64,000 bases of DNA from a virus. The notes under the pieces are model-generated. The model worked only from the letters and a program-made list of their open reading frames with translations. It ran no database searches and was not told where the DNA came from. This document shows positions 1 to 64,000 of the stretch, piece by piece. How positions within the stretch are numbered: the first letter of the stretch is position 1; the number at the start of each line of letters is the position of its first letter. Made by a program: the position numbers and the translations under genes. The stretch spans positions 64,001 through 128,000 of IMG/VR virus record IMGVR_UViG_3300025030_000046. One strand, written 5' to 3'.

Positions 1-34
1 TTTTATTTATCATCTTTATCTCCTTCATAACTTA

Positions 35-63
35 ATTATACTTTTATATTTTAGTTTTGTCAA
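35..63 (-). promoter_or_regulatory. sigmaA-type leftward promoter with TAAAATATAAAA box in its spacer
   Basis: Minus strand TTGACA (63-58), 17 bp, TATAAT (40-35); repeated 12-mer at 42-53 lies between the hexamers. Confidence 0.7.
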
Positions 64-116
64 ACAATAATCTCCCCTTTTATCTTATTATATGTAAGAA
101 GATTCTTGCCTATGTC

Positions 117-428
117 TTATTGAATAAATTCATTGAAAATCTCAGTCCTAACACTTGTAAATTCTTCGTGGTTGTTTTTTAGCAAACCTAATCTAATATA
201 TTCTTTTGCTAAATAATTACCCTTTTCAACTAACTGCAATACCTCATAATCAAAATCAACATCTTCCAATTCCAATCCTGCAATTTCCATTACCGTTATC
301 AACCTCTTTTTAAATATTTCTTCCATATCACCAAGTAGTCTACTATAGCTGCAAAACATTCCTTCCATTTTTTCTACTGCTTTCGGAGTTGTAATCATTT
401 CTCTTACTGCTTCTTCAAACAAATTCAT
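117..428 (-). CDS. hypothetical phage protein
   Basis: 103-aa ORF with upstream GAGG-type RBS. Confidence 0.6.
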   Translation of the reverse strand: MNLFEEAVREMITTPKAVEKMEGMFCSYSRLLGDMEEIFKKRLITVMEIAGLELEDVDFDYEVLQLVEKGNYLAKEYIRLGLLKNNHEEFTSVRTEIFNEFIQ

Positions 429-482
429 ACATTGACCCTCACTTTTGTATTTTATTTTTATTACATTTTATTGCATACTTTG

Positions 483-510
483 TTGACTTTTACAAGATGC
501 ATGATATAAT
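483..510 (+). promoter_or_regulatory. sigmaA-type promoter toward the repressor gene
   Basis: TTGACT-16bp-TATAAT with extended -10 TG. Confidence 0.55.
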
Positions 511-643
511 TGCTAAGTATTTACTAATGCCATAAATAAATGTATGATAACTATATTGATTGCGTAAAATAATAGGTTGAAAAAGTTTCTTTTGGTGGGT
601 ACATATGTATATTATCAATATATTATTAACATGTCAATCGTAT

Positions 644-660
644 TTTTGATATTATCAAAA
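644..660. promoter_or_regulatory. 17-bp palindromic operator candidate
   Basis: TTTTGATA-T-TATCAAAA perfect dyad between divergent promoters, just upstream of the repressor RBS. Confidence 0.55.
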
Positions 661-678
661 TAAATTTAGGAGAAAAAA

Positions 679-1320
679 ATGACTAATAAATATGATAGAA
701 TAAAAATATCTCGTGAGAAAAAAGGATTGGAACAAGGAGAACTAGCTAAACTAGTTGGTAAATCACAAAGTATGGTATCTCTTTATGAAAAAGATCCTAG
801 AAAAACTCCTGTGGATGTTTTGGAAAAACTTTCGGAAATATTTAACACAACAGTTGATTATTTAATAGGACTCACCAATATTGAACAAAAGCCTGATAAT
901 TTGATTGAAATGAACGATGTAACAAAAGTACCCATACTTGGTACAATTCGTGCAGGAAGCCCTATTTTCGCACAGGAGAATGTAGAGGAGTATTTGCCTA
1001 TACCTATCGGATCAGTTAATCAAAAAGATAGTTTTGCTCTAAAGGTTACTGGAGACAGTATGATAGATGCTGGAATACAACATGGAGACACTTTATTAGT
1101 AAAGAAACAAGAGTGGCTTGATGCTGACGGAGACATAATGGTGGTTCTAGTAAATAATGACAGTGAAGCTACTGTAAAGAGAATGTTTAAAGATAAGGAT
1201 GGCATAATACTACAAGCAGCCAACAAAAATTATAAACCTATTGTTATAAATAAAAAAGACTTAGACTATGTTAAAATACTTGGCAAGGTTATAAAAATAC
1301 TTCTTCGGGACATAAAGTAA
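679..1320 (+). CDS. LexA/CI-like repressor (XRE HTH + S24 autopeptidase)
   Basis: N-terminal HTH (LEQGELAKLVGKSQSMVSLYE), cleavage site IRAG, catalytic GDSM and TVKR motifs. Confidence 0.9.
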   Translation: MTNKYDRIKISREKKGLEQGELAKLVGKSQSMVSLYEKDPRKTPVDVLEKLSEIFNTTVDYLIGLTNIEQKPDNLIEMNDVTKVPILGTIRAGSPIFAQENVEEYLPIPIGSVNQKDSFALKVTGDSMIDAGIQHGDTLLVKKQEWLDADGDIMVVLVNNDSEATVKRMFKDKDGIILQAANKNYKPIVINKKDLDYVKILGKVIKILLRDIK

Positions 1321-1343
1321 AAAGATGCATATGCATCTTTTTT
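1319..1343. terminator. bidirectional intrinsic terminator
   Basis: AAAAAGATGCATATGCATCTTTTTT dyad between convergent genes. Confidence 0.75.
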
Positions 1344-2299
1344 TATATATAATCCTCTATGTCTTTTCTTGTTTGATATTGATATTTTATATCTTTTCCG
1401 AATCTTTCATTTATTTTTTCGTATTCTTCTTTTTCTAAATCTCTGCCTAATTCAGCTTTTAATTCTTTCGCCAGCTGTATCATACCACTCATCCATATAT
1501 TTCGAGGGTTCAGATGAGGATTTTTATATTCTTCAGCTATTCTTTTTACCCTGCTATTTATTACTATATGGTTGAGTTTACCATTGTTATCGCCATGCAT
1601 CGCAGGTCTTAAAACATATTCTGTGTCGTGTATAGGCATATATTCACGTCTGCTAGATGTCCCCTTGCCGTTATTGGGATAATACAAATCTTTAACTATT
1701 GCGTCTTTTATAATTTCGATAGTTCTATATTTGACTTCTAGTATGCGTTCTGTACCATCATCTCTCGTTAATATTAATAAATTTCCTTCTACATCTGTTT
1801 TCTTCAAATTTACCAATTCTTCAAAATGTACCCCACTAACTCCTTCAAATAAAAGTGCTATTATAACTTTATCTTGTGGATTTTTACAAATATTTAATAT
1901 TTTATTTAATTCTTCTTCATCTTTTATAAATCTTTTTCTTTTTGCTATTTGATTTACATACCTATCCATATTTTGAGAATTATACTTGTCAAATAAATTA
2001 ATCTTTGTTTCTAAATATCCATGCTGTATACAGAACGCAACATATTTTTTTAAATAACTACTCTGAGATCTTGCTGAATTTGTAGAACCTAATTCCAATT
2101 GATTCATTAGCATCGCCACTTCATCATTGTTGAATTGATAAACGTCTTTATTTAATTGGACTTCCATACTGTTAGTTTTTTGAAATAAATAGCTAACCAT
2201 CTTCTGCGTACTTTTTGCATATTTTAATGTAATAAATCTTTCTTTTAATTCTTTGTTGTACATTGGCTTTTCTTTAATTTTCATTATATTTACCTCCAT
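1343..2299 (-). CDS. mrpR: MrpR/YopR(SroF)-like master repressor, catalytically degenerate tyrosine-recombinase fold
   Basis: MYNKELKERFI N-terminus, NPQDKVIIALLFEGVSG motif lacking catalytic Arg/His/Tyr pattern; directly downstream of a YopQ-like gene as in SPbeta. Confidence 0.75.
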   Translation of the reverse strand: MEVNIMKIKEKPMYNKELKERFITLKYAKSTQKMVSYLFQKTNSMEVQLNKDVYQFNNDEVAMLMNQLELGSTNSARSQSSYLKKYVAFCIQHGYLETKINLFDKYNSQNMDRYVNQIAKRKRFIKDEEELNKILNICKNPQDKVIIALLFEGVSGVHFEELVNLKKTDVEGNLLILTRDDGTERILEVKYRTIEIIKDAIVKDLYYPNNGKGTSSRREYMPIHDTEYVLRPAMHGDNNGKLNHIVINSRVKRIAEEYKNPHLNPRNIWMSGMIQLAKELKAELGRDLEKEEYEKINERFGKDIKYQYQTRKDIEDYI

Positions 2300-3600
2300 T
2301 ATATTGCTTTAAAAAACTCAGATATATTTTTAATATCTTTTGGTTTTAATTCTTTTTTAGTAATTCCTATTTCTTTTAATATTTCTGCCTCTATATTTTC
2401 AATCTCTTCTATTTTAGTTTTTAATATATCTCTCCAGTTTGAATCTTCTTGAATTTTAGCAAATAGAGCTATATATCCTATAAACATATTTTGCTTATTT
2501 ATCATGCTTGTGTCCTGAACTTTTTTTATATTATCCCTAAAAGCATCTGGCTTTAAGTATATTAAGTAATCAAAGCATTTATTTAACCAGTCAGCTACGA
2601 TTAGCGCTTCTGCTCTACCAGAATATTTAAAGTTACCTTTTATCGCTTTACTGATTATTTGATTCTCTACTAAGGCTCTCCCTGTATCTATCAATATTTT
2701 ATCTAATACAATCTTGCCCTTCATATCACTGTTTTCATTGATATTTTTAATTATTTCATTCTCAAGTGAGTCTGGATTCATATCTTCCTTATCTGAGTCA
2801 GACATATCATTGCGCTTAAATGATTGGTATATTAATTTTTTCGCCTTCTTTTTGTTATATCTAGTAATATTAACACCAAATTTATATTTTAAGTTTGGAT
2901 TAATTTCTAAGGCAGTTAATATACCTAATGATCTATGATACCCATCTATAATATTCAGTTTTCCAGATATTATTTTTAAAGTTTTGCTCTTATCGTTATA
3001 TTTCCAATCATCTGTTCCGTCTACTAATAAATTAATTGATATATTATCATTTGCTATAAATGTACCATTTAACAGCTCTTCACTTATCTCTTTCAATGAC
3101 CTAGGGTTAGGTCTAATTTCTTCAAAAATCAATCCATTTTTCTCAACTTGATGCATCTTTCTTTGCGTTTCAGGATTATATATTATAACCATGCGGTTAT
3201 ATAGCTCCGCAATTTCTTGCACTGTAAGTTTCACATGATAGTGATCGTTATTCATCTCTTCAGCATCTTTAAAAACTATTGGATATTTTTCTACTTCGTC
3301 TAATTTTTCATAATAATCTGCTGCTTCTGATTTTTCTGAATCCAAAAAGTAATCATCTGGATTTATATTTTTTTCTTCAGTAGCAACATACATAGCATCC
3401 GTAAAATGATATAATAATTTGGATTTGAGAACGCCAAGTGGAGTATTGTTATTTAATATACCTCTTGTATTACCTTCAATTACTCTTTCTTTTAAAAACT
3501 CTACCACTTTAACCTTAACATCTTCATTCCTATTGTATTTTTCAATGATGTAATATAATTCTCTCTCTAGTTCGTATCTTTCTTTTTTCATCTTGGTCAC
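2299..3600 (-). CDS. YopQ(SroE)-like DndB/ParB-like (DGQHR-type) protein
   Basis: YNPETQR and IIDGYHR motifs; synteny with the MrpR-like gene. Confidence 0.7.
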   Translation of the reverse strand: MTKMKKERYELERELYYIIEKYNRNEDVKVKVVEFLKERVIEGNTRGILNNNTPLGVLKSKLLYHFTDAMYVATEEKNINPDDYFLDSEKSEAADYYEKLDEVEKYPIVFKDAEEMNNDHYHVKLTVQEIAELYNRMVIIYNPETQRKMHQVEKNGLIFEEIRPNPRSLKEISEELLNGTFIANDNISINLLVDGTDDWKYNDKSKTLKIISGKLNIIDGYHRSLGILTALEINPNLKYKFGVNITRYNKKKAKKLIYQSFKRNDMSDSDKEDMNPDSLENEIIKNINENSDMKGKIVLDKILIDTGRALVENQIISKAIKGNFKYSGRAEALIVADWLNKCFDYLIYLKPDAFRDNIKKVQDTSMINKQNMFIGYIALFAKIQEDSNWRDILKTKIEEIENIEAEILKEIGITKKELKPKDIKNISEFFKAI

Positions 3601-3862
3601 TCCCTAATTTAAATTTTATATTTTTACTTTACTAATTTATCATATTATACACAATTTGTCAACAACTTATGCCTGCTAATTTTATATTTTTTATTTATAT
3701 TAATTTATAATATGTAATTCGACTCTGTCATATGCGAAATCATCGTGTTTTATTTATACTTTTCATATTTATATATTACCATGATATTATATATTTTGTC
3801 AATAATTTTATACCAAGTTTTATATTTAATATTATTGAACAAAAAAAATACTTGCAAATGGA

Positions 3863-4057
3863 TTAACCATCTACAAGCACATCTTCGTCTGTAAAATAAG
3901 GTTCTATTGTAATAGTGATTTCATTTACCTCAAAATCTTCATGCTCAATCATTTCTGGATGCTTTTCTTTCACGATGTTTACCGCATCAATTCTATCTTT
4001 CGCTGAAAGCACTAAGATATTAAATCTTGTTCTTTTGAAAGATACTACATATTTCAA
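3863..4057 (-). CDS. small hypothetical protein
   Basis: 64-aa ORF coupled to upstream ORF. Confidence 0.5.
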   Translation of the reverse strand: MKYVVSFKRTRFNILVLSAKDRIDAVNIVKEKHPEMIEHEDFEVNEITITIEPYFTDEDVLVDG

Positions 4058-4359
4058 CTATTTATCACGCCCTCTCTATTTAATATGTTTTCTCTGATAA
4101 AATCAATAAAATTTTCCTTTGATTGTTTTGGATCGGTAGGATTAATAATCTCACATAGCTCGTACCAAATTATAGGCTGCATTTCATTTAATCCTGATGC
4201 AAATTTAATTAAATTGTTTTTAGCCTCAGTGGTTTTAATAGGGTTTAATTTTGGTATCATATCCCACCATGAAAAATGTAGCTTTTGTGAATTGTCTAGC
4301 GTGGATTGTATTGTGTTGATTGTTGTGTTTAATTGCTGCATAAATAACCTCCAAAACAT
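4054..4359 (-). CDS. hypothetical protein (likely start MQQL)
   Basis: GGAGG RBS before the internal ATG. Confidence 0.55.
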   Translation of the reverse strand: MFWRLFMQQLNTTINTIQSTLDNSQKLHFSWWDMIPKLNPIKTTEAKNNLIKFASGLNEMQPIIWYELCEIINPTDPKQSKENFIDFIRENILNREGVINS

Positions 4360-4583
4360 TATTAATATAGGTTAATTATATTTCATAACCAGTCGCATTA
4401 AGTAGAATTTTGGCTAAATGGTTCGTTTTTGATTACATAAATCTTTAAAATTGTCGTTCACATCAAAAATCGTGCAACATGCAACAATTGTAATATATTA
4501 AGTAATGTCATAAATTGTCGAATGTATGAACTTCATTATTTGATGCATTATTTTATTTTTTAGTTAATTATATTATATTTTAA

Positions 4584-4802
4584 TCAAACTGCTAATAAAC
4601 CACCATGTAATTTTGCATCTGCCATTTTCTTTTCTAACACTTTAACATAATTGACACCTTTATTTATCCGTCTGTGTAGAGCATTTCCCACGTAAGGTTG
4701 CGTTAATAATAGTTCGCTATTATCTTTTATGAAAGCCGTCAACTGATTCAAAATTGCTACCTCTTGTTGCCATCTACTATTTACAAATTCTAATTTAGTC
4801 AT
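4584..4802 (-). CDS. hypothetical protein
   Basis: 72-aa ORF with GAGGTG RBS. Confidence 0.6.
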   Translation of the reverse strand: MTKLEFVNSRWQQEVAILNQLTAFIKDNSELLLTQPYVGNALHRRINKGVNYVKVLEKKMADAKLHGGLLAV

Positions 4803-4860
4803 TTATTTGCACCTCATTTTGTATTATATTTTAGTTTATAAACTCATTGAAATTGTTATT

Positions 4861-5151
4861 TTATTGCCACTTTATTTTTTGACCACATTTAAAACAGTAA
4901 ACATGTTGGTCTGAAATCAATCTTTCTCCACAATTACAATAACCTATTTTAGCATTTGGAATATATTCATCTGCTATATTTATTGTTTTGGATATCTGTT
5001 TATTTAATGCATCTATAGCAATTTCAATATGCTCAGCCGTACCATAATACCCCATATGCTCATCAATATTTCGTCTATCACTTTCTAATCTTTTTATTGT
5101 GTCTTCTATACTTTTAATATGCTTTAAATTACTCATGAAAATTCCTCCCAT
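4861..5151 (-). CDS. small Zn-ribbon protein
   Basis: CNCG...YCFKCGQKIKW C-terminus typical of phage accessory proteins. Confidence 0.65.
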   Translation of the reverse strand: MGGIFMSNLKHIKSIEDTIKRLESDRRNIDEHMGYYGTAEHIEIAIDALNKQISKTINIADEYIPNAKIGYCNCGERLISDQHVYCFKCGQKIKWQ

Positions 5152-5404
5152 TTATATAAAATCTATTTTTTGTTACAATGGTTTAATTTTGTTTATTATT
5201 TTTCTTGCTTCAGGCTTCATGGAGTAATTACAAACTCCTCTCTCTGTTAATGCCCTAAGTTTACAGTTATTTTCTTTTTTACAGGTATAGCACGCTTTCT
5301 TTTGAGTATCTATTTGTATTCTATAAATATCCGTCATTTATTTCCTCCTTCTGAAACCCGTAACCCTTGCTGTTACTGGTCTACAAATACGACAAAATAC
5401 TGGT

Positions 5405-5587
5405 TTATTTAATCTCATCTTCTTTAATTTTTTCATTGTTTCTCCATGTTTCTATAATAATCTTATTACAATAGCTAAAATCAGATACTTTAAAACTATA
5501 AGCCTTTTCTTTATCTGTTCCAACCCATTCATTATTACTTTCATTATACAAACAAGCAACAACAATATAAATTATCATTTGCACCAC
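5405..5587 (-). CDS. small hypothetical protein
   Basis: RBS AAGGAG; stop overlaps a 5-6-5 site. Confidence 0.5.
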   Translation of the reverse strand: MVQMIIYIVVACLYNESNNEWVGTDKEKAYSFKVSDFSYCNKIIIETWRNNEKIKEDEIK

Positions 5588-5617
5588 TCCTTACGTTAAA
5601 ATGTTGATTTTATAATA

Positions 5618-5878
5618 TTATTCATAAGTTGACCAAAAAGTTGTTTTAACATTATTAAAGCTTACGTCAATCATATATCTTTGCTTAAAATAATTTATTA
5701 TAAGATCATGGAATTCTTCTGTTGGGTTAATAATAAAACTTTCTATAAATCTTCTAGAAGATAATGTAATGTCTACTATATTTTCATTTTCTCTCTTTGA
5801 TAATATAATTATTGAGTTACAGATTTCCATATGTTCGTTAAATTTGTCTATCATTTCTATAGTTATTTCTTTTTGCAT
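5618..5878 (-). CDS. hypothetical protein (start MQKEITIE)
   Basis: AAAGGAG RBS precedes the internal ATG of the 5618..6025 ORF. Confidence 0.55.
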   Translation of the reverse strand: MQKEITIEMIDKFNEHMEICNSIIILSKRENENIVDITLSSRRFIESFIINPTEEFHDLIINYFKQRYMIDVSFNNVKTTFWSTYE

Positions 5879-5918
5879 ATTAACAACTCCTTTCAATAAA
5901 TCGTTAGTTTCATTTAAT

Positions 5919-6266
5919 TTATTTATAAAATTCAAATCCCTTTTCTTTACAATAATCTTCAACCCATTTCGGAATTTCCCATATCTGTTCATCAAAATTA
6001 AGACGCTCAACTGAATATTTTTCAATTAAATATCCACATTTCCTACATGCTTCTGCTTTCCAATGGCAACCACCCTCAAAAACATCCACTTCTTCAGAAT
6101 CATGATTACAATCATCTGGAATATCAAAATCATTATTATCCCAATGCTTTGCAACTTCTTCAAAAGATTTCCTAAGTTTAGGAATAAAAATATCAGAACA
6201 TGCATTAAATTTTAGATGCATTATAGTCCCATCATTAAATTTTACTAGACCATTAAAATTTGCCAT
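5919..6266 (-). CDS. Cys-containing hypothetical protein (start MANFNG)
   Basis: GAGGTG RBS; CNH...CRKC motif. Confidence 0.6.
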   Translation of the reverse strand: MANFNGLVKFNDGTIMHLKFNACSDIFIPKLRKSFEEVAKHWDNNDFDIPDDCNHDSEEVDVFEGGCHWKAEACRKCGYLIEKYSVERLNFDEQIWEIPKWVEDYCKEKGFEFYK

Positions 6267-6297
6267 ATCATTCACCTCTCTTAATAAATATCCCAAT

Positions 6298-6504
6298 TTA
6301 TTGCAATTCTTCAATATGTTCTTTTATCCAACTTAAAAACAAATCATAATCTCTTTCATTTATATAGTCATTATCTATTGCCATATTTACCCACCATTCA
6401 GGGACATCTGTTATAAGTATATCTGAAAAGTTCTTTTTAATTTCTTCTATTACTAATCTAAAACTATGAATCATTTTAATCACCTCTTTAATCAATTTTA
6501 CCAT
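6298..6504 (-). CDS. small hypothetical protein
   Basis: ORF with GAGGTG RBS before internal ATG. Confidence 0.5.
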   Translation of the reverse strand: MVKLIKEVIKMIHSFRLVIEEIKKNFSDILITDVPEWWVNMAIDNDYINERDYDLFLSWIKEHIEELQ

Positions 6505-6531
6505 ACACTTATTTACAATAGAATAGATTTT

Positions 6532-6894
6532 TTAATCAAACTTTTCTAAATAACTCAATCTATTTTTCAACCATTTTTCATATGCTGTTATTGCATAATT
6601 TAGTGCCTTGCTAATATCTTTAAATTGTTTTGTTTCAATCTCAAGACTCTTTTCACTATCGTCATCAGGATATACTACCCAATAATTATCTTTATTGGAT
6701 TCTGTGTAATTATTAAACCAAAAACCATCTTCATTTCTTGTTATAGTTATTGGCAAATCCCAAGCAATTTCAGTATGAATATATCCTTTAGGATAATTAC
6801 GTATATTTACCACACATATATTATTTTTTGAATTTATACAATCAATTTCTTCCTGCGTTAATGGTTTTTGCTTATCATAATTCACAACCCTCAC
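6532..6894 (-). CDS. hypothetical protein
   Basis: 120-aa ORF in the leftward accessory run. Confidence 0.6.
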   Translation of the reverse strand: MRVVNYDKQKPLTQEEIDCINSKNNICVVNIRNYPKGYIHTEIAWDLPITITRNEDGFWFNNYTESNKDNYWVVYPDDDSEKSLEIETKQFKDISKALNYAITAYEKWLKNRLSYLEKFD

Positions 6895-6933
6895 CCCTTT
6901 TTCTATTATCTGTTATACCATAAAACACATCTT

Positions 6934-7140
6934 TCATCTTCTTTCTGGACAATACCACAATGGATTAATTTGTTTTTTACATCTCGGATTATCACAATCT
7001 TCGCAAGGACTAAAACAACTTGTTTTTGCCATAAATTTTAAACTATTTCTAGCTTCTTGAAAATTAATACCATTGATAAATACTCCGTCTTTTAAAGCTA
7101 ATTTTGTTTCTTTGTTTAACTTTTTCTGATATTTGTTCAT
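6934..7140 (-). CDS. small Cys-rich protein
   Basis: CFSPCEDCDNPRC...YCP. Confidence 0.55.
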   Translation of the reverse strand: MNKYQKKLNKETKLALKDGVFINGINFQEARNSLKFMAKTSCFSPCEDCDNPRCKKQINPLWYCPERR

Positions 7141-7183
7141 TAGTTATCACTTCCTAATTTATATTTTCTTTAAAACAAGTCTT

Positions 7184-7372
7184 TCATTTGGTCTTATCTT
7201 TTAGGTATGCTGTTATTTCATCTTCCAATTCAAAATATGTTATTCCGTAAATGTTTGCCTCTCCTTCATGTCCATCTCTTTCCTCGTCTGGAATATTAAT
7301 GTTATGTTTTTCTAATAAGTCCTCAAACATATCAATAATATCAATTGCCATTTGTCTGATTTTATCATCCAT
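7184..7372 (-). CDS. small acidic hypothetical protein
   Basis: AGGAGG RBS; stop overlaps a 5-6-5 site. Confidence 0.6.
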   Translation of the reverse strand: MDDKIRQMAIDIIDMFEDLLEKHNINIPDEERDGHEGEANIYGITYFELEDEITAYLKDKTK

Positions 7373-7433
7373 TTTAAATTCCTCCTAATTATATTTTAGT
7401 TTTGTTATATCATAAAACAGTTCTTTCGTTGAA

Positions 7434-7919
7434 TTATTTGTGCCAAATATTATTGATACATGTATCATCTTTGCACTCGTAGCATTTTACACACGCTCTT
7501 GCTCTTTCTAATTTAACCTGCAAATCCATCTTGTCATTCTCGACCTGTTGAAGACGCTTACTTAGATTAAACAATGTGTTTGATAACTCAATATTCTGAT
7601 TTTGAAAATATTGCCTACTCCTTATTAAAGCATCTTTTGAAACATCTTGAAATATTTTAACATTCTCTTTACTCATACTTTCCCAATCTGCATGTTGACA
7701 TCTATACTCTTCTGCCAATTCTAAAGCTTTATTATATTCTTCTTGCTTATTTTTAATATCTCTATTCCATCCTGCACTAATAAAAATAAGCTCATCATCT
7801 TGTTTATCAATCATTGCTAATTGAGATAATAGTCTTGCTTCTTCGATAGTGTCTATACCGCTATATAATATTGCTCTTTCTTGTTTATCAAAATTTATAC
7901 TGAATATCGAATGTCCCAC
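7434..7919 (-). CDS. hypothetical coiled-coil/Cys-tail protein
   Basis: GAGGAGG RBS; 161 aa. Confidence 0.6.
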   Translation of the reverse strand: MGHSIFSINFDKQERAILYSGIDTIEEARLLSQLAMIDKQDDELIFISAGWNRDIKNKQEEYNKALELAEEYRCQHADWESMSKENVKIFQDVSKDALIRSRQYFQNQNIELSNTLFNLSKRLQQVENDKMDLQVKLERARACVKCYECKDDTCINNIWHK

Positions 7920-8321
7920 TGTTATACCTCCTCATTATATTTTATATACCTTCTCTTAATTGAATTCTTCCATTAACCTCTTCGTAATTAATGCTGCAAT
8001 TTTCACAAATACAGTGATACGCATCTTTAAATACTACCTCTGGATATTCATCTTCAAAACATTCTCTGTCACAATCTTGACATTTCATATAATTTTCTCC
8101 TCCTGTATTATTATATTTTTGGTTAAAAATAACCTTTTATTTAATCCATAGTTGATTTACAAACGGTATATAAATCTTATGATTATATGGCTTTCCAAAA
8201 ATCCAAATTCCCACCCTATGAAGCTTACCTTTCTTATCATACCTATAATATACCCCCAATTTGAAGGTTTTCTAATTTTATATTTCACTTTATCCTCCAA
8301 TCTTTTAACCAATCAAACCTT

Positions 8322-8591
8322 TTATTCACTTTCTATTTTTTTAATAGTAGTATCTATTAAATCTCTTAGACTTTCTAACCATCCTGCATCAAAATGAACT
8401 GTTTCATCACTAGATAATTGCTCATCATCTTCGTGCCATAATTCTATTAATGGACTACTGTTTTTTCTAGGTATAATTTTAAATGCATGAACACCATTGA
8501 TATAAATAATATTTTCTTCTTTCCAAAGTCTTTCTTTTCCTTCTTCTGTATAAATACTACCTTCCATATCTCCGTAATAAATACTAGCCAT
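8322..8591 (-). CDS. hypothetical protein
   Basis: GAGGAGG RBS; 89 aa. Confidence 0.6.
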   Translation of the reverse strand: MASIYYGDMEGSIYTEEGKERLWKEENIIYINGVHAFKIIPRKNSSPLIELWHEDDEQLSSDETVHFDAGWLESLRDLIDTTIKKIESE

Positions 8592-8633
8592 TATAAAACC
8601 TCCTCTGTTATCTAATGAAATAAACTTTTTATA

Positions 8634-9023
8634 TTAATCTACTGAATCAAAGTAAGACAATAACCATTCATCAAAATCTTGGTTTTCTATTTCTGATTCT
8701 TCCTCCACATTCCCTATGTGAGTTTCAATATGTTGTTTGAGCAATTTCAATCTATTCTCAATTAATTCTCCGCAAATTTGGCATTTTAAAACATCTTCTG
8801 TTATCTTAACTTCATTATCTTCAAAATCTATATAGTGATCCGCTTCATTTTCACACCCCTCAACTCCACAAATTCCATTCCCTGCATCCTCTTCGAGATA
8901 TTTAGTATCAATATTATGCTTTTCTGTACAGCATTTACAAATTTGTGACCACATCTTCAATCCGTTGTCATGGTCTGTTATATCATCAAATACAATACCC
9001 TTAAATTTCAATACCTGTGCCAT
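8634..9023 (-). CDS. Zn-finger protein
   Basis: CKCC/CGVEGC and C2H2 (CQIC...HIETH) motifs. Confidence 0.6.
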   Translation of the reverse strand: MAQVLKFKGIVFDDITDHDNGLKMWSQICKCCTEKHNIDTKYLEEDAGNGICGVEGCENEADHYIDFEDNEVKITEDVLKCQICGELIENRLKLLKQHIETHIGNVEEESEIENQDFDEWLLSYFDSVD

Positions 9024-10203
9024 ATCAATGACCTCCTGTTATATTATATTTTACTTAATGCCTATTTAAATATTTGTTCCAGAAGCATAATTCCATCAAG
9101 TAATAACTAGCTGCTGTTATAAGTGATCCTGTTATAAGTCCTAGAAGAAACATTTAAATCACTCATGCTTTATAAAATTTATCATCATTAACTGATCATT
9201 CCAACAACTTACTTAATATTCTTTCTATACTATCTATTAATTAATCACCTCGTCACAAATACCATATATTAATTGTGACCAAAAACCTGTTATATTTTCA
9301 ACCAAATAAGTTTTTTATTGTAATTCCTTAAACTTCAAGTATTCCTAATATACAAGCTACATTTCTTATTTCGTCTGTTCTAATACTGCTCTCTATTAAT
9401 TCTTCTCTGGTCGCATCTGTTTTAAATATAATTTCCGCATCGATTTTTTCGATTCTTTCTTTTAAGATTTTAATAACATCGGCTTTTCTCATTTTGTATC
9501 ACTCCTTTTATAATTTAGTTTTAATTTCTTTTCTTAATCGTTCTACTTCTCCAGCCCAATATGATATACTATGAAAGTCAACAGAACCATTTTCATTTTC
9601 TAATAAAAATCTTACTGCAACTTTCGAATATTCTAACTTTTTAATTAAATCAATCATAATATTTATTCCTCCATTATTTTATATTTTCAATATAAAACTA
9701 ATATTTGAATTTAATCAGCGATCTGTAATGATAAAATTATGCTAGCGAAACTTTGTATTGTCTTTACTCTCTGCATATTTGCAATTTCTTTATATATTTT
9801 ATTTTTATGTTTATAAGATATGTTCCATTTGTCACTCATGTTTACACCTCCCTGTTATATTAGTTTTTGTTCTTTTAAGTTATCATAAATCGTTTTATAT
9901 TCTTCTTCTGTTAAATTCAATTGTTCACTGATTGTTTCTTCGGTATAGCCATCATTAACCATTTGCATAAAATCATATTCATTCTTCATTAATATCATTC
10001 TAATGCCTCCCGTTATACCTTGAAATGCTTCTTTTATTAAAATCCATCCTGCTTAACTTTTTTATTAACTGCAATCATTACCAAATTATCGACTTCTTTT
10101 AAAAGCAAATCAAGCTTTTCGCCATTCTCTGGAGTAATTGTTTCTACTAACTCTCTCACTCCTCTTTTAGCTATTATAAAATCATCCTCTATTCTTCCTA
10201 TTT

Positions 10204-10389
10204 TCATTTTGTTGCTCCTTTTATAATATCAATTGTTTCCTTTTGCTCTTCTCGTGTTATGCCATTTAAAGCCTCAATTTCAATTTTATTATCTACAACT
10301 TTTAATTTCATCATTGCAATTAACTTTTCACCATTGAAAAAATCAACTCTTGCCCACGTATCAAATTTAGTAATTTGAATTGACTCCAT
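10204..10389 (-). CDS. small hypothetical protein (start MESIQ)
   Basis: AGGAGG RBS before internal ATG. Confidence 0.5.
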   Translation of the reverse strand: MESIQITKFDTWARVDFFNGEKLIAMMKLKVVDNKIEIEALNGITREEQKETIDIIKGATK

Positions 10390-10426
10390 AATAATTCGCC
10401 TCCTGTTATAAGTTAAAATACTTTTT

Positions 10427-10699
10427 TCATTCAATAATACATTCTTCTAATGTAATCCACGATGTTTTATCTGAATGATATCCTGCTATGTGTTTAATAA
10501 CACTATCTGTTATTTCTTCTTCGTGATATATTTCAGTATCCCAGATTGAAAAATGTGTTCCATATCCTCCAAAAACTATTACAATATTTTCATGTATTTC
10601 CATGCATGAACAACCAAAAACAAATGTGCTGCTTTTAATTTTGAAATTATCCCCTTCTTCCATCTGAATAATTTCATTCAATAAATCTTCCCTCGTCAT
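10427..10699 (-). CDS. hypothetical protein
   Basis: 90-aa ORF with RBS. Confidence 0.55.
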   Translation of the reverse strand: MTREDLLNEIIQMEEGDNFKIKSSTFVFGCSCMEIHENIVIVFGGYGTHFSIWDTEIYHEEEITDSVIKHIAGYHSDKTSWITLEECIIE

Positions 10700-10718
10700 T
10701 TTATTCTTATCCTTTCAC

Positions 10719-10976
10719 TTAATCAAATTCTAAATTTCTTTGTATCAATTCAATTTCTTCGATATACTCATAAGGAATATTTATCCGATTTTTCCCATCA
10801 TCTAGCCAAATTTCATCAGGTGTTGGGTCAATAGCCACTTCTTTATATGATTTTTTGTAATCTGTCCCATCTGTTTTAATATTTACTATATCCCCTTCCA
10901 TTAAGAATAGTATTTCTCCATTTTGAATTATTGCAACGGCTTCCTGTTGATATGTATTTTTATTAATATTTTTCAT
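10719..10976 (-). CDS. hypothetical protein
   Basis: AGGAGG RBS; 85 aa. Confidence 0.55.
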   Translation of the reverse strand: MKNINKNTYQQEAVAIIQNGEILFLMEGDIVNIKTDGTDYKKSYKEVAIDPTPDEIWLDDGKNRINIPYEYIEEIELIQRNLEFD

Positions 10977-11169
10977 CTTTTTATCCTCCTATTTAATTAA
11001 AATTCTAATTCTATTGTTTAATTTCTAATATTATTCCTATGACTGTTACACCATTTTCAAAATGTGCATAAGCTATACCGTCACTATCTTGCGTTATCCT
11101 CACAACGTCTTCAAATATTCTATTACCTGTAAAAATTACTGTCATATTTTTGTACTCCTGTTATACAAT

Positions 11170-11346
11170 TTACTCAAATCTTTGCTTGATATTATTAATT
11201 ATGTCACCTAATTCGCTAACTGTTATGTCTTCCTTTTCCTGCTCCATATCCCTGCTTATATCAATGAAATTTAATACCTTTTCAAACTCTACCGCTTCAA
11301 GTTCTTTTACTGCTATTTTCGCCAGTTCTGTATTTGATACTATCAT
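11170..11346 (-). CDS. small hypothetical protein (start MIVSN)
   Basis: GGAGG RBS before internal ATG. Confidence 0.5.
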   Translation of the reverse strand: MIVSNTELAKIAVKELEAVEFEKVLNFIDISRDMEQEKEDITVSELGDIINNIKQRFE

Positions 11347-11390
11347 TTTTATTCGCCTCCATTTATACAATTTTACTCAAAATACGGATT

Positions 11391-11876
11391 TTATTTGTTT
11401 ATTGAAATATTATAACCTTGTTTTGTTATGTCGGAAATTAATTCTTTAACTTTTACGCTTAAAATTTGCTCAATTGCTCTTTGCATATGATTAATAAAAA
11501 ATTCTAGTGGATTTTCTGAATTAAATAATCTTTCTTGTGTTAAAGGAAGTTCAAAGTATTCTAACATTCTATCTTTTATTTCATATGAGTATACTATAAT
11601 TCCGTTAAATTCTCTTTCTTCTCCGTCAAGTTCCCAGCTTATTAACTTATTAATATCATAGTTGTTATTATCACTAAAAAGTATGTCTAATTCGGGATAT
11701 TTTAAAATCAATCTACTACAATCATTAGTGTTATACAAGAATAAATCTTCTTTAAACAACTTAAAATTTTCATCTTCTACTATTTTATCAATGTAACTGT
11801 TAATTTCATCTTCGGAGAATTTCTTTGTACAATGCAATATATCTCCTATCATTTCAGGTACTAAAAATTTTATCAT
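11391..11876 (-). CDS. hypothetical protein
   Basis: AAGGAGG RBS; 161 aa; bounded by 5-6-5 sites. Confidence 0.6.
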   Translation of the reverse strand: MIKFLVPEMIGDILHCTKKFSEDEINSYIDKIVEDENFKLFKEDLFLYNTNDCSRLILKYPELDILFSDNNNYDINKLISWELDGEEREFNGIIVYSYEIKDRMLEYFELPLTQERLFNSENPLEFFINHMQRAIEQILSVKVKELISDITKQGYNISINK

Positions 11877-11940
11877 TTTTTTTATTCCTCCTTAAATTTT
11901 GTCCAAATGCTGATTTTAATTGAATCCCGATATATCCCTG

Positions 11941-12543
11941 TTATATAAATTCTACAACTTCTTCCATATAATATCCATCTGCAATTAATTCGCCATCATT
12001 ATAAGTCACTAAGCTGTTATATTGATTTCTAGGCGTTCCGTCACTATTTCTTATATTAATAAGATTATAATATTTTCCGTCAATCCATTTTCCATGCGCT
12101 CCACTGTTGCGATCACTTTGGTTTAATGGTATATTCGTTAACTTAATTTCATTCTCTTTTTTCTGTATTCTTTGTATATCTTTTACATCATAACCTTTAT
12201 TAATTGAGTTAATCCAAACTATTCCACCATCAATTAATTCTGCTCCTGTTGAAGCTTTACCTGCTTGATAAGCCCTATTTACGGCAGACATTACAAGACC
12301 ATACTCTCTACCTGTTAAACAATCCACTAATTCTTTACCAACTAATTTTTTAATGTGCGACATTGTTTCTATGCCTTTGTGACCGTCGAAATTAGCCAAT
12401 ATTCTATCTTCTTTTGTGCCCTTCCTGCTGCTCTTGTTATCTGTTATAGGATTATTTGCACAATCTAAACCATAATTTACAAGCGAACACGTTGAGCAAT
12501 CGTTATTATTTTGTGTACAATATGATTTTTTCATATTCCGCAC
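11941..12543 (-). CDS. hypothetical protein with N-terminal Cys cluster
   Basis: CTQNNNDCSTCSLVNYGLDC; GAGGTG RBS. Confidence 0.6.
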   Translation of the reverse strand: MRNMKKSYCTQNNNDCSTCSLVNYGLDCANNPITDNKSSRKGTKEDRILANFDGHKGIETMSHIKKLVGKELVDCLTGREYGLVMSAVNRAYQAGKASTGAELIDGGIVWINSINKGYDVKDIQRIQKKENEIKLTNIPLNQSDRNSGAHGKWIDGKYYNLINIRNSDGTPRNQYNSLVTYNDGELIADGYYMEEVVEFI

Positions 12544-12748
12544 CTCTTAATATTATTCGGCACTTATTCCCCACCGTTGGTTCAGGTATGCTCTTTTAAT
12601 TGTCATACCTAACAATTTTCTGTCATACCTATATAGTAATCTGTTATAACTTATTATTCAATATATTTTACTTACTTTACCAGTCTACTATTATTATATA
12701 CAATTGTCAATAAATTATTACTATTATTTTATATTTTATTTTATTGTT

Positions 12749-13015
12749 TTAATATTGCTCTACTAATTGTGCTATATTGATATTTAGTACATCGACAAGT
12801 CTTAAAGCTATCTCAAACGCTATAGAGTGTCGTTTTTTAAACTGTCTATACTCATATAATGTTATTAGCTTTATACCTGCTTTTTCTGCAATTTCTGGAA
12901 TTTCTAGCCCTGACATATCAATATATTTAACTATATTTTTTCTGATTATTGTAGGATCAGTGTTATTGTAGTCTGTTATGAGTTGTATTAGTTCCTTTTG
13001 GTCTTGTATGCTCAT
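12749..13015 (-). CDS. XRE-family HTH regulator
   Basis: IPEIAEKAGIKLITLYEY...IALRLVDVLNINIAQL. Confidence 0.7.
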   Translation of the reverse strand: MSIQDQKELIQLITDYNNTDPTIIRKNIVKYIDMSGLEIPEIAEKAGIKLITLYEYRQFKKRHSIAFEIALRLVDVLNINIAQLVEQY

Positions 13016-13059
13016 TGTATTTTCTCCTTTCCTTGCGGTATTTTTGACGGTCTGTTATA

Positions 13060-13293
13060 TTAATATCCTGTTGCAAGTCTGAAGTTCTTTCTTTGTATTA
13101 TATTCTGTTCGTAATAATAGTCACTTTCTGTTATCTCATTAATATCATAATTGTTTTCCCTTGCTTCAATTTCTGCAATTATAGAATCTTTTTCCGATTC
13201 TTTACAGTAGTAAAAATCTGCTCCAACACTCCTATTATTGATTTTTGTATTACATTCTAATTCCATGATCTGATAATATTTATTATTTTCCAT
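13060..13293 (-). CDS. hypothetical protein
   Basis: 77-aa ORF coupled to upstream ORF. Confidence 0.5.
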   Translation of the reverse strand: MENNKYYQIMELECNTKINNRSVGADFYYCKESEKDSIIAEIEARENNYDINEITESDYYYEQNIIQRKNFRLATGY

Positions 13294-13297
13294 TTTA

Positions 13298-13762
13298 TCA
13301 CCATCCTAATTCAATAGTATATCTATTGCCTATTAATAAATCCACTGCTTTTTTCTTGCTTCTGTATAGCCTTGCCGTTATACCATTCTTAAACTTTTTA
13401 TATACTGTTAGTTTATAATGTCCATTTACCACTATTTTTTGACCTTCTACAATCGTGTTATAAATATCTTCAGTAAATATTGGAACACTTTGTTCTTTTT
13501 CAATTTGTCTTTGTATCTTTTCTTTTAGTTGTGGATAATCTTTTAATATATTTTCATCAACTATTATATTATTTCTTAATGCTCTTTCTATTTGTTCCTT
13601 ATGAAAACATTCAAATTCTATTTTGTCGCCTTCTCCATGATATGATTGAGTGTTATATTGATTAAATGATTTATAATGATCAATCATAATATCAACCCAT
13701 TCTTGTTTTGTTACTTCGTGTACTTCTTTCCCGCTCTTTTCAAATTCATCTAATAATGACAT
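13298..13762 (-). CDS. hypothetical protein
   Basis: GGAGG RBS; 154 aa. Confidence 0.6.
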   Translation of the reverse strand: MSLLDEFEKSGKEVHEVTKQEWVDIMIDHYKSFNQYNTQSYHGEGDKIEFECFHKEQIERALRNNIIVDENILKDYPQLKEKIQRQIEKEQSVPIFTEDIYNTIVEGQKIVVNGHYKLTVYKKFKNGITARLYRSKKKAVDLLIGNRYTIELGW

Positions 13763-13836
13763 TTTTATTCCTCCAATACTTTTATATTTCTGTTATAAAT
13801 TTAAATTAAATCATGGTTTTATCGTATTCTACCAAG

Positions 13837-14031
13837 TTATCTAATAATTTCATTTTTATTAATAATAAAATGATCAACTTCTTCAGGTGTGAAATATTTA
13901 TTCATTTCATTAATTGCATTGTAAATTTCATCCATTGGTAAAAATTCATATTCGCTTAATTTGGCTTCTGATTCTTGGTGAGCCTTACTAAGTTTTAAAT
14001 AGTTTATTAATGCCTTTTCTTTCTCATCCAT
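13837..14031 (-). CDS. small hypothetical protein
   Basis: GGAGG RBS; bounded by 5-6-5 sites. Confidence 0.55.
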   Translation of the reverse strand: MDEKEKALINYLKLSKAHQESEAKLSEYEFLPMDEIYNAINEMNKYFTPEEVDHFIINKNEIIR

Positions 14032-14108
14032 ATTAAAACCTCCATGTATTATATTTTGGTTTGTGTTATACCTTAAAATTGGATTTTTATCTTGTTATGC
14101 TTGTCTTT

Positions 14109-14303
14109 TTAATACCATTTAGTAAGACTTTCCATATATTGTGGCGTATCAATTCTTTTATCAATTTTCCTAATATCTTTATAATTTTCTACAATTTCAA
14201 AATCATTAAAGTTTTTTAGTACTATTTGTAAATCTATATTGTCAATATGTCTAATTTCAATAACTTTATTTGTGTTAGTATATATAATTGTTGTCATTTT
14301 CAA
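14109..14303 (-). CDS. small hypothetical protein
   Basis: AGGAGG RBS; bounded by 5-6-5 sites. Confidence 0.5.
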   Translation of the reverse strand: MKMTTIIYTNTNKVIEIRHIDNIDLQIVLKNFNDFEIVENYKDIRKIDKRIDTPQYMESLTKWY

Positions 14304-14691
14304 TCCACCTCCTGTTATAGTCTAATATGAAATAGTAGTTTTATTATGATTTCTTTGTCTCAATACAGTTAAAACAATAAGTTTCTTTTCCTGATTTTAT
14401 TTTCCATCCTTGTTCTTTCGCCCATTTAATCATTCTTGCTTTACTTAAATCCATTCCAGTAGTATCTGATAATTGCCGATCACAATTATTGCAGGATATG
14501 TCAATCCACTTTTGTATCATTTTTACGCCTCCTATTTACTAATAACATTTTGAATACGTTCTTTAATTGTTTTTAACCTATGTTGTTCTGTAAATTCTTC
14601 ATTATCAATTATATTAATAACGTCTTTTAATTCTCTTTCTAATTGTTCGATTTTAAAAAGTATTTCATTAATATTTGTCATTTTTTTCCTC

Positions 14692-14997
14692 CTATATATT
14701 CATATCTTTTTTAATTACATTATTAAAATGTTTCTTTAAATAATTATACATTTTCTTCTGTTCAGCTTTTAGTAAATCAATATCCTTTGTTGTAGCATCT
14801 TCTTTTCCAAATCCTTCAGAGTATATATTATTGTTACAATTATCGTATATTTCTATATAATTATTAATTACTTCTTCTCCTTCTTCTAATTCGGCGTGAT
14901 ATGTTCCATCACCATGCCACAATATTAATATAACTTGAAAATCCTGTATTTTCTTAGTTGCCTCAAGTATTCGCTTTTTAATCTCTAAACTTTGCAT
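14692..14997 (-). CDS. hypothetical protein
   Basis: AGGAGG RBS; 101 aa. Confidence 0.55.
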   Translation of the reverse strand: MQSLEIKKRILEATKKIQDFQVILILWHGDGTYHAELEEGEEVINNYIEIYDNCNNNIYSEGFGKEDATTKDIDLLKAEQKKMYNYLKKHFNNVIKKDMNI

Positions 14998-15051
14998 ACT
15001 CGCCCGCCCTCCTGTATCAAATAACCATTTTAACGTAATTATTCTATCATT

Positions 15052-16641
15052 TTAAGCCAACATTAACAACTTTGAAGCCTCTACTATATAATAATCTTTG
15101 TTGTTCATTACTTTGTTATATGATTGTTCCCCTTCAAATTCATCAACTATTATTCTTTCTTCCTTTGTCATATCTTTATATTTTACATTTCCATAACATG
15201 GAGGCAGCCATCCCTTACGTTGTGAACCATACAAATTAAACTTCTGTAATAAATCTAAGTTTCTAAATTCAATATGACATGTTCCCTTTTTATAAAACGT
15301 CACTAAAAAGTATTTAGTTTCAATTTGTTTTGTTTCCTCATAATGTTCTGCAAATTTTAAAGTTTTCATCAAGTCAATATCTTCTGTTAATCCATTATCA
15401 AGATAATTAAATACTTTTTCAATGTCTGTTAGTTTATTAATAACATTGTAATCCGTTGGCTGATACCTTCCCCATGAATACTGCATATCCCTATAGCCCG
15501 ATAAAGGAATAATTACTTTTTTGTTTATTTTCCATGCTTTATTTGTTTTCCATCCGTTATAAAAATGAATATTGTTTGATGTTTCATTATACCAATGATG
15601 TTTATTAGAAAATTCCTCAAATAAGTTCATTATAGTTGATTCCATACTTTGAATCATGTGTTTATTAAGTTGTATTTTAATAGTGTAAATGTTATATAGT
15701 GAAAAATCATAATCGCATAATTCTTTTACTTTATTGAAATATTCATTTCTTAAATTAGACGTAAACAAGCCCATAAACTTCTCAGAATCAAACAAAGTTT
15801 TCCAATATTTCATTCTAACATTTTTTACATATGAATTATGTATTCCAAGTTCTTGATCGTCTTTTGTATTACAAATCATACTTAAAGAAATTCCCTTGAA
15901 CATTTCAGAATCTAATTTTCGCCATTCTGATATCAATTGTAATCCTGCTTTTACTTCAAAATTATATTGCTCAACTATTGCCTTGATAAAATCTGAATCT
16001 ATAATACTATTACTGTTATATGTTGCTTCCTCTCTATATTGTTCTTGTTTTTTCAGTTCATCTAATATTATGCTATTATTATTCACCTTTTTAATATTAA
16101 TCTTTATTAATGCAATTTCTACAGGTGTTGACCGCTCAGAGTCTATAAAAGAATTATTAATATATTCTATATCTGCATTACACTCTTCTAATTTTCGCTG
16201 TAAATCTTTTCTAGTGCTGTTATATGGATTTTTTAAGGTTTCAGCATTTAATAAGCAAACTATTTGACCGCCATTTTCCTGCATTTTTAGGGCTTTTAGA
16301 AGGTGTTTATCTCCATTGCTGAAAGGTGGATTCATTACAATTAAATCATATTTTTTGTACGTGTTATATGTCAAAAAATCATTGTGTACTATTCTATAGT
16401 TTTTCCCTTGTAAAATGTATTGTAAATTTTGATCAATTTCTATTGTGTCAATATCCCACTTTACATCCTTATTATAACTACTATGTAAATATTTAAATTT
16501 ATCCGCTACCCTTTCAACAATATTCCCTTTTCCCGCTGATGGCTCAAGAACCGAATTTATTAATCTAAAATCTACTAAAGATAACATTTTAGTTATTAAA
16601 TTTGCAGGCGTTGGATAAAAATCTTGATTATCTTTAAACAT
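15052..16641 (-). CDS. N6-adenine DNA methyltransferase with DUF4942-like C-terminus
   Basis: DFYPTP, VLEPSAGKG (SAM binding), IVMNPPF (catalytic), C-terminal FYKKGTCHIEF. Confidence 0.85.
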   Translation of the reverse strand: MFKDNQDFYPTPANLITKMLSLVDFRLINSVLEPSAGKGNIVERVADKFKYLHSSYNKDVKWDIDTIEIDQNLQYILQGKNYRIVHNDFLTYNTYKKYDLIVMNPPFSNGDKHLLKALKMQENGGQIVCLLNAETLKNPYNSTRKDLQRKLEECNADIEYINNSFIDSERSTPVEIALIKINIKKVNNNSIILDELKKQEQYREEATYNSNSIIDSDFIKAIVEQYNFEVKAGLQLISEWRKLDSEMFKGISLSMICNTKDDQELGIHNSYVKNVRMKYWKTLFDSEKFMGLFTSNLRNEYFNKVKELCDYDFSLYNIYTIKIQLNKHMIQSMESTIMNLFEEFSNKHHWYNETSNNIHFYNGWKTNKAWKINKKVIIPLSGYRDMQYSWGRYQPTDYNVINKLTDIEKVFNYLDNGLTEDIDLMKTLKFAEHYEETKQIETKYFLVTFYKKGTCHIEFRNLDLLQKFNLYGSQRKGWLPPCYGNVKYKDMTKEERIIVDEFEGEQSYNKVMNNKDYYIVEASKLLMLA

Positions 16642-16730
16642 TTTTTAAACCTCCTGTAGTGGTTTTTTTAGCTTCTGTTATATCTCTTAAAGGTTTTTTA
16701 TTGCAGAACCTTTATAAACTGCCTGTTATA

Positions 16731-18680
16731 TTAAAATGAAGGTTTATAAGTATTTACAACTGGCTTAATTCCTTGTGATCCAAAATGATTCAATATATCA
16801 TCATATTGTTTCTTGTCACAACTTAAATATTTTGTTGTTGATATTGTCATTCCATTTCTTGATTCTACATCATGTAATACAGTTTCAGGAAGTTCAAGCC
16901 ATCCGCTATATACTAAAAGCGTACTATAAAAATGATTGTAATATTGTTTTCGCTTCCCTTGTGGCGTGTAAGTTATTTTTACAGCATTATCGTATTGTGC
17001 ATATTTTGTATAATTAATTTTATCTAATGTAATTCTATTTTCTGCAATACTTCCCCAATCTGATATGTAAAATAATGTTAGCTTTTGACCTTGTTGCAAA
17101 TCTGCATTTTTAAATTGTTCTTGGATTCCGTCAACCTGTGTTAATAATTTATACATTACAATTTTTAAACTTTCGTTATCTTCTGTTATTTGTTGTATAA
17201 TTTCTTTTGATAATTTTATATTATATTTTTTTAATTGTTCTTTCATAAGTTCTTTATATTGTGTCAAGTTGTCAGTATTCCAAGTATTTATAAGGTTATT
17301 CTCTGTTATAATATCCACTGAAATATCTGTTAATACTTCAGCTTTATTTTTATATTCTTGTATTTGTTCGCCTGTTAAACCCTGTTCTGTTATAAATTCT
17401 TTTTGAATTGTTACATTGTCAGTTAATCCAACATATCTGGCGTAAGAATAGCCTTGAGTATCTACAACGAATTTTAATTCATTATTATAATATATTGCTA
17501 TGCCTGATAAGTTGAATATAACCGTTTTTTGTTCTTCTTTGGTCATGTTGTGATAGTCTATCATACTATTAATTCGTTTATCATCCGTAAAACATCCGCC
17601 GCTATTTTGTAAAAATTCAAAGTCATTCAATAACATATTTGAAAAATAGTTTAATGCTTGTTGACTTGTAAAATGTATTTCCCTAGTGACTTTTAAATTA
17701 TTTAAGTAGTAATCACCTTTTAAAACTTCTTCTTGATATTGTTCTAGCGTATTATTTTTATTTAAATTCGCCATTTTAACATTAATAACAAAATATTGCT
17801 TTTTTTCTTCCAGTTCATTAACTGTTATGCTATTATTAATTATTTCAATTTCTTTCTTTTCTTGTTCCGCTCTTATTTTATACTGCTTATTGTCTTCTTC
17901 TTGTTGTTTTTGTCTTTCTTGATATTCTAATTCCCTTCTTTTTTCCTCTTCTTGTGCTTGTGCTTGTAGTTTGTTTCTGAAGTCTGTTATATCATTTTTT
18001 ATTGATTCGGTTTGTTCGGTTTGATTATATTTATAATCAATTGTAACATGTTTATAAAAATGCTTATGGAAATAATCCGTCATTGTGTCCGAGTCATCAA
18101 AATTATAACTACTTAATAAATCATTACAATATTGAATTATTGCATTTAGTTCTTTGTTGTTTTCTTCTTCGTAATCTCTATATTCAATCGGTCTTAATTC
18201 TGGTGAATATTCAAGTTTAGAATTATTATATGGACTTTCTTTAATTGATACATCAATTTTATTATAATCTGAAGTAATAGAAAATTTAATTTCTTGAAAT
18301 CTTTCTTTTAAATGTTTTCTAATAATTACAGCCGTTTCTTTTGTAGAAATTCCAGTGTAATTACTTCCAACATATTTATAATTATATTTTGTTGTGTCTT
18401 CCGTTCCTTCTGTAAATCGTACTCTATCCCATAGAGATAAATTTATTTTTTCTTTCTTTACTACTGGAATTATTGATTCTGTTATTGATTCCGCTTCAAT
18501 TTTTGAAAACTTTTTCGCCTCTGTTAATGTTCTTTCGTTCTGTTTTGCATACCAACATTTTTTAAAATTATGCCACCTATAACCAACATTTTTTAAACTA
18601 TCAATAATATTTTGTATCGGTTTACTATCAAAATATAATTCTATTCCTTTCAATTCATCATTTAATACTATATTAGTCAT
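16731..18680 (-). CDS. polyvalent protein with LPD29-like domain
   Basis: N-terminal GIELYFDSKP...GYRWHNFKKCWYAK module and IRKHLKERF...KFSITS...YNFDDSDTMTDYF motif. Confidence 0.65.
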   Translation of the reverse strand: MTNIVLNDELKGIELYFDSKPIQNIIDSLKNVGYRWHNFKKCWYAKQNERTLTEAKKFSKIEAESITESIIPVVKKEKINLSLWDRVRFTEGTEDTTKYNYKYVGSNYTGISTKETAVIIRKHLKERFQEIKFSITSDYNKIDVSIKESPYNNSKLEYSPELRPIEYRDYEEENNKELNAIIQYCNDLLSSYNFDDSDTMTDYFHKHFYKHVTIDYKYNQTEQTESIKNDITDFRNKLQAQAQEEEKRRELEYQERQKQQEEDNKQYKIRAEQEKKEIEIINNSITVNELEEKKQYFVINVKMANLNKNNTLEQYQEEVLKGDYYLNNLKVTREIHFTSQQALNYFSNMLLNDFEFLQNSGGCFTDDKRINSMIDYHNMTKEEQKTVIFNLSGIAIYYNNELKFVVDTQGYSYARYVGLTDNVTIQKEFITEQGLTGEQIQEYKNKAEVLTDISVDIITENNLINTWNTDNLTQYKELMKEQLKKYNIKLSKEIIQQITEDNESLKIVMYKLLTQVDGIQEQFKNADLQQGQKLTLFYISDWGSIAENRITLDKINYTKYAQYDNAVKITYTPQGKRKQYYNHFYSTLLVYSGWLELPETVLHDVESRNGMTISTTKYLSCDKKQYDDILNHFGSQGIKPVVNTYKPSF

Positions 18681-18695
18681 TTCAAACGCCTCCGT

Positions 18696-18857
18696 TTATT
18701 TTAAAACATTTCTAATTATTGCAGCCCTTTGCCAAGTTAGTTTATTTTTCATCCATAAATAGAATGTTATGTAGTCTATTCCTATTTTTTCAGCAACTTG
18801 AAACCATGTTAAATTTTTTAGCTTTATTTCTTTTTCAATTTCATTATTTGGATACAT
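18696..18857 (-). CDS. small HTH protein
   Basis: LTWFQVAEKIGIDYITFYLWM; GGAGG RBS. Confidence 0.6.
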   Translation of the reverse strand: MYPNNEIEKEIKLKNLTWFQVAEKIGIDYITFYLWMKNKLTWQRAAIIRNVLK

Positions 18858-18886
18858 TTTATTACCTCCTAAAATCCATATCAAAG

Positions 18887-19138
18887 TTATATTTTATTAA
18901 AAATTGGATATTTTTGTTCAATTACATTGCTGAGTATTTTTGAATATTTCGCATTGTGGAAAATTGCTGTGCATACTGTTATAAACCTTGCTTGATTTTC
19001 TGAAAATGCATTACCATTGTTTAATTTGTTATCAAATAAACTTGATAACCACACTTTATTTGAATCAATTCTTGTATATTTCTCTTTTTTAGGTAGTAAT
19101 AAATGCCAGTTATTTTTGATTACGTCCGAATAAACCAT
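18887..19138 (-). CDS. hypothetical protein
   Basis: 83-aa ORF with RBS. Confidence 0.5.
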   Translation of the reverse strand: MVYSDVIKNNWHLLLPKKEKYTRIDSNKVWLSSLFDNKLNNGNAFSENQARFITVCTAIFHNAKYSKILSNVIEQKYPIFNKI

Positions 19139-19168
19139 TTTTTCCCCACTCTCCTTATCTGTTATTTG

Positions 19169-19816
19169 TTATACTGCTAATAATTCATTTAATATTTTTA
19201 GATCTGAATTATCCCAATTTAGCTCGATATGGTTTAATATATATGGTTTGTATGTTTCAATATTATTCTTAATTGTATCAAGATAACCGCTATTATTTTG
19301 TCGTGGGATAATTCTATTTTCATTTATAAAAAACATATCAAATAAGTTGTAAATAACCGCTATACCATCATTATTATATTTTGTTTGTATTTCTTTTTTA
19401 ATAGATTCTATTTTATCCCTATATGTTTTTATTTCTTCTTGTTTTTTGGTTTCTTCTTGTTGCTTTATGCCTCTGTTATAGTAAATCTCAATTGTAGTTG
19501 TGTTCATGTTAATAAAAAATTTATCAAGAAATAATTTTTTCCAATATATGTCGCAAGTTTCGTTATGCAAATAAAATAATATTTTTTCAACATAATTTAC
19601 TATAGATACATATTCCTTTTTATCATACGCCATATGTATATTATTAGCCTCATATATAATACTATTATTGTCTGTATTTACTATTTTAATATCTGTTATA
19701 ATGTCATATGTTTCATTTAATGTACTGTTATATTCTGCAACTTTTGCAATAATTCTATAATTATATTCCTCATATATCCCTATAAATTTATTATCATGCA
19801 ATGTTTTAGTAATCAT
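19169..19816 (-). CDS. hypothetical protein
   Basis: 215-aa ORF with AAGGAG RBS. Confidence 0.6.
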   Translation of the reverse strand: MITKTLHDNKFIGIYEEYNYRIIAKVAEYNSTLNETYDIITDIKIVNTDNNSIIYEANNIHMAYDKKEYVSIVNYVEKILFYLHNETCDIYWKKLFLDKFFINMNTTTIEIYYNRGIKQQEETKKQEEIKTYRDKIESIKKEIQTKYNNDGIAVIYNLFDMFFINENRIIPRQNNSGYLDTIKNNIETYKPYILNHIELNWDNSDLKILNELLAV

Positions 19817-20285
19817 ATTGATAAAATCTCCTTTTCATCAAATTTGTTATACTGCAAAGAATAAATACGACCTGTTATACTATATTATATGTTTTATATT
19901 TTGCTTTTATAACTGCCAGAAATTTCTATTTGTTAAATATAAACATATAATATTAATTAATATTGATTCTATAAAAATATATGCTATAATATTCTTGAAT
20001 ACTTTTAAAAGCTTTTTGCTTTTTGGCTTGTTATAATTTACAGGATTATAGCAAGTTTTTTCTATTAATGCATATATAGTCATTAGTTTTTTATTCTCCT
20101 TTCGTTGGTATCTTTTTACGGCTTGTGTGGTTTATTCCTTGCAATTTTTACGTTCTATGGATTGCATAATTTTATATTTTGCTTTATGCAATCTAACAAC
20201 ATAAAAATGTAATTTTATACACATTCGCCAGACTCAAGTATATCAAATCCAGTTTCTACCATAAAATTGCTTCTGCTCTTTAAAA

Positions 20286-20501
20286 TTATTTATTTATTAA
20301 AAAAATTGCAGTATCCTTTACTTCAAATTCATAATTAAAAATTACATTATTCTTATAATTAATAACAAAAGTAGCCATTTTACCATAATAACTTTTTATG
20401 GAACTAGCTGGAATTTTATAGCCCTTATTAATTGCAAATTGTATCATATTGTCATTAATGCAATTTATGTGTAATTTTTTTGACACCATTAATTCAGTCA
20501 T
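20286..20501 (-). CDS. small hypothetical protein, first gene of the leftward operon
   Basis: GGAGG RBS downstream of the promoter at 20569-20597. Confidence 0.55.
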   Translation of the reverse strand: MTELMVSKKLHINCINDNMIQFAINKGYKIPASSIKSYYGKMATFVINYKNNVIFNYEFEVKDTAIFLINK

Positions 20502-20568
20502 TTTTCATTCCTCCAATTATTTAATATAAAATGTCAATTTGATTATGTATTACTTAACCTTATAACTA

Positions 20569-20615
20569 ATTATAACATAGCTATTTTAATATTGCAATAC
20601 TAATTTTATATTTTA
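20569..20615 (-). promoter_or_regulatory. leftward sigmaA promoter with upstream TAAAATATAAAA box
   Basis: TTGCAA (20597-20592), 17 bp, TATAAT (20574-20569); box at 20604-20615. Confidence 0.6.
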
Positions 20616-21060
20616 TATCTATAATATTAATATGCAATTGATTGATATATTATTCATATTAATTCATTTAATACAATGGTATTTGGAGGCTGTGAGAGGC
20701 TTATGGTTAGACTTTTATTGTGTTTATAGTTAAGTATGTATCTATTGCATATTTATTGATTTATAATAGTGTTTTTAAGGGATAAATTTTACCAGTTATT
20801 AATTGTTAACTTTATATTAACTATATATTGATTATATGAGATTCTTAATATTATAGTCGTTGTATATTAAAGGAATGGAATATTCCAGAATGTGAATGTA
20901 TTCTAATTATTTAGTTATGATAATATAACTATTATATTTATATAAGTATTAGAAAACAGTTGGCAAAAATGATAGTTTAGGCAATAAAGTTATTCGCTGA
21001 AGAGTCTTTGAAAGTGTAAAGCTTAATAGCTTGACATATAAATTGGCGATTAATTCAGCA

Positions 21061-21074
21061 CGAACATGTGTTTC
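21061..21074. promoter_or_regulatory. Firmicute LexA/DinR (SOS) box
   Basis: CGAACATGTGTTTC matches the B. subtilis consensus CGAACRNRYGTTYC at all positions. Confidence 0.5.
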
Positions 21075-22233
21075 ATATTAATTATATTAATATCGTTATT
21101 AATTTTATTAATTTTTAGTTTATATTTATTGATTTATTTAAGTTGTATATTAATATTGTTAATGTTTGTATTGATTATATTAATAATGGTTATGTTTTCA
21201 TAACTATATTTTAGGAAGTGTTCATCAAAATTTCCCTTGTTATGCCGAATTTATCGTTTATCGATATATTACATTATCTTAATATGTTTATGATAATAGC
21301 AGATTGAGCATACAAACAATTGCCAATAATTCCCATGTATAAATATTCAGCAAATTGCATATACTAATATATTAATAATATCTAAGTTGTTTCAATTCCT
21401 CACACAATTCATTCTATTAATACCAATGTTTGCTACAAGTGTATTTGTAGACAACTTTTAAAAGCCTTGATGCTGTAAGGTGGGCGGGTAGTTTACATCA
21501 AAAACACTTTTATTTCCAGCAGATTCCAGCCAAGCACATCTCCCCACACACTCAACTCAAATTTCCAATTATATTCCTCCAAAATAATTTTCAAATTATC
21601 CTAAAAATAAATTTACCAATTTAAATTTTCAACTAATTCAATTTATACCCTAAAATCCACCTTTTTTACTCGTAACCTCTATCGATAAAACTCACTCATA
21701 CCAATACTTACAGCCATTTCAAAATACACTAAAAACGCCTATTTTATATTTAATCCACCTAAAACCCTACTCCCACACTACCTGAACGATATCACCACAT
21801 TTTTCATATATTTATCTATTATTGGTGAATTAATTTTAGCTAAAAATCACCTTCAACCGCTACAGTATCTAAGCTTATATACTTATTTAATAAATTTTTG
21901 ACGATAGGCAAAAAAATGCCCACACTATAATCTATTTCTAAATTATAATATGGGCTTGGATTTGGATTGGGAGGTTTATTATTTTGTGGAGAATTAAATT
22001 AGCAAATATTTAATAATAAAAAATAACCTACAAATTTCCAATAAGTAGGCTAAGATTTGCAACAGTTTTTGGTGATTTAATTTTATATTTTATGTCTAAA
22101 ATACTATTCTTCTCTATATAATTTTTCTTTTAAGGGGTACATACCTCAAACCCTTGGTATCACTAGGTTTGATTTTCGATTTAGAACATCCGATGTGCTA
22201 AACTTTATTTTTAGCCATTTATAACTATAGTTT

Positions 22234-23454
22234 TTACTGTTCGTTATCTAACCAATTTAGTAATAAATCTCTCATCCTTTTGCTAGGTATATAGATATTA
22301 ATTTTCTCATTATTTCTAATTGCAGATCTCCAAATCCATTGCAGCATTTCACTAAGTGCAAAATTTTCTTCCTCTACTGATACTCCCTTATCTATAAAGA
22401 ATTGTTTTATAATTGGATTTAAAAATATGTTAGTGCAATATGCTAATTTACATTTGCTACTATACTCATTAGTTGCTCTGGCATTAACAGCCACAAATCC
22501 CTTAGTATATCCTCTACCAGATAATTTCTTCTTAGATGATTTAAATGAAGTCCACATATTTTCATTAGATTTACCTTTAACCTTATTTTTAAAATAATTA
22601 ATTATATTATTTTTTAGTGTTATTATTAATTCTGAATTAGCTGGCTTTTCAAACCAAGTGGAACTTAGACAAAAATAATTATCTCCTATTTTATTTATCG
22701 GATCATCCAATAATACATTAATATTATTTTTTATATTAGTCTTATCATATGGGTCTCTATCTTCCCAATTAACTAAAATATATTTGTCTTTAGTAGTACA
22801 GGTAACATCCTTTTGAACACAGTAATATTCATATTCAACATTATGCAAATCATAATAATACTTTTGAATTTGTGCAGAGAACATATATGTCAATACGTAA
22901 GCTTCTTTAAAACTATTAAATACACTAACTGGAAAGTTCCACATAAGCAATGTATTATTAATAATCATTAGTGTTTTATTTAATGCCATAGTTTTAATAT
23001 CATTATATTTACCATCATAATTCATATGTTTTGGATTCCAAATTAAAAATCCATTTTCTACAGTAGCTAATTTTAAACTTAATATACTTGGTAAATCATC
23101 TTTTCTTAGTGGTAGCTGCTCTATCACATCAACTACTTCATCAAGTATTAATATGTAATCATTACTTCTTAAAAGCTCCAAAGTCACTTCGTTAGCCATT
23201 CTAAATAAAGCATGTGTACTGGCTATGTTTTTACCATCTTTTAATAAATTATGCAGACTATCTAATTTTCCTGATCCAATATCGTATGGTTCAGTGAATC
23301 TTCTGTTATTACAATTTTGTTTAATTCTTTGTACCTCTGATAAGAACGGTGTAATATAAATATAATTACTTACTACATCTTGTTTTATCATCTGAATAGC
23401 CATAGATGTTTTACCTGCCCCCATAATTGCATCTACTATTTTTATTTTAGGCAT
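22234..23454 (-). CDS. SF2 helicase-like protein (SPbeta YonV-like)
   Basis: DAIMGAGKT Walker A, ILDEV Walker B, LQWIWRSAIR motif. Confidence 0.75.
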   Translation of the reverse strand: MPKIKIVDAIMGAGKTSMAIQMIKQDVVSNYIYITPFLSEVQRIKQNCNNRRFTEPYDIGSGKLDSLHNLLKDGKNIASTHALFRMANEVTLELLRSNDYILILDEVVDVIEQLPLRKDDLPSILSLKLATVENGFLIWNPKHMNYDGKYNDIKTMALNKTLMIINNTLLMWNFPVSVFNSFKEAYVLTYMFSAQIQKYYYDLHNVEYEYYCVQKDVTCTTKDKYILVNWEDRDPYDKTNIKNNINVLLDDPINKIGDNYFCLSSTWFEKPANSELIITLKNNIINYFKNKVKGKSNENMWTSFKSSKKKLSGRGYTKGFVAVNARATNEYSSKCKLAYCTNIFLNPIIKQFFIDKGVSVEEENFALSEMLQWIWRSAIRNNEKINIYIPSKRMRDLLLNWLDNEQ

Positions 23455-23482
23455 ATACTTTCCTTTCGTATTATTTTATATT

Positions 23483-24127
23483 TTAGTTTATTATGCTTTT
23501 AGTTATTACCCAATATCTTTTACCTCTATATTTACCAGCAGTTTCTTGTATTGATTTAATATTATAATATATTTTATTATTCTTAAAATAACTATTTATT
23601 ACATTAATTCCAAACTTGCCATTTCTATGATTATCTACTTTTATTGGGAGATTATTTAATAATTTTTTTAATTCTTTCTGTTCATTTTTAAATAGTTTTT
23701 TATTTAAAAACGTTACAACACCTTTATTAATCATATGTCTAGCTTTCTCAGCATTAATTAATTTTTTGTAATCATGTAGGCTTTTCTTTTGTTCATTTTT
23801 ATTATGTAAGTCTTGGTGGCAGTCTTCACATAATGTAGTTGCATCTACCTCTAAAATATGCTTCCCCATTATTAATGCTTTTATATTTTTCATTTCTTCA
23901 ATAGTATAATCTTTAGTATCTTTGCATTCTAAGTTTAACGCTTTTAATGATTCTGTTAAAATTTCTATGAACTGTTGCTCATGATGAACCTCCAAGCTAT
24001 CATCTGAGTCGCAAATTTCGCACATAGGCTTTTTAACCTTAGGTGTCCATAGGTTGTTTAATATAGTTCTCATATATGATCTTAAATCCAATATTATATT
24101 CCTTTCCACGTAAGTATTATCTATCAC
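23483..24127 (-). CDS. HNH-type nuclease domain protein
   Basis: CEIC...LEVHH...TLCEDCH. Confidence 0.65.
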   Translation of the reverse strand: MIDNTYVERNIILDLRSYMRTILNNLWTPKVKKPMCEICDSDDSLEVHHEQQFIEILTESLKALNLECKDTKDYTIEEMKNIKALIMGKHILEVDATTLCEDCHQDLHNKNEQKKSLHDYKKLINAEKARHMINKGVVTFLNKKLFKNEQKELKKLLNNLPIKVDNHRNGKFGINVINSYFKNNKIYYNIKSIQETAGKYRGKRYWVITKSIIN

Positions 24128-24256
24128 TCTAAATCATACAGGATTAATATTTATTTGTCAACATATTTTATATTTTAGTTAATTAAAACGCTACGTTTCT
24201 ATGCAAAACCCACAGAAACTTGACTAAACCTTGGATAAATCTCGAATAATCATCAA

Positions 24257-25351
24257 TTACTTCCCGATTTTATCCAATATATTTATAAAAACCCCAATAT
24301 CGCATTTTTTTATAGCTGCAAGCAAATCTTCTTTGCTATAATTATCTAATAAGCTTAAATCTACATCTTCATCCATAATGTAACTCAATTGACTAGTATA
24401 ACTTTTATCACCCTCTGCGTATGTTTTTATTGTTAAGCTTGGATCGCTGTGATGTCCTTGTTTTTGTGTTTTCTTAACATCTTTACTTATTTTCCAAGCC
24501 ATATTACACGAGCTTTTTTTAAGAGAATGTATTCCTATTTTTCTTTCTTCTCTATCAATATTGTATTGTTCACAAAACTTATCTAGTATTCCATATAGGT
24601 AAGTATCACTTACATCAAATATACGTTTTTTATTATCATCATCTTTTTTTAGTTGTAATAATTTTTCATAAAATTGATCGCTTATAGCTGTAGGATCTTT
24701 TTTTTCACCTTTATCTACTACTCTTATAATCCAAACCATTTTTCCAGTTTCAATATCTTCTTCTCTTTTGATATCTTTCCATAACATATCTAATACTGCG
24801 GATTTTCTAATTCCAGTAACATAGCAAGCTTGGAAATACAATGACGCAATTAATCCCTTGCCCCTGTAGGTATAAGTTTCCGAAAAACTATATAAATCTT
24901 TTCTTTCTTGATTTGAAAATGGAGAATAGCTTTCTGGGTTATCTTTAAGAGATTTCATGTAGAAAATATTTGGATCTATTTCATTATTTTTTGTACGTAG
25001 ATATTTGAATAGTGATCTTAATCCTCCTATTTTAGAGTTAATTGTACCATTAGAATTTTTTACTTTCCCAATCTTTTTACTTTCTTTTGTTGATAAGTAT
25101 GTAACAAATAGCTCTACGTCATCACTGCTTAATTTTTTTAAATCATCCCATGTTAATATGCTTAAATCTTTTCCTGTGGTGTATTCAAAGAATTCTTTAA
25201 TGTAGCCTTTGTAGCTTGATTTTGTACAATCACTTTCTTGTTTATCTAAAAACATATTAATGTAGCTATATACAGAATTATTTTTGAATCCTATAACCAT
25301 TGCTCTTGACACTTTCATTTCTTCTAACTGTGTCATAATTATTTCCTCCAA
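24257..25351 (-). CDS. tyrosine recombinase/integrase family (possibly YopP/SroD-like)
   Basis: SAM-like N-domain, TGIRKS, DKGEK, HSLKK (Arg to Lys), GHHS, TIKTY. Confidence 0.8.
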   Translation of the reverse strand: MEEIIMTQLEEMKVSRAMVIGFKNNSVYSYINMFLDKQESDCTKSSYKGYIKEFFEYTTGKDLSILTWDDLKKLSSDDVELFVTYLSTKESKKIGKVKNSNGTINSKIGGLRSLFKYLRTKNNEIDPNIFYMKSLKDNPESYSPFSNQERKDLYSFSETYTYRGKGLIASLYFQACYVTGIRKSAVLDMLWKDIKREEDIETGKMVWIIRVVDKGEKKDPTAISDQFYEKLLQLKKDDDNKKRIFDVSDTYLYGILDKFCEQYNIDREERKIGIHSLKKSSCNMAWKISKDVKKTQKQGHHSDPSLTIKTYAEGDKSYTSQLSYIMDEDVDLSLLDNYSKEDLLAAIKKCDIGVFINILDKIGK

Positions 25352-25478
25352 TATATTTTATTTGGTAAACTTTTATATGTAATCTTATTCACAAATTAAT
25401 TGTAGCAAACTTCCAAATAATAGTCAATACATAAATGTGAAATATTTATAGAAAAGGGAATGCCTCGCAGCACTCCTC

Positions 25479-25652
25479 TTACTTTTTCTCTGATTCATCC
25501 TTCATTAATTTATAGTAATCATTAATTACCTTATCTAACATGTCGTTTATCTTCTTTGTTCTATATGCATCTAAGCCCTCAACTTCTATTAATTTGTATA
25601 GTTCAGTCCTTAATTCGTCTATTTTCTTAATTATTTCTTCGATTTTGTTCAC
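25479..25652 (-). CDS. Spo0E-like aspartyl-phosphate phosphatase family protein (57 aa, below ORF-track cutoff)
   Basis: Manual translation MNKIEEIIKKIDELRTELYKLIEVEGLDAYRTKKINDMLDKVINDYYKLMKDESEKK; GTG start after GGAGG; two-helix Spo0E pattern. Confidence 0.55.
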   Translation of the reverse strand: MNKIEEIIKKIDELRTELYKLIEVEGLDAYRTKKINDMLDKVINDYYKLMKDESEKK

Positions 25653-25702
25653 CTTTTGTCACCTCCAGAGTTATTTTGTCCAATAATTAAAATTCAATAA
25701 AG

Positions 25703-25749
25703 TAAAATATAAAATAGTTATTGACATTTAATAGTATATTGTATATAAT
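25703..25749 (+). promoter_or_regulatory. consensus sigmaA promoter of the rightward operon with upstream box
   Basis: TAAAATATAAAA (25703-14), TTGACA (25721-26), 17 bp, TATAAT (25744-49). Confidence 0.75.
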
Positions 25750-25933
25750 TGACTTTGAAGAGAGGTTATGCCTATGACTGATTCAGAAAAAACAGTTAGA
25801 AATATTGGTGCAACTAATGTGTGGAGCAAATTCAAGGATGAAATAGACTCAGAAGTTAAGCTAATTAGTAATAGTAGTGAATGTAGAACGTTAAGTAAGG
25901 AAGAAGCAGAAGAAATTTTAAAGAAGTATAGAA

Positions 25934-26116
25934 GTGAAATATAAAACTAGGAGAAGGATTATGGAAAACGAAAGTTGCAGGAATTGTGAAAATTATAATG
26001 GGTACTACTGTACTCTTTTAATAGAGTTAGATCCGTTAGAAGAAGCAGATGGATATTGTTTTAACTATAAATATAAAAGAGAGGTAAATCTTACATATGA
26101 TGAAAGCGAGGAATAA
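25934..26116 (+). CDS. small Cys-rich protein
   Basis: CRNCENY...YC...YCFNY. Confidence 0.5.
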   Translation: MKYKTRRRIMENESCRNCENYNGYYCTLLIELDPLEEADGYCFNYKYKREVNLTYDESEE

Positions 26117-26121
26117 TATTA

Positions 26122-27039
26122 ATGCTTGTTTGTAAAGTTGGAGATAAAGAAGTTAATACTATTGATTTTAATGGTAGTGATTTACGTTCGTGGTCAAATA
26201 AGAAAATTTTAAAATGTCCTATTTGCGACAATAAACTAATATATAAAAATGGATTAGTAAAAATACCTCATTTTGCTCATGTAAGTAATGATGATTGTCA
26301 TGATATTTATTATGAGAATGAAACCAAAGAGCATATGATGGGTAAGATGATTTTATATAAGTGGCTAAAAGAATTTCCTGATATTAAAGTTTGCAAATTA
26401 GAGGGATGGATTCCTGAAACTAAACAGAGACCAGATATATATTTAGAATTACAAGATGGTACAAAAATAGTGATTGAATTTCAGTGTACCCCAATAACAT
26501 TAGAGCAATATTTAAATAGGCATGACTTATATAGATTAATTGGCATTAATGATTTTTGGATATTAGGAACCGATAAGTATAAGTTGTTTAAATCTCAAAA
26601 AGGTAGACTAAGGGTATTACAAGAAGAATTGTTAAAAGAAAATAACTATGCTCTACATTTAGATTCATATAATGAGAAAATTTATAAATATTTTAATCTA
26701 AAAGAATTTAGAAATATTAACAAAAATATAAAAGATGTATTGTTTGATTATGATAATGTTTTTAATTTTAATATTGGTGATAATGTAGACATTTATGATC
26801 CATTTGAATACATGAAAGAAAAGTGTAAACAAGGTTATTTTCAAAGTAATAAAGATATGAATTTCCCGTTGTATAGAGTTTTAGAAAATACAACGGAAGA
26901 TAAATATGTAATTATAGGTGATTTCAAATACGAAAACCAAGCAAAGAATTATATTAATATGTATATAAAAGAACTTAGAAATAATTTTAAAATTATTAAA
27001 ATAGAAAAAGGAGATAGCTATGGGATCAGTAAAAATTGA
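26122..27039 (+). CDS. CoiA-like Zn-ribbon/PD-(D/E)xK nuclease
   Basis: CPIC...PHFAH, ETKEHMMGK, QRPDI, IEFQC motifs. Confidence 0.85.
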   Translation: MLVCKVGDKEVNTIDFNGSDLRSWSNKKILKCPICDNKLIYKNGLVKIPHFAHVSNDDCHDIYYENETKEHMMGKMILYKWLKEFPDIKVCKLEGWIPETKQRPDIYLELQDGTKIVIEFQCTPITLEQYLNRHDLYRLIGINDFWILGTDKYKLFKSQKGRLRVLQEELLKENNYALHLDSYNEKIYKYFNLKEFRNINKNIKDVLFDYDNVFNFNIGDNVDIYDPFEYMKEKCKQGYFQSNKDMNFPLYRVLENTTEDKYVIIGDFKYENQAKNYINMYIKELRNNFKIIKIEKGDSYGISKN

Positions 27040-28069
27040 TATTTATAAAGATGATAAAAAGTATTATGATACTTCGTATTCAAGTGAAGAGGATATATAT
27101 GACATTTTGTGGTTATTGGATATTATTCTTCAAGATGCACAAAAAGGAAATAAAGAAGCTTTAATTACTTTAAGAGATTTAAACAATTTAGATACAAAAT
27201 ATAATCCAGTATTTGATGAATATTGCTATATTCAAATGGGGTTTAGACCTATGAAACTTGAAGACCAAGGAAAAGAAATAATAGAAGTTGTAGCTAAAAG
27301 ACTAAATATGACAAAAGAAGAGTGTGAACGTAAGATGTTAGTTGCGGTATTACATATCAAGAAAACAAATTTAAACAATTGGTATGACTACATTAATAAA
27401 AATTATAAAAGTCATATAATTGCTGCGAGAAAAAAGAATTTTGTTGATTATCTTATATCTTTACCCAAAATAACTTTAGCCAGTCATGATGGGAGCAATA
27501 TTACGTCTGAGAGCTTGTGGCAGGTCGACTACTGCAAGAAATATGTAGTGGCTAAACATATTTACAAAGGAGATACTTATCCTGAAGATTTTCAAGAGTT
27601 AATTGAATTGCAAGGGAAAAATGAAATACTGGTTAAAGCTCTAAGTAAGAATAAAGATAAGACAAAAAACGAGAAAACAGAGTTAAGTAAAAGAATTAAG
27701 TTACAAAAGACATTGCAAGAAGATATTAATATTTTAAAAGATCATTATAGAATACCTAGAAATCATTATTATACCGAAAGTCAAGATGTTAGTTATAAAG
27801 AATTAATGTATTATAAGAAAAAATTGCCGCCACACGAAGAATATATTGAGCGAGAGTATGACAGTACAGAAGTATTAGATGAATGGCAAATAGAAAAAAT
27901 AAAAGATATAGCTAATAAAATTTTAACCAAAAGGCAGTTGGTTGTATTTAGTCTTTATTATGAGTCTAGATTAACTCAACGAGAGATAGCGAACATTCTC
28001 ACCGAAGACCAAGGTAATATTGCTCATGACTTAAAAAGAATTATAAAAAAAATTAAAGAAAATATATAA
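27020..28069 (+). CDS. protein with C-terminal sigma70 region-4 HTH (candidate transcription activator)
   Basis: LTKRQLVVFSLYYESRLTQREIANIL...LKRIIKKI. Confidence 0.65.
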   Translation: MGSVKIDIYKDDKKYYDTSYSSEEDIYDILWLLDIILQDAQKGNKEALITLRDLNNLDTKYNPVFDEYCYIQMGFRPMKLEDQGKEIIEVVAKRLNMTKEECERKMLVAVLHIKKTNLNNWYDYINKNYKSHIIAARKKNFVDYLISLPKITLASHDGSNITSESLWQVDYCKKYVVAKHIYKGDTYPEDFQELIELQGKNEILVKALSKNKDKTKNEKTELSKRIKLQKTLQEDINILKDHYRIPRNHYYTESQDVSYKELMYYKKKLPPHEEYIEREYDSTEVLDEWQIEKIKDIANKILTKRQLVVFSLYYESRLTQREIANILTEDQGNIAHDLKRIIKKIKENI

Positions 28070-28137
28070 AATGTTACATATTTTTGTAAGAGTGTATCCC
28101 TATATATGTAGGGGTAATTAATAATTGGAGGATATTA

Positions 28138-28941
28138 ATGTATTTAATATTATATAACAATACAAATATGAAATTAGAGTTATTCCCAACATTTAATGAA
28201 AGAGTTGAATATATAAATGAAAACTTATTCAACAATAAGGAACACGAAACATATTATAATATTTGCTCTAGAAACTTTAGTAATAAAGATCAGATAAAAA
28301 ATATAGAAAACAGATGGCTAGGTATTAAAGTTGTAAACAAACCTAATAAGGATGAAAAGTTAAAAGCCACTCTGAATTATATAGCTGGATATCTCTTAGG
28401 AGCAAAAGAGTATTCGATAAATAGCAAAATTAGAAGATATCTTGAATTGTCAAGATTGTCTGAACCAACTAAAAATGAGTTGGTGGAATTAAATAGTTTA
28501 AAAAACAATGTACTGTATTGTAAGAATTATAAAGCTAGAGATAACAGAAAAGATTTGATAATTATGATTAACTCTCATATGGAAGAACTCTTAAAGTACA
28601 ATTTGGATAAGCTAGAACAGATAGAAAACAGAGAGTACACAGAACAGTTTATGCATGACTACACTATTGACAGATTAAATGTTTGCAATGACATAAAAGA
28701 TAAAATATTAAGCATCGTGGATATCTTGCAAACTAACATAATTAAAAAAGAAACCCTATTCAGAGAAATACAAACTGAATATAAAAACATTCAGAACTCT
28801 GAGGATACAATAAAATATATTTCTAACATAATAAAAGATATAAAAAAAATATATTCAGACAATGTTTACTTAGAAAAGCAGATTGAATATCTAAATGATG
28901 AGTATTTAATGGCAACAGAATTCATTTATAATAACAATTAA
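28138..28941 (+). CDS. hypothetical protein
   Basis: 267-aa ORF with GGAGG RBS. Confidence 0.6.
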   Translation: MYLILYNNTNMKLELFPTFNERVEYINENLFNNKEHETYYNICSRNFSNKDQIKNIENRWLGIKVVNKPNKDEKLKATLNYIAGYLLGAKEYSINSKIRRYLELSRLSEPTKNELVELNSLKNNVLYCKNYKARDNRKDLIIMINSHMEELLKYNLDKLEQIENREYTEQFMHDYTIDRLNVCNDIKDKILSIVDILQTNIIKKETLFREIQTEYKNIQNSEDTIKYISNIIKDIKKIYSDNVYLEKQIEYLNDEYLMATEFIYNNN

Positions 28942-29464
28942 AAACATAAAAGCTAACCCATTCTTACAGCCTTTTTAAGCGACTAAAATGCTTAAACGTA
29001 AAAGTATTCACGAAAAATTTTTTCATTTAACTATGGAGCTGTCAGAAAAACTCCATTTTTGAAAGTGGCTTGGCTGTAGGGTTTCAAAATGGCAAAATAA
29101 CGTTATTTTTAACGACGAGGTTCTGATATTATGGCAAAAGAAAAAGAAGAGTTTTTTACTCCTGAACGTTGCTTAAATTGTTTAGGAAAATGTAAAAAAG
29201 AAATGAATGTAATTTTTAAAGATGGATTTGAAAATGGTAGAAATAAAATACTGTGTGGCAAACAAGTAAAAACTAAAAAGGGGAATAAACTTGAAGCAAA
29301 TTAGTAAAGAGCTATTTCTAAAAGCGATTAAGGTTGGCAGAAGAGATTTAGTAGCTAAGACGAAGAATAAACATTATGGAATTGACAAAATTGAGTATGA
29401 AATAAGAAGGTTTATTAAGTAAAATATAAAATAATGAATAAAAGGGATTAAAGGAGAGAAAATT

Positions 29465-30097
29465 ATGGAGATGAGTATTACTAGAGGTTTATCTGAACTG
29501 AAACTACTTAAAGACAGAATAGAGCGAAAAATACAATCATCAAAGTATATCGTAGGCAATAAGAAAAGCAATAAGAAGATAGATGGGATTTATAGCAAGG
29601 AAGATTTGATTACTACAATAAAAGCTGACTATCAAAGTGTGCTAGATTTAATTAACAGAAGGAAAATAATTAAGTCCGAAATAGTTAAATCAAACGCTAA
29701 TACTATAGTTAAAATTTCTGGAAAAGAAATGACTGTTGCTGAAGCTATTGAAAGAAAAGAATCAATTCAATTTGAAAAGACTCTACTTAACACTATGGAG
29801 CAACACTATAGATTGGCAATTGCAAAAGTTGCATCTGAAAATGAAAAAGTACAAATAAATTTAGACAATCTGCTTAATACCACATTTGGTAAAGAGAATA
29901 AAAATAAGACGGCAGATAATGAGATTAAAATGATTTCAGAACCTTATCTTGAGCAGAATGAGTGGGAAGTAATTAATCCACTGAAGTTGCAAGATGAAAT
30001 AGAGAAATTAAAGACTGACATAGAAGACTTTTTGAACGAAGTGGACTTCATCCTATCGGAGTCAAACACGATTACTAAGATTCAGATACCTGAATAA
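29465..30097 (+). CDS. coiled-coil protein, DIP1984/DUF6847-like
   Basis: MSITRGLSELKLLKDRI N-terminus, MTVAEAIERK, EVDFILSESNTITKI C-terminus; strong RBS. Confidence 0.7.
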   Translation: MEMSITRGLSELKLLKDRIERKIQSSKYIVGNKKSNKKIDGIYSKEDLITTIKADYQSVLDLINRRKIIKSEIVKSNANTIVKISGKEMTVAEAIERKESIQFEKTLLNTMEQHYRLAIAKVASENEKVQINLDNLLNTTFGKENKNKTADNEIKMISEPYLEQNEWEVINPLKLQDEIEKLKTDIEDFLNEVDFILSESNTITKIQIPE

Positions 30098-30110
30098 ACA
30101 GTTTAATATT

Positions 30111-30417
30111 TTGTAGTTATCCGAAAACTATAGACTTAAATCACCCAATTCTTCAGGGTATATTGAAGAAACAAGAAGAAAAATTAAGTTCTATATTCAA
30201 ATGGTGAATATTGATTTTATTATCTAATACTTACGTATACACGTAATAATGCGTAAAAGCTCAAAGATTAAATTTCAATATTTAAAGTTTAGAATTTAAA
30301 GCTCTTTTTGATTAAAGTTATAAATCATAAGTCTAAAAGTTCGATGAAATCCAAGATAAAAGGTTTAAGTGTTGATTTAATTGACTTATAGTAATCCTCT
30401 TGGCTGGATAGTTACAA
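30111..30417 (+). ncRNA. putative structured ncRNA with heptanucleotide repeats
   Basis: 5' TTGTAGTTATCC pairs with 3' GGATAGTTACAA (12 bp, two G-U); internal hairpins; seven consecutive AAAGYTY-like 7-mers at 30256-30304; no ORF. Confidence 0.7.
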
Positions 30418-30470
30418 GTAAATTTTATAGATTAGTAAAAATATAAAAGGAATTAAAGGAGATTAATATT

Positions 30471-30650
30471 ATGGCAAAGGCAAAGATAAAAACATCAGAC
30501 TCAATATCTGTAGAGGGATACTTCGATAATGATAACTTGGCAATAGAAGTGGATGATATAGGTGTTAAAAATTTAAAAGATTTATTTATAAAATATAATG
30601 GTGAATACGTTACCATAACTATAAAGAAAAAAGATGAAATTATGAAATAA
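30471..30650 (+). CDS. yonK: YonK-like protein (59 aa, below ORF-track cutoff)
   Basis: MAKAKIKTSDSISVEGYFDNDNLAIEVDDIGVKNLKDLFIKYNGEYVTITIKKKDEIMK resembles SPbeta YonK; syntenic position. Confidence 0.6.
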   Translation: MAKAKIKTSDSISVEGYFDNDNLAIEVDDIGVKNLKDLFIKYNGEYVTITIKKKDEIMK

Positions 30651-30761
30651 GAGGCGGATTATGCCATTTGACTTACTTTATGGTAAGAATGAGAAAACTG
30701 GAGACCCCTTACCTTATAAGTAGGGAACGTTAAATTAAGCAAGGTAGAAAACAAAACTACC

Positions 30762-31730
30762 TTGCTTTTCTATTATAAAAATTTAAGAATAAAGGAGTGT
30801 ATTCGTATAGAATCACTAATTGAAACTTGCTATAAAAAAATTAATCATGAAATTGATGATTCTTGGGATGATTTAGCTAAGAAGTATGGATTTAAGAATA
30901 ATGAAGCCATTCGTTGTTGGTTTAAAAAATATAGAAATGCTACTGGAGAGATAGGTACAAAAAATAAGACAAGAATATTACATATTTCGGACATGCATTA
31001 TCCATATAATGTACCAAAAGAAGTATTTAAAGATTATATTGGAAAAGTTGATATTCTTGTAATCAATGGAGATGAACAAGATTGCCAGAGCATTAGTAAA
31101 TTTAGAAAAAAATATAGAATACCTTTTGTCGATGAGATGATTGGTACTCGTCAAATGATAATTGATATTATTGGATATATAAAACCCAAGAAAGTTATAT
31201 TAAATTATGGAAATCATAATCAAAGATTGATATCTTATTTTAGTGATAAGGTTCATGAAGATTTATTAACATTAATGCCAGAAACAAATCTAGATTTTAT
31301 AGTAGACTTGGGATTTTGGAAGCATGATCATCAAAATAAAAGTAAAACATTTTTTGAACCACTAACTAAGGTATTTGATGGTATTCTTGATATTTCTTAT
31401 TCAAAGAGTTGGTGGAGAAAAGTTGGCAAAAGCATATTTTGTCATCCAAGAGCTTATAAGAGTGGTATTTTAGGCACTGTTGAAAAATCATATCTTTATT
31501 TTCTTCAATTGGGAGAAGATTTTGACACTATAGTTATGGCGCATACTCACCAGCAAGGATTTTGTAGATATGGTAAAACATATTTATATGAGAGTGGTGC
31601 ATTATGTCACGAACAAAGTTATTCTACTGATGGCGGAATGATGAAGCCACAGAGTAAGGGTTTCGTTTATATAGTTCAAGATATATACGGTAATTTAATT
31701 TACGATGAAAGTAAAATAATTTGTTTATAA
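30762..31730 (+). CDS. calcineurin-like metallophosphoesterase with N-terminal HTH (YonJ position)
   Basis: ISDMH, NGD, GNHN, AHTH motifs. Confidence 0.8.
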   Translation: MLFYYKNLRIKECIRIESLIETCYKKINHEIDDSWDDLAKKYGFKNNEAIRCWFKKYRNATGEIGTKNKTRILHISDMHYPYNVPKEVFKDYIGKVDILVINGDEQDCQSISKFRKKYRIPFVDEMIGTRQMIIDIIGYIKPKKVILNYGNHNQRLISYFSDKVHEDLLTLMPETNLDFIVDLGFWKHDHQNKSKTFFEPLTKVFDGILDISYSKSWWRKVGKSIFCHPRAYKSGILGTVEKSYLYFLQLGEDFDTIVMAHTHQQGFCRYGKTYLYESGALCHEQSYSTDGGMMKPQSKGFVYIVQDIYGNLIYDESKIICL

Positions 31731-31760
31731 TCTAAAATATAAAAGAATAAAAGGAGAACA

Positions 31761-32120
31761 ATGATGGAATTAATCGAAAAAATAATTGTTGATGGTAACA
31801 AAATAGAGAAAAGATATTATATTAATGGAGTTTTAGTTCCAATAGAAGATTATGGTGATGCTTTGGAAGCTTGTGAAAATGAAGTAGATGAAAATTGTGG
31901 TTGTGAAAATGAGTATTCCGATTATGTTGATGAGTTGATGGATGATTGTATCGAAGACTGTATTGAAATAATGTCAAATCCAGAAGGTATTTGTGAAGAT
32001 TGCTTGAAGCGTGTTTTGCATAGTTTGTATATGGAAGGCTATAGAGAAGGTTCTATAGATGCTAGGTTGGGATTAATTGGTCAACTCAGTGATGAAATAG
32101 AAGAATTTGAAGAAGATTAA
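31761..32120 (+). CDS. acidic Cys-rich hypothetical protein
   Basis: 119 aa, strong RBS. Confidence 0.6.
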   Translation: MMELIEKIIVDGNKIEKRYYINGVLVPIEDYGDALEACENEVDENCGCENEYSDYVDELMDDCIEDCIEIMSNPEGICEDCLKRVLHSLYMEGYREGSIDARLGLIGQLSDEIEEFEED

Positions 32121-32228
32121 TAATTGAATTTTGGGTGTATAGTGCTTGTCTGTAGGTTCAGACAGGTATTTTTATGTCCAAAATTATATAAAATGTGAAT
32201 TTTAAGGAATAAAAAGGAGTGGTTTAAT

Positions 32229-33365
32229 TTGGCAAGTACAAAGAATAAAAAAGCAAGTACAGAAATATTAAGAAATTCTTGTACTTGTTGTGGAGCAAAC
32301 AACTCAAAAGATTTTTATAAAAGTTTTAATCCAATTCAAAAACAAACTCAGCAATTATCAGTTTGTAAGTCATGTGTTGAGATTGAATTCCAAAAATATT
32401 TGGGTAAATATCAAGATGGTAAACTTGCTATGTATTATTTATGTAGAAAATTTGATATCTTTTTTTGTGTAAATGCATATGAAGGGGCGGTAAATAACTC
32501 AGCAACTACTGGATGGACAATTATTCAATCATACTTTAAACAAATTAATTCTTTTAGAAATGAAGATTATGTAAGTAAGAACGGATATTTAATTACTTTT
32601 GATGAAAGTTTTGATTTTCTTGACAGAGTTTTATTGGAAAATTCAAATGATAATGAAATTAAAAGCACTAAAAAAGAAAAAACTCCAATTAATTTTTCAG
32701 ATTCAGATAAACAAAATCAAAATGATGTAATTAGATTATTAAAATATGATCCATTTATTGATGAAAGCTATGAGATAAAAGGATTCTTATATAATAAGCT
32801 GATCGATTTTCTTGATGAAAACACACTGAATGATAGTTTTAAACTTCCTATAGTAATTGAAATAGTCAAAGGATTTGGTCAAGCTGAAAAAATAAACAAA
32901 GCCTTGTCACAGATAGATATAACTAATGATATGACAAAAATAAAAGATATAAAAATTTTATCTGATACAAGAAATGATATTTTAAGAGTTACTTTAACAA
33001 TGGCTAAAGATAATGGAATATCAGAAAATTATAGTAACAATAAATCAAAAGGTGCTGGAACATTGTCTGGTATCATTAAAGACTTACAAGAAAAGGGAAT
33101 ACGTGATGCAGAAGTGAATTTATATGATATAGAAACTTGTTCGGGCATGAAACAGGTTGCTGATATTAGTAATAAAAGTATTATTCAACAATTAATGCTC
33201 AATGAAAATGACTATGTAGATATGATAAAAGATCAAAAACAGTTAATTCAAGATTTAGATGATAAATCAATTAAATTAGAAGAAGATAACAGATTATTAA
33301 AATTAAAACTAAAGGGTTTAGAATCATACTTAAAAGATAATAAAATTCTAAGGGACGAGGTATAG
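32229..33365 (+). CDS. Zn-finger protein upstream of terminase (YonG-like, candidate small terminase)
   Basis: CTCC...DFYKS...CKSC; immediately precedes the large terminase. Confidence 0.6.
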   Translation: MASTKNKKASTEILRNSCTCCGANNSKDFYKSFNPIQKQTQQLSVCKSCVEIEFQKYLGKYQDGKLAMYYLCRKFDIFFCVNAYEGAVNNSATTGWTIIQSYFKQINSFRNEDYVSKNGYLITFDESFDFLDRVLLENSNDNEIKSTKKEKTPINFSDSDKQNQNDVIRLLKYDPFIDESYEIKGFLYNKLIDFLDENTLNDSFKLPIVIEIVKGFGQAEKINKALSQIDITNDMTKIKDIKILSDTRNDILRVTLTMAKDNGISENYSNNKSKGAGTLSGIIKDLQEKGIRDAEVNLYDIETCSGMKQVADISNKSIIQQLMLNENDYVDMIKDQKQLIQDLDDKSIKLEEDNRLLKLKLKGLESYLKDNKILRDEV

Positions 33366-33368
33366 TCT

Positions 33369-35243
33369 ATGGAATTTTATTTAAAGCAATCAGATGTCGA
33401 AATATCGCAAAGGAGATTAGAAGGATATTTGAAACTTGCTGAATTAGTTCAGTGGGGAAGAATGCATCCTACTAGATTCTGTGAAAAAGTATTTGGCATT
33501 GAATTTTTAGATAACCAAAAATATGCTTTCATGATGTCTTGGACTACACCTTTTAATGTATGGTGTCAAAGTAGAAATAGTGGAAAATCTACACTACTTG
33601 CCCCATTTACGATGGCTAAGACATTATTAATACCAAATTTTGAAGCATATATAATAAGTGGCACTGGAAGCCAAGCACAAGAAACTTTTCTAAAGATTGA
33701 AAAAATTGCAAAAAAAGAAATTGCATCTTTTGCTGGATTGACAGACGTATTCTTTAACGAAACCGTAAAAAGTTCAGCTAATAGAGATGGATTTACACAC
33801 AACCCAGCGTCATTTAAATACCACCTATATAATAATAGCGTAGCATACTCACTGAATGGTAACATAGATGGAATAAGAGGTAAAAGAGCAAACTTAATCG
33901 CTTTTGATGAGGCTGGATTTATACCTCATGATTTATTTGTTGCTGCTATGCCATTTATTACACAAGATAGTAATTTTAAATTAGGTGGAAAAGTAGATAT
34001 AACAACATTACCAAAAGAGTTTCCAAATCAAGTTATTATGGCAAGTTCAGCATCAAGTACGGATACATATTTTTGGGAGAGATATAAAGAATACTCAAAA
34101 AAAATGTTTTTAGGTGATAAGAAATATTTTTGTATAGATGTAAATGCGGAAATTGTTCTAAATCCTACATTTAATGGTAGAGCTTACCCTCCGCTTGTTA
34201 GAAAAGAAGTAATTGACAATGCGATGAAAGATAATAAAGAAAAAGGACTCAGAGAACATTATAATATATTCTCTACAGAAGGTGGAGAAAATCAAGCAAT
34301 TAAACGTGCGATAATAATAAGGAATAGTGAAATCAGAGTACCTTTGCTTGCTAACGATGGTGGTAAAAAGTTTGCAATAGCATATGATCCTGCTAGAAGC
34401 TTTGACAACGCAATAAGTATGGTGGGCGAAATATATTTAGATGAAAACATAGGATACAAGATGAGAATCTGTAGTGGAGTTAGTTTTGTTGATATAGCTA
34501 AAAAGAAAAAAACACCAATGAGAACACCCGAACAGGTCGAATTTGTAAAACAATCACTTCTTGATTATAACGGTAATAATGCTGCTGATTATGAAAATAT
34601 AGAAGCACTTTTGATAGACGCTGGAGCTGGCGGAGGCGGTCATATTATTGCTGATTATTTTATGGAGGAATGGATAGACACAAAAGGACTTAAGCACAAG
34701 GGTTTAATTGATAAAATAGAATGTGTTGATTATGTCTCTAAGTTTCCAAATGCAGTAGATAAATTAAAATTAATGAATCCAAAAAAATATAAAGTTGAGA
34801 TGTATGATGCTTTGGTTGAAATGCTTGGGCTTGACTTAATTTCATTTACGGATGAATACGATATGAAGGGTTATTTGAATATATTTGAAAACTCAGAAGT
34901 TGAATATAGTGATGAAAAAAATAATAAGAAAAAAGAAATTCAAGTAAATACAAAAACACATAAACTATCATTTGATGAAGAATTAGCCTTAAAAAATATC
35001 GATTTATCAAAAGAAGAATTAGTTAATATTTTTAGATATGATGGTAAAAGCGGTGGAAGACAATATGATTTAGCTCCTGATAAAAAAACTAAAATGCATG
35101 ACGATAGAGCCTATTGTTTAGCTATGCTCGCTTGGTATCTACAACAATTAAGAAGAAAAAATATAACTCATAAAAAAAATGATGCCAATATAGACATCTC
35201 AAAACTATTTAATTTCCGTCAACCTCAAATACGCAAGCGCTAA
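33369..35243 (+). CDS. terL: terminase large subunit (YonF-like)
   Basis: SRNSGKS Walker A, RGKRANLIAFDEA Walker B, AYDPAR and HDDRAY nuclease motifs. Confidence 0.9.
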   Translation: MEFYLKQSDVEISQRRLEGYLKLAELVQWGRMHPTRFCEKVFGIEFLDNQKYAFMMSWTTPFNVWCQSRNSGKSTLLAPFTMAKTLLIPNFEAYIISGTGSQAQETFLKIEKIAKKEIASFAGLTDVFFNETVKSSANRDGFTHNPASFKYHLYNNSVAYSLNGNIDGIRGKRANLIAFDEAGFIPHDLFVAAMPFITQDSNFKLGGKVDITTLPKEFPNQVIMASSASSTDTYFWERYKEYSKKMFLGDKKYFCIDVNAEIVLNPTFNGRAYPPLVRKEVIDNAMKDNKEKGLREHYNIFSTEGGENQAIKRAIIIRNSEIRVPLLANDGGKKFAIAYDPARSFDNAISMVGEIYLDENIGYKMRICSGVSFVDIAKKKKTPMRTPEQVEFVKQSLLDYNGNNAADYENIEALLIDAGAGGGGHIIADYFMEEWIDTKGLKHKGLIDKIECVDYVSKFPNAVDKLKLMNPKKYKVEMYDALVEMLGLDLISFTDEYDMKGYLNIFENSEVEYSDEKNNKKKEIQVNTKTHKLSFDEELALKNIDLSKEELVNIFRYDGKSGGRQYDLAPDKKTKMHDDRAYCLAMLAWYLQQLRRKNITHKKNDANIDISKLFNFRQPQIRKR

Positions 35244-35276
35244 TAATGTAAAATATAAAATAAAGGTGGTGAAACA

Positions 35277-36791
35277 TTGAGTGAAGTAAAAGAAACAACA
35301 AAGATATTAACTCAAGCAGAAAAAGATAATGTGCAGTTTCAAAAATTATTGCAATTCGCAAATTTAGCTAAATATTTAAAGAAAGATTTAAATAGTACTC
35401 AACAAGTTCAATATACTTTTCATAAAAATTTCAATAAAGATGAAGTTATGAAGTGGCAAGCGAATCCTCAAAAATATGAAAAACAACTTCGCAATCTTTC
35501 AAGATTTTTATATGATACATCAAGTCATTATAAACGCTTGGTTCAATATTTTGCGACAATGTTAACTTTTGATTATTATATAGAGCCTTACGGAATGACT
35601 GACTTTGAACCTACTAAAGAATCAATTTTAAAAGTTCAAAAGAAATATATAAGCATAGTAAATTTATTAGAAGTAATGAATTTAAAGCATGAGTTTTTAA
35701 AGGTGTGTGAAAGAGCATGGATAGACGATGTTTGCTATTTTTATGAGTATAATATGTCAGATTCATATTTTTTAATGAATTTAAATCCAGACTATTGTCA
35801 AATTAGCGGAATAGAGGATGGGTCATTGACATTTAGCTATGACTTTTCATTTTTCACTACATATCCTAAAGAATTGGATAAATATGCAGAAGAATTTAAA
35901 ACAAAATATGAATTATATAAAAGTGATAATAAAAAATATAAATGGCAGGAAATAGACCCTTCTAAAAGTTTATGTATTAAAGTTGCCGAAAATGTTGATT
36001 ATCCGATTCCTCCATTTGCAGGATTAGCTGAAGAAGTATGGGCGTTAGAGGATTATAAATCTTTAAAATTATCAAAAACTGAAATGGAAAATTATTTATT
36101 ATTAATAGCAAAGATTCCATATTTAAAGGAGTCAGGAGTTGCTAATAATTTTGCTTTAGAAATAAATAAAGCAATAGAATATTTTGATCTTATGATGGGT
36201 AGTCTTCCCGACCAGTGTGGTGGATTACTTTCGCCCTTTGAGAGCGTAGAGGCAGTTAAGGTTGATAAAAACGATAAAGATAATGATAAAGTTAGCGAAG
36301 CTCAAAAATCATTATATGATGCAGCAGGGGTATCCTCATCATTATTTAATAGTGACGGGTCAGCTGCCACTGTATCTAAAAGTATTTTGGTTGATGAAAA
36401 TGTTGTGTTTAAGGTGTTGCGTCAACTAGAACGCTGGATTAATAAGAGACTTAAAGATGAAAACAAAGTTATTAAATTTAAAGTGCAGTTTATCGATATT
36501 ACTAGATTTAATCAAAATGATTACATTAAAAATTTAAAAGAAGCTGCTACATTGGGACTTCCAGTAAAACTAAAATATAATTCGGCAATTGGGCAATCTC
36601 CGAGTTCCGCAATACATATGGAATTTTTAGAAAATTCGGTATTGGGCATTTCAGAAAAATGGATTCCATTACAATCTAGTCATACAACTAGTGGAGATGG
36701 CGGAAGACCTACGGTTGATGAAGGTAAATTATCCGAATCTGGAGCGAAAACAAAGGAAAATGACTCAAATAACAAAGAGGCGAGAAATTAA
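35277..36791 (+). CDS. portal protein (YonE-like)
   Basis: Position after terL, 504 aa, C-terminal PLQSSHT...GGRP. Confidence 0.8.
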   Translation: MSEVKETTKILTQAEKDNVQFQKLLQFANLAKYLKKDLNSTQQVQYTFHKNFNKDEVMKWQANPQKYEKQLRNLSRFLYDTSSHYKRLVQYFATMLTFDYYIEPYGMTDFEPTKESILKVQKKYISIVNLLEVMNLKHEFLKVCERAWIDDVCYFYEYNMSDSYFLMNLNPDYCQISGIEDGSLTFSYDFSFFTTYPKELDKYAEEFKTKYELYKSDNKKYKWQEIDPSKSLCIKVAENVDYPIPPFAGLAEEVWALEDYKSLKLSKTEMENYLLLIAKIPYLKESGVANNFALEINKAIEYFDLMMGSLPDQCGGLLSPFESVEAVKVDKNDKDNDKVSEAQKSLYDAAGVSSSLFNSDGSAATVSKSILVDENVVFKVLRQLERWINKRLKDENKVIKFKVQFIDITRFNQNDYIKNLKEAATLGLPVKLKYNSAIGQSPSSAIHMEFLENSVLGISEKWIPLQSSHTTSGDGGRPTVDEGKLSESGAKTKENDSNNKEARN

Positions 36792-36819
36792 ATCAAATAA
36801 CTCAAAGGAGGTGTCTTAA

Positions 36820-37005
36820 TTGGCATCTTTTATTTATTGTATGGACGAAAAAACAAAAAACGAACTCATTTCTAAGGGTTATAAATTTATAAAACAGGAA
36901 TCCATACAAAATAAATCTGCTTGGATTTTTGAATATAAACCAGAATTACAATTTGATGTAAATGATAAAACAAAATATTTTACATCTAATACTATGCGTT
37001 TTTAA
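36820..37005 (+). CDS. small hypothetical virion-module protein
   Basis: AAGGAGG RBS between portal and scaffold. Confidence 0.6.
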   Translation: MASFIYCMDEKTKNELISKGYKFIKQESIQNKSAWIFEYKPELQFDVNDKTKYFTSNTMRF

Positions 37006-37017
37006 GGAGGTGAAATC

Positions 37018-38580
37018 TTGAGTGAAATAAAACAATTAAGATGTAAAGCAATTTTTGATTCTAATATAGAAAAAATAAACCCTCTTTTTTCAAAAGTAAA
37101 AATTAGAATAGCATATACGGGAACTAATAGAAATAATTCTTATATTTCTAAAGAGTCTTTTGAAAAGGCACTTCCCACAATTTATAACTGTCCAATAATA
37201 GGTGAGTTTATAGAGACTGTTGAAGATTGGGGTTCTCATGGTGGCAAAATTGAAATCAGTGATAAAGGAATAAAGTATATTCAAACAACTAAGCCATATG
37301 GAGTTATAAATGAGACCTCAGAAATAACTTGGGAAGATGTTGTTGAAGAAGATGGAGCTATTAATACATATCTTTGCGCTACTGGATATTTGTGGACGGG
37401 CAGATATGAAGAATTAGATTCTGTGCTAAAAAACTCAAAAAGCCAATCAATGGAAATTGAAATTTCTAATGGCGATTTTAAAGATATTAATAATCAACAA
37501 GTATATGCCATAGAAGACTTTGTTTTTAGTGCTTTTTGTATATTAGGAGATAGTGTTGAGCCTTGTTTTGAAAGTTCTACAGTAACTTCTTATAATTTTA
37601 ATAAAGATGATTTTAAAGCAGAATTTAATAAAATGCTCGAAGAATTAAAGCAATTTTCATTACAAAGTCAAGCGTCGTCTTCTGACGTTGATGATATAAA
37701 ATTTAATAAAGAAGGAGGTAAACATATAGTGGATGAAAAATTAGAATTAATTGCCAAATATAATCTAACTGTTGAACAGTTAAATTTCAACATAGAAGAA
37801 ATTGAGCTTGAAGAGTTAGAGGTAAAATTACAAGAGTTTTCAACAAATAATGATGAAGATTTAAAAGGAGATAACTCAGTTATTGAATTTTCTGCTACAT
37901 ATCGTCAAAAACGAGAAGCATTATCTAACGCATTAGATCCAAAAATTGAAAAAGATGCAGATGGCAATATAATATACGAAGAGTATATGTGGATTGAAGA
38001 CTTCGACGATGAATTTGCTTATGTAGAAAAAAGTATTTGGACTGCCGATAATCACGAACGTAAATATGGAAGATTTTCATATACATTTGATGAGTCTGCA
38101 CTAACAGCAACAATTACATCCGAATTTGAAGAAATGGTTCTTACTTGGTTAACTCTAGAAGAAAATCAGAAGCTTCAAGACGAGAGAAATACAGTTTCGG
38201 CTGAATTTGAAAAACTTAAAGTTGAATTTAATGAATATAAAAACAAATATTCAACACCTAATGAAGAAGTTGAAACTCTCAAACAATTCCAAAGTGATAA
38301 ACTCGCAGAAGAGCGAAAAGAATCTGAAGACGCACTATTTGCACAGTTTGAACAGCTTAGTGGAGTTGAAGAGTTTGAAGAGTTAAAGAAAAAAGCATCT
38401 GAATTCAGCATAGAGCAACTTGAAAAAGAAGTTGCTTTTATTATGGTAAAAAACAATGCAATCTTTAAATTTTCAGTAAAACCAGCTACAAAGAATAAAG
38501 TAAAAATCGAGTTCACAAAAACAGAAGTTCAAATTGATGAACGAGATGAACTATTCAACAAATATTTAAAGAAAGAATAA
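37018..38580 (+). CDS. prohead protease/scaffold (YonD-like)
   Basis: NRNNS, SQSMEI, AFCILG protease-like N-half; acidic coiled-coil C-half. Confidence 0.75.
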   Translation: MSEIKQLRCKAIFDSNIEKINPLFSKVKIRIAYTGTNRNNSYISKESFEKALPTIYNCPIIGEFIETVEDWGSHGGKIEISDKGIKYIQTTKPYGVINETSEITWEDVVEEDGAINTYLCATGYLWTGRYEELDSVLKNSKSQSMEIEISNGDFKDINNQQVYAIEDFVFSAFCILGDSVEPCFESSTVTSYNFNKDDFKAEFNKMLEELKQFSLQSQASSSDVDDIKFNKEGGKHIVDEKLELIAKYNLTVEQLNFNIEEIELEELEVKLQEFSTNNDEDLKGDNSVIEFSATYRQKREALSNALDPKIEKDADGNIIYEEYMWIEDFDDEFAYVEKSIWTADNHERKYGRFSYTFDESALTATITSEFEEMVLTWLTLEENQKLQDERNTVSAEFEKLKVEFNEYKNKYSTPNEEVETLKQFQSDKLAEERKESEDALFAQFEQLSGVEEFEELKKKASEFSIEQLEKEVAFIMVKNNAIFKFSVKPATKNKVKIEFTKTEVQIDERDELFNKYLKKE

Positions 38581-38595
38581 GGAGGAATTTTAATT

Positions 38596-39120
38596 ATGGC
38601 AAATTACGGAGTAATCAGAATGGATTCAGTTCCAGAGAAAATTAGAAGTGCTAAACATTTAGTTGGTAGCACAGAAACAGCTATAGAAAATGGCAATATC
38701 GTTCAGGTGGATGTATTAATAAGCACAGCAAACCGTGAGCTATTTAAGGCTATTGTACCAACAGCTATTACAAATCTAAATGTAGGTGTGGTTTGTACAC
38801 CAGAAGTTATTTATGATGAAGCTTTAAAATCAACAGGAGCATTAACTAAGTTTATAAATCCTGCTGGAAAACCTATAACTGTAGCTATGCCAGAAGTTGG
38901 AAAGTTTTTATCAATTTCTGATGAGTGTATCACAGTAATTAATGATGATGACGACCTTCCTGCTGTTGGAAGTTTTGTTACAGTAACTCAAGGTTCAACA
39001 AAATGGACAGAAAAAGCTTCTCTAGGTGGTACTGAAACACTTGCAGGTAAAATAGTTGCAAGAGAGCTTTACAAGAAAGACACTTATCTCAACACAGTAG
39101 AAATAGTAGTAGGATATTAA
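38596..39120 (+). CDS. head decoration/cement protein (YonC-like)
   Basis: IENGNIV motif; between scaffold and capsid. Confidence 0.6.
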   Translation: MANYGVIRMDSVPEKIRSAKHLVGSTETAIENGNIVQVDVLISTANRELFKAIVPTAITNLNVGVVCTPEVIYDEALKSTGALTKFINPAGKPITVAMPEVGKFLSISDECITVINDDDDLPAVGSFVTVTQGSTKWTEKASLGGTETLAGKIVARELYKKDTYLNTVEIVVGY

Positions 39121-39151
39121 TAAACTAAAACATAAAAGGAGGATAATAATA

Positions 39152-40150
39152 ATGAGTGAAAGAATAGAGCTAATTAAATTAGCTAAAGAAACATATAAAA
39201 ATAGATTTTCGCATGACAAATTTTCTAAGAATGATGCTAATGATGTATTGAGAAACAAATTTATTGAACTCAATGGCGGTTCTAGTAAATTGGATTTCAA
39301 GGCACTTCGTAGAAATGGTGCGGAGATGTTTGAAATCATAGAAGAGATTCTTGAAAACACAGTTATCGAAGGACTTCCAGAAGATAGTTTCTTCTCTAAG
39401 TTTGTAGAGTATAAGAACGTTGCATTGGGAGATCAGAATAGTTTTTATGTACCTGATAACACAATGTTAGTAGTTTCTGAAATTGCTGATGGCACTACTT
39501 CACTAAGAAGACAGAGAATGGACGTAGGTTCTAACGTAAGCATTACTACTTCATGGAAGGGAATCAAGATTTATGAACATCTTTCAAGATTGCTTTCTGG
39601 CAGAGTAGACTTCAACGAAATGCTTACGGCACTTGAAAAGGCATTCAAATTGAAAGTTAATGACGATGTATGTAGTGCGTTTGTTGGTTCTTTCGCAAGT
39701 CTTCCATCAGGCTTTACAACATCAGGTTCTTTCGATGAAGATTCAATGATTGATATAATTGAGCATATTGAAGCTGCTACTGGTAAAACAGCTATGCTTG
39801 CAGGTACTATGAAAGCACTGAGAAAAGTTTCTACTGCAATAGTTTCCGATACTGCAAAAGAAGATGTTTACAAAATGGGATACTTTGGTTCATTCAACGG
39901 TACTCCTATGATGAGAATTAAGCAAGCTCATACAGTTGGTACATACACATTTAAATTATCTGAAAATGATATTTATATTGTAACGACTGACGAGAAACCT
40001 GTTAAGTTCGTAACAGAAGGTGAAGCAAGAGTTCTTTCTGGCGACGCTATGTCTAACGCTGATATGACACAAGATTATTTCTTCGCTAATCAGTACGGCA
40101 CAGGTGTTGTAATTACTGACCTTTATGGCAAGTATGAGATATCTGCATAA
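39152..40150 (+). CDS. major capsid protein (YonB-like)
   Basis: 332 aa, FEIIEEIL...NVALGD...RRQR motifs, followed by a terminator. Confidence 0.8.
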   Translation: MSERIELIKLAKETYKNRFSHDKFSKNDANDVLRNKFIELNGGSSKLDFKALRRNGAEMFEIIEEILENTVIEGLPEDSFFSKFVEYKNVALGDQNSFYVPDNTMLVVSEIADGTTSLRRQRMDVGSNVSITTSWKGIKIYEHLSRLLSGRVDFNEMLTALEKAFKLKVNDDVCSAFVGSFASLPSGFTTSGSFDEDSMIDIIEHIEAATGKTAMLAGTMKALRKVSTAIVSDTAKEDVYKMGYFGSFNGTPMMRIKQAHTVGTYTFKLSENDIYIVTTDEKPVKFVTEGEARVLSGDAMSNADMTQDYFFANQYGTGVVITDLYGKYEISA

Positions 40151-40170
40151 ATAATATAAAATATAAAACT

Positions 40171-40200
40171 AGGGAGAGTGAAATATCTCTCCTTATTTTT
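40171..40200 (+). terminator. intrinsic terminator after the capsid gene
   Basis: AGGGAGA...TCTCCTT hairpin followed by T-tract. Confidence 0.65.
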
Positions 40201-40222
40201 ATTGAATTAAAGGAGAAATAAT

Positions 40223-40846
40223 ATGGCTAAACGTGGAAATCCAAATTTAAATAAAGTAAAAGCAACTGAAATTGTTGAAGAAATTAGCCCTATCATAAAT
40301 GAAACAATTAAAGAGCAAGAAGTTAAACCAAAACAGGAAATCACGCCTATGTGGAAACCTGACTTAAATCGTATGATTTATATTAAAAATATATCTAGGG
40401 GTAAACTAATATATAAAAGTAAGCGACAAATTGGCTATACTGTAGAATGGGCAAAAAAAGGCGATAAAAATTATCTTGAACTTGGTGAATTCATAAATCT
40501 TAAAAATTCTGATAGAAGATTTGTAACAGAACCTTGGATTAGAATAATTGAGGATGATGAAATTGAAATACTGAAATATGCAAATATTCTTCAGTACTAT
40601 AAAGAGATACTTGGCATTGATAATGTAGCCGATATATTACGCCTTGATTTCGATTCTTTTAAAAAGAAGTTTGATAATTTACCAGAAGGATATAAAAATG
40701 CCGTAATTGAACAAGCTGCTGATATGATTAGGAATGGTGAGCTTGATTCAATTAAGATAAAAAATTACATAGAAAAAACTATGGGAATCGAACTAGATAT
40801 ACTGACAAAGGTAAGTAGTAAAAATAATTCAATAGAAATAAAGTAA
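40223..40846 (+). CDS. YonA-like virion protein
   Basis: Synteny; GELDSIKIKNYIEKTMGIEL C-terminus. Confidence 0.55.
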   Translation: MAKRGNPNLNKVKATEIVEEISPIINETIKEQEVKPKQEITPMWKPDLNRMIYIKNISRGKLIYKSKRQIGYTVEWAKKGDKNYLELGEFINLKNSDRRFVTEPWIRIIEDDEIEILKYANILQYYKEILGIDNVADILRLDFDSFKKKFDNLPEGYKNAVIEQAADMIRNGELDSIKIKNYIEKTMGIELDILTKVSSKNNSIEIK

Positions 40847-40859
40847 GGGAGTTGATGAT

Positions 40860-41282
40860 ATGGCTACGCCTTACTCTGAAATAGATAATATGTTCTTGAG
40901 TGATATATCTGATGATACATTCTTGGATTATATAGATGCAGACAGAGATGAAATTCTTGACAATCTACGAAAAAAATCTGTAACAAGATTCAAAGCTTGT
41001 AAAAAGGATTTATATAATAAAGATGATATTTTGGGACAATTTAATGATACTTTAACTGATGAAGAAAAGTTAATTATAGCTACAATTATGAGAAAATATT
41101 GGCTTAATGATAAGATTTATAATCTTGACTTAATTAAACAAAGAATGTCATCTAAAGACTGGAAACTAACATCCCAAGCTGAGCATTTGTTACGGTTAAC
41201 GGTTTTAAATCAGGAATTAGATAAAGAGATTAGTAGAATGATTGTTGATTATACCGTTTATGCATTTAAGGTTGGTGATTAA
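40860..41282 (+). CDS. head-tail adaptor (YomZ-like)
   Basis: MATPYSEI start, SQAEHL motif, synteny. Confidence 0.6.
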   Translation: MATPYSEIDNMFLSDISDDTFLDYIDADRDEILDNLRKKSVTRFKACKKDLYNKDDILGQFNDTLTDEEKLIIATIMRKYWLNDKIYNLDLIKQRMSSKDWKLTSQAEHLLRLTVLNQELDKEISRMIVDYTVYAFKVGD

Positions 41283-41603
41283 ATGATACAAACTAATTAT
41301 TCTGTAATTCCAGATGATTTATTCGTTAATTATCTTAATTTCTTAAAAGGGCAATTATATAAAAGTCTTTGTTTAAAAGAAGAAAGTAGTGATACTTTAA
41401 TTAGTTTTTTAGAATCACTTAATCGTGAACTCATAGGCAATAAGGAATTAATTGCTTTTTTAAAAAATGATGCAAGGTTTATTAGTTTATTGAATAAAGT
41501 TCAATTTTTGATTTCAGAATCGGATGCAACTCATGAAGTGTTTAAAAAAGAGATATTTTCTTGCATATCTATAGTCAAAAAACTAGAAGAAAAATATATA
41601 TAA
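41283..41603 (+). CDS. hypothetical virion-module protein
   Basis: Coupled ORF, 106 aa. Confidence 0.55.
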   Translation: MIQTNYSVIPDDLFVNYLNFLKGQLYKSLCLKEESSDTLISFLESLNRELIGNKELIAFLKNDARFISLLNKVQFLISESDATHEVFKKEIFSCISIVKKLEEKYI

Positions 41604-41639
41604 TTATTTTATGTTTAAAATATAAAAGGAGGTATCCAA

Positions 41640-42152
41640 ATGGTATATCGCGATTTAAGCTTACAGAGGAAATGGCACGATGATGTATCACCAATAAATC
41701 CATACAAAGCTAGTAAAAACTTTGGTGCTGGTGCTGATGGTACAGTGCATGTTTATTATAGCCAAATTGGCACAGAAGGAAATGACTATTCAATAGAAGT
41801 AGTTACACAAGACGGTGCTAATAAAGAAATGAGCGTTGCATTAGCTGATAATAAATTAACTGTAACATTAGGGAAAGATGCTTTAGAAGATATTTCAGTC
41901 ACTAGTAATACTGCAAAATTAATAGCTGAAGCTATTGATGCATTACCCGAATTTGAAGCAGAATATACTGGAACTGGGGCAACTGCTTATGTAACTCCAT
42001 TTTCAGAGGTAGCATTTAGCGGTGGAAGCTATGGTACACCTTGCCCAACGGCAGATGTTCTTGTGTTTGTAAGCCCATATTATTACTGGTGTGATCAAGC
42101 TGGAAGTAAAAACACTGTATCATGGAAAAGGTTTACTCCTGCTACTTATTAA
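41640..42152 (+). CDS. putative structural protein
   Basis: Gly/Thr/Ala-rich beta-type composition; AGGAGG RBS. Confidence 0.55.
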   Translation: MVYRDLSLQRKWHDDVSPINPYKASKNFGAGADGTVHVYYSQIGTEGNDYSIEVVTQDGANKEMSVALADNKLTVTLGKDALEDISVTSNTAKLIAEAIDALPEFEAEYTGTGATAYVTPFSEVAFSGGSYGTPCPTADVLVFVSPYYYWCDQAGSKNTVSWKRFTPATY

Positions 42153-42181
42153 ATTAAATATAATTGTTAGGAGGGTGGACT

Positions 42182-43159
42182 GTGGCGAGATGGGATTTGT
42201 ATGAACAAAAACTGAGAATTGATGGAAATACATTGAGAGATAGACAAATAAACTTATCTAAAAAAGCTATTGAAGATTCATTTTTAAGCAGTCCATCTTA
42301 TAAACAAGGCACTATCAATGATAATGATACTTTAGTTGATGTATGGTTAGTAAATGATATTTCATCTAAAAACATAGATGACAGTTCTAAAAGTTTAATT
42401 ATGATCGATGGTAGTTTAAATGTTGGAGATATATTTAATTGCGAAAATATTAAATGGATTGTAACTAAAGTTGAGCCATATGAAGAAATATACATAAAGG
42501 CAAGAGTTGACAAAATCAATAACATTCTTAAATTCTATAAAAACCACATTTTATTTCAAGTTCCTTGCATTGTTAATAAGGGCGATATGAATATGGATGA
42601 AGCTAAGTTTATATCAATTGCCGCAGATGAGTATATTATGGTTTGTCCTAATAACTCTGATAGCTTAAATATTGATTTGAATACTAGGTTTATATTAACT
42701 GGTAGTGCTTATAAGGTGCTTGGTATTGATAATATCAGTAATGTTGGGTTGCTAAATATTAGGATTAAGGAAGACGTTGTAATTGAAGATGATAATTTAA
42801 CTTTGGGCATCGCCAATTATTACAGTAGTCAGATTATCATTGATACAAGTACTGAAGATATTACAATTAGTCCACTAAGCACTACATTAAGAGTTGGTAA
42901 AAGCGTAACTTATGCAGCAAGGTTTACTGATGGTGGTATTGAAAATAACTTAATTCATTTTAATTGGGAAATAACCAATGTTGATAGAAGTGATGATATT
43001 TATGCGGAAGCCATGCCTAATCATTCTAACAATACTTGTGTAATTACAGCCAAAAATTCTTATTCTGCAATTGGTAAAATCATAAATATAAAAATTTCGT
43101 TAGTTGAAAATCCAACTAGATTTATTGTAAAACAATTTAATATAACGAGTTTGGTATAG
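42182..43159 (+). CDS. head-closure protein with C-terminal Ig-like domain (YomX-like)
   Basis: GTG start after AGGAGG; synteny. Confidence 0.55.
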   Translation: MARWDLYEQKLRIDGNTLRDRQINLSKKAIEDSFLSSPSYKQGTINDNDTLVDVWLVNDISSKNIDDSSKSLIMIDGSLNVGDIFNCENIKWIVTKVEPYEEIYIKARVDKINNILKFYKNHILFQVPCIVNKGDMNMDEAKFISIAADEYIMVCPNNSDSLNIDLNTRFILTGSAYKVLGIDNISNVGLLNIRIKEDVVIEDDNLTLGIANYYSSQIIIDTSTEDITISPLSTTLRVGKSVTYAARFTDGGIENNLIHFNWEITNVDRSDDIYAEAMPNHSNNTCVITAKNSYSAIGKIINIKISLVENPTRFIVKQFNITSLV

Positions 43160-43169
43160 GGAGGCAAAA

Positions 43170-43640
43170 ATGAGATTAAAAGAATTATCTGATTATAAAA
43201 ATAAAATTATCTCTAAAATTATTGATAATGAAAACTTAGTAAAAGCATTATCTAATAATACAGAGGATTTTTTAGACCAGCCTCTTATATCTGATGTAAC
43301 AAGCATTATATATAAAAATGTTTTTCCATATAAATATATACCTTCGGCACAAGAAACAGCAAGTTCATATATCACAATGGCGTTTACAAATTTTTCACCG
43401 CAAAACAGAGAATTCAAAGTCGGAAATATCTATTTCTATATAATATGCCACAATAATTTATTAAAAACTAATTATGGCTGTCTTAGGTATGATTACATAG
43501 TTAACCTTATAGATGAAATATTTAATGACACTGGAAATATAAGTATTGGGGATTTTAAATTTGATTCTATGAGTGACTTTCAGGTAGATAGTAATCATAT
43601 AGGATGTTGGATTTGCTATGAAGCAAGGAGTTTTAACTAA
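43170..43640 (+). CDS. tail terminator-like protein (YomW-like)
   Basis: Synteny; LRYDYIVNLIDEIFN motif. Confidence 0.55.
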   Translation: MRLKELSDYKNKIISKIIDNENLVKALSNNTEDFLDQPLISDVTSIIYKNVFPYKYIPSAQETASSYITMAFTNFSPQNREFKVGNIYFYIICHNNLLKTNYGCLRYDYIVNLIDEIFNDTGNISIGDFKFDSMSDFQVDSNHIGCWICYEARSFN

Positions 43641-43648
43641 TTTATAAT

Positions 43649-44332
43649 ATGGAAAAACTTAGATTATTAGCAAATCTACCTGTTTATGTTGATAAAATCC
43701 CTATATATTCTCCTACTCTTAAAAGCATTGCAGAAATAGGTAAAAAAGAATATTCGTTTTTTTTATCTAGCTGTATCATCACCAAAGATATATTAGTAGA
43801 TAAAGATATGTTTCACGACATAAGTGATTTTGAAATATTAACTCATATGTGCCTTAAAAGTAATTTGTATCCAACATTTATTAATTCTTTATTTTATTTC
43901 ACCAAGTTAGAATTTAGCATGGCAGAACTTAATAGTAAAGAGCTAGTTTTTATGTGCGATGACATTGAATTAAATAAAACTAATTATCACTCATTTATCG
44001 AAAATATAAAATATGTTAATAGATTAGAAGTTCAAGAAACTAAAGAAATGGACGAATTTGATAGGCGTTGTGCAGAAGCAGAGAAAAAGATTCAAGAACA
44101 TGCTGGTAAAGATGATCAGCCAGAGCTAGAAGATTTAATTTCCGCTGTAGCTAATATGGATGGAAATGGTCTTAATATAATGAACATTTGGGGTCTAAAT
44201 ATCTATCAATTCTATGAACAATTACAAAGAGGTCAATTGAAAGAACAATATAGATTGGCTATGAAACAATTGTTAGCTGGAGCAAAACCAGAAGAAATAA
44301 CAGTTGAATCATATTTCAAAACAATTAAATAA
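43649..44332 (+). CDS. YomV-like tail-module protein
   Basis: IYSPTLKSIAEIG, IWGLNIYQFYEQ motifs; synteny. Confidence 0.55.
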   Translation: MEKLRLLANLPVYVDKIPIYSPTLKSIAEIGKKEYSFFLSSCIITKDILVDKDMFHDISDFEILTHMCLKSNLYPTFINSLFYFTKLEFSMAELNSKELVFMCDDIELNKTNYHSFIENIKYVNRLEVQETKEMDEFDRRCAEAEKKIQEHAGKDDQPELEDLISAVANMDGNGLNIMNIWGLNIYQFYEQLQRGQLKEQYRLAMKQLLAGAKPEEITVESYFKTIK

Positions 44333-44356
44333 AATATAAAACAGGAGGTATTTAAC

Positions 44357-45145
44357 ATGGCACTCGGACAAAAACAGATCTGGGCTAAAGTTCTTGATTT
44401 TACAATTCAAGATTATACTACTAAGGCTGTTGTAGCACAGGTAAAATACGCCACAGATGCTAGTATATCTGAAGCGTATGAAAAACTAGAAATAAAAGGT
44501 GGAAGTGATAATCAGATTCAATATACAAATTATCATTCACCAACAGCTAAGTTTTCTGCAAAATTACCATTGATAGATGACAATATAGTTGCAGCTAAAA
44601 CAGGTGCTTCCAATGTAGTTGGAGCGCAGACAAATGCTTTTGATGACACTTTTACTGTAGATGCAACGGCTGGAACAATTACCTTACCAGTTACGGGCAT
44701 TGTAAGTGGTACATTGAAAGTTTACAATGTTGATATTGATGATAATCTAGGTACAGAAGTAACTGCGGTAGCTTCAGCACCAACATTGGAACAGTATTCT
44801 ATTACTGGAAGTGTTCTTACTTTTAATACTGGTAAAAAGGGTACTAGAATGTTAGTTATTTGTGACTATACAACTGGAGCTACTGCTAGTGGAGTTAAAA
44901 TGATAAGTGGTAAACTTCCAAAGCTTATTAGAATCACAGCTAAAACTAAAGTTGAAGATAAGTCTGGTAATATTGCTATTAAAACTATAATCATAGAAAA
45001 GGCTAAACCCGATCCAAATTTTGAATTCGCAACTAGCACATCTGCCGCAAGTTTGGCATTTGATTGTGAAGTATTTGGTTACACAAACGATGATGGAGAT
45101 GATCAATTCTTCAATCTAGTAACAGACCCAGAACTTGACGTATAA
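44357..45145 (+). CDS. major tail tube protein (YomU-like)
   Basis: Thr/Ala/Gly-rich 262 aa, strong RBS, synteny. Confidence 0.7.
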   Translation: MALGQKQIWAKVLDFTIQDYTTKAVVAQVKYATDASISEAYEKLEIKGGSDNQIQYTNYHSPTAKFSAKLPLIDDNIVAAKTGASNVVGAQTNAFDDTFTVDATAGTITLPVTGIVSGTLKVYNVDIDDNLGTEVTAVASAPTLEQYSITGSVLTFNTGKKGTRMLVICDYTTGATASGVKMISGKLPKLIRITAKTKVEDKSGNIAIKTIIIEKAKPDPNFEFATSTSAASLAFDCEVFGYTNDDGDDQFFNLVTDPELDV

Positions 45146-45156
45146 GAGGTGATATT

Positions 45157-45348
45157 ATGACAAAATTTCTTGTTTATTGTCATCCAGCAGTTCCGAGTAT
45201 AGGTATTAAAACTAATACGTGGTACTCGTTAGAAGAGTTGCAATTAAAGTATAGCTTAGAGCATATTAAGTGCTTTTTTCACCCTGCTAACTTCGGTTGG
45301 GAAGAACTTGAACCTGAAACAAAACCAATAGTAAAAACATCAAAATAA
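45157..45348 (+). CDS. small hypothetical protein
   Basis: GAGGTG RBS. Confidence 0.5.
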   Translation: MTKFLVYCHPAVPSIGIKTNTWYSLEELQLKYSLEHIKCFFHPANFGWEELEPETKPIVKTSK

Positions 45349-45360
45349 TCTAAAATATAA

Positions 45361-45399
45361 AATAGGGAAGTGTATAAAAATGATTACTTCCCTATTTTT
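45361..45399 (+). terminator. intrinsic terminator
   Basis: AATAGGGAAGT...ACTTCCCTATT stem plus T-tract. Confidence 0.7.
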
Positions 45400-45592
45400 A
45401 ATTCTTATAAAATAATCTACGAATACAACGAGATTTCTTCTCGTTTCTATAAAATTCAAAACAATTTTAAATATTAATCAAACGAAGATTTTATCAAATT
45501 TTCAAGTTTTCAACACCTACAGCCACAAGGCTTTCGATTTTTTAACAAATTCAAAAACATAAACAAAAATATAAATAAAGGAGGTAATTAAA

Positions 45593-46486
45593 TTGAATCA
45601 ATATCAAGAGTATAAAGGTCAAATATTAGGAGCAACAGAAGAAGGTTTTACAAGACAATTAAAATGTGGCGACGATGGAGTTTTACAGACTTCTATATCA
45701 TCTGGAAACAACCTAATAGGTGCAACAATGACTCATGGAGACGTTCCTATGGTGTTAGTTGATACAACAAGAGAAACACCAATAGGATCAGTATTAGGTG
45801 CAAACGCAGTTTATATATCTCCTGTCGTAGATAGACCAGAACAATCAATACCCGATGGATATATGAGAATATGGGCATTATCAGATCAATCAGGAACATT
45901 GTATCTTGAAGAAAGTAATCAAAGTAGCTCTGGTTGGACAACAACTGCTACCGTGGTTGTATCTGCTGGAGTGTCTAATATAATGACATGGACAAAACTA
46001 ACCAAACGATATTCAAGGTGTAGATATGTAAATGGTGCTACTCCACAAGCAAGTTTTATAATGCTACACTACATGCTTGGTGTTGGCGTTACTCCAATTA
46101 GAGTTGAAGATGGAGACATAGTAACGATAGGTACAAAGAATGACACAGCAGTAATTGACCCTACAGCATCGGGTTCGGTGAATGCTAACTTAAAAGGTAT
46201 AATGAAATCCATACAAGGAAGTGCAATAAACTCTTGTGGAATAGTAAATGTTACTACAGCAGGAACAAGGGTGCAATTACCAAATATTCCATGCAGAGAA
46301 GTTACTATAATTGCTAAGAGATTAACTACTGGATATATATATGCAGGTAATAATGCGGTTTCTGCTGCAAGTTATGGAGTAGAGCTTGCAGCAAAAGAGA
46401 GTTTCACATTTGCTGTAGCTAATGCCAATCAGGTATATATTGATGCTTCTGTAAGTGGGGAGGGGATTTCTTATGTCGCAATCTAG
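45593..46486 (+). CDS. putative virion appendage/structural protein
   Basis: Beta-rich, Ala/Gly/Thr-rich; AAGGAGG RBS. Confidence 0.6.
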   Translation: MNQYQEYKGQILGATEEGFTRQLKCGDDGVLQTSISSGNNLIGATMTHGDVPMVLVDTTRETPIGSVLGANAVYISPVVDRPEQSIPDGYMRIWALSDQSGTLYLEESNQSSSGWTTTATVVVSAGVSNIMTWTKLTKRYSRCRYVNGATPQASFIMLHYMLGVGVTPIRVEDGDIVTIGTKNDTAVIDPTASGSVNANLKGIMKSIQGSAINSCGIVNVTTAGTRVQLPNIPCREVTIIAKRLTTGYIYAGNNAVSAASYGVELAAKESFTFAVANANQVYIDASVSGEGISYVAI

Positions 46487-47717
46487 ATATGATGCAAGCG
46501 GAAGTACTAAGACATTATTGGCTGATATTGCGAATAAGATACTACCGTCGAATTATGTTATTCGAGACGGAATATTATTAGAAGATTTCTCGGTTATTAG
46601 TGGATGGACAGATTCTAGCAAGTTGTCATTAGACACCTCTATTGCACCATTTGGAAATGCATCTACTAAGTTTACAGAAACAACAGCAGGAGCAACGACA
46701 AGTATAGATAAAACTGTAAACTGGAATATAAAAAACTGTGAATCCATAGGAATTTGGTTTACTTGCGATACTGCAAATTTAAATACTCTTAGAATATATG
46801 TAAGTTCTATGGCAAATTTATCAAAATATTACACATTGTTATTTAATTCTGTGACTGGATATCCTTTTAAAACAGGATTAAATTACTTGAAAATACCAAG
46901 GACTGCATTTACTAACTCTGGTTCAGATAATTTTATAAACACAATGGTAAAAATTAGATTCAATGTGGAATCAAAAGCAGGACAAAATGCAATTGTTAAC
47001 TTTCATAAAATTGAATATAATCAAAAGTCTGTTCCAAGTGTAATGTTTAGCTTTGACGATGGGGAAAACACTGTATATAATAATATCTTTGAATATATGA
47101 GAGACAGGGGAGTAAAAGCGTCGGTAAATATTGTATCTGACCTTATTGGTCAAGTTGGAAGATTTACAACTGTAATGTTAGACGATATGTATGACGCAGG
47201 GTGGGACATATGCCCTCATGCTAAAACGGCAGCGGATTATAACGTTATAACAAACGAGCAAGTAATAGTAGATGCCACAACTGTAAGAGACTACATTTTG
47301 GGAAGAGGATATGTAAGAGGAGCGTATCATTGGGCATACCCAAACGGCAGCGCCAATGATGCAGTAATAGCTACATTGCAAGGCTTAGGTGTTTTAACTG
47401 GAAGAGTATACAGCGCCCCAGGCTACATTTCGACTCCTACCGATAACATGATGAAGCTTTTCTGCCAGCGAATGGAATCTGCTACCACAGGAGCTGGAAT
47501 GATTGCAATGGTTAAGAATTGCATTAACTATGGCGGTATGAGCGTAGAGTTTGCTGGTCATAGCGTTGTAACCTCTGTCCCATCAGGATTGCAAATACTA
47601 GACACTGAATTAAAAACTTTTATTGATTGGTTAGTTGCCAACAAGATAAATGTCGTAACAAAATCAGAATGGTATAACCAAAATGTTAACCCTAGATTTT
47701 TGGCGGCAAAAAGATAG
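46473..47717 (+). CDS. polysaccharide deacetylase (NodB/CE4) with N-terminal jelly-roll-like domain; putative appendage enzyme
   Basis: FSFDDG, WDICPH, WAYPNG motifs; ATG at 46473 after GGAGG. Confidence 0.8.
   Translation: MSQSRYDASGSTKTLLADIANKILPSNYVIRDGILLEDFSVISGWTDSSKLSLDTSIAPFGNASTKFTETTAGATTSIDKTVNWNIKNCESIGIWFTCDTANLNTLRIYVSSMANLSKYYTLLFNSVTGYPFKTGLNYLKIPRTAFTNSGSDNFINTMVKIRFNVESKAGQNAIVNFHKIEYNQKSVPSVMFSFDDGENTVYNNIFEYMRDRGVKASVNIVSDLIGQVGRFTTVMLDDMYDAGWDICPHAKTAADYNVITNEQVIVDATTVRDYILGRGYVRGAYHWAYPNGSANDAVIATLQGLGVLTGRVYSAPGYISTPTDNMMKLFCQRMESATTGAGMIAMVKNCINYGGMSVEFAGHSVVTSVPSGLQILDTELKTFIDWLVANKINVVTKSEWYNQNVNPRFLAAKR
46513..46532 (+). repeat. 7-6-7 recombination-site candidate A (in frame, TLLADIA)
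   Basis: CATTATT-GGCTGA-TATTGCG. Confidence 0.6.
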
Positions 47718-47723
47718 TTAGTA

Positions 47724-47746
47724 CTCAATAGGACTAAATTATTCAC
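47724..47746 (+). repeat. 7-6-7 site B; 16-bp direct repeat with site H
   Basis: CTCAATA-GGACTA-AATTATT-CAC; GGACTAAATTATTCAC identical at 52149-52164. Confidence 0.7.
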
Positions 47747-47827
47747 TAAACTAAAATATAAAATAGTTGTAATTCAATAACAAGCATGATACATTAAGAG
47801 TAATAATACATATTTACTTTTAGGGAG

Positions 47828-48820
47828 GTGTTGTGTTTGTTATTAAATCAAACAAATACAGAGATTATACTTACATTAGCAAATCATATTTGTTCGGAAT
47901 TTCATGAAGTAAATCAAGAAAAACTAATTATGATTCTTTCTGATTATGATATCCAAGAAAAAATTACAGACGACGGTAAAGACCTTCAAGATAAAATCAA
48001 AATGTATCTGTCGGCTAAAAAATTAGAAGGACTAAGCAAAGAAACTTTGAGAGGTTATAAATTCGAACTTGGTAGATTTTGCAATGAAATTAAAAAGCCA
48101 GTTGAAGATATTATAACTTCGGATATAAGATTTTATCTTAGTTTATCAAGTGAATTGAAACTAAGCACACTAAGTTCAAAATTATCCACGCTTAAAAGTT
48201 TCTTTGTTTGGCTAACGGATAACGAAATTATACCCAAAGATATAACTAGACAAATTAAGCCCCCTAAAAAAGAGAAAAGATTGGTTAAGGCTTTAAATAT
48301 CGAAGAATTAGAGTTGCTGAGAGAATCTTGTGTAACTCTAAGAGAAAGAGCATTAGTTGAATTATTTTATGCCACTGGATGTAGGCTTTCTGAAATTGTT
48401 CAATTGAACCGTAGTAGTATAGACTTTTCTGATCAATCAGTTAAAGTTATTGGCAAAGGTAATAAGGAGAGAATTGTATATTTTGGATTTAAAGCTATTT
48501 ACCACCTTAAAAAATATTTGATGTCCAGATTAGATCAAGATCCTGCTCTATTTGTAACTGAGCGCAAACCATATAGACGAATGAAAAATCGGGCGATACA
48601 AAAACAATTTACAAAGATAGCGGAAAGAACTGGATTAGATAAGAATATTCACCCACATATTATGAGACATACGCTGGCAACCCTATTGCTTAATAATGGA
48701 GCTGATATAGTTACTGTGCAAAATATTTTGGGACATGAGAATCCTGCAACTACTCAGATATATGCACAACTCACAGAACGGCGGAAGCATGAACAATATA
48801 AAAAATTCTTGGTTCAATGA
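47828..48820 (+). CDS. XerD-like site-specific tyrosine recombinase
   Basis: Intact TGCRLSE, GKGNKER, HIMRH, LGH, TTQIY catalytic set. Confidence 0.92.
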   Translation: MLCLLLNQTNTEIILTLANHICSEFHEVNQEKLIMILSDYDIQEKITDDGKDLQDKIKMYLSAKKLEGLSKETLRGYKFELGRFCNEIKKPVEDIITSDIRFYLSLSSELKLSTLSSKLSTLKSFFVWLTDNEIIPKDITRQIKPPKKEKRLVKALNIEELELLRESCVTLRERALVELFYATGCRLSEIVQLNRSSIDFSDQSVKVIGKGNKERIVYFGFKAIYHLKKYLMSRLDQDPALFVTERKPYRRMKNRAIQKQFTKIAERTGLDKNIHPHIMRHTLATLLLNNGADIVTVQNILGHENPATTQIYAQLTERRKHEQYKKFLVQ

Positions 48821-48858
48821 AGTAAAATATAAAACAAATAGAATAAAAGGAGAAATAT

Positions 48859-49407
48859 ATGAAAATATTTGAACAAATTAAACCTATAGAAATAAATTTT
48901 CAAGATGAAAAAATATTAATCAATCAAAATATAAAATTACTTGATAAGCGAGTATTTGTAGATTTATGCGTTGATAATTATTTTATTAAAGATGAAGTTA
49001 CTGGTGAAATAATTAGTACTTCTGATTTTGATAAAGACACTACTTATTTTTATTGCATAATCAAGTATATGACTAATATGGAAATTCCAGACGATATGAT
49101 ACTGTCCGATCTTTATGACAATATCGTTGGCAGCGGATTGTATAATTTAATTTACGATGCGATACCTTATAACATAAAAAGTGACATTAATCGTAAAATC
49201 GAGGATTCTATTGATGATATTAAATATAAAATAGAAGAAAAAAATAGTATCAAAAATATAATAGTTGACGCTATTCAAGCTTTAATTTCAAAGATTCCTT
49301 CAGAAAAAGAACTTCAGAAAATTATAAAGAAAGCTAAGAAAGAATTCGAGAGCTTTGACCCAAATAAAATGCAAGCAGTTCAGGAAATGTTAAAGGTTGT
49401 AAAATAA
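48859..49407 (+). CDS. putative tail assembly chaperone-like protein
   Basis: 182 aa, position upstream of the tape-measure region. Confidence 0.45.
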   Translation: MKIFEQIKPIEINFQDEKILINQNIKLLDKRVFVDLCVDNYFIKDEVTGEIISTSDFDKDTTYFYCIIKYMTNMEIPDDMILSDLYDNIVGSGLYNLIYDAIPYNIKSDINRKIEDSIDDIKYKIEEKNSIKNIIVDAIQALISKIPSEKELQKIIKKAKKEFESFDPNKMQAVQEMLKVVK

Positions 49408-49437
49408 TATTAAATTAAAACATATAGGAGGAATAAT

Positions 49438-49713
49438 ATGCCAGCATATTTCGGCTCGACCAACATTTTAACTTCTACCGCCAATCAGGAAATAATTCAG
49501 CAACATAAACCGTCAGGATGGACTATTACAATAGAAGCTTATAAATTTGAATTTAAAAGTTTGCAAGATTGCCATATTAAAATCAATGACGGTGCTTCAA
49601 TATTTTTTGAAGCAGGATATGAATTTATAGTTGATATATCAGATATATCAGTATATAAGTTTGTGATTGTTGAATCTGGAATACAATATAAGTATTTTGG
49701 TACTTATAGATAG
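49438..49713 (+). CDS. small beta-rich structural protein
   Basis: AGGAGG RBS; coupled to the tail-spike gene. Confidence 0.55.
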   Translation: MPAYFGSTNILTSTANQEIIQQHKPSGWTITIEAYKFEFKSLQDCHIKINDGASIFFEAGYEFIVDISDISVYKFVIVESGIQYKYFGTYR

Positions 49714-49723
49714 GAGTGATAAA

Positions 49724-51154
49724 ATGAGAAAACAGGGATTTTTTCAAGGAGATGCAAAAAACGATTATACAAATAAAGATTATGTTGATTCACAAGTTAA
49801 TGTAGTTGCTTCTAGTATCAGCAATGTAAATACACAAGTGACAAGTCACAGTGCGCAATTGGCGGAAATTGCGTTTAACGTAAAACTTTTTGGGGCTAAA
49901 GGAGACGGTACAACTGACGATACAGCCGCTTTGCAAACAGCTATTAGCGCCGTAAAAACTGCTGGTGGGGGAACATTGTTATTCCCAAAAGGTACATACC
50001 TAATTAGTAATCAGTTATCTATATCATCTGTTACCCATATGCATTGTATTGGCGCAAAAGATGGAAGTTCAATCATAAAACGACCTTCTGGTGCGGGGAA
50101 TAATTTATTGGTAATTGATGGTTCAAACAAAGTAACAGTTGAAGGATTATATTTCTTGGGAACTGGTGATGTTGCATCAGATTTAGGCAACCTTCCACGA
50201 GGTATTATATTATCAAACTCCAATGATATTCGAATTATAGACAACTGGTTTTCTGACTTAGCAGGATTCGGAATCGAAATGGGCAACTCAAGTTATAACG
50301 TTCAGGTCAGAGGAAATACTCTTTGGAATATAGGCAATTCGTTAGCCCAAGATGGTGCGGGTGACGGTCATGCTATTTCGATGGCTTATTACTTGACGGA
50401 TGGAACTACATCTATTATTGAACGTGTAGTGATAACCAATAATTTAATACATGACTGCCGAGTTCGTGGAATTGAGGTTTGGACGAGTACTGGCGGTTCA
50501 GTAAAAGATGTTGTTATTTCTAATAATATAATAAAAAATACATCAAGAACTGGTATTGCAGTATTTCATGATGGAACTGGAACTATCAACAATATACTAA
50601 TAGAAGGAAATTCTTTGGATTCGTGCGGTAATGCTAACTGTAATGGCTCAATTGAAATTTTAGGTGCAAATACAAGAGATGTTGTTATCAAAGGTAATTC
50701 TATCAAGAGTTCGGGTTCTGGGGGAATTGACTTAGATAGTTCCACTAAAGCAATTTTAATATCAGAAAATGTGATTAACTATGCAAGCTGGCGTGGGGTT
50801 TGTATACGTAGTACAACTTCATTAATTTCGGTTTTGGGTAATGTAATTCGAAATTGCGGCAATGAAGGTATTATTGTTGCTGCATCAAATTGTTTAATCA
50901 AAGGTAATATTTGCTTGGATAATGGTGTAGCTATAGCTAATAATTACAATGGTATAAATATTGATGGTGGTATTAACTGCGTAGCAGAAGGTAATTTGTG
51001 TAAAAATGTAGATAGTGCTGGTAATCAACATTATGGCATGCGTTTAGCTGGTAGTGGACATATTTGCGTAAATAATAATTGCGTAGGAAACTACACAGGA
51101 GCTATTACTGATGTTTCAACAAGCTCTACGTTAGCTAACAATATTACTACATAA
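49724..51154 (+). CDS. pectate-lyase-like right-handed beta-helix protein (depolymerase/appendage)
   Basis: FNVKLFGAKGDGTTDDTAALQTAI...LLFPKGTYLI and repeated ISNNII/IEGNS beta-helix rungs. Confidence 0.88.
   Translation: MRKQGFFQGDAKNDYTNKDYVDSQVNVVASSISNVNTQVTSHSAQLAEIAFNVKLFGAKGDGTTDDTAALQTAISAVKTAGGGTLLFPKGTYLISNQLSISSVTHMHCIGAKDGSSIIKRPSGAGNNLLVIDGSNKVTVEGLYFLGTGDVASDLGNLPRGIILSNSNDIRIIDNWFSDLAGFGIEMGNSSYNVQVRGNTLWNIGNSLAQDGAGDGHAISMAYYLTDGTTSIIERVVITNNLIHDCRVRGIEVWTSTGGSVKDVVISNNIIKNTSRTGIAVFHDGTGTINNILIEGNSLDSCGNANCNGSIEILGANTRDVVIKGNSIKSSGSGGIDLDSSTKAILISENVINYASWRGVCIRSTTSLISVLGNVIRNCGNEGIIVAASNCLIKGNICLDNGVAIANNYNGINIDGGINCVAEGNLCKNVDSAGNQHYGMRLAGSGHICVNNNCVGNYTGAITDVSTSSTLANNITT
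49854..49873 (+). repeat. 7-6-7 site C, perfect dyad (in frame, AQLAEIA)
   Basis: CGCAATT-GGCGGA-AATTGCG with perfect inverted arms. Confidence 0.7.
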
Positions 51155-51185
51155 TAGGACAAATATATACGTGGAAGTAGATAAA

Positions 51186-51341
51186 ATGATAAAGATATTA
51201 ATAAGATGGACGATGTTTAAATTTACAAAAAAATTAACTGTTGATATATCCCAGCCACGAAGTTGTTTTCAATGTCTTCAATATCTTAATAGGGAATTTA
51301 ATTGTGGAGATTGCTCGTTGCAGAAATATAATTCGCAATAG
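51186..51341 (+). CDS. 51-aa Cys-rich ORF between sites D and E
   Basis: CFQC...CGDC; stop TAG lies inside site E. Confidence 0.45.
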   Translation: MIKILIRWTMFKFTKKLTVDISQPRSCFQCLQYLNREFNCGDCSLQKYNSQ

Positions 51342-51410
51342 GACAAAAGTATGTACTAGTGTGTATTAATAAATATTAGTATACAATGATAAAATATGTT
51401 ATAATTATTT

Positions 51411-51564
51411 TAGTAGGAAAATACGGTCAGCTGGTTTGTTAGGTAGTGCGCATATAAAGCAAACGAACTGATATGTACGTGATGTAGCTCAGTTGGTAGA
51501 GCGGGAGCCGCACGGGAGCCGCAAGCTCTGTGTCGTTGGTTCAAGTCCGACCTTCACCCTACTA
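51411..51564 (+). ncRNA. structured RNA with 3' tRNA-like domain
   Basis: Outer stem TAGTAGG/CCTACTA, long hairpin 51422-51477, canonical D-arm TAGCTCAGTTGGTAGAGC and T-arm GTTGG-TTCAAGT-CCGAC; extended -10 TGTTATAAT at 51397-51405. Confidence 0.65.
51478..51559 (+). tRNA. degenerate/pseudo tRNA (GCA in anticodon position)
   Basis: D and T arms intact; acceptor stem 5 of 7 pairs, no CCA; 11-nt tandem duplication CGGGAGCCGCA (51502-12, 51513-23) in the anticodon arm. Confidence 0.5.
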
Positions 51565-51629
51565 CAAATATACACTAATGTGACAAAAGTCATAAAATGT
51601 AATATAATTACCTGTAGGGGGTGGTTATA

Positions 51630-51794
51630 TTGGCTGTTAAAAGGCAAAACATAACGCTTGACCCTGAAGTGTTCGAAAAGTTTTGTACTATTGCAGGACG
51701 TAAGGGCATTAAGATCTCAACGTGGGTTAATCTAAAAATGAAAGAGTTTATTGAGGAAGAGGAATCGAAAGTAACCAAGAAGGGGCACTCGTAA
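51630..51794 (+). CDS. ribbon-helix-helix (CopG-like) protein, 54 aa
   Basis: MAVKRQNITLDPEVFEKFCTIAGRKGIKISTWVNLKMKEFIEEE; TTG start. Confidence 0.6.
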   Translation: MAVKRQNITLDPEVFEKFCTIAGRKGIKISTWVNLKMKEFIEEEESKVTKKGHS

Positions 51795-51835
51795 TGAGTG
51801 CTCTTTCTAAAAATAGCTAAATGGAGGCTATAACA

Positions 51836-60286: not shown

Positions 60287-62395
60287 TTGGATAATATAAA
60301 AATAACCCTACATAAGCGTGACCGCACAATGGTCTATAATCTTTATGACATAATTAATCCAGTATACATCGAAGTTTATGGAGGAATTAACACTCTTGAT
60401 TTTAGCATTCCTTATACTTGCCCTGATTTTTTAACTCATGAAATGATAGACAATCCAGCGATTAGTTTAATTAAACCTTTTTATTTAGTAAAATTTAACG
60501 ATGAGTGGTTTATTATAGATAAAGTTGATAAGATATCGGACGATAAAAGTGTTCTTAATATAAAAACTCATTCGTTAGGATATGAACTAAAAAATAAAAA
60601 TATAAGAGGATTTAAAACTGGAATTGTTGATAATCCTGTAAAAAATTTAACAGACACAATGAATTTAATATTGGTTAATACAAACTGGTCGGTAGACCAC
60701 GTAGATGTTTCTCTCGATTTACTATATAGAGCCATTGAAATATCTGATAAATCAGTATTGGATGCAATAATTAATGATGTGTGTATTAAGTGGGATTGTG
60801 TCCCTAAGTTTTCGACAGAAACCAGAAAGATGTCATTCGTTAATTATAAAACAGATGGTTTGGATTTAGGATTATATATATCTGAAAATAAGTACCTAAA
60901 GAACATACAATTTGAAATGGAAGAAGATTCAATTTGCACCAAGCTTAAAATATTCGGGAAAAACAACATTAGCATAAACCAAGTGAATCCAAGTGGTCAA
61001 AATTACATTAGTGATTTCAGTTATTTCAAGCAAGATGGATATATGACTTCGGGATTAAAAACAGCTCTTGAAAATTATGAAACAGCTATAAGTAATAATC
61101 AAACAACTTTTCAGAATTATGTATCTCAGAAAACAACTTTGCAAACTCAGCTCTCAGATAAAGAACATGAACTAGATGTTTATATAACAGATTCAACATT
61201 GGGACTTAATGCAATACAGCAAGCTAAAGATATTGCAATAAGTAATGGTCAAGATATAAATGCTACTCAAACTACAATTGAGAATGGAATATTACAATCA
61301 GCAACTTTAAACACCGCGGTGTTGAGTACTAATACATTGAGTGATAGAGATGATTATTATAACGGTTGTAGTATAACTATTACTTCTGGAGCTGGCGTAG
61401 GTCAAACTAAGACTATTACTGATTATGTTGCAAGTAGTAAGACTATAATCGTGAATAGTAATTGGTCGACAATACCTAATAATACTTCAATGTACAATAT
61501 AACCAATTCTTCTATTTTAGCTGAAGAAACTAGAAGACAGAATGTGGTTAATACAATCCAAGATGAGGTAGATTATATAGCTTTGCAAATTAGTGATATT
61601 GATGATGATATTTCAACACTTAGAAACTCTATAGATATTTCAACTTACTTAACTTCAGACCAATTAGAGGAATTGAATGATTGGACTATTGAAAAGGTTT
61701 ATACAGATACCGCTATTACAGAACAAGGTGATTCACTAGATGTTTTGCAGCAATTATTGACTGAAGCTCAAAAGCAATTATCATTACAAAACCAACCAAG
61801 ATTTAATGCTACCGTTGATGTAGTTGATTTTTGTCAGGCAGTAAATGTTGATATTTCAGAAAAAGATAGATTAAAAATTGGTAGCATAGTAATGGTAAGA
61901 CATTCAAAATTGAATATAGATTTAGTTTGTAAGATTATAGAGATTGAGCGTGATTATTTTAATTATAAAATTACAATAAAAATTGCTAATGAGAAAAGTA
62001 TTAAGAATGGATTTACTCTTATAAAAGATATCTTGAAAAATGTTTCTACTACTAGTGCTTTTTTATCTTTGAATTCTGATTTGTGGTCTAATGGTGGATC
62101 TGCAAATGATTTGATATCAGGTTTCTTGAATAATAGCATGGATGCCACTAAACAAATGATAACTGCTGGAGTAAATAATGAAGTTCAGATTAATAATAGG
62201 GGAATAACTATTGTTGATCCTACTGAACCTCAATATGTGCAGCGGTTCGTATGTGGCTCTTGGGGTCTCAGCGAGGATTTTGGAAACTCATTCTCCATCG
62301 GAGCAAGCAAAGGGGTCATTCACGGAGAAATCATCAGTGGCAAAATTTACCTAAAATCCAAAGGCAAGTTTTCATCCGTTAAATATAAAATATAA
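60287..62395 (+). CDS. tail spike/baseplate hub (prophage endopeptidase-like, YomG-like), possibly C-terminally truncated
   Basis: Follows Dit; ICTKLKIFGK, NPSGQNYISDFSYF motifs; ends shortly after GEIISGK. Confidence 0.75.
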   Translation: MDNIKITLHKRDRTMVYNLYDIINPVYIEVYGGINTLDFSIPYTCPDFLTHEMIDNPAISLIKPFYLVKFNDEWFIIDKVDKISDDKSVLNIKTHSLGYELKNKNIRGFKTGIVDNPVKNLTDTMNLILVNTNWSVDHVDVSLDLLYRAIEISDKSVLDAIINDVCIKWDCVPKFSTETRKMSFVNYKTDGLDLGLYISENKYLKNIQFEMEEDSICTKLKIFGKNNISINQVNPSGQNYISDFSYFKQDGYMTSGLKTALENYETAISNNQTTFQNYVSQKTTLQTQLSDKEHELDVYITDSTLGLNAIQQAKDIAISNGQDINATQTTIENGILQSATLNTAVLSTNTLSDRDDYYNGCSITITSGAGVGQTKTITDYVASSKTIIVNSNWSTIPNNTSMYNITNSSILAEETRRQNVVNTIQDEVDYIALQISDIDDDISTLRNSIDISTYLTSDQLEELNDWTIEKVYTDTAITEQGDSLDVLQQLLTEAQKQLSLQNQPRFNATVDVVDFCQAVNVDISEKDRLKIGSIVMVRHSKLNIDLVCKIIEIERDYFNYKITIKIANEKSIKNGFTLIKDILKNVSTTSAFLSLNSDLWSNGGSANDLISGFLNNSMDATKQMITAGVNNEVQINNRGITIVDPTEPQYVQRFVCGSWGLSEDFGNSFSIGASKGVIHGEIISGKIYLKSKGKFSSVKYKI

Positions 62396-62593
62396 AATAT
62401 AAAATTTCGCAAAGATAGACTGAGCTTAATTGCCTCAATTGATAAGAGTGGATTTCATATCAACATTTATTAATATCATTAATATTTTCTCTTGACATGT
62501 ATTAGTTTTATTGATAATATCAATATATAAAGAAATTTTATATTGGTTAATTTTATGGTATAATTAAACAAAAAATGTTGATGAGGGATTTTA

Positions 62594-62803
62594 ATGGCGG
62601 TAAAGAATAGACTAAAAGAAATATTATATAACAGAGGTATAAAGCAAACTTGGTTAGCGGAACAAGTTAATATAACTCCGACAACATTAGGAAATATATT
62701 ACACAATAGATATAACACCTCTTTGGAAGTAGCTCTTAAACTAGCGTTTGTATTAAATTTAAAAGTTGAAGATATCTTTGAGTTGAGCGACAACATAAAA
62801 TGA
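62594..62803 (+). CDS. XRE-family HTH regulator
   Basis: KNRLKEIL...KQTWLAEQV...SLEVALKLA...VEDIF. Confidence 0.85.
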   Translation: MAVKNRLKEILYNRGIKQTWLAEQVNITPTTLGNILHNRYNTSLEVALKLAFVLNLKVEDIFELSDNIK

Positions 62804-62825
62804 TGTATATTTTTTATAAAATATG

Positions 62826-62854
62826 TTGACACGCAACATATACTTCTATATAAT
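62826..62854 (+). promoter_or_regulatory. consensus sigmaA promoter
   Basis: TTGACA-17bp-TATAAT. Confidence 0.7.
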
Positions 62855-62916
62855 CATATTGCGAGGTAAATTATGGTTTTAATTTAATCTCAAAATAATG
62901 TATAGGAGGTCTTGTA

Positions 62917-63228
62917 ATGTCTAGAGAAATAAAAGAAATAAGTATTAATGAGTTTGAGAATGAATTTAAAACATCAGAAGGTAAGACAGTTAGTATAGAC
63001 GTAAGGGGAAGTATAAGCTTTTTGAAGATAGTCAATGATTTTGATATTTGGCAGGATGAAAATAAAATTGCTTTATGTGATTGTAATGACGAAAGTGAAG
63101 TTGGTATTCAGAAGCAAGACATTGTTTGCATTGTTCAAGATGAAAGAATATCAAGTATTAAAACAGCCAACATATTCCTGAGAAATGGATTAGAAATAAA
63201 TTTGCAGGAGGACGTAGATAATGAATAA
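62917..63228 (+). CDS. hypothetical protein
   Basis: AGGAGG RBS; 103 aa. Confidence 0.6.
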   Translation: MSREIKEISINEFENEFKTSEGKTVSIDVRGSISFLKIVNDFDIWQDENKIALCDCNDESEVGIQKQDIVCIVQDERISSIKTANIFLRNGLEINLQEDVDNE

Positions 63229-64000
63229 TTTAATATTATTTAAAAGCGAAAAGTTCGAAAATACAACTTGTGATTTTTGGAGCAATAATAATGATGATAT
63301 TTTTATGAGTATTATACAATTAGCAGAAGTATTAGGTTATTCTAGTAAGAGTGGTATTGAAAACATCTTAAACAGAAATGAATATTTGAAGAATAATGAA
63401 TTTTCAAGTACCCACAAATTGAATGTAGTTGAAGGTAATCGTGAAGTATCAAGGAAAACAAGAGTTTTCACTGAAGATGGCATATATGAAGTAACTCTTC
63501 TAGCCAAAACAGAAAAAGCAAAGCAGTTTAGAAAATGGGTAAGAGATGTACTAAAAGGATTAAGAAAAGGTGAATTAAAATTAACTCAACAATTCAATTT
63601 ACCAATTACCTATAAAGAAGCATTAGTTCAGTTACTTACTACAATTGAGAAAAATGAAAAATTAGAGGAGCAAAATAAAGTACTTATTCCCAAAGCTGAA
63701 GGGTATGATATACTAATTGACGCTCATAATTTTCAAAACTTTGGTGAGGTGGCTAAGTGCTTCGGGATCGGACGCAATTCATTATATTCTTTATTAAGAA
63801 GGGAAAAAATTCTCATGAATAACAATGTTCCATATCAGAAGTACTTAAATAATGATTATTTCTTAGTAAAGGAGGTTAGCATACTTCGTGGACAATATTA
63901 TTTTAATGGCACTCAAACCTTCATCAAGCCAAAAGGATTAGATTTTTTGAAGAATTTGCTAAAAGAAAAAGGCTTCTGCGTCAACAGTTTAGCCCTCAAC
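63221..64000 (+). CDS. BRO-N/KilA-C phage antirepressor (runs off the window end)
   Basis: Manual translation: VFTEDGIYEV...AKQFRKWV, LPITYKEAL, PKAEGYD, GIGRNSLY, NNVPYQKY, KPKGL. Confidence 0.85.
   Translation, partial: MNNLILFKSEKFENTTCDFWSNNNDDIFMSIIQLAEVLGYSSKSGIENILNRNEYLKNNEFSSTHKLNVVEGNREVSRKTRVFTEDGIYEVTLLAKTEKAKQFRKWVRDVLKGLRKGELKLTQQFNLPITYKEALVQLLTTIEKNEKLEEQNKVLIPKAEGYDILIDAHNFQNFGEVAKCFGIGRNSLYSLLRREKILMNNNVPYQKYLNNDYFLVKEVSILRGQYYFNGTQTFIKPKGLDFLKNLLKEKGFCVNSLALN

What the first reader, a model, noticed from the sequence alone, without database searches (positions are those of the whole stretch)
29465..30417. Coiled-coil protein followed by a ~307-nt end-paired RNA with 7-nt periodic repeats (candidate ribonucleoprotein system)
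Seen: 14 nt after the stop of a 210-aa DIP1984-like helical protein, a non-coding segment begins with TTGTAGTTATCC (30111-22) and ends with GGATAGTTACAA (30406-17), a 12-bp closing helix that needs two G-U pairs, which suggests RNA-level pairing. Inside are stems TATAGACTTAA/TTAAGTTCTATA (30129-39/30184-95), TTCTTCA/TGAAGAA (30149-70), TTACGT/ACGTAA (30231-46), CCAAGA/TCTTGG (30351-56/30398-403) and a possible TCACC/GGTGA pseudoknot. The centre carries seven contiguous heptamers AAAGCTC AAAGATT AAATTTC AATATTT AAAGTTT AGAATTT AAAGCTC (30256-304), then degenerate ones (AAAGTTA, ATAAATC, ATAAGTC, AAAGTTC). Inference: a scaffold RNA on which protomers bind one heptamer each to build a ring or filament of defined size, or a type III toxin-antitoxin-like pair. 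It heads the late module. I do not recognise it as a described RNA family.
Basis: partly seen in the sequence, partly recalled or inferred. Interest (0 to 1): 0.85.

Follow-up and report, generated by a model that had tools for sequence, protein, structure and literature searches.

The report
Phage heptad-repeat RNA with partner protein
The gap behind a small helical-protein gene in this phage encodes a real, knotted non-coding RNA of about 309 bases that displays thirteen 7-base repeats, and the same gene-plus-RNA pair recurs in many phages and bacteria with its function still untested.

Summary
Window 30110-30418 (+) is a structured RNA, and it is one member of a large family.

- **Linkage to the gene.** My covariance model R1 finds the RNA once, on the gene's strand, directly after the phrog_1491 gene. 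It does so in 90 of 91 phage sources and in 78 of 80 bacterial-genome loci.
- **Structure.** The closing helix, an inner CCNNG/CNNGG helix and a 3' hairpin covary: 96.4% of cells paired, 20 of 22 pairs changed on both sides, 0 of 500 shuffles as high. Two pseudoknots that the model did not contain also covary.
- **Repeats.** The 7-nt period is real, with window lag-7 z = 3.7.
Two of its stems and its TCACC/GGTGA pseudoknot are not conserved. The 'DIP1984-like' label has no support.
- **Protein.** The fold is a helical bundle with no informative match. A homodimer model passed its controls.
- **Catalogue status.** Rfam 15 holds only an 86-position 5' fragment of one subclade (RAGATH-27). The window's copy does not match it.
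- **Reading.** The most likely reading is a dedicated protein-RNA particle whose knotted clasp displays the repeat track. Binding and function are inferred, not shown.
- **Earlier scan reports.** This scan met the same module before on at least seven other genomes.

The parts
29465..30097 (+). Partner protein gene, 210 aa. Helical bundle with small beta elements; phrog_1491.
   Evidence: ORF. phrog_1491 E 2e-63. AF2 model mean pLDDT 81.2. tblastn finds it in 745 phage records.
30110..30418 (+). Whole heptad-repeat RNA, 309 nt.
   Evidence: R1 hit at 30109-30419, 206.9 bits. It is the only hit in the 64-kb window and in the 139-kb virus record.
30110..30123 (+). P1 closing helix, 5' arm, including G30123.
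   Evidence: 14 pairs, 97.3% of cells paired, 13 pairs with changes on both sides.
30405..30418 (+). P1 closing helix, 3' arm, preceded by the conserved GGC of GGCUG.
30123..30128 (+). Conserved GAAAAC junction after the P1 5' arm.
   Evidence: Alignments A4 and A5. G, A, A are invariant in A4.
30136..30142 (+). PK2 5' strand (TTAAATC). It pairs with the loop of the 3' hairpin.
   Evidence: 7 pairs, all with changes on both sides, 74.4% paired. This helix was not part of the model.
30374..30380 (+). PK2 3' strand (GATTTAA) in the 3' hairpin loop.
30143..30170 (+). PK1, an H-type pseudoknot. S1 is ACCC 30143-46 with GGGT 30156-59. S2 is TTCTTCA 30149-55 with TGAAGAA 30164-70.
   Evidence: Script: the topology was found in 75 of 77 sequences, and 65 of 77 had at most 5 of 100 shuffles as good. 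S1 varies as GGC/GCC, CCTG/CAGG, GCGTCC/GGACGT and others.
30171..30254 (+). Variable insert with local hairpins only in this copy.
   Evidence: Poorly aligned columns in A1, A4 and A5. Relatives carry tRNA-like inserts here.
30256..30348 (+). Heptad array of about 13 units. Family consensus is AAAGnTC/AAAGnTn.
   Evidence: The register is kept across the family alignment.
30351..30355 (+). P3 helix 5' strand (CCAAG), after the conserved AAAUCC.
   Evidence: 99.0% paired, 4 of 5 pairs with changes on both sides.
30399..30403 (+). P3 helix 3' strand (CTTGG).
30367..30387 (+). 3' hairpin, stem AAGT/ACTT. Its loop carries the PK2 3' strand.
   Evidence: 3 modelled pairs, all with changes on both sides, 87.4% paired.
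30471..30650 (+). Context: YonK-like 59-aa ORF directly downstream.
   Evidence: PF09642 E 4.1e-6. PDB 2h4o E 0.011.
30762..31730 (+). Context: metallophosphoesterase, 322 aa.
   Evidence: PF00149 E 6.2e-9. phrog_221.

Best explanation
Window 30110-30418 (+) encodes a stable, pseudoknotted non-coding RNA. It is transcribed with, or just behind, the upstream 210-aa helical-protein gene. The two form one functional module, most likely a ribonucleoprotein.

A clasp holds the two ends of the RNA together. It is made of the closing helix P1, an H-type pseudoknot (PK1), a long-range loop-to-junction pseudoknot (PK2), helix P3 and a 3' hairpin. The clasp presents two things as a closed loop:
- a variable insert;
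- an unpaired track of about 93 nt made of thirteen 7-nt units (AAAGnUC-like).

The track is read as a multi-site binding platform for the partner protein, which is predicted to be a homodimer.

Shown: the RNA structure, the strand, the periodicity, and the near-obligate gene-RNA linkage across phages and bacteria.

Inferred: transcription and processing, protein-RNA binding, the role of the track, and the biological function. The function may lie in RNA or tRNA metabolism, or in phage-host conflict.
For: Linkage of RNA and gene:
- R1 finds one hit on the gene's strand, starting roughly 10-150 nt after the end of the tblastn match to the gene (gaps from stop codon to P1 measured at 8-85 nt), in 90 of 91 phage sources. 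Twenty of those were the model's own seeds, so the independent count is 70 of 71. The miss was L022.
- R1 also hits 78 of 80 bacterial-genome loci, none of them seeds. The two misses have weak hits at the right place with filters off.
- 9 of 9 annotated phage records show an unannotated gap of 364-1233 nt after the gene.

Structure:
- 96.4% of cells are paired, 20 of 22 pairs changed on both sides, and 0 of 500 shuffles are as high. Slid partners give 33-45%.
- PK2 was not in the model and shows 7 of 7 pairs with double changes.
- PK1 is found in 75 of 77 sequences.

Strand:
- I summed about 194 G-U or U-G cells in P1 from the table, including G30123-U30405 (GU in 73 of 77 rows). These would be A-C mismatches on the other strand.

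A defined 3' end in relatives:
- A terminator-like hairpin lies within 60 nt in 24 of 79 distinct copies. A tRNA starts within 100 nt in 11 of 79.
- A twister-P1-like match starts one base after the RNA in L006 (41.3 bits, below the gathering score of 67.2).

Protein:
- The homodimer model scored 0.67 against a best of 3 controls of 0.31. That mark was reached by 20 of 30 proteins solved as pairs of one chain and by 1 of 23 solved as single chains. The runs agree in at least 97% of contacts, and the partner pLDDT is at least 88.
- The conserved basic residues R7, K13 and R18 lie outside the listed interface.
- Residues 16-90 carry net +9.

Autonomy of the pair:
- In Lysinibacillus and Bacillus safensis chromosomes the pair sits alone between housekeeping genes.
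Against: - No transcript evidence was available for this window.
- No binding test between protein and RNA was possible with these tools.
- The protein is mildly acidic overall: window pI 5.8, family median 5.5, and residues 151-210 carry net -11. That is unusual for a protein that would coat RNA.
- A two-fold symmetric dimer does not obviously match a track of direct repeats.
- The protein has no recognisable RNA-binding domain, and fold searches gave only generic helical-bundle matches.
- The single-sequence folding energy is not exceptional.
- Alignment A5 was fitted to the model for P1, P3 and the hairpin, and the sequences are related. The shuffle counts therefore overstate significance.
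- One partial RNA copy in Lysinibacillus has no partner gene.
Confidence: 0.55

Rival explanations
1. The heptad track is a sponge or decoy for an abundant host RNA-binding factor. Candidates include a cold-shock protein, S1, Hfq, a ribonuclease or an anticodon or T-loop-reading enzyme. On this reading the adjacent protein helps fold, protect or load the RNA rather than binding the track itself.
For: - The track is unpaired, A/U-rich and repeated about 13 times, as in sponge RNAs.
- Each unit has the length of a tRNA loop, and GUUCAAA-like units resemble T-loop sequence. That resemblance is my own reading and was not tested.
- The module often sits in tRNA clusters: 29 of 60 loci have a tRNA within 1.5 kb.
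- Some relatives carry permuted tRNA-like inserts: YrlA partial hits in L022, L064 and L082.
- The partner protein is acidic overall.
Against: - The pair is conserved from Gram-negative to Gram-positive phages and in bacterial chromosomes, so any outside target would have to be universal.
- The strict gene-RNA adjacency is explained more simply by direct partnership.
- No known binding motif such as GGA or UAG/GAG triplets is present.
Confidence: 0.2
2. The pair is a Y-RNA-like quality-control or tRNA-related particle. The closing helix and clasp bind the protein, while the variable insert and the track recruit RNA substrates or enzymes, as Ro60-Y RNA does with PNPase.
For: - Ends pair in a closing stem next to the protein gene.
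- Distribution is sporadic across phages and bacteria.
- Permuted tRNA-like modules matching the YrlA model lie inside the variable site of L022 (44.5 bits), L064 (33.4) and L082 (32.7), all below the gathering score of 69.
- tRNA genes are frequent neighbours.
Against: - The partner has no TROVE or Ro60 match.
- The window's own RNA has no tRNA-like insert and gives no YrlA hit at E up to 10.
- The window has no tRNA gene at all.
- Y RNAs have no heptad track.
Confidence: 0.15
3. The pair is a toxin-antitoxin-like or conflict module, either defence or counter-defence, in which the repeat RNA neutralises or is processed by the protein, as in type III systems.
For: - It is an autonomous two-part cassette that moves between phages and chromosomes.
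- In Pseudobacteroides it lies beside a TOTE conflict-system primase-helicase and a SUKH-1 protein.
- The repetitive RNA is next to its protein.
Against: - Repeats are 7 nt, not about 34-36 nt. The RNA is downstream and embedded in an elaborate knotted fold.
- There is no PADLOC match at E up to 0.1 for the window protein.
- The fold is a helical bundle, not a ToxN/AbiQ-type fold by any search made here.
- In Lysinibacillus and B. safensis the neighbours are housekeeping genes.
Confidence: 0.08
4. The element acts at the DNA level or as a cis-regulatory untranslated region: an origin, packaging site, promoter array, or leader of the downstream gene.
For: - It lies upstream of the packaging and head genes in this window.
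- It is AT-rich with phased A-tracts.
- No terminator separates it from the next ORF here.
Against: - Compensatory changes with many G-U pairs fit one strand only.
- Downstream genes differ between relatives: YonK-like, tRNAs, gyrase, a portal neighbour and others.
- Terminators often follow the RNA directly.
- Chromosomal copies are not in prophages.
Confidence: 0.02

Closest known systems
RAGATH-27 RNA motif (Rfam RF03100, orphan candidate sRNA, 86 positions)
   Same: In relative L092 the Rfam model matches 2152-2235 at 82.2 bits, above the gathering score of 76.1. That is the first 86 nt of my full-length R1 hit, 2151-2477. The consensus starts with the P1 5' arm, CGAAAAC and the PK2 5' strand.
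   Different: - The Rfam model covers only a 5' fragment and annotates one 7-bp hairpin.
- It has no P1, no pseudoknots, no heptad track, no 3' domain and no protein link.
- It matched 1 of 32 sources scanned and did not match the window.
- The term is absent from the main text of PMC5737381 (find mode) and from the paper library. Supplements are closed.
Bacterial and phage Y RNAs (YrlA, RF02553) with Ro60/Rsr (properties recalled, not read here)
   Same: - The RNA gene lies next to its protein gene.
- The 5' and 3' ends form a closing stem.
- There is a modular second half that in some relatives is a permuted tRNA mimic.
- It is scattered in bacteria and phages.
   Different: - The partner is an unrelated 210-aa helical protein.
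- The RNA is knotted and carries a heptad track.
- The window's copy has no tRNA-like module.
HutP on hut mRNA and TRAP on the trp leader (recalled)
   Same: Short sequence units recur at a fixed spacing on unpaired RNA, one per subunit of an oligomer. HutP sites recur every 7 nt.
   Different: - Those are cis-acting leaders with UAG or GAG triplets, read by beta-rich ring proteins.
- Here the track sits in a stand-alone knotted RNA.
- The units are AAAGnUC-like.
- The partner is a helical dimer with no HutP or TrpBP match.
CsrB/RsmZ-type sponge RNAs (recalled)
   Same: Many copies of a short motif on one non-coding RNA.
   Different: Those motifs are GGA in hairpin loops at irregular spacing and bind CsrA. 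No such motif or partner is present here.
Type III toxin-antitoxin loci such as ToxIN (recalled)
   Same: Repeat RNA encoded next to a protein in one short cassette found in phages and bacteria.
   Different: In ToxIN the repeats are about 36 nt and lie upstream of an endoribonuclease toxin, with a terminator between. Here 7-nt units lie inside a folded RNA downstream of a helical protein.

Membership tests
RAGATH-27 (RF03100) | Match to the Rfam covariance model at its gathering score (76.1 bits). | tested here: not met
   There is no hit in window 28000-33000 at E up to 10. Relative L092 does meet it at 82.2 bits. The window RNA is therefore a homologue of the larger family but is not a member by Rfam's own test.
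Heptad-repeat RNA family defined here (model R1) | Full-length match to R1, with P1, P3 and the 3' hairpin, directly after a phrog_1491 gene. | tested here: met
   Window 30109-30419, 206.9 bits, model positions 1-308. The window was one of the 20 seeds, so it matches by construction. 70 of 71 non-seed phage sources and 78 of 80 genome loci also match.
Heptad-repeat RNA family defined here | Two pseudoknots (PK1 H-type, PK2 junction to hairpin loop) and a 7-nt periodic track. | tested here: met
   Window PK1 scores 27 with 0 of 100 shuffles as good. PK2 pairs 30136-42 with 30374-80. Lag-7 z is 3.7.
Y RNA / YrlA (RF02553) | Adjacent Ro60/Rsr (TROVE) gene. | tested here: not met
   No Pfam family at E up to 0.1 for the partner. 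None of the 38 family members gives TROVE.
Y RNA / YrlA (RF02553) | tRNA-like module matching the Rfam model. | tested here: not met
   No hit in the window. Sub-threshold hits appear in relatives L022, L064 and L082 only.
Type III toxin-antitoxin (ToxIN-like) | Tandem repeats of about 34-36 nt upstream of the toxin gene. | tested here: not met
   The period is 7 nt and the RNA lies downstream.
Type III toxin-antitoxin (ToxIN-like) | ToxN/AbiQ-type endoribonuclease partner. | tested here: inconclusive
   No Pfam or PADLOC match. Fold searches list only generic helical bundles, which does not exclude a family.
   No NCBIfam hit at E up to 0.01 beyond two chance rows. No Pfam hit. No PDB sequence hit better than E 0.31. 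One phage record calls its homologue 'putative septicolysin like protein', which is an annotator's label only.
phrog_1491 | Match to the PHROG profile. | tested here: met
   E 2.1e-63 over residues 2-208. The 'tail fiber protein' label has no support in position or fold.
HutP / TRAP-type periodic RNA sites | Partner protein of the HutP or TrpBP family. | tested here: not met
   No such Pfam match in the window protein or in the 38 members. Only the fixed spacing of units is shared.

The most novel reading that the evidence does not exclude
The pair is a previously unrecognised class of ribonucleoprotein, shared by T5-like, FelixO1-like, Bastille-like and large clostridial phages and by Bacillales chromosomes. 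A doubly knotted RNA clasp displays a ruler of 7-nt units on which copies of a dedicated helical dimer, or a universal host factor, assemble in register. The result would be a particle of defined length that acts on tRNA or RNA metabolism, or in phage-host conflict.
Probability: 0.35. Interest if true: 0.9.

Novelty: new variant of a known kind. Interest (0 to 1): 0.8.

Why it matters
- **A gap in well-studied genomes.** Model phages such as T5 relatives, and hundreds of other large phages, would carry an unannotated RNA gene and a mislabelled 'tail fiber' gene that belong together. This part of those genomes is currently read as empty.
- **An unusual RNA.** A knotted RNA that displays a strict 7-nt ruler has no described counterpart among bacterial or phage RNAs. 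It could reveal a new way of measuring or templating protein assembly on RNA, or a new decoy strategy.
- **It is directly testable.** The module also stands alone in culturable Bacillales and in T5-like phages. Knock-outs, pull-downs and cryo-EM are therefore practical.
- **Immediate practical gain.** A covariance model for annotating the RNA, and a corrected name for phrog_1491.

Tried and rejected
**Rfam**
- Permissive scans of the window region and 31 loci gave nothing for the element except RAGATH-27 in L092.

**Single-sequence analysis**
- Folding gave unremarkable z-scores.
- The repeat finder did not list P1, because of its G-U pairs.
- My first P1 script used the wrong anchor and failed. 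It was corrected.

**Phage DNA search**
- blastn of 29000-31000 against phage records gave two short matches, neither covering the RNA region.

**Protein**
- Foldseek against PDB gave no match at E up to 0.001.
- VIA-align wide gave a best Z of 9.3 (syntaxin-type bundle), below the level that is meaningful for helical bundles.
- PADLOC found nothing.
- The protein atlas returned only unnamed, mostly viral clusters.

**Expression**
- No RNA holder was listed. The only holders are DNA runs of groundwater and sediment metagenomes, four of which may be the source sample.

**Literature**
- Searches for 'DIP1984', 'bacteriophage T5 / noncoding RNA / tRNA', 'RAGATH-27', 'phage / noncoding RNA / heptanucleotide repeat' and 'phage T5 / small RNA / transcriptome / tRNA genes' found no description of this RNA. 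I saw listings and abstract starts only.
- PMC5737381 was read in find mode only, and 'RAGATH' occurs 0 times in its main text. Its supplements, which may list the motif, are closed.
- The hammerhead idea (GAAA and CUG at the junction) was rejected, because the strand order does not fit and Rfam ribozyme models do not hit.

**Rows dropped**
- A4 used 20 of the 48 non-redundant elements. The 48 were the non-redundant subset of 55 elements with P1 score at least 22. I took 20 of the 22 elements up to 322 nt, leaving out L046 and L073 by choice, so that the alignment fitted 400 columns.
- Searches used the 77 of 79 distinct rows that had the anchor column.

**Not checked**
- The earlier notes' names 'T5.085' and 'abundant RNA'.
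Full report
**What is in the window**

- ORF 29465-30097 (+) encodes a 210-aa protein.
- It is followed by 373 non-coding bases, then a YonK-like 59-aa ORF (PF09642, E 4.1e-6) and a metallophosphoesterase.
- The window is part of a 139,239-base virus record that CheckV estimates at 75% complete.
- The record has an integrase-like gene at 24257-25351 (-). A + strand block runs on to a portal gene (35277-36791, phrog_2739, E 9e-117) and a tape-measure gene.
- The window has no tRNA gene.

**Is it more than chance?**

On its own the sequence is not persuasive.
- The minimum-energy fold contains the end pairing, but its energy is ordinary: z -1.31 on the + strand and -2.08 on the - strand.
- Tandem Repeats Finder sees only 4.3 heptamers.

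Comparison decides the matter.
- Six viral contigs encode the protein. Two of them are only 56-59% identical in protein, yet they keep the intergenic element, with compensatory changes in the closing helix.
- tblastn then found the protein in 745 phage records. These include T5-like, FelixO1-like, rV5-like, Bastille-like, Lactococcus 949-like, Vibrio and clostridial phages.
- In 9 of 9 annotated records that I opened, the gene is followed by an unannotated gap of 364-1233 nt.
- Reading those gaps showed the same parts in each, including a T5 relative.

**Model and linkage**

- From 20 elements (alignment A4) I built covariance model R1 with three helices.
- R1 hits once per source, always on the gene's strand just after the gene, in 90 of 91 phage sources. 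Leaving out the seeds, the count is 70 of 71. The miss is L022, where the parts can still be read by eye.
- R1 hits 78 of 80 loci drawn from bacterial and archaeal genome bins by protein similarity. The two misses have weak hits at the right place with filters off.
- It is the only hit in the window and in its virus record.

**Structure**

On the 79 distinct rows of A5:
- 96.4% of cells form standard pairs.
- 20 of 22 pairs change on both sides.
- No shuffle in 500 reaches the observed values.
- Sliding the partners drops pairing to 33-45%.

These three helices were in the model, so the alignment leans towards them. Two further elements were not in the model.
- **PK2.** It joins 30136-42 to the loop of the 3' hairpin (30374-80). 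All 7 pairs change on both sides and 74.4% of cells pair.
- **PK1.** It is an H-type pseudoknot, ACCC/GGGT interleaved with TTCTTCA/TGAAGAA in the window. A constrained script search found it in 75 of 77 rows, and in 65 of 77 at most 5 of 100 shuffles did as well. Stem 1 varies freely, for example GGC/GCC, CCTG/CAGG and GCGTCC/GGACGT.

The many G-U pairs fix the strand. One example is the near-invariant G30123-U30405.

**The heptads**

- In the 110 nt before the 3' domain, lag-7 identity is 0.49 in the window (z 3.7).
- The mean over 77 rows is 0.45, with 0.41 at lag 14 and 0.22-0.38 at other lags.
- 52 of 77 rows have z above 3.
- The register is kept in the family alignment, with consensus AAAGTTC AAAGnTn AAAGnTC and so on, ending in AAAGnTC nATnAAATCC.
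- No conserved pairing involves the track.
- P1 and PK2 tie the two flanking domains together. The track and the variable insert therefore form a closed, displayed loop. This topology is my inference.

**Ends and neighbours**

Of 79 distinct copies:
- 24 have a terminator-like hairpin within 60 nt.
- 11 have a tRNA starting within 100 nt, 7 of them within 17 nt.
- 45 have neither, and the window is among these.

Other neighbours:
- In L006 a twister-P1-like match begins one base after the RNA, but it is below the gathering score.
- tRNAs lie within 1.5 kb in 29 of 60 loci.
- Some relatives carry a permuted tRNA-like insert at the variable site. These are sub-threshold YrlA hits in L022, L064 and L082.

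**The protein**

- There is no Pfam, NCBIfam or PADLOC family. It matches phrog_1491, which is labelled 'tail fiber'.
- The AF2 model (pLDDT 81.2, pTM 0.74) shows long helices with small beta elements.
- A homodimer model passed its controls. The score was 0.67 against a best control of 0.31. That mark was reached by 20 of 30 proteins solved as pairs of one chain and by 1 of 23 single chains. The runs agree in at least 97% of contacts, and pLDDT is at least 88.
- The protein is basic in residues 16-90 and acidic in 151-210, with an overall pI of 5.8. The overall acidity counts against a simple RNA-coating role.

**Beyond phages**

- In a Lysinibacillus chromosome the pair lies alone between an MFS transporter, fumarase and a TRAM/U5-methyltransferase gene.
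- In Bacillus safensis it lies alone between an amino-acid permease, a homocysteine methyltransferase and a subtilase.
- In Pseudobacteroides it lies beside a TOTE primase-helicase and a SUKH-1 gene.
- It is therefore an autonomous two-part cassette.

**Known families**

- Rfam 15 holds RAGATH-27, whose 86 positions match the first 86 nt of the L092 copy. It matches none of the other 31 sources, including the window.
- This scan reported the same module before on at least seven other genomes. I re-derived the structure, the linkage and the chromosomal copies independently here.
- I could not check the earlier notes' statement that the RNA is abundant.
- No paper describing the RNA was found in five searches.

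**Verdict**

- This is a real, widespread and essentially undescribed protein-linked RNA.
- The ribonucleoprotein reading is the best supported.
- Binding, stoichiometry and function remain untested.

Noticed in passing
L006 3993-4054 (the same contig is also held as L028): A type-P1 twister ribozyme-like match (41.3 bits, gathering 67.2, E 7.7e-6) begins one base after the 3' end of the heptad RNA. It could cut the RNA free.
   Followed up: no
L022 2744-2807; L064 2204-2328; L082 2217-2285: Permuted tRNA-like modules lie inside the variable site of the heptad RNA. The order is T arm, closed acceptor stem, D arm. They match the YrlA model below its threshold.
   Followed up: partly
G001:C1:2538309-2538509 (L187 about 2310-2510, - strand): A partial, orphan copy of the RNA (model positions 88-293, 70.4 bits) has no partner gene. 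It lies just after the terminator of a diaminopimelate dehydrogenase gene in a Lysinibacillus chromosome.
   Followed up: partly
L181 2125-2421 and 2451-2779: Two R1 hits lie in tandem after one protein gene in a metagenome bin labelled Parabacteroides.
   Followed up: no
L001 and L003 (IMGVR_UViG_3300024999_000029, 349,050 b): One viral contig holds two copies of the whole module, at about 243 kb and 86 kb, with 94% and 92% protein identity to the window. The contig may be a join of two related phages.
   Followed up: no
window 30471-31730; L007 606-2008 (-); L015 4252-5451: In distant Firmicute phages the RNA is followed by a YonK-like small ORF and a metallophosphoesterase. An HU-like gene sits upstream in D-1873 and phiCDIF1296T.
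   Followed up: no
L014 4401-4508: A drum RNA (RF02958, 47.7 bits, above gathering 43) lies about 430 nt downstream of the heptad RNA in Clostridium phage D-1873.
   Followed up: no
L089 255-333; L092 1149-1321 (-); L053 421-648: Other Rfam RNAs lie near the module: skipping-rope RNA (71.4 bits), FuFi-1 RNA (66.7 bits) and a sub-threshold group I intron match (36.2 bits).
   Followed up: no
L067 268-340: ARAGORN calls a tRNA with anticodon TTA (a 'tRNA-Stop', possible ochre suppressor) upstream of the module in a viral contig.
   Followed up: no
window 27020-28069 and 24257-25351 (-): A 349-aa ORF with a sigma-factor-like C-terminus (phrog_1190, E 1.4e-4) lies 1.4 kb upstream of the pair. An integrase-like gene diverges from the + strand block.
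   Followed up: no
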